From: Alloascoidea hylecoeti
Lineage: Eukaryota
DNA length: 64,000 nucleotides
NCBI GenBank assembly: GCA_001600815.1
Contig: BCKZ01000004.1
Coordinates: forward strand, 62,001-126,000
Reading direction: 5' to 3'
The notes below the pieces were generated by a model. It saw only the letters and a list, made by a program, of their open reading frames with translations, had not been told where the DNA came from and searched no databases. Shown one piece after another: positions 1 through 64,000 of the stretch. How positions within the stretch are numbered: the first letter of the stretch is position 1; each line of letters opens with the position of its first letter. Position numbers and translations under genes: made by a program.

Positions 1-397
1 TCCTTATTCCAGGAAACGATATAACACATTTAGTGGGAAAAGGGAAACACTAACAGACTCAAATCCTGAAGGACACAGGTACACGTAAAATTCCACGACC
101 CAGCCATCATCATTGATACTACTCCACCAGAGAGTTGGTTTCATCGTGTAAGACATCCACCGAAGCGACCATTTTATATATAGGTGAAGTCTGAAGAGTA
201 CACAAAACTTGTTTATGACGATCAAACTTCCTATATAGTCCAGGGCCAGCCTCCAGAATCCATAACTGATTAAAATTGTAAATTATTTAATATAATAGAG
301 GAACTGTTTTACCCCCTCATTTAGATCTGTCCATCTTTAATTTAAATTTAATTTCTTCAAATGTTTTCATTCTTTTCAAAGAATCCTTAAGAGTAAA

Positions 398-2146
398 ATG
401 AATATAACTATAGTAGAAAAAGACAACCATGGATGTATATTGAGTGAATATGATCCATCTTCTACTATTTCTTATTTCTCAAGTCAACAATGTAATATTA
501 ATACTACATTTTTAACGAAGCATAGATTGAGAATATTTCGAAATATTCATATTAATATGTATTTACCAAATACTTCAGCTATTATAAGGAAGGTACAATT
601 ACAAGATAATACAAATACTAGAACTTCTCCTAAATCGCATATTCATGTTCATAATTCTGAATCGAATTTAAACGAAATTCATATTATGAATGAAAGGGTT
701 GATCATGAGTCCCAACAAACGACAATTTCAACACAACCAACCGTTTTTCAATCATTAATAACAATATTTTTACCATCGGGATATCCAAGGACAGTACGCT
801 CTGACTATAAATATTATCAAATATACTGCATTTTTCAAGCATTTTGTAGCTCAATTTCAAGTTTATTTGCAAATAGGTCGGTTCTTGATATTGTTGGTGT
901 TGGCGATGAAGACGCAAACTCAACAGTAGCTTTATATTATACTGTAATGCAACAGGTTTTTGGTAGATTGACAACAATTTTATTCGCTTGGAAAATTGGT
1001 GAGTGGATTGAACCCGAATGTAAAAAATGGAGATTTATGGGTGATATTTATAATGATGGTGCCATATTATTAGATGTATTAGTTTCTTTGGTATTACGAC
1101 AACTGCAATTAGACCACAAAGGATACTCAACAAATTTTAAAGTGTTAGGATTGTTATTGAGTAGTGTTTTGAGAGCTTTGTGTGCTGTTGTTGCTGCTGG
1201 AAGCAAAGCAGCACTGACTGTTCATTTCACATTAAATGAAGAAGGTGGAAGTATCAGTGATGTCAGCGCCAAACAATCAAGTCAAGAAACCGCTATTACT
1301 TTATGTGGGATGCTTGTTGGAACCTGGCTGGTATATTTGGTTCCATCGGATAGTTCAGCATTGTTAATTTCTTCAATAATGATTATTTTAACATTAATCC
1401 ATTTATACACCAATTTCAAAGCGGTAGCAAGTGTGGTTATGACTGGATTAAATAGGCAACGAGCTACAATCGTATTTGGTAATTTTATAGCGAGTCCGAA
1501 CCATCAGATTTTATCTCCAAGACAAGTATCAAAATTAGAAACAATTGTTCCAGCTAGAGATGATGAATTATTTATTGATATAAAATCAAAAGAAGTTATT
1601 GGATTTGCTAAATTTGTTACTTTTGGAAATTTTCTAGAAACTGTATCAAACTCATTAAGAACTATCAATGATGAAGTTGCAGATACTTTTGATGTTGAAA
1701 GTTTATTGATTGAATGTCATTTTGGATATTATGTTATTTGGCCATGCAGTAACAATAAATTTGAACACACCACGTGCAATATTTCTGTGCTTGTGAAAGA
1801 AGGTGGAGATAACTGCCAAAAAAGATGGTTGGAACTTATAGCTTGGTTGCATGCTCTTCTACTTTGCAAATCTATCGACGAAAACCTTAACCCAGTAGCA
1901 GATAAAGATGAAAAAACATATGAGCTTGAGTCTGATCCAAACGCAACAGATAGATTGTTGCAATCACAGTTTGATACAATAAGAAAACATATTGATTCAA
2001 CTAAAGATACGATAAAAGAGTTAACCGATCTGTTGTATGATGAAGAAAAAACAGATTTTGTAAAGTTATGGAATATCTCTACTACAATGGTAAATCCAAA
2101 AAATTTAAGTGGTGAAGTTATAAATTTGAATAACAGATTTGATTAG
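398..2146 (+). CDS. RUS1/DUF647 family (root UVB sensitive / C16orf58-like) membrane protein
   Basis: 582-aa ORF with family motifs FLPSGYPRTVRSDY..YQ, EPECKKWRFMGDIYND, AAGSKAALTVHF, DVSAKQSSQET and LNRQRA. Confidence 0.85.
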   Translation: MNITIVEKDNHGCILSEYDPSSTISYFSSQQCNINTTFLTKHRLRIFRNIHINMYLPNTSAIIRKVQLQDNTNTRTSPKSHIHVHNSESNLNEIHIMNERVDHESQQTTISTQPTVFQSLITIFLPSGYPRTVRSDYKYYQIYCIFQAFCSSISSLFANRSVLDIVGVGDEDANSTVALYYTVMQQVFGRLTTILFAWKIGEWIEPECKKWRFMGDIYNDGAILLDVLVSLVLRQLQLDHKGYSTNFKVLGLLLSSVLRALCAVVAAGSKAALTVHFTLNEEGGSISDVSAKQSSQETAITLCGMLVGTWLVYLVPSDSSALLISSIMIILTLIHLYTNFKAVASVVMTGLNRQRATIVFGNFIASPNHQILSPRQVSKLETIVPARDDELFIDIKSKEVIGFAKFVTFGNFLETVSNSLRTINDEVADTFDVESLLIECHFGYYVIWPCSNNKFEHTTCNISVLVKEGGDNCQKRWLELIAWLHALLLCKSIDENLNPVADKDEKTYELESDPNATDRLLQSQFDTIRKHIDSTKDTIKELTDLLYDEEKTDFVKLWNISTTMVNPKNLSGEVINLNNRFD

Positions 2147-2796
2147 CATAATCGTGATTATAAATTTGATTTATCTAATATGCATACGACACACTTTGCA
2201 TGTAAGTTACACTTTGTACTTCTACGCGAATCTGATGGGAACTTGTATAACTATATATTATGAGTATAGAGTAATTGACGTGCCAACAACAAGTGTGATA
2301 GCAACCACGAGTTCAGAGATTCATCTTGAAATATCAAGCCCCGTAAAACTTAACTTTAAAATACCCAACTCCAAAATGGTATAACAAAACCCAAAAAATA
2401 CGCAGAAACGGAGTCTCAAATTTTCGAAAACGCTATTCTATACGCATGTTGTACCATGGATATCCAAGTTTTAATTGCTCCAAAAAACAATGTGCTTGTT
2501 CCATTTAAGACAGTAAATAAGTTTCAATAATGAAGGAATATGATCAAATGGTTCACTAAAGCTATCACATAGTATATAATATGGGTGAAGATAACTTTGA
2601 GAAGGTCTCGATCAAAGCCAATAAGATATATATATGATATTAATAGGGTTTATAATAAAGGCATATCTATATTTATTCTAGGATAAATAAATTTGGCCAC
2701 GGTGTTATATGTTTTGTTACGCAAATAGATGGTTAGATTGGTACAGCTTGACCATCTAAATGATATGCATCAGGATTACCCTCCCTGTGGCTACTC

Positions 2797-2813
2797 TTTC
2801 GCGTCGCGTCGTG
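2797..2813. promoter_or_regulatory. MCB/SCB-type G1/S cell-cycle elements upstream of MSH2
   Basis: TTTCGCGTCGCGTCGTG (reverse strand CACGACGCGACGCGAAA) about 45-60 bp before the MSH2 ATG. CpG-rich motif in an AT-rich promoter of a typical MBF target. Confidence 0.7.
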
Positions 2814-2855
2814 ATTTTTGTTTTATTCATTTGAATTCATTTATATATTTACATA

Positions 2856-5747
2856 ATGTCAGCATCACGACCAGATCTCAGTTTTTCAGATAAATCTGAG
2901 GAATCTAGTTTCTTTTCATTTTTTTTGAATTTACCAAAGAAACCTTCAACAACAATTAGGATTTTCCAAAGACAAGACTTTTATACATGTCATGGTGATG
3001 ATGCACTTTTCATAGCTGAAAATATTTATAAAACCACCTCAGCTTTAAAATATCTTGGATCAAATAATGAAAAATATCCAAGTGTATCAATGTCACAATC
3101 TGTTTTTGAAAATTTCATAAAAGAAGTTGTTGTAAATGGACAACATAAAATTGAAATTTACGAAAAAGACAATAATAATAAAGGGGGTAGAAAAAATTCA
3201 TGGAAAATTGTAAGGCAAGCATCACCAGGGAATTTAGAGGAAATTGAAGATTTATTACCAATTTCAGCATCAATCACAACAAATCCAATTGTTTTAGCCT
3301 TTAAACTTTCAACAAATTCGTCACAGAAATGTTTTGGTACATGCTTTATCGATGGTAGTCAACAAACAATTGGACTATTAGAGTTTCTTGATAATGAGCT
3401 ATTTTCAAACTTTGAGGCATTGCTTATTCAATTAGGTGTTAGGGAATGTGTCGTTGCATCGTCAAATTCACAGGATTATGATATGAACAAAATTTATGGG
3501 ATCTTAGACAGATGTGGTATTGTTATTTCAGAAGTTAAATCAAGTGATTTTTCAAGTAAAGATATCGAACAGGATCTTTCAAGATTATTAAAAACGAATT
3601 CAGATAATGATAATGATAATGATAATGAGTCTGAGTCTTTTAAATCACTAATGACAAAATCATCTACATTATCCCGAAGTTTAGACTCAGCTAGCGCATT
3701 AATCAAATACATGGGTTTATTGTCATCACCAACAAACTTCAATTCATATAAATTAATCCAGCATTCCTTAGGCCAGTATATGAGACTTGATTCGTCAGCA
3801 TTACGAGCATTGAATTTAATGCCATCATCAAGAGATTCCAATAAATCAATGTCATTATTTGGTCTGTTGAATGTGTGTAAAACCGCCGCTGGATCAAGAT
3901 TATTAACGCAGTGGATCAAACAACCATTATTAAACTTAGATGATATTAATAAAAGATTAGACCTTGTTGAAGTTTTTGTTAATGATTCTCAATTAAGACA
4001 ATTGATCCAAGAAGATCATCTCTCTGGTGTTCCTGATATTCATAGATTATCAAGAAAACTAATTCGAAAAAATGCAAATTTAGAACAAGTCATTAGAATT
4101 TATCAATTAATTATTAAACTCCCTGATTTGATTGATACTTTAAAATCACCAACATCAGATTCAATAGACGAAAAGTCAAATGAATTATTAGAAGATACTT
4201 TCATTACTAATCTGACAATGTATTACAAGAATTTATTAAAACTACAAGAATTAGTAGAGACAACTGTTGATTTAGAATCCCTTGATGATCATGAATTCAT
4301 TATAAAAGCCGATTTCGATGATTATTTAACAGAGTTGAAAACTGAATTAAACTCAATTCAGGCCGATATTCAAAATGAGCATTTAAACGTAGCTGACGAC
4401 TTAAACCTCGATTCTGAAAAGAAATTAAAATTAGACAAACATCATATTCATGGTTATGTCATGCGAGTTACAAGAAATGATGGTAAATTCCTAAGAGGTA
4501 ATAAAAAATTTATTGAAGTTGGTACGGTTAAAGCTGGTATTTATTTTACTACATTAAAAATGAAGTCATTATCTTCTAGGTTTGAAGAGATCACCGCAGA
4601 ATATGAAAAAACTCAATCAACTCTAGTTAAAGAAGTTGTTTCTATAACATCTACTTACACCCCCGTTTTGGAAAAATTAAGTCTATTATTAGCTAAATTA
4701 GATGTTATCGTCAGCTTTGCACACGTTTCTTGTTATTCATCATTACCTTATGTGAGGCCTAAAATGAATCCACCCCTTTCTCAGCTTCAATTTAAAAGTA
4801 ATGAGGATGGAGAACAGGGAACAATATTAATTGAAGCAAGACATCCTTGTATGGAAGCACAAGATGATATTACTTTCATATCAAACGACGTTAAACTTAT
4901 TAATGGTAAATCTCAATTCGCAATCATAACAGGCCCAAATATGGGAGGTAAATCCACTTATATAAGACAGATTGGAGTTATTGTTTTGATGGCACAAATT
5001 GGATGCTTTGTACCATGTTCCGAAGCACAAATTTGTATTGCTGATAGTATCTTAGCAAGAGTTGGGGCGAGTGATTCACAATTAAAAGGTGTTTCAACTT
5101 TTATGGCGGAAATGCTAGAAACCGCAACAATTTTAAAATCTGCAACAAAAAATAGTTTAATCATTATTGATGAATTAGGTAGAGGTACTTCGACATATGA
5201 TGGTTTTGGGTTAGCCTGGTCAATTTCTGAATATATTATTAAGAAAATTGGATGTTTAACATTATTTGCAACACATTTTCATGAATTAACAAATTTAGCA
5301 GATGAGAATAAAGCAGTTGAAAATTTACATGTTGTAGCACACATTGATGAAAACATGGGCAACAATGATGATAATGAATCAAAATTTGAAGGCGATGAAA
5401 TAACATTACTCTATAAAGTTGAAAGGGGGATTTCAGATCAATCGTTTGGTATTCATGTTGCAGAAGTTGTTAAATTTCCCCAAAAAGTTATTAATATGGC
5501 AAAAAGGAAAGCATCAGAGTTGGAAGATACAAACGAATCAATTAATAAGAAAAAAATGTGTAATAAAGATGAAATAGTAAATGGCACGGAGATTTTAAAA
5601 GAATTATTAAAGAAATGGTCAAAAAGCGTTGATATTGATAGCATGTCAAGTGAAGAAATAATCTTAAAATTAAAAGGTTTAGTTACAGTTGATTATAAAA
5701 ATTATTTTGAAACTAATCCCTTCTTAAAAGGCGTATTAGAGTTATGA
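2856..5747 (+). CDS. MSH2: DNA mismatch repair protein Msh2 (MutS family)
   Basis: 963 aa; ITGPNMGGKSTYIRQ Walker A, STFMAEMLETA, IIDELGRGTSTYDGFGLAW, FATHFHELT, SFGIHVAEV; Msh2-type N-terminus MSASRPDLSFSD. Confidence 0.98.
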   Translation: MSASRPDLSFSDKSEESSFFSFFLNLPKKPSTTIRIFQRQDFYTCHGDDALFIAENIYKTTSALKYLGSNNEKYPSVSMSQSVFENFIKEVVVNGQHKIEIYEKDNNNKGGRKNSWKIVRQASPGNLEEIEDLLPISASITTNPIVLAFKLSTNSSQKCFGTCFIDGSQQTIGLLEFLDNELFSNFEALLIQLGVRECVVASSNSQDYDMNKIYGILDRCGIVISEVKSSDFSSKDIEQDLSRLLKTNSDNDNDNDNESESFKSLMTKSSTLSRSLDSASALIKYMGLLSSPTNFNSYKLIQHSLGQYMRLDSSALRALNLMPSSRDSNKSMSLFGLLNVCKTAAGSRLLTQWIKQPLLNLDDINKRLDLVEVFVNDSQLRQLIQEDHLSGVPDIHRLSRKLIRKNANLEQVIRIYQLIIKLPDLIDTLKSPTSDSIDEKSNELLEDTFITNLTMYYKNLLKLQELVETTVDLESLDDHEFIIKADFDDYLTELKTELNSIQADIQNEHLNVADDLNLDSEKKLKLDKHHIHGYVMRVTRNDGKFLRGNKKFIEVGTVKAGIYFTTLKMKSLSSRFEEITAEYEKTQSTLVKEVVSITSTYTPVLEKLSLLLAKLDVIVSFAHVSCYSSLPYVRPKMNPPLSQLQFKSNEDGEQGTILIEARHPCMEAQDDITFISNDVKLINGKSQFAIITGPNMGGKSTYIRQIGVIVLMAQIGCFVPCSEAQICIADSILARVGASDSQLKGVSTFMAEMLETATILKSATKNSLIIIDELGRGTSTYDGFGLAWSISEYIIKKIGCLTLFATHFHELTNLADENKAVENLHVVAHIDENMGNNDDNESKFEGDEITLLYKVERGISDQSFGIHVAEVVKFPQKVINMAKRKASELEDTNESINKKKMCNKDEIVNGTEILKELLKKWSKSVDIDSMSSEEIILKLKGLVTVDYKNYFETNPFLKGVLEL

Positions 5748-5945
5748 TTAATTATAGCTATATCACTAGAATTTTTTACGCATTTTTTTTTAAATATATA
5801 AAATTATATTAGTGCTATAGGTTTATATCAAACAGCCACAGTTATATATTCTTTAGAGTAAATCAGAAAAGGAAAAAACTAAAATAATACTTATAGCAAA
5901 CATTTTTGCAAGAAACAATCCGAAATCTACAATAGTGAGTTAAAA

Positions 5946-8522
5946 CTATTGCTCAATAGTTTCTTCATATCCAGGAGGATATCCTTCTTCATCCCATTGG
6001 ACCTTACCTCCCGTATCAGCACCGATATGTGATCCATGATCGCTAACATTGATCTTACCTTCACTTAAACCAATTTCTTTAGTTGATACACCCAAATCGT
6101 CATGTGGTAGCCAAACAAATGGTGGCTTTTCGGTAATAGCAGGATCGTTATATGCATCATTTTCATAATTATCTGGATACTTTGGTGGATGATTATAATC
6201 CGATGGTAAAGAGTTAGAAATATCTCCAAATGAAATGAATCTTCCGTACCAAACTGTTTTAAATGAATCACTTCTATTGGTAACTCGAGTAGATGATTCA
6301 GATAAGGTAGATTCTTTTTCAGCATCTGAATTCAAACGAATTTGTCTGGGACTATCGATTTCACTAGTGTTACTAGGGCTAGGTACATCTTGACTCCTCA
6401 TATTTTTTTCGGGGTCAGATTCAGCCGTGGTAGGTTGGACATTGGTCTCGTCATCTTCACTGAATTGTAAGTTAGCTAATAATGGATCATATAACCTTTG
6501 AGTCCAAAATCTTTGGCAGAGTGCAGTAAAAAGAATCATTACACCTTGTAAAGCAATTGGCCCCCAAGATTTTGAAGTAATAAATAAGGCCAGCATGAAA
6601 ACCTCACCAAGATATAACCCAACGTAAGTTTGATAAATAGCTCTTGGATAATAAATACCTCTGCCATCACTGTTATTATTCAAGACATAGGTTAAATTAT
6701 ACATATAGGCAAGATATAATAATAAAAAGCCTAAACCAGTAAAAATTAAAATTAAGGGGGTAATAATAGAATAAGTAATTGCAATAACAGCAAGATTTGT
6801 ATAAACAGGGAAAATTGTACCCCATTTTAAGGAACCCAAAACATTATGACGACTCCATTTTTGTCTAGGTGTTTTATCTAAGAATTTTCCAAATAAATGG
6901 AATAAAATCAATCCAACAACTTGAAGTAATGCGCCACCAGAAACACTTAAACCTTGTAACAACATATAAGCGATATAAAAATTTGAAGATTTGGGTAAAT
7001 TTTCAGATAATAAAGTCATCGCATTACTTGGATCTTTAATAATTTTAGTTGCAACAGATGTTGCAGCTGAAGCTAAAGTTGTAACTAAAAACACTTGAAT
7101 AACTTGAAAAGCAAAATAAGACTGTTGTGTATGATATTCAACCAATGGATTACTAGGTGCTCCAGCAACTTTAGCCAAATATCTTAAAAACATTGCTAAT
7201 ACAGTCATTAATAAAGAAAGTAAAATAGTTGGTAATAATGCAGTCACAACTCCCATCAAAACACTTGGCAATTTATCCAAGAATTTTAAGAAATGAACTT
7301 TATCAGTTAAGAAATTAATATTTGAGATTGCACCAACAACTGCAACTGGTATAGCCCAAAATATAATGAGTACACCAATTATAATACCAGTTATTATAGC
7401 TTTTGACCTTCTTGAATTCTTCGTAAGATTTAAATTAGACCAAATAACATCAGATGGAGAAATACCAATAAATCTAGGAGACATTGGACCAGGGACTTCA
7501 TTTTTAGGTATAATTGTTTGATAAGCTATCTCTGCATGTTGTTGTGTATCAAATAATACAAATACAGAAGATTTTAGAGGGAAATTCTCCAATCCATTTT
7601 GATTTTCAAGAATTTTCTCATTTAATTCAGAACTTTTATCACGAGTATAATTTAAAGTATCAACTTTTTCACCGATTAAGAATTTTAATCTATAAGTTGG
7701 TCTTTTAACACCAAATGTTTCAAAATCATCTTGTTCACCTTCCCATTTTTTCCCCTTTTTATCACCTTTAATTTTATTTCCAATTGCTTTAATTATAACG
7801 CTATTTCCAGCCCCTTCATATTTCTTGACTAATTTTGATCTGTCCTCAACTAATTCATCCAATTCATCATGTTGTCTTGCTAACCAGACTCTTTTAACAC
7901 CTGTAAATAAAGTATTAAAGTTGTTATATGATAAATATTCTTCAGGGACATCGGTAAATAAAACAGTTTTTGATGATATTTTATTTGAATATAAGGGAGA
8001 AGTTAGTGCTGCTTGTCTAAACGCTACGAAGTATTTTATTTCACGATTCAACACAAACAATAACATTCCAAAAAATATCCAACCAATAAAGACATGAGCG
8101 TATGCTCTATTTTTGTTCTTAATATTTTGATAAGATAATAAATCAAGACCAGTTTGACCGCCGTGACCAGTTGCATTAACTGAGAACAAAACAGGATACG
8201 TTATTAAACAACCAACTAAGAAACACAAAGCCATAATGAAAAGGTATCTTAAAAAGAAATAACCATCGATTCCCGAATTTTTAATTATATAAGAATCGGG
8301 TTTTTTTAATAGATATGGAATCCAATTAAAAGGACCCTTTGGTAGATCTTCCACTCTTTTTTCCGGGGGGATTGTTTTTAAAACTGTTCTTGGTTGATAT
8401 ACTATTGTTTGCTTTGGCCTTAATATTAGAAACAGTGTAATAAATACTAAGAAAATAAGACCATTTATGATTAAAGTGGTCAAAAACTGGGACAATGAAG
8501 AACCAGTCGGGGTGTTTGCCAT
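5946..8522 (-). CDS. OSCA/TMEM63 (CSC1/RSN1/PHM7 family) calcium-permeable stress-gated channel
   Basis: 858 aa; LRPKQ..VYQPR, GIDGYFFLRYL, P.DVIWSNL, YFAFQVIQVFLVTT, LSENLPKSSNFYIAY, G.YYPRAIYQ; many transmembrane segments. Confidence 0.93.
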   Translation of the reverse strand: MANTPTGSSLSQFLTTLIINGLIFLVFITLFLILRPKQTIVYQPRTVLKTIPPEKRVEDLPKGPFNWIPYLLKKPDSYIIKNSGIDGYFFLRYLFIMALCFLVGCLITYPVLFSVNATGHGGQTGLDLLSYQNIKNKNRAYAHVFIGWIFFGMLLFVLNREIKYFVAFRQAALTSPLYSNKISSKTVLFTDVPEEYLSYNNFNTLFTGVKRVWLARQHDELDELVEDRSKLVKKYEGAGNSVIIKAIGNKIKGDKKGKKWEGEQDDFETFGVKRPTYRLKFLIGEKVDTLNYTRDKSSELNEKILENQNGLENFPLKSSVFVLFDTQQHAEIAYQTIIPKNEVPGPMSPRFIGISPSDVIWSNLNLTKNSRRSKAIITGIIIGVLIIFWAIPVAVVGAISNINFLTDKVHFLKFLDKLPSVLMGVVTALLPTILLSLLMTVLAMFLRYLAKVAGAPSNPLVEYHTQQSYFAFQVIQVFLVTTLASAATSVATKIIKDPSNAMTLLSENLPKSSNFYIAYMLLQGLSVSGGALLQVVGLILFHLFGKFLDKTPRQKWSRHNVLGSLKWGTIFPVYTNLAVIAITYSIITPLILIFTGLGFLLLYLAYMYNLTYVLNNNSDGRGIYYPRAIYQTYVGLYLGEVFMLALFITSKSWGPIALQGVMILFTALCQRFWTQRLYDPLLANLQFSEDDETNVQPTTAESDPEKNMRSQDVPSPSNTSEIDSPRQIRLNSDAEKESTLSESSTRVTNRSDSFKTVWYGRFISFGDISNSLPSDYNHPPKYPDNYENDAYNDPAITEKPPFVWLPHDDLGVSTKEIGLSEGKINVSDHGSHIGADTGGKVQWDEEGYPPGYEETIEQ

Positions 8523-8837
8523 TTTGACTTCTCTAAAAAGATGTAATAGCTATAAATTTAAAGTTGTACGATAAAAACTGACAAACGTGGAAGAAGAAAA
8601 GAAGAAAAGAGAAAAAGAGAAATCGAATCGTATTTATATTTGTATTTATAACTTATTTCAATTTAGACATTTGAAATTGCTGTTTAGTTTATTTGAATAA
8701 CTTTAGCTTTATATCTCAATACGCATGTTCCTGCAACAGTACATCATATTCCATGCACGAATACATTTAGACACCTATCAATGTCAGCCTGCATAGTCAC
8801 AAAGGAAAACACCCTTACATTCTTCTTCCTCGCAAAA

Positions 8838-8850
8838 CGCGAAAACGCGT
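8838..8850. promoter_or_regulatory. SCB-like CGCGAAA plus MCB ACGCGT upstream of RAD57
   Basis: CGCGAAAACGCGT about 25-35 bp before ATG 8874. These sites argue that 8874, not 8781, is the real start. Confidence 0.7.
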
Positions 8851-8873
8851 CGAATATTTTTAAGTCCCATTTA

Positions 8874-10109
8874 ATGGATCTTCATCAGGTTTTGCCACAA
8901 AACAGTACTTTACAATTTGATCCAAAATATACAAATTTATTGGAATCATGTTGTTCTGCCCAGTTAACAACAACTGATATATTATTTTCAACTCCACTAC
9001 AATTAGCTCAAAAATGTCATCGCAGTATAACAGAAATTTCAGAGTTTATAACCAAATTAAAGAATGAATTACTAAAAGGTGTAAAAGAACTTAACCCTGA
9101 TAAAAAGGATGAATATGAAGGATTCGGTTTCATAATAACTGGTATTCAAAAATTAGATGATCAATTAAACGGTGGTTTGCCAACTGGTAATGTAATTGAA
9201 ATTTCTGGTGAATCATCAACAGGTAAATCTCATTTTTTAATGCAATTATGTTTAACTGTTCAACTACCAATTAAATATGGTGGGCTTTCTAAAAAAGCAG
9301 TTTATATATCAACTGAATCAGGTCTTGAAACACGTCGGTTAAATGATATCATTAAAGGGCTGAAAAAGAAATATTCATCTGAAATTGAAAATTTCTCATT
9401 GTCAACAGATAATATATTTTGCATCACATGTACAGATTTAGAAACTCAGGATCATATTTTAAATTATCAATTACCAGTGATGCTATCGAAACAAGGTCAT
9501 GATATTGGTTTAATAATAATTGATAGTGTAACATCTAATTATAGATCAGAATATGAAATGAATATTTTAAAACAGAGATCAAAAAGATCAAAAGATTTAA
9601 TCCAATTAAATTTAAACTTAAGCAATATATCAAAACTATATAAATTATCAATTGTTGTCAGCAATCAAGTCAGTGATAAAACATTTCCTGATTTAACATT
9701 AAAGGATATTTCTAGTAGTTCATCTTCACATTCTCCGTCACAAACCCAATCTCAGCCACAAACTGATAAAAATGATTCATTAACATATGATTATCAATTA
9801 GGTTGGTTAAGTGGCTGGGATAAAGAAGCAATCAAATATAGTCAGTTACAAATCCAGGCGCCCCTGACGGATGAAGATTTAGCAAATAACAAAGATTATA
9901 CAAAAATTCCTGCCTTAGGATTACTATGGACAAATTGTATAAACATGAGAATAATATTACGGAAATTCCCCGTTACAAAACGTGACAGAAATCATGATCT
10001 CGAGGATAGTCATTATAGAAGATTTGTTAGTGTTATATTTGGCCCTTATAAAGATTTTAATAACGATAACCCAATCGAGTTTAGAATTACAAAAGGGGGA
10101 CTATCCTAA
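8874..10109 (+). CDS. RAD57: Rad51 paralog Rad57/XRCC3
   Basis: Walker A GESSTGKS, QLCLTVQLP..YGGL, YISTESGLETRRL, DLETQDHILNYQLP, Walker B LIIIDSV, IPALGLLW. Start placed at ATG 8874 (MDLHQVLP); the ORF extends upstream to 8781. Confidence 0.92.
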   Translation: MDLHQVLPQNSTLQFDPKYTNLLESCCSAQLTTTDILFSTPLQLAQKCHRSITEISEFITKLKNELLKGVKELNPDKKDEYEGFGFIITGIQKLDDQLNGGLPTGNVIEISGESSTGKSHFLMQLCLTVQLPIKYGGLSKKAVYISTESGLETRRLNDIIKGLKKKYSSEIENFSLSTDNIFCITCTDLETQDHILNYQLPVMLSKQGHDIGLIIIDSVTSNYRSEYEMNILKQRSKRSKDLIQLNLNLSNISKLYKLSIVVSNQVSDKTFPDLTLKDISSSSSSHSPSQTQSQPQTDKNDSLTYDYQLGWLSGWDKEAIKYSQLQIQAPLTDEDLANNKDYTKIPALGLLWTNCINMRIILRKFPVTKRDRNHDLEDSHYRRFVSVIFGPYKDFNNDNPIEFRITKGGLS

Positions 10110-10254
10110 ACTAAACAAATTCATATTATCATTAAAGTTCGGCTATTTACCCTTCGTATATATTTTTTAATACAAAATAAAAAAAAGAAAACAAATTTTA
10201 AGATGTTCATCATTATAAAACTTTAAACTTAAATCAAATCTCAAATCATAAAAT

Positions 10255-11733
10255 TTAGAGATGTAATGAGTCAATACCTCCAATTACAATAGACTTGATC
10301 ACTGTATAATCATCAAGACCATACTTTGAACCTTCTCTACCAAATCCACTTTCCTTAACACCACCAAAAGGTAAAGCACAATCAGAGATGGCACCAGCGT
10401 TAACACCAACCATACCAGTTTCAATTGCCTCAGCAACTCTGAAAACTTGAGTAACATCTTTTGAATACATATAACCAGCGAGACCAACCTCTGCTTTATT
10501 TGCATATCTAACAGCTTCTTCTTCAGTCTTAAATTTGATTAAAGCAGCAACTGGACCAAAAGTTTCGTCATATGTAATCTTCATATCTTGTGTTACATCT
10601 GTTAATAAAGTTAATTCATGATAATTTGGTCCTAACTCCTTAATAACATGACCACCGTATTCTAATTTTGCACCTTTTGATAAAGCATCTTGAATGTGAT
10701 CTTGAACTTTCTTAACAGCATTTTCATGAATCATTGGACCATGAGTAACACCAGGTTTCATACCATCACCAACAACACATTTTGATAAGGCATCCTTTAA
10801 TTTAGCAGCAAATTCATCATATAAACTTTCATGAACATAAAATCTATTTGCACAAACACAAGTTTGACCAGTACCTCTGAATTTACAAACCATTGCACCC
10901 TCAACAGCGGCATCAACATCGGCAGATTCAAAAACAATGAAAGGAGCATTACCACCCAACTCAAATGAACACTTCTTCAAGGTTGATGAAACTTGATTCA
11001 TTAAAATCTTACCAACACCTGTTGAACCAGTAAATGTCAATTTCTTTATAATTGGATTTGTACATAATTCTAAACCGAATTCACGTGTAAAAGTATGATC
11101 ACCAGTAACGATGTTAACAACACCTTTTGGAATACCAGCAATTTCACCAAGATAAGCTAAAGCCAAAGCACTTAAAGGAGTAAGATGAGCAGGTCTAATA
11201 ACGACGGTACAACCGCAAGCTAAAGCAGCACCAACCTTTCTTGTAATCATACCTGCAGGGAAATTCCATGGAGTTATGATACCGCAAACACCAATTGGTT
11301 GTCTTTCAGTAACGATTCTAACATTTGGATTGGTTGGACGGATTAAATCACCATACATTCTTGGAGCTTCCTCAGCATACCATTGAAAATAAGAAGAAGC
11401 ATAAATGATTTCACCTTTACCTTCAGCAAAAGTCTTACCATTTTCCAAAGATAATATGGCACCTAGATCATCAATATTTTCAATCATCAGATCATACCAT
11501 TTACGTAAAATTGTTGCTCTAGTTCTTGGGGCAACATGTCTCCAAGTTTTAAAAGCAACTTCAGCGTCATCAATAGCAGATTTTAATTGTGGTAGAGAAA
11601 TATTGGTAACATCAGCAATGTCCTCACCATTCGCGGGGTTTATGACTGCATAAGTGGATTCACCACTAACCCACTCACCATTAATGTAAGATTGGGTTCT
11701 TAAAAGCTCTGGATTCTTTAAAGTGTAAGGCAT
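10255..11733 (-). CDS. UGA2: Succinate-semialdehyde dehydrogenase (ALDH5, GABA shunt)
   Basis: ITPWNFP, TFTGSTGVGK, FELGGNAPFIVF, catalytic CKFRGTGQTCVCANR, ETFGP, PFGGVKESGFGREGSKYG. First ATG at 11733. Confidence 0.93.
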   Translation of the reverse strand: MPYTLKNPELLRTQSYINGEWVSGESTYAVINPANGEDIADVTNISLPQLKSAIDDAEVAFKTWRHVAPRTRATILRKWYDLMIENIDDLGAILSLENGKTFAEGKGEIIYASSYFQWYAEEAPRMYGDLIRPTNPNVRIVTERQPIGVCGIITPWNFPAGMITRKVGAALACGCTVVIRPAHLTPLSALALAYLGEIAGIPKGVVNIVTGDHTFTREFGLELCTNPIIKKLTFTGSTGVGKILMNQVSSTLKKCSFELGGNAPFIVFESADVDAAVEGAMVCKFRGTGQTCVCANRFYVHESLYDEFAAKLKDALSKCVVGDGMKPGVTHGPMIHENAVKKVQDHIQDALSKGAKLEYGGHVIKELGPNYHELTLLTDVTQDMKITYDETFGPVAALIKFKTEEEAVRYANKAEVGLAGYMYSKDVTQVFRVAEAIETGMVGVNAGAISDCALPFGGVKESGFGREGSKYGLDDYTVIKSIVIGGIDSLHL

Positions 11734-11858
11734 TTTCAATTGTGTATAAATATACTTGTGTTGGTAGTATAAACTGAATATATAAAGGAGATGGAAAAAA
11801 AAGGAAAAATTGCGGGTATTTATATCTTTTCACTAGATCACAGTACATCTTGATTCAG

Positions 11859-11879
11859 AAACAGCCGCGGATGAAATTT
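11859..11879. promoter_or_regulatory. Possible UAS-GABA (Uga3-like) CGG-containing site upstream of UGA2
   Basis: AAACAGCCGCGGATGAAATTT resembles the AAAARCCGCSGG core of UAS-GABA. It lies upstream of a minus-strand TATA-like ATATAAATA at 11817-11825. Confidence 0.25.
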
Positions 11880-12195
11880 AACGGGTTATGTGGTCACGTG
11901 CACGGGAATTGATGGGTTATCTGTTTCGAGGGATAGCCGCCCTTTCCCACGCCAAAAAAGGGTGGAACTCTCTTGTTCTGCCGTGTGGGAAAGGGAAATC
12001 CGTAAGAACACAAATGTGGGGGGTCTCCGGTTCTTTCCGTCGTTACCCACGCCCAAATTATAATTTCCCGTGGGTTATGTAATGTGTGGTGCACGTGGTT
12101 GGGGATGTGTATATTACATACCGGTAGTAGTATAATTCATCACTAGCATTTCCAGTTACAACACACCTTCTTTTACCACTTTTCAACACTGTAAA

Positions 12196-13767
12196 ATGGT
12201 GTTAGCTGATTTAGGGAAACGGATTAATGATGCGGTCACGGGTCTTGCTCGTTCGAACGTTGTTGATGAACAAGTCATCGACAATATGTTAAAAGAAATA
12301 TGTAACGCTTTATTGGAGTCGGATGTTAACTTTCAATTAGTCGCAAATTTAAGAAAAAGAATTAAAATCAAAATCAATGTTAGTGATTCTCCAGGTATCA
12401 ACAAAAAAAAATTAATTCAAAAAACTGTTTTTGATGAACTATGTTTATTAGTTGATTGTAAATCAGAGCCTTTTACTCCTAAAAAGAAAAAATCAAATGT
12501 TATAATGTTTGTTGGTTTACAAGGTGCTGGTAAAACGACAACCTGTACAAAATTAGCTGTCTATTATAAGAGAAGAGGGTTTAAAGTTGCGGTTGTTTGT
12601 GCTGATACTTTCAGAGCTGGTGCTTATGATCAATTAAAACAAAATGCAAACAAGGCAAGAGTTGCTTTTTATGGTTCTGTAACTGAAACTGATCCTGTTA
12701 AAGTCGCTGCTTTTGGTGTTGATTTATTCAAAAAGGAAAAATTTGAAATAATTATTGTTGATACTTCTGGTAGACATCAACAAGAAGCTGAGTTGTTTAC
12801 CGAAATGATCCAAATTGGCGAGGCTGTTAATCCAAATCAAACGATTATGGTTTTAGATGCTTCAATAGGTCAAGCAGCTGAATCACAATCTCGTGCTTTT
12901 AAAGAGTCTGCTAATTTTGGTGCTATAATTTTAACAAAAATGGATGGTCATGCAAAAGGTGGTGGTGCTATATCAGCAGTTGCTGCAACAAATACTCCAA
13001 TTGTTTTCATTGGTACTGGTGAACATATCGCAGATATTGAAACTTTTTCTCCAAGACAATTTATTTCAAAACTATTAGGTATTGGTGATATTCAAGGATT
13101 AATGGAACATGTTAAATCTTTAAATTTAGATCAAAAGGAAACAATGAAACATTTAGAACAAGGTATATTCACAATAAGAGATTTTAAAGATCAGTTGGGT
13201 AATATTATGAAAATGGGTCCTCTAAAACAAATTGCTAGCATGTTACCTGGTGGGTTTGGGCAAATGTTAAATCAAGCCGGTGAAGAAGAAACTACAAATA
13301 AATTAAAAAGGATGATTTACATATTAGATTCAATGACTGATAAAGAATTGGATAGTGATGGTAGAATTTTCATTAAAGAGAAAACAAGACTTGTCAGAGT
13401 TGCAAGAGGTAGTGGTACTTCAGTAACAGAAGTTGAGACTTTATTAATGCAAACTAGAATGATGGAAAAAATGGCAGGTATGAGTAAAAATATGATGTCT
13501 GCACAAAATAGTAAAATGAACCCTCAACAACGAATGAAAATGATGCAACAAATGAAAAATGGAGGTGGAATGCCTGATATGAGTAGTATGATGAATATGC
13601 CCGGAATGCAAGATATGATGAAACAATTTGCTGGAGGTGCTGGTGGGATGCCAGGAATGCAAGATATGATGAAGCAATTTGGTGGTGGTGGTATGCCTGA
13701 TATGAGTAGTATGATGAATAATCCTCAAATTCAAAAAATGATGCAACAATTTGGTGGAGGTTTTTAA
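12196..13767 (+). CDS. SRP54: Signal recognition particle 54 kDa GTPase
   Basis: [45 protein letters not shown], and a Met/Gly-rich M-domain tail with [10 protein letters not shown] repeats. Confidence 0.98.
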
Positions 13768-16700
13768 TTTTTTGTATAATATTTATTCGTTTACAATATC
13801 ATTATTATATTATTACTTTTATAAAAAACTAATAACTATATGTTCATATTTGTGTGTGTTACAATTTAAAATTAATTATTTTATAAACTTTTTTTAAGCG
13901 CGCTATTTTTAATCACTCGTAATTGTAGTTATAAAAATTCAATGGCATTTAGAAAACATGTACAGTACCTTACCTGTTATTGGTGTCACCTATCCGAAGC
14001 TGATATATTGTAATATAACTTATATTCCACAGCCAGGCACGAGTATCTAATATTTATCTTCAGGTCTGAAACACAGGAATGGAAAGATTTAAATATTAGA
14101 TACCGTTGTCCTTACACCGATTATAAAGTTAATATACACAGAAAATGCAAGAACTTATTAACAATGAAACAACCGCTTGGTATAAAATCTCTGGATAAAA
14201 TTAACACAAATTTAAAAAATGAAAGTACACTTAACTGTTAAGGCGTCATAGTACAATTCGAGTCCAATTGCATAATCAATAAGAGATATTAGGAGAAAAT
14301 CAATAATGATTCTTGCTAGCTATTGGTTAAAAATAAGCTTGCAATCGACACTGGAATTGTCGTTGTATATACTGGACGATTTGGTTATCGGTATCTATTT
14401 ATATCTTTGAAATTAAAAATAATGTTGCAATTGCAATTTACCCAAAAATGAATACCTCATAATTAATATTTCAATTGCAATTAAGCTTTATCGGTATCAT
14501 TCTTTAAAATGAAACGAAGTGTTAGCTATAGCTCCCTATAATTTTGGAACAAAAATCCAAGAATAATTCTATAGATCTAAATTCATAAGTTGACGTTATA
14601 ATTATCAATTCCTGGTCAACTATGTAATTATTTTATATATGGTATTATATGCAGTATTTATCTAGATCTAGAGAATATGAGTTTTACATTCTTCATAACA
14701 GAAATAATTCCTTATAATTATGTAAAACGTAATCGCGATGCATCGCATTGCATCCATTGAGACTCACTTATACTATATCGAAAGTGTTAATCAGTAATTG
14801 TTTAATTCAGCTTATATTAGGGCTGTATTTATGTATACCGCTATTTTCAGTCAATTGCAAGGATTTATATTTAATACTTAGCAATACTATTATACTAATA
14901 ATTAATTAATTGAGAACCCATCCAACAACAGTCGAAGCTTAAGATAACTTCCATATAATGCAACAATAATGCAGAACACAACAGCATAGAAGTAAATTAT
15001 ATAAAGTAATTATATGTATATGGCAACCACGGAGTTGCCTATAGTAGGGTTTATAGTGATGATTAATAATATATATACTATTTAAGCGATTTCTTGGTCG
15101 TATAAGATTGGTTCGTTTATTTTCCATGTTAATCCAAATTTTCTCTTTAGTGCTTATATATTATTCAACATTCTTAACCAATTGTTTACCTAACTTCCTT
15201 TTTTTTTCTGAGTAGGCATTATTTTTTTTTTTAAATGAATTCGAAAGATACTCCACCTGATAAGGTGACCCATTTGACGATAATCAATTCTTCATTAAAT
15301 TTGCGCTACATTTCGAGGTTCGCGAGTCATGAACTATTGTAGCGCTTGCAATCCATGTTCCGTAGTCAATTGATGGAAATTCTCTCTCAATTGAGTAGTT
15401 ACTTACTCAGATCTTCTCGGAACAGATTGCAATTGAATTGGAGGTGTTTCAAGATTTGTTGCTGTCTACCTTCACATTCTGGGGTATATTTATGAGCGCG
15501 TGTAATACTGTCGTGTATGCATGTCGTAAGATCTTTATTATCATCACCGCGCCTTCCTTTTCGCTTTTCTCATGGTATATGTAAGCGGAGTTCAAAATCT
15601 TGGGTGACATTTCTAAACTTTATTCTAAAGGAAAAATCTTTTTTGGATTGGTTATAGTTCCATATTTCATTGATGGTTCATTTTTATCTTTTGGAGAGCA
15701 ATAGTATTCCTCAACGAGAATAGCATAAACACAATATAAGAAATTAATAATCCAGTCGAACTCCATGTAGCTGTAGAAATTATAATTATAGATTTCTAAA
15801 TAACCATCATGTATGCATGCATTTACAATTACAACACCAATCCTAATTTCAATTTGTAATACATGTAGTTAATGCTCTACGATCTGTGAACTTATTTAGG
15901 TTCTCAAACTAAAAATGTTTATACACATAACTGACAATCCTAGGGCTGTAGCTCCAATCGGAATGTACTTTAAACAATGTAAATGCTCTTATTCTAACTT
16001 TTCTATAAAAAATGACAATATAAACCTTATGGCATATTAATGATTACTCTACATTGAAAAGATTATATGACAGCTGTACTGCATTGATTAATCTAACTGA
16101 CCTTGTTATTGTTACCCCGGCTCATAGGCAAGATTTCATTATCCAAAGAAATGCTAGGAAATCATTGGTTTAATTAATGTTGTGCCAGGTCAAAATTTGT
16201 GATCATTATGAGAAAAGGCTTCTAGTTGCAATCAAATAAAAATATTTAATCTTTTCCTACATGATGAACAGTTATACAGATGAATAATATTATACTTGTC
16301 CATGGAGTTCTAGATCTCTTTACTTTTGCCCAATTCATTATCGGCAACTGTGGGTAATATTAATATAGGTATTTCAATTTGTGCGCGCTCCATATATGCA
16401 GTTTATATAATAATCTTATGCAATCTATCGGCTATAGCCAATCATTGGTCAAATGACGAGCACTGATATCATACACTATATTATAATTGTCATATAGAAC
16501 AACCCAAGTTCTTCCATTTCTGTAATTATGGTGGGGAACCAGTACATCATAAATAAGTACGGATCACATGTGATTACAACAACAATGTGAGTACAACATT
16601 CAAAATTCGAAAGCTTATAAAACATGTACATGTGTGAAAAGTATTCGAAACGATCATAACTCTTTATAGAGTGCTATTTAGTATTTTCAATAAGCAGACC

Positions 16701-17261
16701 GTTTTTTGAGATCCCACAAAGATAATCAGCCGTGTGTTTGATGAACCACTTACAATTTAAATTTACAACTAAGATGCATGCGATATATAGAGTTTGGTAT
16801 GACAATGATTGCTTATATATTGTAAAATTTTGCATTAGTCATGATTGCAAATATATAATGATATTTGATTCTCAAAAAACATAGTTATAATTAATTTTTA
16901 TTTGTTAAAAATACACGTATAGCAATAGCAATATAGCAAATTATCAGCAATATTAATATTAAAAGCATCCAATTGGAAACGTATACGTATACAAGCATGC
17001 GGCTGCATATAGGATCTTAATACAGTTAACGTTACAAACCTAATTCGTATATGATTCATGTGACTAGTGGTCTTACATAATTTAATCGGGTTGAATTACT
17101 CATCAGAAAATGTGTAAGTATAGGAACGTACCGAAATATACGCTAAAGCGGTGTGACTGCTTTATCCTTTTTTGAAAGGACTCACAACCATTGGATTTCC
17201 AGATTTTGTGAACCTTTAATTTAACACAAGCAACGTCAACATAAAATCTTCAAAACAAAAA

Positions 17262-17684
17262 ATGTCAAACGTATCTAGTGAACTTATCTGGGCTATCACC
17301 AAAAAGCAAAATGCTTTCCTTGTCACAAGACGATCATCAGGTGGTGTTGCTTTCTCCCGTGATCCTTTAAATGTTACTGGTGAAAATACACCAGTCCATT
17401 CTGGATTAGTTAACAACAAAGCCATTGGTGTTTCTACAAACGCTAATGGATCTATTCAAATTTTGAAGAAAGTTGCCAAGTATAACAACAAGCCAGCTAA
17501 GAACGTTGCTGTTTCTACTTTCAAACAATACAAGTCACAAAGAAAAACTACCCAAGCTGTTGGTAATGCAACCAAGAAGTACCGTACTGATTTGCAAGAA
17601 GCTGCTGTTATCAAAGCATCTGCTTTATTAAGAGCAAGAAAAGCAAAGAAGGTTTACCCAAAGAAGGTCCGTGGTGGAAACTAA
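17262..17684 (+). CDS. 60S ribosomal protein eL28 (L28e family)
   Basis: 140-aa basic protein SSELIWAITKKQNAFLV..FSRDPLNVTG..SGLVNNKAIGV..YRTDL..A..KASAL; strongly biased codons; A-rich start context. Confidence 0.92.
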   Translation: MSNVSSELIWAITKKQNAFLVTRRSSGGVAFSRDPLNVTGENTPVHSGLVNNKAIGVSTNANGSIQILKKVAKYNNKPAKNVAVSTFKQYKSQRKTTQAVGNATKKYRTDLQEAAVIKASALLRARKAKKVYPKKVRGGN

Positions 17685-18212
17685 AGGATTGATACATGAT
17701 GCATGCAATTGTACTTTTTATGCTATATAACATTCTAATGAATCAAAATCTTTAATTGAATAAACCTTTCCATAAACTTGAATTGTCAAATTAATTGTTT
17801 AGTATTAATTTCATCTAGAAATCAATTGTGTGTGTAGTGTAGCATTACATTATGTTATTGTAACTTAAGATTGTCTAAATTTCAATTGTAGGCAAGAAGT
17901 AAGGTGGTAATAGCTACTAGCGGAATTACACTATGACCGTATACCAATGTTACGATTTCTCCAGTGGCGAAGTTAGAAAGCTGACAGTGAACTAATTGAA
18001 ATCAAGAGTCAACGAATTATTCCTAGCAGTAGAATACGAATGACATGTAATCTAGTGCTGAATCTCTGATGCATGCATTTTCAGAGGGTGAAATTAGCCC
18101 TAAACCTAGGTTTCTTTAGTGATTACGAACGAGATTTTCAAAAACCATTTTCTTTGAATATGTACTGTAACATAGTTGGGACTGAAGAAACACCGAGTGA
18201 TGCAATACCAGA

Positions 18213-18470
18213 GGACCATAATTCCCTATGTTAAATATATTCACCTTAGGGCCAAGAAATTTTCATGGCCACACTTTATGAAATTCAATTTTATTCAATT
18301 GCAAGAAATGGAAGTAGCTTGAGTAGGCAATTCTCAGTCATTGATCAAATATACCCTGTAGTGTGTATAAGACTGTTTGTGGACCATAATGGACCGTGGT
18401 AAGCAACCACCTTATGGTCAAGAAATTGGCATGGTTCTTGGTAACTACAGTTTATAAAATTAAATAATTT
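18213..18470. repeat. Degenerate direct duplication, period about 166-168 bp
   Basis: GGACCATAAT at 18213 and 18381; CACCTTAGGGCCAAGAAATTTTCATGG at 18242 versus CACCTTATGGTCAAGAAATTGGCATGG at 18408. Confidence 0.6.
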
Positions 18471-20211
18471 CCAATTACGATTTACAAGTAACAGATGTAG
18501 AGTCATAGACTAAGACTATTGTCATTCATTAGAATCATTACTCTGGTATGCGCTTTATGATTTTCCGTATTTGTGTAAGAATAACAAGAAAAATGGAATT
18601 GAATTGAACGGATGAAGAATTAAAGCAACTTTAATAATGATAATGATAATAATATAACTCCACTAAAGTAATTTATTAGTCCATTAATATTTTATAATTT
18701 TATTCACATGGATTCACATCCTTTCAATTATCCTAATACGTTGGGTAATCCACAGTTTAAATTTTTATTTTTGTAAATATTTTTTTATATGATTTGCGCA
18801 ATTGTAATAATGATGCTAACGGTTTTAGTCGCGGGGTCCGCAATATAATATGAATTTGATTACTTGACCGTTAATATATAACATTTTTTCATATCTATGG
18901 AATGTTATGTATATTATAAATTGAATAAAAAAGGAGAAAACATGAGATTTCCACTTCCATATACCATGTCAACATGTTATTAATATATAAATCATTCCAT
19001 TATAACATATAAATCATACAATTGTAACGGATTTATGTCAATGATGTGATATAGTCTACAGGAGGTATGGAAATCCCCATTTAATCATTAATCTACCATA
19101 AAGATATAATGGATTGTAAACAAAAATCCTTAGCATCATATTACGTTTTTTGATAAATTGGAATTAATAGATATTGATGCATATGGGCTGTGAGATTAAC
19201 ATATCAATATTAAATAATTAGATTAATATTATATTATATCCACATGCTTAGTTTCAATAATAATATCTATTAATATAAATTTTGATTAGAAATTGGAGAT
19301 TTAATTGGAGTTGCAATTGATAATTCATTTATGCGTGCGGATTAATATTTGCCTTATGCCGTAATGCATTCTAAAATATATTTTATAGAAAAATTATGAA
19401 GGTGTCGTAAAAATGCTAAAAATGAGACAAAATAGAAAGAACAACAGTGTTGAAGATCTATTTATTAATTTGACGTTGATTCAAATTGGATGTCGACAAA
19501 ATTTTAAAAGTTGCTACGGAGGAAGATCTCGATTTGGAAGTGAAACATTTTCAACGGTTTCCTTTTAAGAGTTGAAGAATTGTGAGTTGTAACGGTATAG
19601 AATCTACAGACGAATAATAGAAGAAAAGAAGAAAAGAAGATGGGCATTAATATCCTCTGAAATAGATCTTCCGAACAGATACGTGTGTCCCTAAACGGGA
19701 ATCGATATAAATAGACTTGGGTAATACAGGCCGCAAACAGAAATATTATTGTTATTCGAAGTGTTTTTACTTCCTCTGCCGATTTGCTTAGCCCCAATGC
19801 GGAACTCCAGGCCGATTCGACGTTGTTTTCTCCTCAATAAGTAATATAACAAGTGTATTGTTTAGGACACTGGAGGTACTATTATGAAAACTCCGCCTTA
19901 ACCGGAAATCCAGAGAAAGCTGGCAATGCACCGAAGGTTCTGCAATTCAAAATATCATTGGATCTGTCGAAGCGTTGCATCCGTTTGTGTGGTATTATGT
20001 CAGCAGCGCATCAGCACATCAGCTGCAAGGTACCCTTTGCGGGTGTCACAACAGGGCACGAGCGTGTCTGCGTACAGGCGCGTGGAAGCACATGAACAGA
20101 GCGTGTTCCGCAGCTGCAGCAGGCCTGATCGGGACGAGTGTGTTTTCTACAAATATAAATACCATTTTTGATCCTGTTTTTTTGTCCTCCATTCGTCCTT
20201 CTTTTATTCAA

Positions 20212-23096
20212 ATGTCAGAGCCCACTCCAACCCCCGTCTCTCTTTGCTCTGGCTCTCAGATCCCTCCTCTCCTCCACAATGCTCCTCCACCCTCCATCTC
20301 CACCTCCGTGCCCGCGTCCCAGACGGTTTCTACAACTGTGGCCCAACCCGTCTCCGAGGATTTACTATGGATGAGTCTCACTATGCACTCGAACTTATTC
20401 GGAGAAGACGAAGTGGAACCTGAACTCACTCCAAAAGTTGAGACCGAAGACTCCCAAGCGTTGACGTTAACTGCTTCCTCGAATCTTCCACATGCATCGC
20501 TCACAGTTAAAAGCACCAATAGCGTGTCTCCAGCTTATTCAGATGCTCATTCCAATGTAACCTCCATCACCATGGACGAGGATCAAGACAAGCGGGATAA
20601 AATTGATTTATGGCCCTTGGAACTTGAAGTCGCTCTCATCGAAGGTAAACTTTGCATTTTTCAAATTCTTTGTTGTACCCTATACTAACTTTAATTTAAT
20701 TTTAATTTTCTTTAGGTCTCATCCAATACCATAAGCAAAACAAAAAAGTATACCATGAAAATAAAAAGAACCGCCATAATGGTCGTTCAATCCTAGTTTC
20801 TGATTATATTCTCGCAAAAACTGGTGTTAATAGAACTAGAGCGCAAGTATCCTCGAAGCTTCAAGTCTTAAAGAGAAACCGCGTCAGATATCACGAAATA
20901 TTACACCTCATTGAGAAAGGAACTTTATTGGTACACGAGACTCCTGAAACTTTAGTTGAAGAAGCGCATAGTAGAAGAAAAATTCAAAAGTCAAAATCTC
21001 CAGATTTTATGAATAATGATGGCAATTATAATTATGGTTATAATAATTATAATGATTATTCAAATTATTCAAATTTGTTTACCATATCTCCAGAATCTTT
21101 TCAAATTAGATCAACTTATCAACATCCACAAGATATTCAATATACTATACCCGGTGATTTAATTACCGAGTTTAATACAAATTATCAAACAATTAATATC
21201 ATTACCGATTCAAATTATGCAGCAAAACAATCTTCTTTTTTCCAATCTCAATATCATAATTTAATTCTAACTCCTCATCATAATCATCAAAATATAATTG
21301 GTTTTTATCATATAATGTCAAATTTATATGTTCCTGATAATAATTCTTTAATTTCTCCACCAATTGATTTCATTTCAAAATTAACTCTTAGTCATGCTCC
21401 AAGAAATTTTAATTTAAGTTATACTGCAAATTCAGAAATTTATCAAAATAATCAATTAATTTATAAACAATCTGAAGATTTAGTAAATACTGATATCAAT
21501 AAATTAAACATATCATTTATAAATCATTATATAAGTGATTTCTTGTTAATAATGACAAATAATGGTTTAACATTATTTGAAAAAGTTAATAAATTAAGAA
21601 GTTTTAATGTTTTATTAAAAATAAATATTTTAAATTTACATTCAGGTGAAAATTTTAATGTTTTATTCTTATGGGAATTTAACTTAGCATCTGCTTTAAA
21701 TTTAGCTAAAACAAGTTTTAATAAAATCATGACAACATCAGATCTCTATTCATATTCAATGAATAATATTAGCACCAATAAACAACCAAATATTATTATT
21801 AATAATAATAATATATCAATTCCTGGTGTTACAACCGCTGCAACTGCTGCAACATTAACTGGTGGAGCACTACCATTAACAACACAGTATAATGCTTTAG
21901 GTCATTCGAAAAATATTTCAAATGATTCAACAATTGACGAAGAATTTACTTTAAGTTCAGATCCTGATCTCAGTAATATAATTGAAGGTAATACCAATAA
22001 TTCCCATTTGGAACTAGAACAACCAGTAAATAGTGTTCCTCTTCAAAGAACATCATCTGCTCCTGTTTTAGGTAGATGGTCTGGTAATAGTATAATTGCA
22101 ATCGAATCTGATTGTGATAACATTCCTGTAACAACGACTATTACTACCGAAGATTCTAATATTGACAAGTCACATGGTTATAAACCATCATTATCAATAA
22201 TTAATCCAAATAATTTTGAAGAAGATAATTCATTCAATGATAATCATTTATCAATTAATATGAATAATACCAATTATAGTACAAAATCTGCACCACCAAA
22301 TATTTCACATTTCGAAATTCCATCACCTGAAATTAATGTAAATACAAGTACATTGGGTTATAATTATATAACAACATGTACCCCAATTTCAAATACATCA
22401 TCAACTTTTGATAATGAATCATCAATTAATACCAATTCAATAATAACAAATGATTCATCAATTTGTTCAATTGATCAAGAATTACAATTACCAATGACAC
22501 CAAATTTATATCCAAAACAACAACAACAACAATCACACTTTCAATTAAATAATGGTATTGGTATGGTTACACCAATTACTACAAATTTTAAATTTCAAAA
22601 TCAAAATCAATTTCAAAAGCAACCACAATTTATTAACAATAATAATAATAATTTAGGATTTATAACACCTTACTCATTATCAAAACAACAACCATATACA
22701 TCTTCAAATATTATTTATGAAAATGATTTAACAACATCTTCAAATATTTCAATTGAAGCATCTCCATCTGAAAGACAGAGACAAATTCAATTATCTAATT
22801 TTTATAAATCAAAAAGAAATTTAAATAAAACTCAAAATTTCCAACAACAACAACAACAATCAAATTTTAATTTTAATCATAATTTACAAGATTTATCTGG
22901 TAATCAAGATGATACAAATATGAATTTAAATACTGGTCTTGGTATTGATTTTACATTTATTGAAGGAAATTTCAATTATAATAATAATGTAAATAATAAT
23001 ATTATTGTTAATAATAATAATAAAAGAATTAGAGATGATATTGATGATATTGAAAATGGATGTATTAAAAGAGTTAAAGGTAGTAATTGGTGTTAA
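20212..23096 (+). CDS. TEA/ATTS-domain transcription factor (Tec1/AbaA-like); exons 20212-20644 and 20716-23096, about 937 aa
   Basis: Splicing joins the 19975 and 20928 ORFs in frame to give DLWPLELEVALIEGLIQY...HNGRSILVSDYILAKTGVNRTRAQVSSKLQVLKR, matching the TEA consensus W..E.AF.EAL..Y...GRNELI..YI...TG..RTRKQVSSHIQVL. The remainder is N/Q/S-rich. Confidence 0.85.
20645..20715 (+). other. Spliceosomal intron inside the TEA domain (71 nt)
   Basis: Donor GTAAAC, branch point TACTAAC at 20683-20689, pyrimidine-rich tract, TTTAG acceptor; removal restores the reading frame. Confidence 0.9.
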
Positions 23097-25056
23097 ATAT
23101 TATCAAAAACTAGAATACTCATATTGATTTTTTCATTGCTTTACTGTTAACGTTTATTAACTGATTATGAATATTGTATTTGCTATTATACTATTGTTTA
23201 ATTTTTTTTTTCTTTGTTTTTTTTTTCTTTGTTTTTTTTTTTTCTATAAATTTCTTCTAGGTTTTAGCTTGGTTTTGATTTTATTTGTTCATGTGTATCT
23301 GCTTTTTTGCTTTTTTTTTTTTCTTTTGCAAATTGATTATTTACTGCTTTGATCTTTTCTAATTCTGGATTTTTTTTCTTCATCTTACATTTTTCTTTAT
23401 AACTTTTATTATATATGGGATATAATAAACATTGGGCTAAATTATAATTATGGTGCAATTGGTCATATGCATCATTTATTTCCAGCTGGTTCTGCTAATA
23501 AAAAAAGAAGATTTTCTTTCCATACTTATTATTATATCTAGAATTATCATTATGTTTTTGTTTATTTTCATGAATAGATTTTTATTAATGAGTGTTTTTG
23601 TTTTCTCGTAAGGAGATTATTATTATATTCTTACTTATTAATTTTTGTTTCAATATCTTAATTGTTATTTAAATTACTATAATAAAATTATAACTATTTA
23701 TGCTATTAACAGGTATTTCTTTATATAGTTATTCCACCGAATTTTGGCCACCCACTCATCAATTAAAGATTTCTATAGCAGAATATAAACTATACTACCG
23801 GTATAGGCTCAAGCTGTATTCCTATAAGACCTTAGGTGTAGTAAGGATTCCTTCCAATGCGACGCGTGAAATTTAACTTCTTTTTGATGTGGAGTGCTCA
23901 CTGCTCAGTGACTCATGGATACAAAAAGAAAAAGTATACTACAGTCTAAGGAATTCCCCTTCTCTATAGATTAGAATCCAGGATCTTTAGATTTTAGAAC
24001 GCCGTCCTCCCGTGTCAATATAGCCATTGTTCTCATATAACCTTATCCTTTGATTTAAGCTTACTTCGTCCTTGCGTCACCGTATCATCTAAGTTCAACA
24101 CTCATCACCATGCCAAAATAAACCTTAATTCAAAAGGGGGGACGATTGACGATTGATTCATCCTTTAACTAAATAATGCCGCCATGCTGAGCCGTAACGT
24201 ATCTCGTAACAAGATTGTAAAGACTTCTCCGTTCCCAGGTCTTCCTAAGGAATAGGTTGAATGCACTTTCAGTTTTTCAGGAAAATGAGATAAAAGTCAC
24301 ATTCGGGAAAAGGCAAAATGAGGCTCTGCTGTTGATATATCGGGATTCCGGGGGTTTCGGATTATTGATTCAATTATTCAGTTCTACACAGAGATATCAG
24401 GAACGATAATTGAAGATTACTTAGACAAAAAATGGGTTGGGTCCCTCCTCGAAGGACCTACCTTGAATCTGCCAATGTGATGGGTGATTCCACTCCCCTC
24501 AATGAATATTTTTATACCATAAAATGTCCAAAACTCATAGTCTCAAGATCACAGAGATGTGGTGAGGAAAAAATGGCTTGTTGCCTTTTCACAAATTGAT
24601 TATATTAGTACCTATTTGATTGTTGAATGGATCAAAAACTGCTTCCTAAAAAAAGATACAAATATAATATATAATATTACCTGCAAGAAGCATATGATAG
24701 ATTTGTGTATTTTTCCGGAGATCAAAAGTTCTTGGCGTTTCTTGGTTCTCTTCTTTGTCCAGCTGAAAATATGATAAAGTCTTCGGCAAGGGGCTTGAGT
24801 GGCGTAACAGGAATTATTACAATCGCTCCATGTATTACAGAAGATCTAGTGAATTCGAAGGAAATGGTTGAAAAAATAAAATCAATTTCAAAGGCAAAAT
24901 ACCCCATCAGTGGAGCTCCAAGAAGAGCTGGTATATACTATGGCACCTGAAGAAGACATTACCCATCTTTTCACTTGAATATCTATAAAAATACAGTGAT
25001 TATTTCCTGAATTTTTAGCAAGAAATGTGGACAGTATAAGACAGTCGGCGTCACTT

Positions 25057-25590
25057 CACTTAATTTAGGCCATTGGAAGATTAGATATTCCGCCATTATG
25101 ATAAATATATATCGGCTTGTTGATGACCTAAATATTGGGACATTTTGTCGTCAAAATCTCGGCCATATCATTAATAATATTCCATTAAATTGATGAGCTA
25201 AATTTTATATTTCGCTTTGCTGACAAAACTTCGGCCATACGAGACAATAATATTCGGCTATTCTGACCAAAATTATCAACCACTTAATGGTAGGCCATGC
25301 TGAATACCAATTTTCAGCGGTACTGTTGGATATTGGGACTTGGGCAGTCAACCAGGAGTCGTTCGGCTTTTTGGAGTAACTGATTCCAAGAGGTGGTATA
25401 ATATATATATATTTAAAATTATAATCGATTAGTTTCTGTTTTAGACTTTCAATCATACGTTATTAATGTGAAGGTGGAACATTATCAATATATGGCCTAG
25501 CAAGTGACCGATATTGTGTAGTCAACATGGCCAAATATTTGGTTTAAGATATGGGCGAAGATTAGTGAACCATGTGGCCGCAACTAAGTG
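25057..25590. repeat. Dyad-symmetric array of GGCCAT-N10/11-ATATTC motifs around an AT-rich core
   Basis: Forward copies at 25068, 25161, 25233 and 25293; inverted, more degenerate copies ending ATGGCC/ATGGGC/GTGGCC at 25497, 25532, 25556 and 25579; TA-rich centre at about 25396-25425. Confidence 0.65.
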
Positions 25591-25780
25591 GAATCTGTGT
25601 GTTTCGGTTGAGGCCCGAAACTAATTTGCCGGTGCGGTTAGCTCAGGTCATTATCTATTAGTATCGGGTAAATACCGGTAACCACCTTTCAATGAACTCG
25701 GCCACCGTTAAAGTACCGTGCGGGTACACTGGACTATTACCCGTAGCTCTACCGAAACAGGAAGATTTACAATCACATGG
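25570..25780 (-). ncRNA. Unidentified structured RNA-like segment (rod with branched head)
   Basis: Nested complementary blocks 25570-76/25774-80, 25592-96/25763-67, 25600-08/25751-59 and 25665-71/25737-43, plus hairpins. G-U wobbles are satisfied on the minus strand. Confidence 0.3.
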
Positions 25781-26310
25781 CATACAGCTGCTTTGAGGTA
25801 CATACTGTAACTCAGCTTCTACTGCGAATAAGTCTAATAAATTGCTGTTCACTTGACTCTAAAGTAATGGTTCGAATTCTAAATCCTCCACTTTCTTCTA
25901 CTTGATTGAGGCGTTATAATAAAAACGTAATAATAATCTATTGAAGTGTGTAGATATTCTAAATAAATAGATATCACTACTATCTTACCAAATTATATAA
26001 AGACCATATACATGTATATTCATATTAATTTACAATTATAGACGTTTTTTATAGTTTATTAAGTTAATTTGTAATCAATTAATTTGTAATCAATTGTTAT
26101 TCCAATTGCAAATTGGCTACAATCTTAGATTACAATTCACCAGTGCAGATATCATTACTAATAAGAATATACACTTTCAAGATCAAATTGGACATATTTC
26201 TATATAAATCCCACTTGTTTTGCTCTTATTTTTGAGGTATTAATTTTACTTTTAACTTCAATTAAATTCATTAATTCATATATTTACCTTCAGCCTTTTA
26301 AATTCAAAAA

Positions 26311-27054
26311 ATGTCAACAGTATATTTCATTTCCGGTGCAAATAGAGGAATTGGATTCTCGCTCGTCAAACAATTATCTTCAGATTCTCAAAATATAGTT
26401 ATCGCTTCTGCAAGGAATCCCGAAAATGCTACTGAATTAAAAGATTGGTCCAAGAAACACCCTAATACTAAGATTGTCAAACTTGATATCTCGAATGAGG
26501 ATAGTATTGGAAGCTTACCGGATCAGGTCTCTAAGTTCACAAATGGAATTGATGTTTTGATCTCAAATGCTGGTATCATTGATGAAAAAAATAGAACATT
26601 ACTAGAAACACCAACTTCCGCTTTTCAAAGATTATATACAACCAATTCAATCGGACCAGTTTTACTTGTTGGAGCACTCAATCCATTCTTATCCAAAAAG
26701 GAATCACCTAAAACTATTTTTATTTCTAGTATTGCTGGTTCTATTGGTGGATTTGATTTTGATGCATTTGGTGCATATGGAGCATCCAAAGCGGCACTCA
26801 ACTATTATATGAAGACACTATCTCTAGGATCGAAGAACCATACCTTTGTTTCCATCCATCCTGGTGTTGTTTCTAGTGATATGGGGAAAGAAGCGTTTAG
26901 ACAAATGGAAGGTGCCTTTGATCCTTCTTCTATGGGAATGAAAATTATAACTCCCGATGAATCGGCCTCTGCGATGTTGAAAGTTATCAAGGAACTTGGC
27001 ATCGAAGATTCAGGATCATTTTTGGATTATGAAGGAGGACATATACCATTTTAA
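26311..27054 (+). CDS. Short-chain dehydrogenase/reductase (carbonyl reductase / CsgA-sniffer-like)
   Basis: ISGANRGIG Rossmann motif, NAG, SSIAGS, catalytic YGASK, IHPG.V.SDMG, ITPDESA, SGSFLDYEG..IPF. Confidence 0.93.
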   Translation: MSTVYFISGANRGIGFSLVKQLSSDSQNIVIASARNPENATELKDWSKKHPNTKIVKLDISNEDSIGSLPDQVSKFTNGIDVLISNAGIIDEKNRTLLETPTSAFQRLYTTNSIGPVLLVGALNPFLSKKESPKTIFISSIAGSIGGFDFDAFGAYGASKAALNYYMKTLSLGSKNHTFVSIHPGVVSSDMGKEAFRQMEGAFDPSSMGMKIITPDESASAMLKVIKELGIEDSGSFLDYEGGHIPF

Positions 27055-28072
27055 TATTAGTTTAACTATACTCTAAATTGTGAATTTATAGGTTCTATGA
27101 TTTATAAACGTTTCTTGATGAAGTTAGTTTTAAAATTAGTTTATGATTATCAACAGAATTGTTATAATATAAGTAAGATTCACAAATAGAAAATCAGAAC
27201 TCGATATATATATTTATAGTATCTGCATTGTATCGCTATTTAAAGGAATATTGGTATTAAGAGTTTACCCTAACTTTATAATAATCTTTGATACTTTCAC
27301 CTAACACTGCAGACTTGAGAGAACAGAAACAATATGTTACAGGAGTCTTAAGCTTACAATTATATATTACAATGTATAAGACGTTATGTCTACCATATTC
27401 TCACCCTTGATGATCTATATTTTATCTGTTTATTACATTTTTTTAATTTAGAATAATTCTTAATATCTTCCTTGTTTAAACATAAAAATAAGTCATGTAT
27501 TACTTACAATTTTATTGAAATTCATTTTAACTGAGTGTCTATTGAGAATACATCTATAAATTGTTTTTCGCTTGACAGCCATGTATGTAAAATGTCAATT
27601 AGCCAGTAAGCCCATAATGAATATTAGAACGTTATTCATTTTTTCTTTGTCTACCAAAGATTTTCTCTCATTGAAAATGACAACTATCTCAGATTGTACA
27701 TAGCATATCATGTATTTCATCAGTTCTGACAGACATTCGTGGTTCAAATTTTACTATGCCATTTCTAATTCCACAATCAAGATTAGATTTAATTTGAAAA
27801 ATGGAAAAAGAACGATTTACAAAATTACCCAATAGCGACAGATACTTTTATTATTATGTAGGCCTATAATAATGTCACCACTCAATATTGCAGAACTATA
27901 AGTTATATGAGTCCAAATTGTATTAACGTTGTGGTTATCCATTACTAGAACTCCTTGTCAGATAAACATACAAATTCGTACACGATATAATTATGAAGAG
28001 TAACAACTAATATTATAGGTCAGATATATATATAATAAGCACAATTATTTTATATTTTATTTACGATTGCAA

Positions 28073-29086
28073 TTATGAAATAACACTTGCAACCTTATCT
28101 TTGATTTTCTCGCCCAAACCTTTTGATGTTTCCAAAGTTGGGACACTAACACCTGCAACTTTTTCTTTTATTTTCTTTCCTAGTCCTTTTGGAATAGGCG
28201 TTTCGAAAGTTGGTGTATTAACACCAATAATCTTTTCTTTGATTTTTTGACCTAGACCTGGTTCAGGGGTTGCTAAAGTCGGAGCACTAGCACTATTAAT
28301 CTTATTTTTAACCTTATCGACATATGACCCAAGGTCTATGTTATTAAGTGGATCATCCCAAAAACTATTTTTTTGAATATCCTTAGCATTAACACCTAAT
28401 GCTGAAGTGGCGGCTTCATAATTATCAGCCGCAACATCACCTGCATAACTCAAATGATCTCCAGCAACACCACCCGCATAATTCAAGTTTTCATTAACAA
28501 CAGCACCGGCAGTAGCTATTCTATCTTTTATGATATTTTTCGTTGCTTCCACGTCAATATCTTTAACCACTGAACTATGTTTGGCCTTTAAAAGCCCATA
28601 TAAGCCCCCAATTTTCTCTGAGGCAACGCTTGCAAAAGAGTTCAAAGACTTTGTTACACTATAATCTTTATTTATTTGACTAGCAGCTGAAGCTCCACTG
28701 GCAGCCGCACCTGCAATATTTTCTGTTGCAATTGAGCCATACGAAGCTCCATTAGATAAAGCAACTGAACCGTAAGAAGCCCCATTAGAAGCTGCACTTG
28801 CAATATTTTCTGTTGCAATTGAGCCATACGAAGCTCCATTAGATGTTGCAATCGAACCATACGAAGCCCCATTGGAAGCTGCAATAGCAATGTTTTCTGA
28901 AGCAATTGAACCGTAAGAGACCCCATCAGATGCTGCACTCGCAATATTTTCCGAAGCAATTGAAGCATATGAAGCAATTGTGCCCGTTAAACCTTTATCT
29001 TTCCTTAAAATCTTTTCATCAATGATTCCCTGTATTGAAGCAGAAACTGCTGTGACTAGTATGAATGAATATATTGAACTTCTCAT
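28073..29086 (-). CDS. Secreted repetitive Ala/Ser-rich protein with LEA/dehydrin-like motifs
   Basis: Signal peptide MRSSIYSFILVTAVSA; 18- and 11-aa repeats GASYGSIA(T/S)ENIA.AAS; C-terminal repeats KGLG(E/K/Q)KIK(E/D)K(V/I). Confidence 0.8.
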   Translation of the reverse strand: MRSSIYSFILVTAVSASIQGIIDEKILRKDKGLTGTIASYASIASENIASAASDGVSYGSIASENIAIAASNGASYGSIATSNGASYGSIATENIASAASNGASYGSVALSNGASYGSIATENIAGAAASGASAASQINKDYSVTKSLNSFASVASEKIGGLYGLLKAKHSSVVKDIDVEATKNIIKDRIATAGAVVNENLNYAGGVAGDHLSYAGDVAADNYEAATSALGVNAKDIQKNSFWDDPLNNIDLGSYVDKVKNKINSASAPTLATPEPGLGQKIKEKIIGVNTPTFETPIPKGLGKKIKEKVAGVSVPTLETSKGLGEKIKDKVASVIS

Positions 29087-31364
29087 CGTATTTTCACAAT
29101 TAGTATTGAAATTTATTTATGAGTTTTGAAAGAATTTTTTAAAGTGGAGGGAATTTGGTCTTATAAATATATCCCAAAATCTTGCTTCAATTGTGTCATT
29201 GTTATTGCTTAAAGCTTCGACATCATCATGCATCAGCATTACAACAGTAATAATAGAATAATTGATCTTAATTATAAACTTCACAATGAAATCTTAAAGC
29301 AATTGATAGCAAGCGGTTATATATGGGGTTGATTCATGGTGATGTAACTTCACTTTGGCTGCTTTTGAACTATTCAATCAGTCGTCATATTATCTAACTA
29401 TACAAGGTAGGATCATCATAATCTGAATGATGAATTTTATTAATCAATCTTATACCGGTTAATCTTCAAATAATTACTCTTAAATATATAATTTTATATT
29501 ATCTTAAATTGACCTAGATTTAAATATTATGAATTATAATATAGCAATACATAAAGACTGAAATGTAGAAAAATATATCGCCACCTGAATTATAAGCTTG
29601 TAAGACAATATTAATTTGCAAATATATGTCTAGGAAATTCCAATCGCTTGGGTATCTCAAATAGAGGCTTTAAAAAATGATTATTCTTTAAATTTAAATG
29701 AATGTGACATCGATCATGACATGTTCATGATGAGCTAGACTAACATTAATCCTGTGACCGCATGCATATGGTGTATTCAATAAAGCATGAATTATATTGA
29801 TATCGGTATATTTTAAATAGGATTACCTCTACACTTATAAGGCCCTATATAATTTTTCAAAAGCGAAATGGAATAATCAATTCATATAATTATAAAGAAA
29901 TCTAGGTGCGCTTTCATGAATGAGAAACACAAATTTTAAAACCGGTATGGAACGATTTTATTGTTCCACGAAATATAGGTATAACTTTAAATTGCAATAT
30001 ATATTTTAGAGAAAATTCGTAATATAAAGCAATTTTTACGATATAATTAATTAAATATTCTATATCTAATATTAATATTCTTATCAACTATAAGTTTTAA
30101 GCATATGTATTGCGATTGGCTGGCGCTTTATATCTACTATATGAATCTATGTATCGAAGTATTTATTCAAAACAACAAAGGAATGGTTACATATAATTAT
30201 AATTATATTAACGCTATATCTTGATATTATTAGCTATTAAAGGTCCTCCCACAACTAACTACATGATTTATACATTTTATAGCATAAGCTTATATCAAAT
30301 GCATCAACTTTACAAGTATCACAAGTTTTGTCATTGTACGAAAATTCCGCGGCTATGGATTAAGACAGTTATAATAGCGTTATTTTACTTTAGCTGCACC
30401 ATGGACTTGAATATACCAGGTCATATTTCCACAACATTATATTAACATACACAACTAACAAAATGATAATTTAAACAATGCTAATACATATAATTATAGT
30501 TAATAATAAGAGTAAGAGAAATAAGAGTAAGGGAAATAAAAGCTTAATAAATCAAAAATAAATGTAAAACGCCAAAATGCAACCCATGAACATGACATAT
30601 CTGGAAATAAGTAAGTATAAAAACGTTAATTGATATGATACAGCTTTCTAATTAATATTGATTTTCAATTGTTGAATACAGAAAAAAGAATAGCAGGTCG
30701 TAGTGACAGACATCATATTGGATAGAAAAATCATATAATGTAAATCAACAAGTACAAGAGAGTGTTTAAATTCATGTTTATCGCATTGGCATTAGCAAAA
30801 TAGTCATGATCATAAACAAACGTTAAAGGGATTGTAATATTTTATAAAATGATGTGTGTTGAGTAATGAGAGTAGTGTAGGATGAGAAAAGTGCAATAGG
30901 TATTGTTGATTATTTGGATCGAATATTTTGTATAATATTGCAAACATGTTGAATTTCTCCAGCCTTTAATAAAGCCATGATTTTAATATAAAAAGTTTTG
31001 AATTAAAATCCATAATTTTAGAGGATGAAAGCTACTGATTGTTTAGATTTCAGGTTTTTGTGGGAGGAGTGAACATCAATATTAATACTAATATTGAGAT
31101 TGAAGCGTAAGCATTAACTGGAGTTAAATAGATTGTTAGTGTATCATAGCAGCCCATAATCTTGATAATATTGTATGAGTTTTAGGTTCAATATCGTTGA
31201 TGAATTCAAAATTTTAAATTCCTAACTAACATTAGCGAGAGAAGACAGTCGAAGTTGTCTGTAATTAAGGCCTTATACAAATAGCGATTGGGTTTGATCC
31301 ATTTTGATTGATTTTAAATGATTTCAATTGGTTATTATAAATGGGAAAATGATACTAATATATA

Positions 31365-31580
31365 TCAGTTTTTGCAGTCACCGTATCTCATTTTCGGACA
31401 ATACGGACACATCATATGTCTACATCTCGCACAATCAAACCGTTTAGCCGGCGTTATGTTATTTGTGTCGATTACAACCCCATGAGGATTACCACAATCA
31501 CAACAGTACCACTGAATTATTTTATCGTCGCTGTATTTACAGGCTCTTCCTCCTGAGTTATGTGTAATAACCATAGACAT
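31365..31580 (-). CDS. Small Cys-rich double zinc-ribbon-like protein (71 aa)
   Basis: WYCCDCG...FDCARCRHMMCPYC Cys/His pattern; GC content above the flanks; minus-strand TATAAA about 50 bp upstream of ATG 31580. Confidence 0.75.
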   Translation of the reverse strand: MSMVITHNSGGRACKYSDDKIIQWYCCDCGNPHGVVIDTNNITPAKRFDCARCRHMMCPYCPKMRYGDCKN

Positions 31581-32456
31581 TTCCAAGTATTAGAGTAAAA
31601 AACTCAAGCAGGAGGAAAGGATTATATTTATATAAAAGGCTGTGCATGAACCTGGACCGAGAAGTCTAGAACCGAGTAACGCCGGGCGTTCGATGGGAAC
31701 TCCAGACTTGGCTAAATATAAAGCCAATATTATGCTTCTTTGAGCACAATACGTGTAGACACATAACCTATCGTATTATTATCTCCTCCCGTTTGCTCCA
31801 CCCGGAGGCTCTGGGGGGTTTTAAATACCAGAAGTGTCGATTTGAATCAGATGGAAAATGCGTTTTGTCTAAAACCGGCATCATCTTGATCTTGGTTTAA
31901 TGGCGCGGATTCATTGTGAAAGTAAATGCAAATGCCCTTCACATCTAAGCTTAAGTTTAACCTTAAGTTCAAGCCGAATTGTATCATTAATTGGCCTGTA
32001 TTGTATGGAACACTCAACTTTCTCTTCCTCTTTTTCAAGGTATAATATTGTTTATTAGCATTGAAAATCCTTTCTTTGAATAATAATGGATGGTAAACTT
32101 ATTTAAGCGCTGTGGAACAACCTTTTATGTCAATTAATCCTGAAAATTGAAATACTCCACATCCTTAAATCCGGAAAGCACCGATTTCAGACTTTAACTA
32201 AAATTAGATGAAATTGTGACAGAAAATAAACTCCTTTATCTACTTTATTACTAATTAATTGATCAAAGAATAAGTGTGAGTCAAGCTTCATTGCTAGATA
32301 AAGAATGTGACCCATCAATTTAACAACACTACCTTTCTTGAATCAAAAACAAATAGTATGTTACATCGATATCTAGATATCCATATCACAATTTCAAAAT
32401 TATTTAATTTGCACGAACTCTATATGAGTCTACCCCTTTCGAACATAACACTTTTG

Positions 32457-33661
32457 CCTGTAGATATAGCCATTAGTCTTTATTTTATTAAAAGCTTGTT
32501 TATAGTAGATGGAATTTGGGGGTTGGGCCATATCACCTAACACTTATCAGGTATTTAAGTTCTTTCAAAGGGATGAACTTGAGGGTCACGCCTCTTTAAT
32601 AGCCCGTTTCAATACAGTGGCGAATGAGAGAGAGGGAAAATAAAATCCTGGTAACCCTGTAAGAGATTGAGTTCAAAAATCCTAAATGATTTCGATAGTC
32701 TCTATTTTGAAGATAGATCACTAATAATATCATTACAACTTTCATCGTCTGGCCCTATCGGCCGTAGATTATTCATTATTAGTACCACTAGAATTATCAC
32801 TGGCGGAAGGATTCAATTTAGTTACCATATGACTTGAATCCTGCCTTTGGCCATTAGGAAAACAGAGTTTGGAGCTGGACTGTGAGCGAAGCTCGAGAGA
32901 CACAGAGTAGCCATTTTGATCCCAAAAAGGAAATAAAGGCCCGGATCCCTGTTGCTTTACTCTAACTAAAAACTGTAATCAAGAGCTTCCAGTTATGATG
33001 TAAGAGTAGTCCCAAGGCGCTCACATACCTTTCTCCAAGATGTACCCCGTAGTCTCTTTCACTACTCCACATTCTCCACAACCACCAACAATAGTAAAAA
33101 CAAAAAACCATAGCAAAAGGTCACATTGAGCACTATACTTAAACCAGAAAGATTGCAAGCGATGCCGGGTTGATCCGTCCAACTCTTGTATAAACTTATA
33201 GAATACGCGGTTGATAACTCGCATCGGCGGCTAAAGAAGTGTACCAAACCAAGCCATATAGCAAACCCCGAAGTGAGTCGGCTAATGAATGTGTCACTTT
33301 TTTATGCAAAAAAAGAAGTGCTTTTTAGTTTCTTAGGTCAATTGATTGAGCAAATATATTCAGGACATGCGAGCACCCTATATTTACTACTAAAAACAAC
33401 AACTAAGAACAATATTACGGGCTATGTAAGTGTAAATTGGGTATAACTCATAGAGTATTTAGTGAATTTATATTTTTTTGTGGTGGTTGTTTCGGTATAC
33501 ACTTATTTTTGTGCGAGACCTTCACGACTACAGGTATAAAGTTTTATAATTATAATATGAACCAATACATGTATGTAGTATCTATTTTAAATATGCCAAT
33601 ATCACTATACCTAAAAATATCAATATTTATAATTATCACTATTTTTGACTTCTGAGTATGA
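32457..33661 (+). ncRNA. Candidate telomerase RNA (TER)
   Basis: Candidate template GTAACCCTGTAA at 32651-32662; boundary helix 32548-56/32643-50; pseudoknot 33318-33409; enclosing helices 32464-71/33420-27 and 32457-63/33528-34; Sm-like ATTTTTG at 33641 followed by GTATGA at 33656; many G-U-containing stems on the plus strand; no credible ORF. Confidence 0.42.
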
Positions 33662-33770
33662 CTATATAGTAAGTAAAAGATAAACTTAAGGACATCTAGA
33701 TGTGTTGTGAGTATGTATGTAAATAACAGAACAAATATGTTTTATAAAGTGAATTTAGGGTTAACATCAA

Positions 33771-35305
33771 TCAGAACAAAAGATCAAAGTCATCATTCTT
33801 TGTAGAAGTGTTTGATGTAGTGAGAGTATTTCCAGTTGAATTCTTATTATTCCATAAAATATCAATAGATGATTCTTTGTTTAATTGTTGTAAAGTTTTA
33901 TTTTGTGGAGTCGAGCCTCGTGAAGGGACGGATGAGGATGGTGTACTATGTGTTTTGGCCTTAGCAGTTGAAAACAACGAGGAGAATAAATCATCAGAAT
34001 TATTGTTATTTGATGGTTTTGGGGTAGGGTTTGACGACTTCATAGAAGTTGAATTTCCTACTAACCCAATGGAGTAATTGGGCCCTTGATTCACAGGAGT
34101 AGGGTTGCTATATGTCTGTGGAGATGATGTAGTGTTAATTGTAGTAGACGATAAAAGTGAAGAAAAATCACCCATTGCTGAAGAATTATTTGTATTGTTT
34201 GCGACATTAGTTGAAGAAGAAGAGACTACAAACAAATCTGATAATGTATTTTGGGTAGTGAAGGATGTTGATTTGTCCTTTGGTCTGGCATCTGCAGAGA
34301 CAAAATCATCAAAATCGTCATCCTCATCATCTCCAACGCTATTTGATTTTATATTATTATTAGATTTAGGAGCAGGCAAAGAAGAAACTGGTTCATCATC
34401 AAATGAGAATAGATCGGGGATGGCTTCTTGTGGTTTTGATCGTGGATTTGGTCTTGAAGTTTGTGGTTTTGGATTAGCTAATCGCGAATTTGGACCTCTA
34501 GATCTGGAATTGGTAGAAGTTGACCTCTGTGTTGAATGCTTTTGAGAACGAGCAACAGCAGCCCTTCCCGCCCTTGTACTAGCAGCTGGGGCAGGAACAT
34601 TATATTCCTCGAAATTAGAGGATCTTCTGTTACTTGAATAGTCGGAATTATCAAAAGTTCTTGATCGTTGTCCTGAATATCTGGAAACAGCATCACTTGA
34701 AACGCCTCGATATTTACTAGCATTCTCCTGAGCCTTTCTTCTTTCACTTCTTATCAAACCATCGTCGGATAATAAATGGATTAATTCTTTAGCTCTGTTT
34801 CTAACGTTAATACCTTGGTCTCTGCCAGAATCATCAATATAATCAAAACGTCCAAGGACTTTTATATATGCAGAATTAGCTTTGGCATCGTCGATAACTC
34901 TTTCACTTCCATTTTTTATTAAATATTCCAATAATGTTAAACTTTTATAAATTTGTCTCCATTCATGAGCTTCTTTTTCTTGAAATCTTCTAAAAATAAA
35001 TTCTATTACTTGTTGTCTTGTATCATAGGCATAAGTCCCTTCGGCAATTTCTCGCATTAAAGTACTACTGGCACCCCATGGCTCATTATTCGTAGCTTCT
35101 CTGACTTTTGCTTCGAGTTCAGTCAAGTTAAGAACAGCTATAATATTGTCTTAGATAATGTTTATAACAAATAACAAACTAGATAACAAACTAGATAACA
35201 AACTAGATAACAAATAAAAAGCCACGTACCATTTTGAGCTTTTCTAACATAAGCTTTAACTTCATATAATTGTAAACTATTAATTTTTTCTTTAATTAAA
35301 TCCAT
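33771..35305 (-). CDS. ENT3: Epsin-like ENTH-domain clathrin adaptor Ent3; exons 35305-35230 and 35137-33771
   Basis: Spliced N-terminus MDLIKEKINSLQLYEVKAYVRKAQNAVLNLTELEAKVREATNNEPWGAS is Ent3-type; WRQIYKSL.LLEYLIKNGSE; GRDQGINVR; acidic DDFDDF; DLF/DLL clathrin-adaptor motifs. Confidence 0.93.
35138..35229 (-). other. ENT3 intron (92 nt) containing a 12-bp tandem repeat
   Basis: GTACGT donor and TAG acceptor restore the frame; (ATAACAAACTAG) x3.7 at 35171-35214 on the plus strand; no canonical CTAAC. Confidence 0.85.
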
Positions 35306-35682
35306 TTGAATACTATTGTTATGAAATGATGATTAAGAAAACAAAATATTGAGGGTTTGATGTTGGAATAGTGTTTGCAGGTTTTTCAAGGCAAATTATG
35401 TCAAAAAATTAAAGTAAAATCCTAAGTGAAATTTCGAATTTACCTGAGTAACTGTTTATTTATTGTAGACAAAAAACAAAACACACACAAAAACAAAAAC
35501 AGAAACAAAGAAATTCACAAGATTTTCATTATCGGAATATCACATCTATCAAAGAAAATAAATTTATTATCATTAATAATCATATTTATTTATTTGTTAT
35601 CCAAAATAGATTCGCTATATACAAAGTAAAATAATTGGATATTTATATATATAAATCTCGAAACATATGTTAGTTAAAGAAT

Positions 35683-36345
35683 TTACTCGGAAGCTTCAGG
35701 AACTTCACCACTCTCTTTAATGAAAACTCTAGCTTTTGGTGCACCACTTTGAGTGCCTAAACCTTCAATAAATTGAACAATTTCATAACCTTTGGTAACC
35801 TCACCGAAAACAACGTGTTTGCCATCCAACCAAGGGCATTCAACTGTTGTAATGAAGAATTGAGATCCGTTAGTATTTGGTCCGGCATTGGCCATACTTA
35901 GTAAACCAGGTTTAGTATGACTTTTTTTGAAGTTTTCATCCTGAAATCTATCACCATAAATAGATTGACCGCCAGTACCATTACCTCTTGTAATATCGCC
36001 ACCTTGAATCATAAATTGTGGGATAATTCTATGAAAGGGGGAATTGGCAAACCCAAATCCCTTTTCACCGGTACATAAAGCACGGAAATTTTCAGCAGTT
36101 TTTGGAACAACTTCATCATAAAGTTCAAATTCTATAGTACCCAAAAGTTTCTCTATATTGAATAACATTAGTACTCGAAATGAGCATTGACCGAAATTGA
36201 CAAGAAATATTTACTTACCTCCATCCTTTGCAACAACGGCTGGCTTGAAGAAAACCTTTTTTCCAAAAGCGGAAACAGTAGAAGAGAATTGTCTAGAACT
36301 GAATTTTGCGATTGGTGAAAGTCTTAATGCTGATCGGTTAAACAT
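35683..36345 (-). CDS. CPR3: Mitochondrial cyclophilin (peptidyl-prolyl isomerase); exons 36345-36219 and 36152-35683, 198 aa
   Basis: Arg/Ser-rich presequence [22 protein letters not shown], then [10 protein letters not shown] as in Cpr3; [59 protein letters not shown]. Confidence 0.92.
36153..36218 (-). other. CPR3 intron (66 nt)
   Basis: GTAAGT donor, TACTAAT branch point, TAG acceptor; the join is in frame (G/AG = Glu). Confidence 0.9.
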
Positions 36346-36970
36346 TTTAATATTGATTATAAAGGTGGAAGACTGGTTTACAGATGTGAAAGATTTCCGA
36401 TTAAAATCCGGGTAATAATATATTTTCATTCAGAATATGGAAATTAAAAAGGCATAATGATTAGCTATAGCTGTAGATTCACAAAATTTCGACTCTAAGT
36501 TTCAATATCTTAAATTTATTAATATTAATGCTATTTGATTATATATAAATGCATTTCTAAAATGTATGAAATATAAATTAAAGCAAAAAGTGATTTGATT
36601 TTCATTGTAATTGCAATTGATACATAATGAGAAACTATCATTGTGATAGTCCTTGTAAATTTTTAGTTAACATGTTAAGATTGAGATTACGATATTAATG
36701 GTTGATTATGATAACCATAGAGCAATAATATAAGCTCATAGCTTGCTGAAGAAACACCAAAGTAGATCATTAATTTTATTTGTGTGTAAAAACAATCTAA
36801 AATGTTTATGTTCCTTTGAAGATCTTTTGCAATTTTTTTAGCAGCTATAGCCAATTGATTAACTATAATATATTTAATAATATGTTTCAAATTCTTAATT
36901 TGAGATTATAGGCCATTTGAATTGCAAATCTAACCAAAAGTTTGAACTGGGATTATATCTCAAAATCATA

Positions 36971-37480
36971 TTATAGAATTAAAGCGACGGCCACCACAAT
37001 TACTGCACCAAGAACACTAGGTTTGGGTTCCAGTTGCGTACTGTAGTCACTGGTTGGAATAGATTTATAATTATCCGCTGATTTGAGAGAGAAATCCATA
37101 GGAGAGGCGGAGGAATTTATAGCCCAATCTATGCCATAATCGAATGCAGATATAACTTTTTTATTCACATTAATACCATTTGCAATTGATATAGTATTGG
37201 CAGATTCAGCACTAGCAGCTGCGGAGATTATATCATCTTTCATTCCATATGCATCATTATTGATAGCCATATAAGCTGGATCTGATTCAGTCGTTATTGG
37301 CGCACAATTGCAATCACTAGATCTTGGTCCCACAGTCATTAATATCGGATATGAGTATATGATTAAAACAGACTCAAGTTCATTATTAATGCGATAACCA
37401 AAACTATTAAAGTTTTTCCCAGTGAAAATTCTAGTTATTTGGCCTGTTAATAAAGAGACCAAGCCCAAAAATGCCTTCAT
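36971..37480 (-). CDS. Hypothetical secreted / GPI-anchored small protein
   Basis: 169-aa ORF with hydrophobic N-terminus (MKAFLGLVSLL), Ala/Ser-rich middle and hydrophobic C-terminal tail PSVLGAVIVVAVALIL typical of GPI signals. Confidence 0.5.
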   Translation of the reverse strand: MKAFLGLVSLLTGQITRIFTGKNFNSFGYRINNELESVLIIYSYPILMTVGPRSSDCNCAPITTESDPAYMAINNDAYGMKDDIISAAASAESANTISIANGINVNKKVISAFDYGIDWAINSSASPMDFSLKSADNYKSIPTSDYSTQLEPKPSVLGAVIVVAVALIL

Positions 37481-39085
37481 TTACATATAAAAGCTAACCG
37501 AACAGAACATAACAAGAATTCCACTTGGGCAGATTCGAAGAGTATATATACAATATTCTCTAGTTGCTTCAAGTGTCTAATTTTTATTGAGCTTAAGATG
37601 AAGTATACGTATGCCCACAATTAACTGATATTATAACTAATTGGTGTGTCCATGGATTGATGATTATTTATCTCATTGTCATTTAATGTTATTGGGGTTA
37701 AAATGGAAATTTGGGGCTTTGATTTAAATCATTATAATTATTAATTGGCTATAAACTATAAGTATATAGATCTATAGACGCTATCCTATAGATACATAGC
37801 GCTATAGTTAATGATTCTCGAAATGCATTATCTAAAAAGAAAGAATCGCAATGCATATAATTGTGGATATATTATCAACAATATAAATATAACATTTTCA
37901 TAAAAGATGTATAATAGAGTTACTAATTCTAAGAATGCTTGAACCATTAAGCTTCGGACAATTACAATTACAATTTCAACAATTATAATGCAGTATATGT
38001 AACCTTTATTTCTTTGTTTAAATCCATGATTCCAATATCTAAAGAACAGATTTGAATGCATCATCTGCAACTAAATTAAGATATGATCAAGAGTTCGTTT
38101 ATATTGAATTTGCATTGCAATTGACAAATACATCAATATTAATGGCAATGATTACCAAGATACCAAATTTAGCTAGTTATATAAATATTTATTGTAAATA
38201 TGAATGTATATGTGCACTAATATTGATATATATTATAGTTAACTCTTTATACTTATAAGCCGATCGATAATTAATACCATGATCAATGGCATTGGAAGTT
38301 TCATTGTTAACGCTGTCAAAATTAACAATACAAGTAGACCACTTAATATGTAGATGCATGTGTACCTAGATGCAGCAATTGCAATATTAATTTCTTTCCT
38401 TACTTTTCTAAGTAACAATCCTATTCTATTGTGGGCATCCAGTTCGATAGCTAGTTATTTCTTAACATGAGTTATTAATATCATAAACAGTACCATAATA
38501 ATTAGGTATATATTCGTGTATCATCACGATAGAAATTTTAATGGAATTAAGTTTATAGTTCTTTATTAAATTTTAAACATTTGATCAAGACACCTGGATA
38601 TGCATAATGACGAGAAGACTATATATTAATGCATCCAAACAAAATAAATGCGTTACATGAACATAAACGACATTTATTAGCCCGATTTTACAATAAGAAC
38701 CGCTGTAAAATTCGTTTACATATGGAGGAAACAGTAAAAACCACTACATATGTAGAGCTTAGAGATTTATTAAAAGAAAAAAATAACTCCACATTATTAC
38801 AAAAAAGACTTAGCTATAACTGATATTATTAAGTGTTTGCAATTGACAGTGAACGAATGATACAGCGAAATATCTTCTAAAATTGAGCAAAATACCATTT
38901 GCTTAACGTGACGAATGTATCTTGTATCCATGCGCTAATACTTGTTTCCTTCACCGTTTAATATCAGTATATCCTCTGACAACCCGCCAGTTCATAGCTT
39001 TAATAGCTATAAAAGTGTTCCATTTAACACATTCTAACTATATACCTATCTACATATATATTTCCTATAATTCTTAATCCTATCT

Positions 39086-42000
39086 TTATTGCTGTTGTTG
39101 CAAATAAAGAATCCTTTGTTTTAAAACATCAACCATAACATAAATACAAGGCCAAACACAATTAACATCTTCATCATCATTATTATAATGATTATTATTA
39201 TTATTATAAACACCAATATCATTTATATTTCTTTTCCCATTATTATTATTATTATTTTTATGATTCCCATTATGATCATAATTTGAATATTTATCAGATA
39301 AAAGGTCAATACATAATTTTAATAAATTAATTGATAATTCATATCTATTAATTTTTTCACCATTTGAATTAACTTCATTATTATTTTGATGTGATTGTGA
39401 TTTTTCATTAAAATTAAAATTATTCATTGTTAATTTTCGAATTTCTTCATCTTGTCGTTGTTGTGAATTTAAATTTGATATATTATGAAGACCATTAGTT
39501 TTATCATGCTCAAGGTCTTCAGTTTTTATAAATAAATCATTTTGTAATAAACCATTTTCAGTACATTCATCTCTATTATCATCTTTACTAATTGAATTTA
39601 TATTGTTATTGAAATTTAAACTTTGAATATGGTTAATATAATTAGTATTTTTATTATCCAAATTTTCATTAAAGGGAAACGCATTAATACCATCATTACC
39701 GTTATTTCCATTACCCCATCCACCTGAATTATTTTGTAAAAAATTGACGTAGTTATAACTGAAAGCATGTAAATCAAAGGGATTAAATTGTGGTATGGAT
39801 AGTTCATTATTATTATTATTATTATTACTATTAGCATTACTATTGCTATTGTTGTTGTTATAATATGGTGATGGTTGATTGATATTGATATTTAATTTTT
39901 GATTTGAATTAGAAGTTATTGGAGCAAATAAAATCACCAATGTATTAATTCTATTCGAAATTGATAAAAATTCATCATTGAAATTAATATTTTGATTGCT
40001 ATTATTATCATTATTATTACTTTGATCATTTATAACATTTTTAAAAATTATTGATTCTGTAAAAACTGATAAAATTAAACATGATTCATATAATATTTTC
40101 AACCAATTAATAAATAAATTTTTAAAATTATTTAAACATGATATTTTATAAGCTTGAAAATTTTGAATTATAGTAACGCATAAATTCAATAACTTTAATA
40201 AATATGATAAATTTGATAAGTTTGATGAATTTGTTGAATCTGCAATTGAAATATTAATCATCTCTTTTTTAAACTTGTTTAATGATTCATTGAATTCATT
40301 ATTAATTATTATATTATTATTACTATTGTAAGAAATTGAGTAAATTATATCTTTAACATCTTTCCAATTTTTTAAAAATGTAAACTCAGAATGATTTTTA
40401 TCGTTAAAATTCTTATGATTGTTTGTAATATTTATAAAATAATTATTTAAATCATAATTCAACAATAATGGAGCTTGATCTCTTAATAAAACAGCATCAT
40501 AAGGATCCATATTATTATTATTATTGTTATTATCAATTTTTGAACATTTTGAAATAAATAATTTAATAACTGATTTATAAACCTCATCTCTATTAATTTT
40601 GTTGTTTTCATGATCATTAATATTAAGATTGTTATTATTTAATAAATTGATAATATAATCATCTTGTAATTGATTAATATAACAAATTATAGCATATAAA
40701 TTAAAACTTCCAATATTTTTATAATTCCAATTTAAGTGATCATTAATAAATTGATTAAAAGTTTTGGTTTCATGTTCTTCGTGTTCATTTGGATTACCAT
40801 TTAATCCATTTTCATATTCATTATTTAGGAATTTTAATTGAAACCAATTTTCAGCACTATCAATTTTCCATTCATTTTCATTTAAATTATTATAGATTAA
40901 ATCATTCCAATTAAAAAGATTATAATTATTTAAGTGATTGTTACTGATAAAAGAATAATTTAAATTAATACCTAAAGAAACAATAATTGAAATACCCCAT
41001 ATAATCCGATATTTTAATTGATTATTTCTCCAGGAAATCCAGGTATCTCTTATATCATTATCAATATCATTTTCATCGCTATCGTTATTATTTATATTTG
41101 AAAGTGAAGACATTACTAAATGAATTAATGATTTAACTTGTGATAAAGCAATTTGTCTTGTACTATTGTCATTAGATAACAATCCATACCAAACAGATAA
41201 TGTCAAAGTTGTTAATAACCATTTTGAAGTTGTTTGATGATTTAAATTTGTATTTCCATTTCCAGTTTCACTTCTTTCTCTTGATCTACTACTTCCATTA
41301 CTAGCATTTGAAATTGGACTTAAGTTACCTATACTACTTTTTCTTCTTGCAATATTAATTGATAAATTTTTCTTTCTAGTCGATAAATAAACATGAATTA
41401 TTCTTCTTGAAATCTCAAACAGATTTTTTGATTCTTTAATTGCATCATTATTAGTATAATTCAAGTTTATATTATTTGTAAGACCATCATTTGTATTATC
41501 ATTTTTACTAAATAATGAACCTAAACAACATAAAACGATTAATAATGGAACTTCATCTTTACTAAAATAATCAGTGAATGATAACATTGGTAAATGATAA
41601 TCAATGAATTTAAAATATAATAATAAATAGTAATTTAATTTTTCAACTTTTGGCAAGCTTAGATTATTAGGTAACATGGAGGGTGATTGAGTTGATGATG
41701 AAAGGTTTGAAGAGGGAGTGGAAGCTTTATATGATAATAGTAAATCGTTTAAATAATTGTATAGAGATTTTGTAATGAAGTAATTATTAAATAAATCAGG
41801 ATTAAATTCAGGTAATTTAATTGAGAATAACGAATGTAAACAACCAGTCAATTCATGGTCCAATTGTAAGCGTTTCTTTTCATGACTATGAGAATTATTA
41901 TGATTATCCATAGAAATATCAAATAAATCTTCATCATCATCGAAGGATTCTTGAGGTTGTAGCTGTGGAGTAGAGAACCCCATTGTAACTTGTTCGGTTG

Positions 42001-42640
42001 TTGGACCTATTATTTGATTTTGATTGATATTAAAAGCCTCCCTGTCGTTTGTGTAAGTAGTAGCTGAGGTTGCAGAGAAAGAGTTATGTCTAGATCTGTG
42101 ACCATGATTAGCAGATGCAGAAGTTGATGTCGATGATGATGATGGAATCAAAGATGAAAATAAAGCATAATGATTTTTATAAGGATTCGTATCATCATAT
42201 TGATTCTGAGTAGAATCTAAACCATTGAAATTTTGAATATCGGAAATTTTTTGTTGGGAAGAGCCTGAAGTTGAAGTGGAAGGTTGATTATTCATATTAA
42301 CATCTTTTGTACCCGTATTATTGAGATTTCTCTTTCGACTTCTTGGACCTTGATAAACTCCATGTAGTTTCTTTTCATGTCTCAACAATAAATCTCTTCT
42401 TGCAAAGGACCTTCCGCAAACAATGCAGCTATAAGGTTTTTCATTCGTGTGAGATCTAACGTGTCTTTTTAAATGTTCGTGCCTGACGAAGCCTCGAGTA
42501 CACAACGGACAAATGTGGGGTCTGGGTTTATCAGTTTTGATTACCGTTGCTTTGGGGGGGATTGGCAGGATGGGCAGCTGCTGGTTTTGACGGAGAATAT
42601 CAGGACTAACACCCAGAGGAAGAGAGGGTGGGGTGGGCAT
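39086..42640 (-). CDS. C2H2 zinc-finger transcription factor, Tda9/Rsf2 (Adr1/AmdX-related) type
   Basis: IKTDKPRPHICPLCTRGFVRHEHLKRHVRSHTNEKPYSCIVCGRSFARRDLLLRHEKKLH; RHNSFSA and GFSTPQL motifs shared with Adr1/Tda9/Rsf2; fungal TF middle region YFKFIDYHLPML; Asn-rich. Start placed at ATG 42640; the ORF extends to 42718. Confidence 0.85.
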   Translation of the reverse strand: MPTPPSLPLGVSPDILRQNQQLPILPIPPKATVIKTDKPRPHICPLCTRGFVRHEHLKRHVRSHTNEKPYSCIVCGRSFARRDLLLRHEKKLHGVYQGPRSRKRNLNNTGTKDVNMNNQPSTSTSGSSQQKISDIQNFNGLDSTQNQYDDTNPYKNHYALFSSLIPSSSSTSTSASANHGHRSRHNSFSATSATTYTNDREAFNINQNQIIGPTTEQVTMGFSTPQLQPQESFDDDEDLFDISMDNHNNSHSHEKKRLQLDHELTGCLHSLFSIKLPEFNPDLFNNYFITKSLYNYLNDLLLSYKASTPSSNLSSSTQSPSMLPNNLSLPKVEKLNYYLLLYFKFIDYHLPMLSFTDYFSKDEVPLLIVLCCLGSLFSKNDNTNDGLTNNINLNYTNNDAIKESKNLFEISRRIIHVYLSTRKKNLSINIARRKSSIGNLSPISNASNGSSRSRERSETGNGNTNLNHQTTSKWLLTTLTLSVWYGLLSNDNSTRQIALSQVKSLIHLVMSSLSNINNNDSDENDIDNDIRDTWISWRNNQLKYRIIWGISIIVSLGINLNYSFISNNHLNNYNLFNWNDLIYNNLNENEWKIDSAENWFQLKFLNNEYENGLNGNPNEHEEHETKTFNQFINDHLNWNYKNIGSFNLYAIICYINQLQDDYIINLLNNNNLNINDHENNKINRDEVYKSVIKLFISKCSKIDNNNNNNNMDPYDAVLLRDQAPLLLNYDLNNYFINITNNHKNFNDKNHSEFTFLKNWKDVKDIIYSISYNSNNNIIINNEFNESLNKFKKEMINISIADSTNSSNLSNLSYLLKLLNLCVTIIQNFQAYKISCLNNFKNLFINWLKILYESCLILSVFTESIIFKNVINDQSNNNDNNSNQNINFNDEFLSISNRINTLVILFAPITSNSNQKLNININQPSPYYNNNNSNSNANSNNNNNNNELSIPQFNPFDLHAFSYNYVNFLQNNSGGWGNGNNGNDGINAFPFNENLDNKNTNYINHIQSLNFNNNINSISKDDNRDECTENGLLQNDLFIKTEDLEHDKTNGLHNISNLNSQQRQDEEIRKLTMNNFNFNEKSQSHQNNNEVNSNGEKINRYELSINLLKLCIDLLSDKYSNYDHNGNHKNNNNNNGKRNINDIGVYNNNNNHYNNDDEDVNCVWPCIYVMVDVLKQRILYLQQQQ

Positions 42641-42843
42641 GGACGGGGCGAATTTAAAGGGACGACTACAAATGAAAGGAGTGGAAGGATGAAAATCGAT
42701 ATATTTATATTTATACATCCCCGCTAATATCTTCTTAGCTAATATTATTTTTTAGTGTATTTTAATATCGTCACGTGGTTTCATATAAATATAATAAATT
42801 CTATAAGTTTTATTTTATTATTTTATATTTATACTTATATTCT

Positions 42844-44086
42844 TCACTTGAACAATTTAGCTAGAGAAACTTGTCCTTCTTCATTTCTCGACATAACCTT
42901 AGCAACTGCTAACTCAAAATCTTCTTGAGTGACGTGAATCCGACGTTCCCTTAATGCATACATACCAGCTTCAGTGCAAACACCTTTAACTTCTGCTCCT
43001 GAACTTCCATTCATCTTCTCTGCAATTTTTCTTAAGTTAATACCCCTTGTAAGATTCATTGATCTTGAATGAATTTTAAGGATATCAGTACGTGCTTCAA
43101 CTGTTGGTGGAGGAAATTCAATCTTTCTATCAATACGTCCGGGTCGTAATAAAGCTGGATCTAAAATATCCAAACGATTTGTAGCCATGATGATTTTAAT
43201 ATCTTTTGAACTTTCAAACCCATCTAATTGATTAAGTAATTCTAACATTGTTCTTTGTACTTCTGAATCACCTCCACTGCTACCTTCAACTCTACTCGAA
43301 CCAATCGAATCAATTTCATCCATAAATATAATACTTGGTGCATGTTCTCTTGCCATAATAAACAATTCACGAACCATTCTACTACCTTCACCGATATATT
43401 TTTGTACCAATTCTGATCCACTAACTCTAATGAATTTACATTCAGTATGATGAGCAACAGCACGAGCTAATAAAGTTTTACCGGTTCCTGGAGGACCATA
43501 TAAAATAACACCTTTTGGTTGATCAATACCTAAAGATTCAAAAAGTTCGGGATGTTTCACAGGTAATTCAATAACTTCTTTAATTTCTTTAATTTGTTTA
43601 TCTAAACCACCAACCATATCATAGGTTGAATCGGGTACTTTTTCAACCATCATTAGAGATACCAGTGGATCTACTTTGTTGGGTAATATTTGATGTAATT
43701 CATAACTATCAGATCTTAAACAAACTCTTAAGCTTGGTGTTATCTTTTTAATATCAATATCTGATGAAACATTTACTACAAACTTTCCTTCTGGGTGGAC
43801 TTTAACAAGGACTTTACCTTTCCCCATTACTTTAACAACCTCACCGACATAAGAACCAGGTTCTTGCAATAATTTCAACTCATCTTTTAAAGAACGAACA
43901 TTTGAATTGAGAGCATTACGTTGTGCTTCTAAACGACGTAAGTTTTCAGTCCTTTGGTTAATTTTAATTTCCGTTTCCTGTATCATTTGTTCAAAGAACT
44001 ACATTTTTGTTAGTTAGCAAATGTAAGTGATGAGAAAGAAAGAGACATACCGGCTGAATACCGCTTTTATCAATTGTCGTAGTCAT
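42844..44086 (-). CDS. RPT6: 26S proteasome AAA-ATPase Rpt6; exons 44086-44051 and 43998-42844, 396 aa
   Basis: Spliced start [71 protein letters not shown]-terminal AKLFK. Confidence 0.97.
43999..44050 (-). other. RPT6 intron (52 nt)
   Basis: GTATGT donor, GCTAACTAAC branch point, TAG acceptor, phase 0. Confidence 0.92.
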
Positions 44087-44131
44087 GGTGGATGTTCTAA
44101 AGTTGATAATGTCTCCAAGTATTTTAGTATT

Positions 44132-44140
44132 AGTGGCAAA
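44132..44140 (+). promoter_or_regulatory. PACE-like Rpn4 site upstream of RPT6
   Basis: AGTGGCAAA (PACE consensus GGTGGCAAA) about 45 bp upstream of a proteasome gene ATG. Confidence 0.75.
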
Positions 44141-45272
44141 ATGAGATTCTGAGATGGTGTTGCACCCATACACCTCTTCCGTCAAAAACCAAAACGAAAT
44201 CTAAGAAACCTCCTGTTCTTCAGTGTTCTCTGGCTAGCTTTCCAAATTCCAGGGCCTTTAAATAAATAATAAGAATGTTAAAGAAATTGACGGTTTCTTC
44301 TATTTTTTCGTTGTCCATGCAGTGGCCATGCAGTGGTTCTTTCAATATCCCACGTTTTCAATATTTTTTGTTCAGGTCCAGATATCCGGAATTGACATAT
44401 ACAAGTAGTACTAGCGTAAATTTTTATATAAAACTGAATGTTCGTTATCTTGTAGTAAAAGGTAATTGGTAACAGATGTGAATGTTTGAACAAAATGCTT
44501 AATAAGTACTTCTTAATAGTGTTGATCACAACCATTCATAGCTAGGCTTGAATCTATCGAAGATCATTCAAAATTTATAGTATCATTAGTTAAAAGCTGA
44601 AACACTTCGAAAATAATACGAAATAGCTGAATAAGATTTATAACTCCATTCGTCCGGTTATACTCATAAGCTTACACTGATTGGCACCTAAATATCGAGA
44701 TCTATATTGAAATTTACAACTCGAGCTCTGATTGTGAATATATTCCAGTTGTAACCAGATAGACCACTGGATGAAGGCTTTGCGATTGTCTTTGACACTT
44801 GATACGTTTGTACGCGGATCACACAAAAACCATTAAAAAAATGTAAATGTCCACCCACACTTTATTCTTTAAAAATCAGAATATTGGAGTAGAAACACAA
44901 AGAATAGTAAAAGTAGCATCTGAGAATGAAATAAATATATAAAAATAATAATGTAACTTAGGGTAAATTATTTACTTGACGAAGAGGCATGTTGTTATCA
45001 GTGATTCAGTGTAATAATGTACAAAAACAATCTAAAAGTTTGAGTGAGCTTATATTCTAATTATTTCGCCAATAAGTATTCTGTAACCTGACGAAAGAAT
45101 TTAAACCAAAGTCAAATGCATCCAGTGGAGTAAGGTTCTCTACGATGAGAATAATGATATCTTCGGGGAGATCTATGGCTTTTATGAAGGTGAGGTGGAT
45201 CCAGAATGATGTGCCACTGTGCTGTCTGGAGGACTTATACTTCTCCTGAATATAAAAATATTATAAAATGGT

Positions 45273-47316
45273 ATGTCATACTATGAGAATATGAGTATTA
45301 TAATTACAATATCGTTTAAATTTATGGTTAATTTCCCATTCAAGACATGTAAACTGCTCTTTAGCTTATATAAACGGAACTATAGTAACAAACAGTATGC
45401 TGCTATTATATTAGATTCTTTCACTAAGGGAAATCAAAGAAAGTCTATCAAATCATTGAAACGCAAACATAAAAAAATGGCTAAGAATTTAAACTATAAT
45501 AATGTTAAGGTTAATTTATTTGATTCTGCTACATTTGAAGTACCAGCCTTCGAAAAAATCGAAAATGAGAAAGTGATATTTACCTTGTGGCAAAATAAAA
45601 TTGTTCGGAATTATATTAATAGCAATGAGACAATGATGGAAACTTTGTTCCCTATTCTAACGGAGATTGAGTATGTTGATTGTCATTCTTTAAACTACCC
45701 AACTGATGGCCTTTTGGAGTTATTGTCTATCGAAAATACAATTATTGATACAACTATTATTGAGCATGATAATGGTGAAATCGATGGTGGTGACCATAAC
45801 ATAAATAATACTAATACTGATGATAAATATGTGATGCAAATAATTCCATTGATCAGTGACAAGTCCAGTTATTGTGGAATCTCGAGTGTTTATTTTCAGT
45901 CAGATTCAAAATCAAAAAAAAAAAAAGATCAATAAATTATATGCAAAATTCCCACAAACTTCTGCATTAATTGATAAGCCTTTAGATCAATTTAATTGGG
46001 AAAATGCAATCTCCACGGAATCTAAAAACACATCTTGCTCTACAACTGCTGATAATTATAGTATTTGGAAAGTGCCAGTCAACTTTCAGGAGAAATTATA
46101 CGTAGAACCACCATCTTGGTATCATCAAAAAAGGTTTTATGATCTTCTATTATTTAATATCCTTTATAAGAAAAGGAAAAAACGGGATGACAAATCTTAT
46201 GCAGTTCAATACGGTGAGTTATTCACACCTGAGAAATTTTTAAAAATTAATGATAATACTACCGGGAAATATTAGAATTTATATTCACCTATAACTTTAA
46301 ATTGTTATAAGAAAAATAGTGATAGGGATAACAAATCACACTCAACTATGGTTTGGCGAATTAAAATCGAATGGAAAAGTGAATCTAATTCCTACCTTGA
46401 TATTAAGGAAAACTTTTCAATTCCAACGTTCTTAAAAATCCAAGTATCAGATTTTTATACTTTAATCCCATTAATGATACATACATATAATCATAATGAA
46501 TTGCAAGCTGCTGATGCTTACTTCTGGCTAGTATTTAAAACTACAAATGGTGAATACTTGGGGAAATATAATATCAATTATGATTCAAGTGTCTATCAAT
46601 ATAGAATGTCAATATTTCGAACGGGAATGAATGAAGTATTCGCATAAAATACGCATCTATTTTTCCCTCAGATTATCATGATTGGGTCAAATTTATTTCA
46701 AATTAATTATAATTGGAAAATTATAGATGATGAGTTCCCTTTCTTTATTTATCTATGCCATATTGATAATTTTCAGCTATTATGGACTCCAGTGATAAAA
46801 ATTTTAAATATGATTAATAATACTGACAATATTGAAGATAGATATCATATAAGGATTGATGTTGAATCTTTTAATTCAGTAACTTCGGATTTATCAGATA
46901 TATCCTATAACTTAAATTTATATCGCGATCCTAGTTATGACGAAAGTGATTGGAAAGTCATACTGGAAACTCCTAGAACTGATGCCCTTAAGCCTCTAAT
47001 AAACATTAGGCATCCTGGTTTTGAAATAAGAGAAACAATAGTTTATCCATATTTCTGGAACAATAATAATATAGCAATAAAAGTTCAATACTACCTTAGA
47101 GCTATCTTTGATCCAGATCTTGATTTAATAAACATTGATAATAAAAGAGTTGAATATCTTATACTTTACGATATTGAGACTGAAAAATGGAAATTTATTG
47201 AAATAAATCCATCTAATGACTTTCAAATTTTAATCGTTGATAATAAATTCAACTTTGTTTTACTTGGAGAAGAATCTGTCAATATTCCTATTTGTAATCC
47301 AAACAGTTATACATAA
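45273..47316 (+). pseudogene. Disrupted ~680-codon ORF of unknown family
   Basis: ORFs 45856-46275, 46348-46647 and 46678-47316 are in one frame, interrupted only by TAG 46273 and TAA 46645. Removing one A from the A13 run at 45914-45926 joins them to the 45273 ORF. Confidence 0.75.
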
Positions 47317-48235
47317 TAAATTTTTCTAAATAGTATTTCTTCTCTCTAAAACATAGTTAGAATAATCGAATATTGAGATATTTAAGATGAGAACGTGTTA
47401 CAATCTAAGTTTATCACAACAAATCCTGAGGTAGTGTCATGCATATAAATTTAAACCATAAAAATTATCAGAAAGCTTAAGAGTTACATACGGATTATAG
47501 TCAGGGGTTAAGATCGATGGTCTGATTCTGAAGCTTTTAAAGCTGTAGATAATAGATATATGAGTTGAATGCATTGGACTAGAAATTAAAACTTCTAAAT
47601 GTAAATGTTTCATAAATTTCGATTGTGGAGATGTTAAAAGACAATACTAAAATAATTTTGAAAACTCTTTTACATCGTCTATTCGTCATTATTTTTTATT
47701 GGATATAATAACACTCTTAGAACAGCTCACAAAAAGTCGATTGGCTTTTTGGCGCAACTGGGAGAAGCATGCATTTAGAACTTAATTAGTTTTGTGTAGA
47801 ATTTTTGAAAAATATTATTCAATGTTAAAATATCTCCTAAGATAGTTCATTGAGAATCTATCTAACTACTTTAGAAGTAAAATAACTTAAGCTTACGTGT
47901 AAGTTTCAACCAGACACTATCCTAATCAGTTACCAGTCAGCTAATTGTTATAGACAATAAACAATAGAGGTTACAATACCCATTTCCGACTTTTTCATAA
48001 ATTACAAGATTCTTAGCTAACTTCTGAGGTTCTTAGATGCAAGTATATGTTTTGAACGTGGTGAGGTCTGGAATACTAATGGTCTTAGAATCGAATCTAA
48101 ATTTATCAGTAACATATACAGTGGTATTTATTTTATATGTATATAGGTAAAGCTAAGCAGTTGATAATATATATCGTAATCATATTAAAAATTTTAGTTA
48201 CAAACATATTATACATAAAATAGATTTATAAAAGG

Positions 48236-51022
48236 TTAAAAGAGAAATATTGAAGATAATATAGCCACACATATAAATGTTGGTATATATGGAGTAATTA
48301 GACTTGCGAAGTTTGGGCTAATTTGTTCTATTGGTGTAATTGAAGTATTTGAATTTACTATGACACTCAAATAAGGAGGATTTGTAATTACTGCTGGTGA
48401 AAATTCCACTGTCGTTGTTGCTGCTCCAAAAGTTGGATCGCTAACTAACATTTGTGAAGGGGCATCATAATCAGGCTCAGTAGATACCATAATTGAGTCG
48501 GTAACAGTGTAAGTTAGTGTGATAAGTTCAGTAGTATCACTATTTATAATAGTTTCAGGAGTCTCAGTTGTGTAAATAAGAGTATCAACGATTACTGTTG
48601 GTGTTGTTGTTTCAAAAGTTGTGTCAGTGACTAACAATTGTGATGGGGCATCGTGTTCAGGTTCAGTAGCTACTTTAGTTGTGTGGGTAACAGTATAAGT
48701 TAGTGTAATAACTTCAGTAGTATCACTATTTTCTATAGTTTCACAAGAAGTAATTGTCTCCGTTGTGAAAATACTAGCATCAATAATTACTGTGGGTGTC
48801 AAATGTACTATTGCTGTTGTTACTTCAAAAGTTGGGTCGGTGCCTAACAATTGTGACGGGGCATCATGTTTAGTGGCTACTGTAGTTAAACAAGGAACAA
48901 CAGTGGTGTAAGTTATTGTGATAACTTCTGTAGTATCACTATTTACAATAGTTACACAAGAAGTAGCTGTCTCTGTTGTGTAAAGAGTAGCATCAATAAT
49001 TACTGTTGCTGGTGTTGGCTCAAAGGTTAGGACACTGGCTACTGTAGTTGAACAGGGAAAAACAGTGGTGTAAGTCACTGTAATAACTTCTGTAGTATGA
49101 CTGTTCACAGTAGTTTCACAAGAAGTGACTATCTCAGTCGTGTAAAGAGTAGTATCAATAATTTCAGTGGTTGTTGTATCTTCAGCTAATGAAATGCTCG
49201 AAATTGGAATTGCGGTTGTAGATGATTGCGATTGAGATACTAATGATGTAGGAGTAGAATAAGAGCTCATGAAATCAGAAGTGGTCATAGAAGAAGAAGA
49301 AGCGACCAGAACTGAAGGCAAAAGTTTTACAGAGGAGGTAGCACTAGTAAAATCTGAGGTCAAACCAGATGAGATGCCAAAGTGGGCATTGGAAGATAAG
49401 AATAATGTTGAGCAAGTCGTAGTAGAAGGAGTAGAAGAAGCGACTACAGTCATTGATGAGTGAACTTCTTCAGCGCTATCAGTAACACTATAGCTAGTAA
49501 CAACTGAGCTGGAAGTTAAATGAGATGAAGTGGCCACAGCTGAAGTTGATTGGATTTTTTCATCACTAGCGCTAGAAATGACACCAACAATTGAAGAGCC
49601 CGATGATGAAACCGATGAAATGCCAGAATTCGAAGGACTATTACTAGATGATGTAAGAACCGAAGAAGTTGAACTGGTGGAAATAGAAGAAGGTTGGCAA
49701 GATTCATATACATCTGCTCGACAAGCCGCTGGCACTTTAGTGACCCCAGGGACCCCATCAGGACCAATTTGAATCTCTTCAATATCACTAGAAGTAGAAG
49801 GGTCAAGCTTAGCTTGGGCTAAAGAAGCTTCTTTATTATCTAAATCCATCACAACATAGGCAGATCTTAGGAACGAATCTCCAAGAATTGGCATATCATC
49901 CGTTTCAATAAAATCCATAAAACACATACGATCACCATTAGGAAAATATACCGGGGTATTATCCTCATAATAAGCTTCATCAAGAAAATTGCTCAGTGGA
50001 ACAGAGATGGTTTGACAACCAAACTTAAATTTCACCCTACGTTCTTCAGCATTACAAGAGTAGAAATAATTACCGTCCTCGTAGTAAGCATCAAAAGCTT
50101 TTCCAATTGCAGCTACAAAATTTTTTGGTAGCATAGTGAGAGTAGATCCAGTATCTAAAAGAGCAAAAAGACCATCCTTGTTGTGTTGTCCGAACGTCGA
50201 CGAGTACCACGAGTATGCGGGAAACGTGTTTATCTCGCAACCTCTATCTTCTATTGAAAGGCCAGTTAAACGAACAGCTGTCCTAGTATTGCTAACAATA
50301 GGGACAGTAATCAAAGGGCCCTCATACTTGGAATGATCAACTGCTCCAAATAATATAGTTCCAGATTCAGCATTTTTATCATTTAAGAAAATCGAGTAAG
50401 CTTGTGAATTTATAAGGCCATTTGCAACTAAAGCACCAGGGAAATTAATGTAACTATTCGGTGCAACCTCAAGAGTGTTAAAACCAATACCAAAAACACC
50501 AACTGGAGAGTCGGAATCTAAAGCTACAGCAAAATTTAGATTTGGAATCGAGACATCTCCAATTTGCATTGTATCCATACCGAAATCACCTTTTGCATAA
50601 GTATTATCACCGTAGTAAATAGCGAATTTCGAATTATTATACTTCCAGGTTGATGAAAGATCTGGGTCATATGTGCCATAGCTATAACAACCAATTTTTT
50701 CACATAACTTATTTTTTGGGGATGAAACCCACAGATCAGATGAACCAGTATCTATAACCACACCAATAACTTCCTGTGCCGGTGTTCCAAGAGTGAAATT
50801 AATCATATACCAAGATTTCTCATTTTTAAGATAATATTCTTGATATGAACCTGCCCTTTTGTGAAGAGCCTCATTATTAATTGGCACAATCTCTTCTTCC
50901 GCTGGGATATTTACTCTTGAAAAATCGAATTTAACTCCCCCAGCTGCATTTGCTAATGAGATGAATTGCAAGGAAGCCAAAAATAGACAAAGAAGTGAAT
51001 GACAAATATTGATATTAACCAT
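48236..51022 (-). CDS. GPI-anchored aspartic protease (yapsin/Sap family) with Ser/Thr stalk and flocculin-like repeats
   Basis: Signal peptide; KR propeptide site (LHKR); catalytic IDTGSSDLWV and LLDTGST; ILGDSFLRSAYVVMDLDN; Ser/Thr-rich stalk with four TTE(V/L)IT.TYT repeats; hydrophobic C-terminus. Confidence 0.92.
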   Translation of the reverse strand: MVNINICHSLLCLFLASLQFISLANAAGGVKFDFSRVNIPAEEEIVPINNEALHKRAGSYQEYYLKNEKSWYMINFTLGTPAQEVIGVVIDTGSSDLWVSSPKNKLCEKIGCYSYGTYDPDLSSTWKYNNSKFAIYYGDNTYAKGDFGMDTMQIGDVSIPNLNFAVALDSDSPVGVFGIGFNTLEVAPNSYINFPGALVANGLINSQAYSIFLNDKNAESGTILFGAVDHSKYEGPLITVPIVSNTRTAVRLTGLSIEDRGCEINTFPAYSWYSSTFGQHNKDGLFALLDTGSTLTMLPKNFVAAIGKAFDAYYEDGNYFYSCNAEERRVKFKFGCQTISVPLSNFLDEAYYEDNTPVYFPNGDRMCFMDFIETDDMPILGDSFLRSAYVVMDLDNKEASLAQAKLDPSTSSDIEEIQIGPDGVPGVTKVPAACRADVYESCQPSSISTSSTSSVLTSSSNSPSNSGISSVSSSGSSIVGVISSASDEKIQSTSAVATSSHLTSSSVVTSYSVTDSAEEVHSSMTVVASSTPSTTTCSTLFLSSNAHFGISSGLTSDFTSATSSVKLLPSVLVASSSSMTTSDFMSSYSTPTSLVSQSQSSTTAIPISSISLAEDTTTTEIIDTTLYTTEIVTSCETTVNSHTTEVITVTYTTVFPCSTTVASVLTFEPTPATVIIDATLYTTETATSCVTIVNSDTTEVITITYTTVVPCLTTVATKHDAPSQLLGTDPTFEVTTAIVHLTPTVIIDASIFTTETITSCETIENSDTTEVITLTYTVTHTTKVATEPEHDAPSQLLVTDTTFETTTPTVIVDTLIYTTETPETIINSDTTELITLTYTVTDSIMVSTEPDYDAPSQMLVSDPTFGAATTTVEFSPAVITNPPYLSVIVNSNTSITPIEQISPNFASLITPYIPTFICVAILSSIFLF

Positions 51023-54000
51023 TATTCAAAAGAAAGGTAAATCTACCTGTATAATTGACTAAAAAATAAGAGACTATGACAGATTTATATAGCTAAATAA
51101 TGATAATATAACTGATATTTATGATTGATTGCCGAGCATTTATAGTGTGTCGTAAGATAGACTATATCTACTGTCTGGAACCAGCTGTGTCCATGTGTTC
51201 TTGAGTGTATATGACTAGTCAAACTTACTTATGTATGTCGTTGACTAGCTATACAAAATGTGCACTTATATACCGGTAGCTCATAAGTAACTATGTATGC
51301 TATAATTGATTAAGAAATATATTTTGCTATGCATATATAGATCGATATTTTGAAATGCCATTTCGATTCGAATTCATATAGGGGCTATAGATAGCACACT
51401 CACAGTTGGTAAGTAACTTATCCTATTGGTATATATATAAAGTTATATGTAAAATTCCTATCTTATAATTATTATGGTTGATGGATATAATTAACAAAAA
51501 ACTCCCATCGAGGTTATATTTATTATTTCCATTAGCTTTTGATTCCCCATAATGAGGGACTCATTATTGAACTTAGGTGTAGCCATAGGATCTTGCCATT
51601 TTTCATTAATATTTGAATTCGCATTTCGCATTTTCCAAATAAATATTTTTAACACAACTAAGTTGAAATTGGCCATAAATTACAATCTTTTGTATATGTA
51701 TCTAGTTACAGATATTTTAACATTATAGTATTACTATATTATGTATATCTGCTAATGAAAGTGTATAAGATGATTATAGGCTATAGGCTACATGTGAAAC
51801 AAACATATAAGTACTATATAAAACTTATACCTATATTTCAAGAGTATAAATAATCTATATGTACATGCACTTATGATGACGATTAAGGAATATTTTTAAT
51901 CTGCCGGATGTATTATATACCAACAAGATAATCCGTAGTGATTTTTTTTTTATCCTTAGGCTAACAACTATCATATAATAGTTCAAACGTAAAAATATAT
52001 AGTAAATAAATTTAATAAGATTCAGAGTAACACAATTTGCAAACGGCCACGGCTAGTGTTAAGAGCTATTGAAATTCAGTAAACTTTAGCCCCTTTAAAC
52101 TTAAAAAAAGAAAAATAAAGTAGCACAACATGTCAAAATTGAAGACCTGAAAATGGTGGCCTTATATGCATAAGGATCTATTTCTTGCAATTGGCAACAG
52201 AAAATACAATTAAGATATGTGTACTGGCTAATCAGTTTTGCGATTGGTTCATAAAAGCTCTTAAAATTCTTAACAAGGTTGTGAATTTGAATCAACTTTT
52301 TTATTTTTATGATCATTACATTTTAATTCAAAGACTATATATATTTATAAGGCTCTATAGCTATAAATTTAAATTTAAGATACCTACACCAAATTAACCA
52401 GGGAATATGATTAGTCTATCCTTTTCAAAGAAAATTAACCTCCCTATAACTAATATAGTTAAATTAACAATTAATTTTCATTTAACTAGGAACTTTGTTT
52501 TTTCCATTTAAAATTTTTGCAATTAGAGATACATACACAATCTATATAAACAATTATATATGTATCCCAATACTCTTACTCGTCCGAGTTTATAATTTCT
52601 TTTAGATATTTCAATCAATAGTGATAACAGAACCTTCACATCTTCTCCTTTTCATATGCATGCTGTATAATTTCACTCATACCCAGATCCCAATATTAAT
52701 ATTAATACTAATGATAGATGTAAACGACCAAGTAATCAATAAGATTATGTGTTTTAAAAAATTTGGAACTTTATGAAAATTTTTAAATGATTTCTGGAGA
52801 TGTCGAATGATATAATTATAACTTACAATTAATCTGTGGATATAGACCTGTGTATATCCTCACCTCTAACCTATCCAATTCAAATATATAGCATAAGTAT
52901 ATCCTACACCTTAATCCTGATTATCATTTATTTCATCATCCAAAACGAAAGCCCATTAAATTATTTTTCTAAGCATACCCCATTATCTGTTGCCAATGTA
53001 ACAGAACAAGTCTTAAATATAAAACCCACGACGCCACTTAAACAGCCATTTGATATTTTAGCATTTACATATGCATCAGCTAACGACACCATTTGGTTTT
53101 AACCACTTGATACCCTGAAAAAGTATCACGGTCCCCAGATTAACCCATATGTCATATGGCATTAACAATAAGCTTTTATCTCATCCCGTTAAACCAGAAA
53201 ATTAGCTCGGAATTTAAAATGCAAAGGGGTACCTGATGGATTTTAACATGTCAGAAACTAACCTTAATGGTAGTAATATCATATGCAATTAAAGTTAATC
53301 AACTAAAATAAATAAATGTGGTAATTATGATTGATATATGGAGTCAAATGATTTAACCGCTAGCTATAGTTTTAAGAGAGCGGTTTGTTGGCTAATTTAT
53401 TTTTTTGGTTAAGAATCATTGTATTAATTGAGTTTTTTCTGGATATAAAAAACTAGTTGCAGAATATCTACAACACTTTTATAGATAATTAATTAACTCA
53501 GACTTAAATTTATATATGGTGTAGGTAGGGAGACATATTACGTATAGACAAATTAGATTTCCGCCACCATATCGCAAAACAACTAATTATAAGAAGAAAA
53601 AATATGTTATTCAGTAGAAGAATTGCTGAGAATGTTTAAACAGAATAGGTATCAGAAAATATTAAATTAATAATTAATTAGGAGATTCATTTTTAGTTGA
53701 TGCAGAGTTGACTAATTCCATTGTTTTAGTGCATATTGAAGTTGCTTTTTGACCAATGTTTTGGCAAATTTAAGGAATTTCACTGTTTTTAATGATCCAC
53801 GGCCAAGAATGATAAAAATGGAATTGTTGCTCTAACTGTCCAACAAATATTGTAATTAGAAGGTTATATGTATAATTAATAATTTGGAATCTGCAATATT
53901 TTCATGTTCAAGTGTTTTCTCTCTAGTATTTATTAGCTGAGTGAAAATGGTAAACGTCATTTAGTATTACCTTAGATCGATAATACACGCATTGGATGCA

Positions 54001-54785
54001 ACATATACAGTTGCAATTATGAGAAAAATATAATTATAAGCTCAGCAGTAGTTTTAATTGGGGTTGTGTAGTTTGTCCGCATTGTACTTTAGTTCCACAT
54101 TTTATTTCAAATTTATCAATATGTACCAAAAGTTATAAGGAAACAACAAACAATATCATTCCCAAATATTTCTTTATTTTCGGTAGGACAGTGCTAATTT
54201 TTCATTGAAAAGTATCCTCCTAAAGATAAATCAAATCTTGTTCAAAAACAAGAAGGAACTACAGTCGGGTATAATGCAAAGTTGTTCAGCGTTTTCAGAC
54301 ACCAGAAAATGGCAATACTAAAACCACCTGCTGAATACTCTAAAAATTATTACACTGATCTTATAATAGTGCATAATATTGTATATATTAGTCTATATGA
54401 AAACACATTTTAGGTTTAATACCTAAGCTTAGTGCTCATAGACGACTGCCTAGGCATGGACTGGAGTCAAGCTTATCGATAATATCCCGTTCCATACCAG
54501 CACAACTTTATTAAGGAGACTCAAAAAATAGATTTCATTTCCTTTATATACTACGTGGAAGGTTTATAAACGTATTTTGCGCCTTGTGTGACGAGGTTCC
54601 TTGTGCTCAATTGGATCCAGGTGAACTTATCCAATTGGTTTTGTGACAAGGAGATAGAGCCGTTGGAGAATCTACTATTTTTACTGGACTCTAATATAAT
54701 TGAGAATAAGAGGAACCTCCTCAAAAAGTTTATCATACCTGACTGCTAACTCCCTCACCTTACATTAATCATTTCTCAGATGAAC

Positions 54786-55134
54786 GCTAATTTTTTTCGT
54801 TGGAAGTGCTAATTAATTTTCAAAGATATAGCTAATTATGTTTCAGCACCAAGTATATTTTCCCCACACTAGTTAATCTTCTAGGAAGTGACTAATTACA
54901 TTTACAATTGGTTCGTTAAATAATTATGAAGTAGTTCTAATTATTTTTCGGTGTACTAGCTAAATAGTATTTAAATCTAAGGCCCAATAGCACTACCAAA
55001 TTTACCTAGGTAACGCTAAATAATTTTCCCACGATCACTAATTAATTTCCAACCAAGAGCTAATTAAATTACGGTGATATCGCTAATTAACTCCCAGAAG
55101 TTTATCTAATTATTTTCGAAAATAACGCTATTAA
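54786..55134. repeat. Phased array of (G/A/T)CTAATTA cores at 22-23 bp period with variable spacers
   Basis: Cores start at 54787, 54809, 54832, 54869, 54892, (54916), 54937, 54960, (54993), 55016, 55038, 55060, 55083, 55106 and 55128. Confidence 0.75.
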
Positions 55135-55422
55135 TAGATGGAAAGACAGTAGACAATTGTAGTGGTGCAGTATTTGTAGGACACCGGTTGTTGACTGGAT
55201 ATCTTTCTCCGGACTAAGTGATTGTAATAAGACTTAGCTTTGAATTCGAATTTGCGATTGCGTTTGAATTTGAAGAAATTTCTTCTTTTAATGCAACATT
55301 AACATTCTTATAGGTTGCTTCTTTGTCTTTTGGTAAATCAGTTTTCTTACATGGTTTTAAAGTACATGTAGGTTTACTTAAGAAATGGAAGTTTACCATG
55401 CTTTTCCTGAAACCACATAATA

Positions 55423-55446
55423 ATATATATATATATATATATATAT
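55423..55446. repeat. (AT)n microsatellite
   Basis: About 12 AT units. Confidence 0.85.
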
Positions 55447-55904
55447 TAGTTCGAGCATTTTGTTATATATCTTAACAAGGAAATCCCTACCATTATCAAT
55501 TTCAGAATTACAACATTTGATATCTGAAGTAAAGTCTGTTTGATGAGTGGAATATTTGTAATCTTTAGTTTGGAGAAATATTGGTGACCGTCCTTAAACG
55601 TATAAGATCTTTTTACCAGTCTTTTAATTGAAAACACAAATTTAGAAATACCATGAAGCTCGAGAAAATAACCATGTGGGTGTAAGATAAAAGAATACAC
55701 ATTGAAAATTTGAAATTAATAAGAAGATTTGTAAGGAAGAAGTCGAACTATCGTACTACAATGTAATCCCAACGACAATATCGTCAATTTTAGTAATCTA
55801 CAGGTAACAGGAGGTGGAAAAAACAGTTGCAGGGTATGATAGACCAACATCACTAATAAATATGGATTCTAAAGCTTCCTGAGCAGCCGATTTTTCTGAA
55901 AATT

Positions 55905-56109
55905 ATTTTAAAAGTGGGGGAAAAATGAAAAGTTTTGATGCAAAATGCGGAGAATCATTTTTAGAGTTTTCGGGAAGACTGCTTAGGGGCATCTCGGAAA
56001 CAGGAAAAATGTCACGGAAATCCGAGCGGAAAAATATATTGCTATACTAATTCCCAATTTCCCATAATCAGTTTCAAGGTACGAGGACTAACCTGATTTT
56101 ACTATAAAA
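55905..56109 (+). promoter_or_regulatory. GH3 promoter: Mig1/CreA-like box, clustered CGG half-sites and TATA
   Basis: AT-rich run plus GTGGGG at 55914-55919; CGG at 55948 and 55971; CGGAAA at 55995, 56015 and 56027; TATAAAA at 56103. Confidence 0.55.
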
Positions 56110-56176
56110 TGGCCTTCGTCTCTTTTTTTCTTTTCAATTACACTACATTTTATTTATCTTTATATTTATTAAAACG

Positions 56177-58657
56177 ATGGCAGATATTGATGTAGAAAGA
56201 GTTCTTCAACAGCTAACTGTGGACGAAAAAGTCGCACTCACAGCGGGATCTGATTTTTGGCATACAGTACCTATACCACGTCTAGGAGTTCCATCTATTC
56301 GAGTTTCTGATGGTCCTAATGGTGTTAGAGGTACAAAATTCTTTGATGGCATCCCTGCTGCATGTTTACCCAATGAAGTTGGTCTGGCTGCTACTTGGAA
56401 CAATGACTTGATGGCTGAAATTGGCGAACTGCTTGCTGAAGAAGCTAAAGCTAAAGGAGCCCACGTTTTATTAGGTCCAACTTTGAATATTCAAAGATCT
56501 CCTCTGGGTGGTCGTGCTTTTGAATCCTTTTCAGAAGATCCCCTTTTATCTGGTAAATTGACTGCCAGTTACGTGAAGGGTTTGCAATCAAAGAATATAG
56601 CTGCTACTTTGAAGCATTATGTCTGTAATGATCAGGAAAATGAAAGACACTCAGTTAATGTTATCGTTAGTGAAAGAGCTTTGAGAGAAATCTACTTACA
56701 ACCATTTCAGATCGCTACTCGTGAGGCTAATCCAAAATGTTATATGACTTCTTATAGCAGATTAGAAGGTAAACATGGTACTGAACAAAAAAGAATGATG
56801 GAAGATGTTTTAAGACGTGAATGGGGCTGGGATGGTCTTATAATGTCTGATTGGTTTGGCGTTACCACTACTTCTGATAGTATCAATGCTGGTTTAGACT
56901 TAGAAATGCCTGGCCCAACTGTCTGGAGAGGTCCGCTGTTAAAATCAGCCTTATACAGTAAGAATGTAACTCCAAATACTTTAGATGAACGAGTTAGAAA
57001 TATTTTAAAACTTGTGAAATATGCTGCTGGTGCAGGTATTCCTGCCGATAACGTGGAATCTGGTAGAAATATTCCAGAAACTGGTGCCTTTTTAAGAAAA
57101 TTGGCTGCTGAGACATGCACTTTATTAAAAAATGATAAATCTGTTTTACCGTTATCAAAGTCTAAAAAAGTTTTAATTATTGGGCCTAGTGCTAGAATTG
57201 CAAATTATTGCGGCGGTGGTTCTGCTTCTTTAAAACCATACTATGCCATTTCTCCATATGACGCTTTTGTTGAAAAATTGGGAAAAGATAATGTTGAATT
57301 CACTATTGGTGCTTATTCACATAAATTACATCCTTCTATTTCTCCTATGTTGGTTCCATTCGAATCTGGTGAAAAAGTAAAAATGTCTGTTTATTTGGAA
57401 TCTCCAGAGATTAAAGACAGAAAACCAGTAGATTCTAAATCTTTAGATGATTTTAAAGCTATGTATTTTGATTACACAATCCCAGTTAAAGATCATAAAG
57501 GTCCTGTTTACATGAAATTTGAGGCTGTTGTTAAAGTTCCTGAATCTGGTAAATATTCGTTTGGTATTTCTGGACCTGCTAGCTATAAACTTTATCTTGA
57601 TGGTGAGTTAATTTTAGATGATTGGACTAATAAGGATACTTCAATTCCATCTGATATTTTTGCTGGTGAAGAATCTGTTGCCGAAAGTGAACTAATTCAG
57701 AATCAGGAGCATAAAATAACTGTTGAATTTAAATCAGCGGCTGCTTCTCTCTCTGGTTATGGAAGCATCGATCTTGGCTTTGTCAAATGTATTGATCCAG
57801 TAGCCTCGATTAAGGAGGCTGCTGATTTAGCTAAAAACTATGAGCAAGTTGTTGTAGTTACTGGTACGAATAAAGACTGGGAAAGTGAAGGTCACGATAG
57901 AACAAGTATTGATTTACCACCACATAATGATGCGCTTGTTGAAGCTGTTATTGCTGCCAATCCTAATGCCGTTATTATTGTTCAATCTGGTTCTGCTGTA
58001 GCTTTGCCATGGGCTGATAGAGCTGCTACTATCTTGCATGGACCCTTTGGTGGTAATGAAGTTGGTAATGGTATCGCTGATATTGTATTTGGTGATGTTA
58101 ATCCTTCTGGTAAGTTGCCTATTACTTATCCCAGAAGAATTGAAGATACTCCAGCCTTCTTCAATTATTCTTCTGATAAAGGTAGAGTTTTATATGGCGA
58201 GGATGTTTACGTTGGTTATAGATATTATGAGAAGAAAAGGGTTGAACCACAATTCGCTTTTGGCCATGGTTTATCTTATACAACATTCAAAATTGAGAAT
58301 GCTTCTGCATCTGCTATTATCGATGGAAAAATTACAATTTCCGTTGATGTTACAAACACTGGTAAACTTGCCGGAGCAGAAACTGTCCAAGTATATGTAT
58401 CACAAGATAAACCTTCATTGAACAGGCCAGTTAAAGAATTAAAGGGATATACAAAAGTATTCTTACAACCTGGTGAGACCAAGAAATCTACGGTTGTTTT
58501 GGAAGTAAAGTATGTCACTTCATATTGGAATGAATTGGAAGATAGTTGGACCTCTGACGCTGGTGATTACACTGTTTTAGTTGGTAATTCTAGTGTTGGA
58601 CCTTTTGTCAATAGTAATTTTTCTGTTCCAAAAACCACATACTGGAGAGGTGCCTGA
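56177..58657 (+). CDS. Intracellular GH3 beta-glucosidase with PA14-type insertion and FnIII domain
   Basis: SDGPNGVRG, QRSPLGGRAFESFSEDP, LKHYVCNDQE, nucleophile motif MSDWFG, GLDLEMPGP, WESEG.DR, NPSGKLP.TYP, FAFGHGLSYT; no signal peptide. Confidence 0.95.
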   Translation: MADIDVERVLQQLTVDEKVALTAGSDFWHTVPIPRLGVPSIRVSDGPNGVRGTKFFDGIPAACLPNEVGLAATWNNDLMAEIGELLAEEAKAKGAHVLLGPTLNIQRSPLGGRAFESFSEDPLLSGKLTASYVKGLQSKNIAATLKHYVCNDQENERHSVNVIVSERALREIYLQPFQIATREANPKCYMTSYSRLEGKHGTEQKRMMEDVLRREWGWDGLIMSDWFGVTTTSDSINAGLDLEMPGPTVWRGPLLKSALYSKNVTPNTLDERVRNILKLVKYAAGAGIPADNVESGRNIPETGAFLRKLAAETCTLLKNDKSVLPLSKSKKVLIIGPSARIANYCGGGSASLKPYYAISPYDAFVEKLGKDNVEFTIGAYSHKLHPSISPMLVPFESGEKVKMSVYLESPEIKDRKPVDSKSLDDFKAMYFDYTIPVKDHKGPVYMKFEAVVKVPESGKYSFGISGPASYKLYLDGELILDDWTNKDTSIPSDIFAGEESVAESELIQNQEHKITVEFKSAAASLSGYGSIDLGFVKCIDPVASIKEAADLAKNYEQVVVVTGTNKDWESEGHDRTSIDLPPHNDALVEAVIAANPNAVIIVQSGSAVALPWADRAATILHGPFGGNEVGNGIADIVFGDVNPSGKLPITYPRRIEDTPAFFNYSSDKGRVLYGEDVYVGYRYYEKKRVEPQFAFGHGLSYTTFKIENASASAIIDGKITISVDVTNTGKLAGAETVQVYVSQDKPSLNRPVKELKGYTKVFLQPGETKKSTVVLEVKYVTSYWNELEDSWTSDAGDYTVLVGNSSVGPFVNSNFSVPKTTYWRGA

Positions 58658-59274
58658 TCCATCATATAAACTTGTTAAATAGTATGATATGATATATATG
58701 CTTATGATTGTTGAAAAGAATTTAAGACTACAACAGTATTTATAGTAGTATTTATCAAAATGATATGTTTATGATTTTTTAAATGAATTTAAGACTAAAT
58801 TTTATAGTAGTATTGGTAGTAGTATTAATACTAAGAGTATCCATGTCTTGTTCAAATTTAAATAGTGAGTAAATGAGGTTGTGATAATCACAAATGATAC
58901 TCTAACTGTTAGTGCAATCTTATAATAATCATCATTGGTAGATGTGATTTAATAATACTCATAATCATAAACTAGCGTTATATCCATCTACAGGTGGCTT
59001 ATATCTAGCAGCTGTTGCCAACATAGACCTCATGAAAATAGATCGATAGTTTTGACGGGTATAATAATATCAGTTGCAATAGATTAAGCTGAGGTATTTA
59101 CCAACTACAAGTTTAAGAAATTATTAACAATAACCTTGATTTAACTTAAATATATTCGATAAAAATGTATCCACTTCATAATTATAGCTTTGTAAATAAA
59201 TAGTAGTTGGCTATAATTATATATAAGTTATAAACTTTATAGTTGATCCAATAAAATTAAGTAGTTTGAATAAA

Positions 59275-61683
59275 TCAGTTCCCCTTAAAAATGGTACCTT
59301 GTAATTTATCTTGTCTCCGTAATCTTTCTAGTATATTTTCATTTATACAAACTCCTTTTTCATTCGTAGTATTATGGTTATGGGTAGTTTGATTTAATTT
59401 TTCTTTTTCTCCACCCTGTTCATGGTCTCTCATTATATTGTCACTCAATGCTGTTTCATCTGAAGGTAATGTATTTAATTGAGACATAAACATTGGATCT
59501 AATTGTAGTAGCATATCTTCAACATAACCCTCTGGAGATTTCATGAAGCTTGTCATTAAAGTATCTGCATCCAGATTATCAAATCCTGCTACTTGATTTT
59601 GTAATTGGGGGTAAAATAAATTGCTTGCTGAATTATCTATAGACATAGTTTCATCACCATTGAAAACAGATGATTGTGATAATTCAAAATTATTTTGAGG
59701 AGAAGTACTCGCAGATCGTAATTGTTTAGTATAATTTGGTTGATTTAATCTTCGAATAATTCGTCTCACAACTCTAACACAAGATTTTGCAGGCCCAAAT
59801 TTGGGAATAAATGTGCAAAGTAATACTTCAGCTAACTTTAAATCTTTAATTAATTCTGCTTCATCAATATACGTTTGTGACCAATTTGGTTTTGTTGTAA
59901 TAAAAATAAGCACTAAAGTAGCAGTGAAAACACTTAATAAATTTAACCAGTTGAAGGCTAAAGTTCTCTGTTGTGACATTGAAATAAATTGTTGTAATGC
60001 CATTGCAGAGGCATCTGTCATTATTTTCAGATTTTCAGTTGGTGGATCTGGCCATAATGGAGACGGTCGATATAGCATTATAACTAGGTTGTAGTAATTT
60101 AAATCAAACCATGAAGTTGTTAAATGTGGTATTAGTGATGAATGAACTAATGGAAATGGCATTGTTCTTCGCCATATTATTAATTCTTCATGAAAACTCT
60201 CTAAAATTTCGTGACGTTGTTCATCAGTTATTACGCCACTTCTAATTGAATAAAATCTTTCTAGAATTTGACCTGCTATTGTTCTTAAAGTAAGAATATG
60301 ACGAGTTACTTCCAAGTATGAGCCAGAACCAAGGCCAAAGAGGTCTAAACGATCAGTGTCGATAGTTGTAAAAGGATGAACATCTAGATCTTGATCTCTA
60401 ATTGCAAGGGGTCTACCTAAAGTTGTAGATACAACTCTATCCATCATATATAAACTCCAAAACATTCTTCGTCTCGACTCTTGTTGTTCTGGTGGTAAAC
60501 GTTCAACTGATCTTTCGGTATGTAATCCCATGCCAATAGCCATTCTTGAAGCTAAACCAACAAGATACCAAGTATCTGAACCCAGCCTGTTAAAAAATGA
60601 AAAGGAAACCGAAAGTAATAAAGCTTCTAAAGCAATCAAATTACCTCTTGATAAGACTTCATCAAAATAGTTTAATGCTTTTATATACAACCCAGTAGCT
60701 TCATCTTCGCTAGTAATTGTTACGGAGGCCATTGAGGTTGATCCGATTGCCAGTACCATGTATAATTGAAATAACCAAACAGGACTGGACATTAAGTTTG
60801 ATAATTGTTTTTCTTCGTCTGGATTAGGGGGATCATTTGGAGACTTTTCGACCGAATTTTGATGTTTAAACATTAAATTCAAGTTATTGGTAAAGGTTTT
60901 CCGTTGAATAAAAGGATATAATGTATGGCTATGCTTCCAATAAAAGCTCACAAGTTCCTCAGCTCGTTGGGCAGATATCGGTAAGGATATAGCCGTTTCA
61001 TGTTTATTGCTTGCTACGGGGTCTGATCGCGGGGTGCTGGGGTTGTGTGAACTTTCAGAATTAGGCATATGCATAGGTAATGGATTATTATCATCGTCAT
61101 TTTCTTCATCGATTAAGTTGGTTTCCGATGAAGATAGCATGTATCCTGAGTGTAGGAGATATTCCTCCTTGAAGCCGACCTTATGTATGACAGACTGGGT
61201 CAGTCGCGCAAAAGATATTCCAGAAGCGGGGCCTAGATAGTGCCCCTCTGCAGCACTAAGAGAGAGCACCCCAAAGTCGGTAACAAGACCACCCACAAAC
61301 TGATTTCCATCTTCATTTTCATCTTCATTTTCATTGGCTCTTTTCTCCTCTCTGGAACCGATATTATTAGAAATTTCAGGTGTTAACTCAACATCACTTT
61401 GAGTGTTATCTTTGTTTACTGTAAGCGTATTCAGTTGTGATCGTAAGCGAGCAATCTTCTGCTCTAAACTCTGGACATATTCAATGGGATATGTCGAAAG
61501 TGTATGTTTAGAGTAAGCGCATTTTGTTTTTGCTTTCTTACAAGATATGCAGGTTGGGAGAGCTTTATCGCACTTCTTTTTGCGGCGGTGACACCGCTCA
61601 CAGGCATGGAATGACCGCGGCTGGTGTACCTGTGGACTTGGGGACGGAGAAAATCCTGGAACAGCACAAGCCACCATCTCCAT
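59275..61683 (-). CDS. Zn(II)2Cys6 transcription factor with fungal-specific middle homology region
   Basis: ACERCHRRKKKCDKALPTCISCKKAKTKC, dimerisation coil YVQSLEQKIARL, YLGPASG, RMAIGMGLH, RRRMFWSLYMMDR.VS..LGRP. Confidence 0.93.
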   Translation of the reverse strand: MEMVACAVPGFSPSPSPQVHQPRSFHACERCHRRKKKCDKALPTCISCKKAKTKCAYSKHTLSTYPIEYVQSLEQKIARLRSQLNTLTVNKDNTQSDVELTPEISNNIGSREEKRANENEDENEDGNQFVGGLVTDFGVLSLSAAEGHYLGPASGISFARLTQSVIHKVGFKEEYLLHSGYMLSSSETNLIDEENDDDNNPLPMHMPNSESSHNPSTPRSDPVASNKHETAISLPISAQRAEELVSFYWKHSHTLYPFIQRKTFTNNLNLMFKHQNSVEKSPNDPPNPDEEKQLSNLMSSPVWLFQLYMVLAIGSTSMASVTITSEDEATGLYIKALNYFDEVLSRGNLIALEALLLSVSFSFFNRLGSDTWYLVGLASRMAIGMGLHTERSVERLPPEQQESRRRMFWSLYMMDRVVSTTLGRPLAIRDQDLDVHPFTTIDTDRLDLFGLGSGSYLEVTRHILTLRTIAGQILERFYSIRSGVITDEQRHEILESFHEELIIWRRTMPFPLVHSSLIPHLTTSWFDLNYYNLVIMLYRPSPLWPDPPTENLKIMTDASAMALQQFISMSQQRTLAFNWLNLLSVFTATLVLIFITTKPNWSQTYIDEAELIKDLKLAEVLLCTFIPKFGPAKSCVRVVRRIIRRLNQPNYTKQLRSASTSPQNNFELSQSSVFNGDETMSIDNSASNLFYPQLQNQVAGFDNLDADTLMTSFMKSPEGYVEDMLLQLDPMFMSQLNTLPSDETALSDNIMRDHEQGGEKEKLNQTTHNHNTTNEKGVCINENILERLRRQDKLQGTIFKGN

Positions 61684-61909
61684 ATAAATTTCAAATGCAA
61701 TTAGGCTAACCTTAAGCGATTTGGTGAAGGAGTAGTAATTATTAATAATATGATCTCTTATCTATGGTCACGTGGATTCTATTTTAATTCCTTGATGCAT
61801 TTAAGTTTATAAATTGGCATTTTGATAATCTACAAAACGAGACTTTAAAAAGAAATGGGATCAATAAAGAACCTCATGTTTAGATTTAGCTATTTATAAT
61901 TTTCAATTA

Positions 61910-63610
61910 CTAATATTCTTCCTTATAAAAATTCTTAGTTCTTTCTTTAGCATCGGCCACTGTTTGTTCCAACGCAACTGGATCCCTAGGAATCAATTTA
62001 ACCTTAAAATCTCTTGGAATAGCCACCAAAGCACTCTTAATCAAGTTATAGTCAACATAATCTGTATTTGGAGGCATTGTCTCACTAGCAATAATCTTAT
62101 AGGAAGTAATCAGTCTTATCAACGCAATATATAATAATCTTTGTGCAATGAACTGGCCTGAGCATGCTCTTGCCCCAGCGCCAAAACTGTGATGTGGAAC
62201 TCCTCGAATTTGTCTTTCAGTTATACCGTCTTCTTCCATCCATCGGTCTGGATTATAAATATGTGCATCTAGTCCATAATGACTTTTATCATGATTAGCT
62301 GCTTGTGCATTGAGTAATATCATAGTCTTTGCTGGTATTTTGGCTTGATTTTTCCAAATAACATCTTTAACAGTTCGTCTAGGTAGAGACAATGGAGAAA
62401 CAGCATAAAATCTAGCTGATTCTCTAACGATAGCTCTGACATATGGAACCGATTCTTCTTTATACGATGCTTGCCAAGCATCTTGCATTGTGGGATAATG
62501 TCTCATAATTTCAGCATAGGCCTTTTCTTGGAATACTTGCCCTTCTTTTGTACACAAAGAGCCAATAGCTGATGTCAAAGTACCAGGAATAGTTTCAAAT
62601 CCACCAGATACGAGTGATAAACAAATAGAACCAACTTCAACACCATTCAATTTTGTTTCTTCGTCTTTCAGTATAGCTGCAGCAATGCATGGTTTATCAG
62701 TACCTGCTTTAATCATATCTCTTACTTTATTGAGTAAAGTATCTAGATAAGCGTCTCTTCTTTCTCTTAACTCTTTAGAGCGTTTATTTTTCTTATTATT
62801 GGGGGTATATCTCAGCAAAGGAACATAATCCTGGAAATTTTCAGAAGCGGATCTTAATAAAGATATAGCAGATCCAACATATAAAATCTCTCTCAATAGT
62901 GTATCATAAACGTCATCCATTCTAATACCATAGCAAAGAGTCAAGGTAGTATTTAAAGCATATCTTTGAATATAAGGTCTAACCATAATTTCAATTGGTT
63001 CACCAGTTTCTTTGTTAAACGCGTCTTTCTGTAGATCTCTAATGATACAGTAAGATTCCAAATCAAACATTGGGTGATAATTTTTTAGGGCAACGCGACC
63101 TAAAGCTTGGCCAACTGCAGTTCTTTTCCTTTTACAAGATTCATCCCAAGGAGATGAACCAATGGTGAAACCTTGAGTTGATGAAATTAAACCATGGAAT
63201 GTAAATAACTTAGGTCTATCTATAACTTCCTTCTGATGACCTATTACCATTTCTTTAACATCATCAAAAGAATTGATAACAACAGCGCGGGTGTTTCCTA
63301 ATTTTATTTGAAAGACAGAATAATTGTATTGTTTCCACCATTTTTCACAAACGGTCGCATGATCTTCTCCAAGAGCAAGCAAATGGCCAAACAAGGGTAG
63401 GGCACCAGGGATTTCTGGAATTCCAGCAATCTTAGGGATATCTGTTTTGTATAATGAGTGAATAAAATAAATCAGGGAAGCAGTAGCTAAAAATATGTAA
63501 ATGTAATGCTTAAGAGCATATTCAGATTTCGAAAAGTAATCTTGGAAGAAGTTGATAAAACCTGAGTTGTCCTGGTTAAGCAGAGAATCTATAGTAGTAG
63601 AATTGGGCAT
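61910..63610 (-). CDS. Cytochrome P450, CYP504 family (phenylacetate / 3-hydroxyphenylacetate hydroxylase, PhacB-like)
   Basis: N-terminal TM anchor; CYP504-type DRPKLFTFHGLISSTQGFTIGSSPWDESCKRKR; I-helix LSLVSGGFET; ExxR (ESAR); heme motif FGAGARACSG. Confidence 0.88.
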   Translation of the reverse strand: MPNSTTIDSLLNQDNSGFINFFQDYFSKSEYALKHYIYIFLATASLIYFIHSLYKTDIPKIAGIPEIPGALPLFGHLLALGEDHATVCEKWWKQYNYSVFQIKLGNTRAVVINSFDDVKEMVIGHQKEVIDRPKLFTFHGLISSTQGFTIGSSPWDESCKRKRTAVGQALGRVALKNYHPMFDLESYCIIRDLQKDAFNKETGEPIEIMVRPYIQRYALNTTLTLCYGIRMDDVYDTLLREILYVGSAISLLRSASENFQDYVPLLRYTPNNKKNKRSKELRERRDAYLDTLLNKVRDMIKAGTDKPCIAAAILKDEETKLNGVEVGSICLSLVSGGFETIPGTLTSAIGSLCTKEGQVFQEKAYAEIMRHYPTMQDAWQASYKEESVPYVRAIVRESARFYAVSPLSLPRRTVKDVIWKNQAKIPAKTMILLNAQAANHDKSHYGLDAHIYNPDRWMEEDGITERQIRGVPHHSFGAGARACSGQFIAQRLLYIALIRLITSYKIIASETMPPNTDYVDYNLIKSALVAIPRDFKVKLIPRDPVALEQTVADAKERTKNFYKEEY

Positions 63611-63699
63611 AATTAATATGATATATGGAAAATTATGAGAAACTAAAACTAGTGATAAATTGTGATAGTATACAGATTATTTATATGTGTAAGGAATAT

Positions 63700-63710
63700 C
63701 GGATAGGCCG
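63700..63710. promoter_or_regulatory. Inverted CGG-N5-CCG zinc-cluster-type site upstream of the CYP504 gene
   Basis: CGGATAGGCCG about 90 bp upstream of the ATG, just beyond a minus-strand TATA-like element at about 63679-63686. Confidence 0.35.
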
Positions 63711-64000
63711 ACATTATAGGCAAGGCCACTTATCGGTCGTTTATTGTTAAGCATTATAACCGTTGATCATCGTAGTGCTCCGATCTTTAAAACCTCAAAA
63801 ATAATACCAAATCTTTAAAAATACCACGTTATTTTATTGAACTTTTCAAAAGTAAATATGAATGTTGAAAAATTGATATTATTGTATTAGAATTATATTC
63901 TTTTATCAGTTTGAAACACGTGATACAGCTCTGCACTCTTATTTAGCCATATCCGTGTATGTACTTTCGTCATTTGGAAAATTAATAATTAGATTTCTGG

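Follow-up and report, generated by a model that had tools for sequence, protein, structure and literature searches.

Outside the Saccharomycetaceae, Candida and Yarrowia groups, most budding-yeast lineages lack an annotated telomerase RNA (TER). TAACCC is the conserved template core of the Yarrowia-clade TERs as described in PMC6746865. The supplementary table of PMC7857110 gives TTAGTCAGGG and TTATACAGGG as Yarrowia repeats, TTCAGGG and TTTCAGGG as Lipomyces repeats, and TTACAG2-8 as the repeat of S. pombe. According to the main text of PMC12449055, the A before GGG is retained in 26 of 29 species having a GGG repeat together with TAY1. The ancestral fungal repeat is taken to be TTAGGG. For most Ascomycota outside the Saccharomycetaceae, 3' ends of the splicing type have been reported. 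In S. cryophilus and S. octosporus the 5' splice site is described as lying 14-27 nt past the Sm site (PMC4299874). The TERs of non-budding fungi, S. pombe TER1 among them, carry a P6.1 hairpin with a 4-bp stem and a loop of the form NUNGN.

The locus compared here with these systems lies in a 64-kb stretch of yeast DNA (the window; G+C 31.8%, zero N), in which a preliminary description had proposed a telomerase RNA gene at 32457-33661. This candidate stretch falls inside an ORF-free gap (Table 1). The description had located it between a zinc-ribbon-type ORF and ENT3, and the flanks are indeed a 71-aa zinc-finger-like ORF and an ENTH-domain gene. Our analyses favour, with a probability of about 0.6, the reading of 32457-33661 as an ordinary intergenic spacer of an AT-rich budding yeast; the features that had pointed to a TER occur at chance frequency, and coding, Rfam and repeat signals are absent from the gap.

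Table 1. Positions of the gap, its neighbours and the proposed RNA elements, counted from the first base of the window.
Feature	Position	Strand	Remarks
Zinc-finger-like ORF, 71 aa	31365-31580	-	Weak B-box match, under the Pfam cut-off
ORF-free gap	31581-33770	.	Between the zinc-finger-like ORF and the ENT3-like gene; length ~2.2 kb
G+C-richer core	32401-33400	.	G+C 0.39, top of 298 fully noncoding 1-kb windows
Proposed core-enclosing helix, 7+8 bp	32457-32471 with 33420-33427 and 33528-33534	+	
Proposed template-boundary helix	Arms 32548-56 and 32643-50	+	Bulged 8-bp helix, one bulge
Template-like 12-mer GTAACCCTGTAA	32651-32662	+	1.5 copies of an 8-mer; would specify TTACAGGG
Proposed H-type pseudoknot	Stem 1 33318-23/33371-76; stem 2 33330-36/33403-09	+	Drawable
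Sm-type site ATTTTTGA	33641-48	+	
GTATGA and canonical 5' splice site GTAAGT	33656-61 and 33669-74	+	
TAACCCTAA, 1.5 copies of the canonical CCCTAA unit	33755-33763	-	7 nt past the ENT3 stop codon
ENTH-domain (ENT3-like) gene	33771-35137 and exon 1 at 35230-35305	-	

The affiliation of the host was assessed from two proteins encoded in the window. The nearest relatives of MSH2 (2856-5747, plus strand) were 56-59% identical, a BLASTP search among 5.8 billion clusters giving none above 56%, with the best named matches those of Sugiyamaella, Lipomyces, Nadsonia and Dipodascopsis (52-55%). In a 22-row maximum-likelihood tree, MSH2 fell outside the Lipomycetaceae and grouped (support 99/98) with Nadsonia, Sugiyamaella and unnamed sequences; its branch measures 0.88 against a median of 0.21, and its amino-acid composition is deviant. 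This long branch and deviant composition suggest a fast-evolving, AT-driven lineage without a close sequenced relative. The RSN1/PHM7 homologue showed 39-49% identity to homologues of many yeast orders, the nearest RSN1 being 47% identical, and taken together the nearest relatives of MSH2 and RSN1 were 42-59% identical; the host is thus a budding yeast for which the collections searched contain no close sequenced relative.

No ATG ORF of at least 100 aa occurs in the gap, and none of its 15 stop-to-stop ORFs of at least 50 aa reached the Pfam cut-off. The sole ATG ORF of at least 60 aa in the core gave a single match among 1.84 billion representatives, and homology to it was rejected, the similarity being to a short motif repeated in a 2650-aa protein. 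A 90-aa gap ORF obtained a recognition score of 1522, where known families reach 2300. A coding role of the small gap ORFs was accordingly rejected on the Pfam, recognition-score and representative-search results. At gathering scores, Rfam had no match in the whole window; at E values up to 10, over 8 kb and over 1.5 kb, its 4227 models returned noise only, with the telomerase family absent. Telomerase families in Rfam include Sacc_telomerase, Telomerase_Asco, Telomerase-vert and Telomerase-cil. The Rfam result is a weak test, since homology searches are reported to fail outside the Saccharomycetaceae. A tRNA scan of the gap found none, and a search within the window found no second copy of the gap sequence. 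With no Rfam, tRNA, repeat, Pfam or homologous-ORF signal, the gap thus looks noncoding.

Several further features of the surroundings were recorded. Exon 1 of the ENT3-like gene (35305-35230) is in frame with the main exon across a 92-nt intron (35229-35138) bearing the signals GTACGT...TCTAAG...TAG, and within this 5' intron, at ~35165-35215 on the minus strand, a unit close to TTTGTTATCTAG is repeated in tandem about four times. At 28073-29086, on the minus strand, a 337-aa ORF without a Pfam match consists largely of Ser/Ala/Gly-rich repeats (ASYGSIA...ENIA...), and may encode a secreted or wall protein. The segment 31590-31830, upstream of the zinc-finger-like ORF, has a G+C of 0.38-0.47 and folds somewhat better than its shuffles (z of -1.84 for 241 nt; one 200-nt window reaches -2.8 and -2.6 on the two strands).

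Read as spacer, the gap would be divided among its two neighbours. Its left part would act as the promoter of the zinc-finger-like gene, with TATATAAATATAAT preceding the minus-strand ATG by ~30-45 nt, the right part would supply the 3'-end signals of the ENT3-like gene, and the G+C-richer core would lie between the promoter and terminator parts. The template, boundary helix, enclosing helix and pseudoknot would be coincidences found by eye in 1.2 kb, and the Sm/splice-site pair would be a terminator-type sequence, A-rich and with TATATA, seen in reverse complement. Read from the minus strand, the bases of that pair give TATATA and an A-rich run, 85-130 nt past the ENT3 stop codon; such a combination resembles yeast 3'-end signals. 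Three observations stand against a plain spacer: the rank of the core G+C above all 298 noncoding 1-kb windows, which it leaves unexplained; the presence on the right strand of an Sm-type site with GUAAGU, at a chance of roughly 3%; and the match of TTACAGGG to the TT-spacer-AGGG pattern, with TAACCC being the Yarrowia-clade template core.

The raised G+C content is also the starting point of an alternative that we regard as unlikely, namely that the core at ~32500-33300 is some other functional element, in which the 12-mer is incidental; it could be the decayed remains of a former gene, a small-protein gene that evolves very fast or, on either strand, a long noncoding RNA. In favour of such an element, 100-nt bins of this part have a G+C of 0.39-0.47 against a noncoding mean of 0.304 (the core at 32401-33400 exceeds both this mean and the coding mean of 0.330), and of the two strands the minus strand has the more stable fold. 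A similar ORF-free block, with G+C up to 0.383 per kb and a longest stop-to-stop ORF of at most 91 aa, is found at ~23800-25900; it counts in favour of the spacer reading as well. Against it stand the 0 of 15 ORFs with a Pfam match, the core ATG ORF without real homology, the 90-aa ORF scoring below the level of known families (1522 < 2300), and the lack of both a fold signal and an Rfam family.

That the stretch is a plus-strand telomerase RNA of ~1.2 kb, extending from ~32457 or earlier to ~33648, appears doubtful. In this RNA, the template 5'-GUAACCCUGUAA-3' would align the DNA end on its 3' GUAA and copy AGGGTTAC, giving (TTACAGGG)n, and 3'-end formation would follow the route of fission yeasts and the Candida group, with a first splicing step at GUAAGU or GUAUGA and then trimming to the Sm site. 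In favour of such a role, the motif sits in an ORF-free stretch, with ~195 nt separating it from the proposed 5' end and ~980 nt from the Sm-type site; it contains TAACCC and would yield an AGGG-type repeat. TTACAGGG fits the TT-spacer-AGGG pattern of Yarrowia and is one base from the Lipomyces repeat TTTCAGGG. Among the literature matches listed, TTACAGGG appeared as a telomere sequence in S. pombe telomere papers only; it is absent from the text and supplementary table of PMC7857110 (for part 2 of that table, as a search term), and from the main text of PMC12449055 and the TelFinder supplement.

The template-like motif has, on the other side, plentiful rivals. CCCTGTAA has a single occurrence in the window, the unpaired probability along the 12-mer ranges from 0.03 to 0.98, and an alternative reading with a 9-nt period, CCTGGTAACCCTG at 32647-32659, overlaps it. 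TAACCC itself occurs 17 times in the window. When a template-like word was defined as TAACCC with a period of 6-12 and a terminal repeat of at least 4 nt, six such words were found at five loci of the window, three of which are noncoding, including 32651-62. A looser search, for any CCC-bearing, G-poor repeat with a period of 6-26, placed between one and six template-like repeats 300-1700 nt upstream of every one of the five pairs of Sm-like and 5' splice site words in the window. Given this abundance of rival templates, the 12-mer alone carries almost no weight. Noncoding words of the stricter kind were seen at 37688-37700 on the minus strand (TAACCCCAATAAC, period 9) and at 53134-53147 on the plus strand (CCCAGATTAACCCA, period 10), the latter in a 5.2-kb ORF-free gap.

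The copy of the canonical unit at 33755-33763, TAACCCTAA, is situated in the same gap, 1.1 kb from the 12-mer and on the opposite strand. It is probably due to chance, though it is a competing template, and it illustrates the ease with which template-like motifs arise here. Its use as template UAACCCUAA (33763-33755) by a minus-strand telomerase RNA running leftward through the core and producing canonical TTAGGG repeats is most improbable: the 1.5-copy canonical motif is perfect, the minus strand is the more stable one and TTAGGG is the presumed ancestral repeat, but about 0.8 such 9-mers would be expected per window from base composition, no pair of Sm and 5' splice sites occurs downstream before the zinc-finger gene, and, as the motif is 7 nt past the ENT3 stop codon, the RNA would have to start inside the ENT3 coding sequence.

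The 3' motifs cited for the plus-strand TER, ATTTTTG at 33641-47 followed by GTATGA at 33656 and GTAAGT at 33669, are as described. In RNA form, AUUUUUGA is followed by GUAUGA 8 nt later and by the canonical GUAAGU 21 nt later, ~980 nt past the 12-mer; the latter spacing is inside the 14-27 nt reported for two fission yeasts, and the reports of splicing-type 3' ends in most Ascomycota beyond the Saccharomycetaceae also speak for the TER reading. A possible branch site, GTTAAC, follows at 33760-65, with CAG at 33772-74, but no canonical CTAAC branch site was found downstream of GUAAGU. The two verified introns of the window begin with GTACGT and GTATGT and have their branch site 10-13 nt before the 3' splice site. 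The window holds 175 Sm-like words and 51 GTAHGT words, and the two kinds occur within 30 nt of each other five times on both strands, compared with 3.7 +/- 2.0 times in shuffles. From five pairs per 128 kb and an 800-nt target, an AU5GA Sm-type site with GUAAGU on the right strand, 700-1500 nt past the motif and in the gap, would be expected by chance with a frequency of roughly 3%. This pair and the raised G+C of the core are the only somewhat unusual features of the stretch. The G+C-rich part does not extend to the proposed pseudoknot, closing helix or 3' tail, and the final 120 nt ahead of the Sm-type site (23-27% G+C) resemble plain spacer.

All strings quoted in the preliminary description are present where it placed them, and its ten helices can be drawn: seven are perfect complements, two (ATATAGCC/GGCTATGT and GTGCTT/GAGCAC) contain one G-U pair, and one (CAGGTATTT/AAATCCTG, the proposed template boundary) has one bulge. 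Their excess over chance mostly did not hold. Pair probabilities were computed in a nested fold of exactly 32457-33661. The strings of the boundary helix are there, but its pair probability is at most 0.01, and the best duplex available to the 10 nt before the template (-6.0 kcal/mol) was equalled at 28.4% of 3000 random noncoding positions. The enclosing helix reaches a probability of 0.70-0.90, its outer part being missing from the minimum free energy (MFE) structure, yet 24% of 150 dinucleotide shuffles produced a 7+8-bp enclosing helix with at most one G-U pair. In a competing G+C-rich helix of 9 bp, 33417-33425 can pair with 32599-32607 instead. Of the four arm stems, three have pair probabilities of 0.58-0.99.

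The pseudoknot at 33318-33409 is likewise drawable, its stems having probabilities of 0-0.03 in the nested fold, a type of fold in which the two stems exclude each other; however, pseudoknots of equal quality number 478 on the plus and 515 on the minus strand of the 64 kb, i.e. 993 per 128 kb of strand or ~7.5 per kb per strand, and 109 of them have a U-rich loop 1 and an A-rich loop 3. On the plus strand, the whole stretch has an MFE of -261.8 kcal/mol (z +0.32), a stability equalled by 16 of 24 shuffles; on the minus strand, the MFE reaches -281.4 kcal/mol (z -0.35). Twelve local 200-nt windows gave mean z values of +0.19 and +0.12 on the plus and minus strands, respectively. The earlier argument that G-U pairs favour the plus strand applies solely to the two helices that contain them, while the minus strand folds better overall. 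The preliminary description had identified no clear P6.1 hairpin, and a search of the plus strand over 32457-33661 found no 4-bp NUNGN hairpin, of which chance would provide 0.40 per kb per strand; this weighs little, because budding-yeast TERs lack P6.1. No three-way junction was identified in 32457-33661. In summary, neither the helices nor the pseudoknot nor the template motif rises above chance level.

Weighed together, the TER reading has on its side the template-like motif and its repeat, the Sm and splice-site arrangement with GTTAAC...CAG behind it, the highest noncoding G+C of the window and the probability of the enclosing helix. Against it, none of the structural elements exceeds chance, the stems of the boundary helix and of the pseudoknot reach probabilities of 0.03 at most, the three-way junction, the P6.1 hairpin and an Rfam telomerase match were all not found, the sequence before the Sm site is spacer-like, the downstream CTAAC is lacking, and a low prior meets plentiful rival motifs. 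In a genome of at least 10 Mb (~12 Mb), a given window of 64 kb would contain the single TER gene with a prior probability of ~0.5%. A chance model would give ~0.002 loci per window combining a TAACCCT-type template-like word, ORF-free room, a well-placed Sm and splice-site pair and a G+C-rich block; for a true TER, the probability of this combination may be put at perhaps 0.04, since only some yeast lineages keep both GGGTTA-type repeats and splice-type 3' ends. Prior and likelihoods would give the TER roughly 10%, uncertain about three-fold either way, and our rough Bayesian estimate is 10-20%; the identification is more likely wrong than right.

Searches for the predicted repeat and for transcripts in environmental data were made as well. 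At least 121 stretches of (TTACAGGG)3 are present in metagenome contigs, a number uninformative on the telomeres of this yeast. Among 120 (TTACAGGG)n loci listed, G+C ranged from 0.26 to 0.68 and the arrays were mostly of 3-9 units and internal; none of these listed loci had blastn similarity to the window. Short internal arrays of 3-14 units are widespread among the metagenome matches listed, many in densely coding, bacterial-looking contigs. About a dozen arrays were inspected, all of them short, in dense bacterial-looking contigs and none yeast-like. Several arrays touching contig ends among the matches listed proved internal or bacterial. Two loci (L018 and L098) share a common flank, and the flank of another (L061) reads by eye like a bacterial sugar kinase. 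The locus closest to the window in tetranucleotide use among the matches listed (L012, r = 0.93) carries densely packed ORFs. No RNA run was found to contain the stretch, and in three metatranscriptome contig sets of one study (a wood decay metagenome), 0 of 30 bins of 31300-35100 were covered; as the ENT3-like gene was also uncovered, the yeast itself was not seen in those metatranscriptomes.

What the example chiefly illustrates is that helices picked by eye, together with a template-like motif of 12 nt, are insufficient to identify a TER in AT-rich yeast DNA; this one window contains several templates as good as the proposed one, and its equally good pseudoknots run into the hundreds. Should the stretch nevertheless be a TER, which we hold to be quite unlikely, the telomeres of this long-branch budding-yeast lineage would be (TTACAGGG)n and the 3' end of the RNA would be cut by the spliceosome beside the Sm site. 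Such an 8-nt repeat is not listed for any budding yeast in the tables searched (PMC7857110, TelFinder). A TER from a deep lineage, if real, would add data on the divergence of TTAGGG-type repeats and on RNA 3'-end formation.

Compared with described TERs, the candidate gave no match to the Rfam telomerase families at E values up to 10. The Yarrowia-clade TERs described by Cervenak et al. (2019; PMC6746865) likewise have a TAACCC template and TT-spacer-AGGG repeats, the order of core-enclosing helix, boundary element, template and pseudoknot that is proposed for the candidate, and candidate 5' splice and branch sites accompanying an Sm site near the 3' end at ~950 nt. This likeness is one of described features and not of compared sequences (PMC6746865), and those TERs rest on a 10-species alignment, RNA-seq and deletion tests (PMC6746865), whereas the candidate is one sequence; in addition, the essential three-way junction of the Y. 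lipolytica TER (PMC6746865) was not found in the candidate. With Schizosaccharomyces TER1, whose RNA of 1.2-1.35 kb (Kannan et al., 2015; PMC4299874) compares with ~1.2 kb here, the candidate shares like-arranged motifs for the described spliceosomal 3' cleavage beside an Sm site (PMC4299874), and the TTACAG2-8 repeats given for S. pombe include TTACAGGG (PMC7857110). S. pombe TER1 has a P6.1 hairpin, in contrast to the candidate, and the host is, on the MSH2 tree, a budding yeast, unlike Schizosaccharomyces. If the TER reading were true, TTACAGGG would fall between Lipomyces TTTCAGGG, Yarrowia TTAGTCAGGG and fission-yeast TTACAGG(G), and the candidate would lend support to the spacer-insertion model of how yeast telomeres evolved and to the view that spliceosomal 3' processing arose early in the subphylum.
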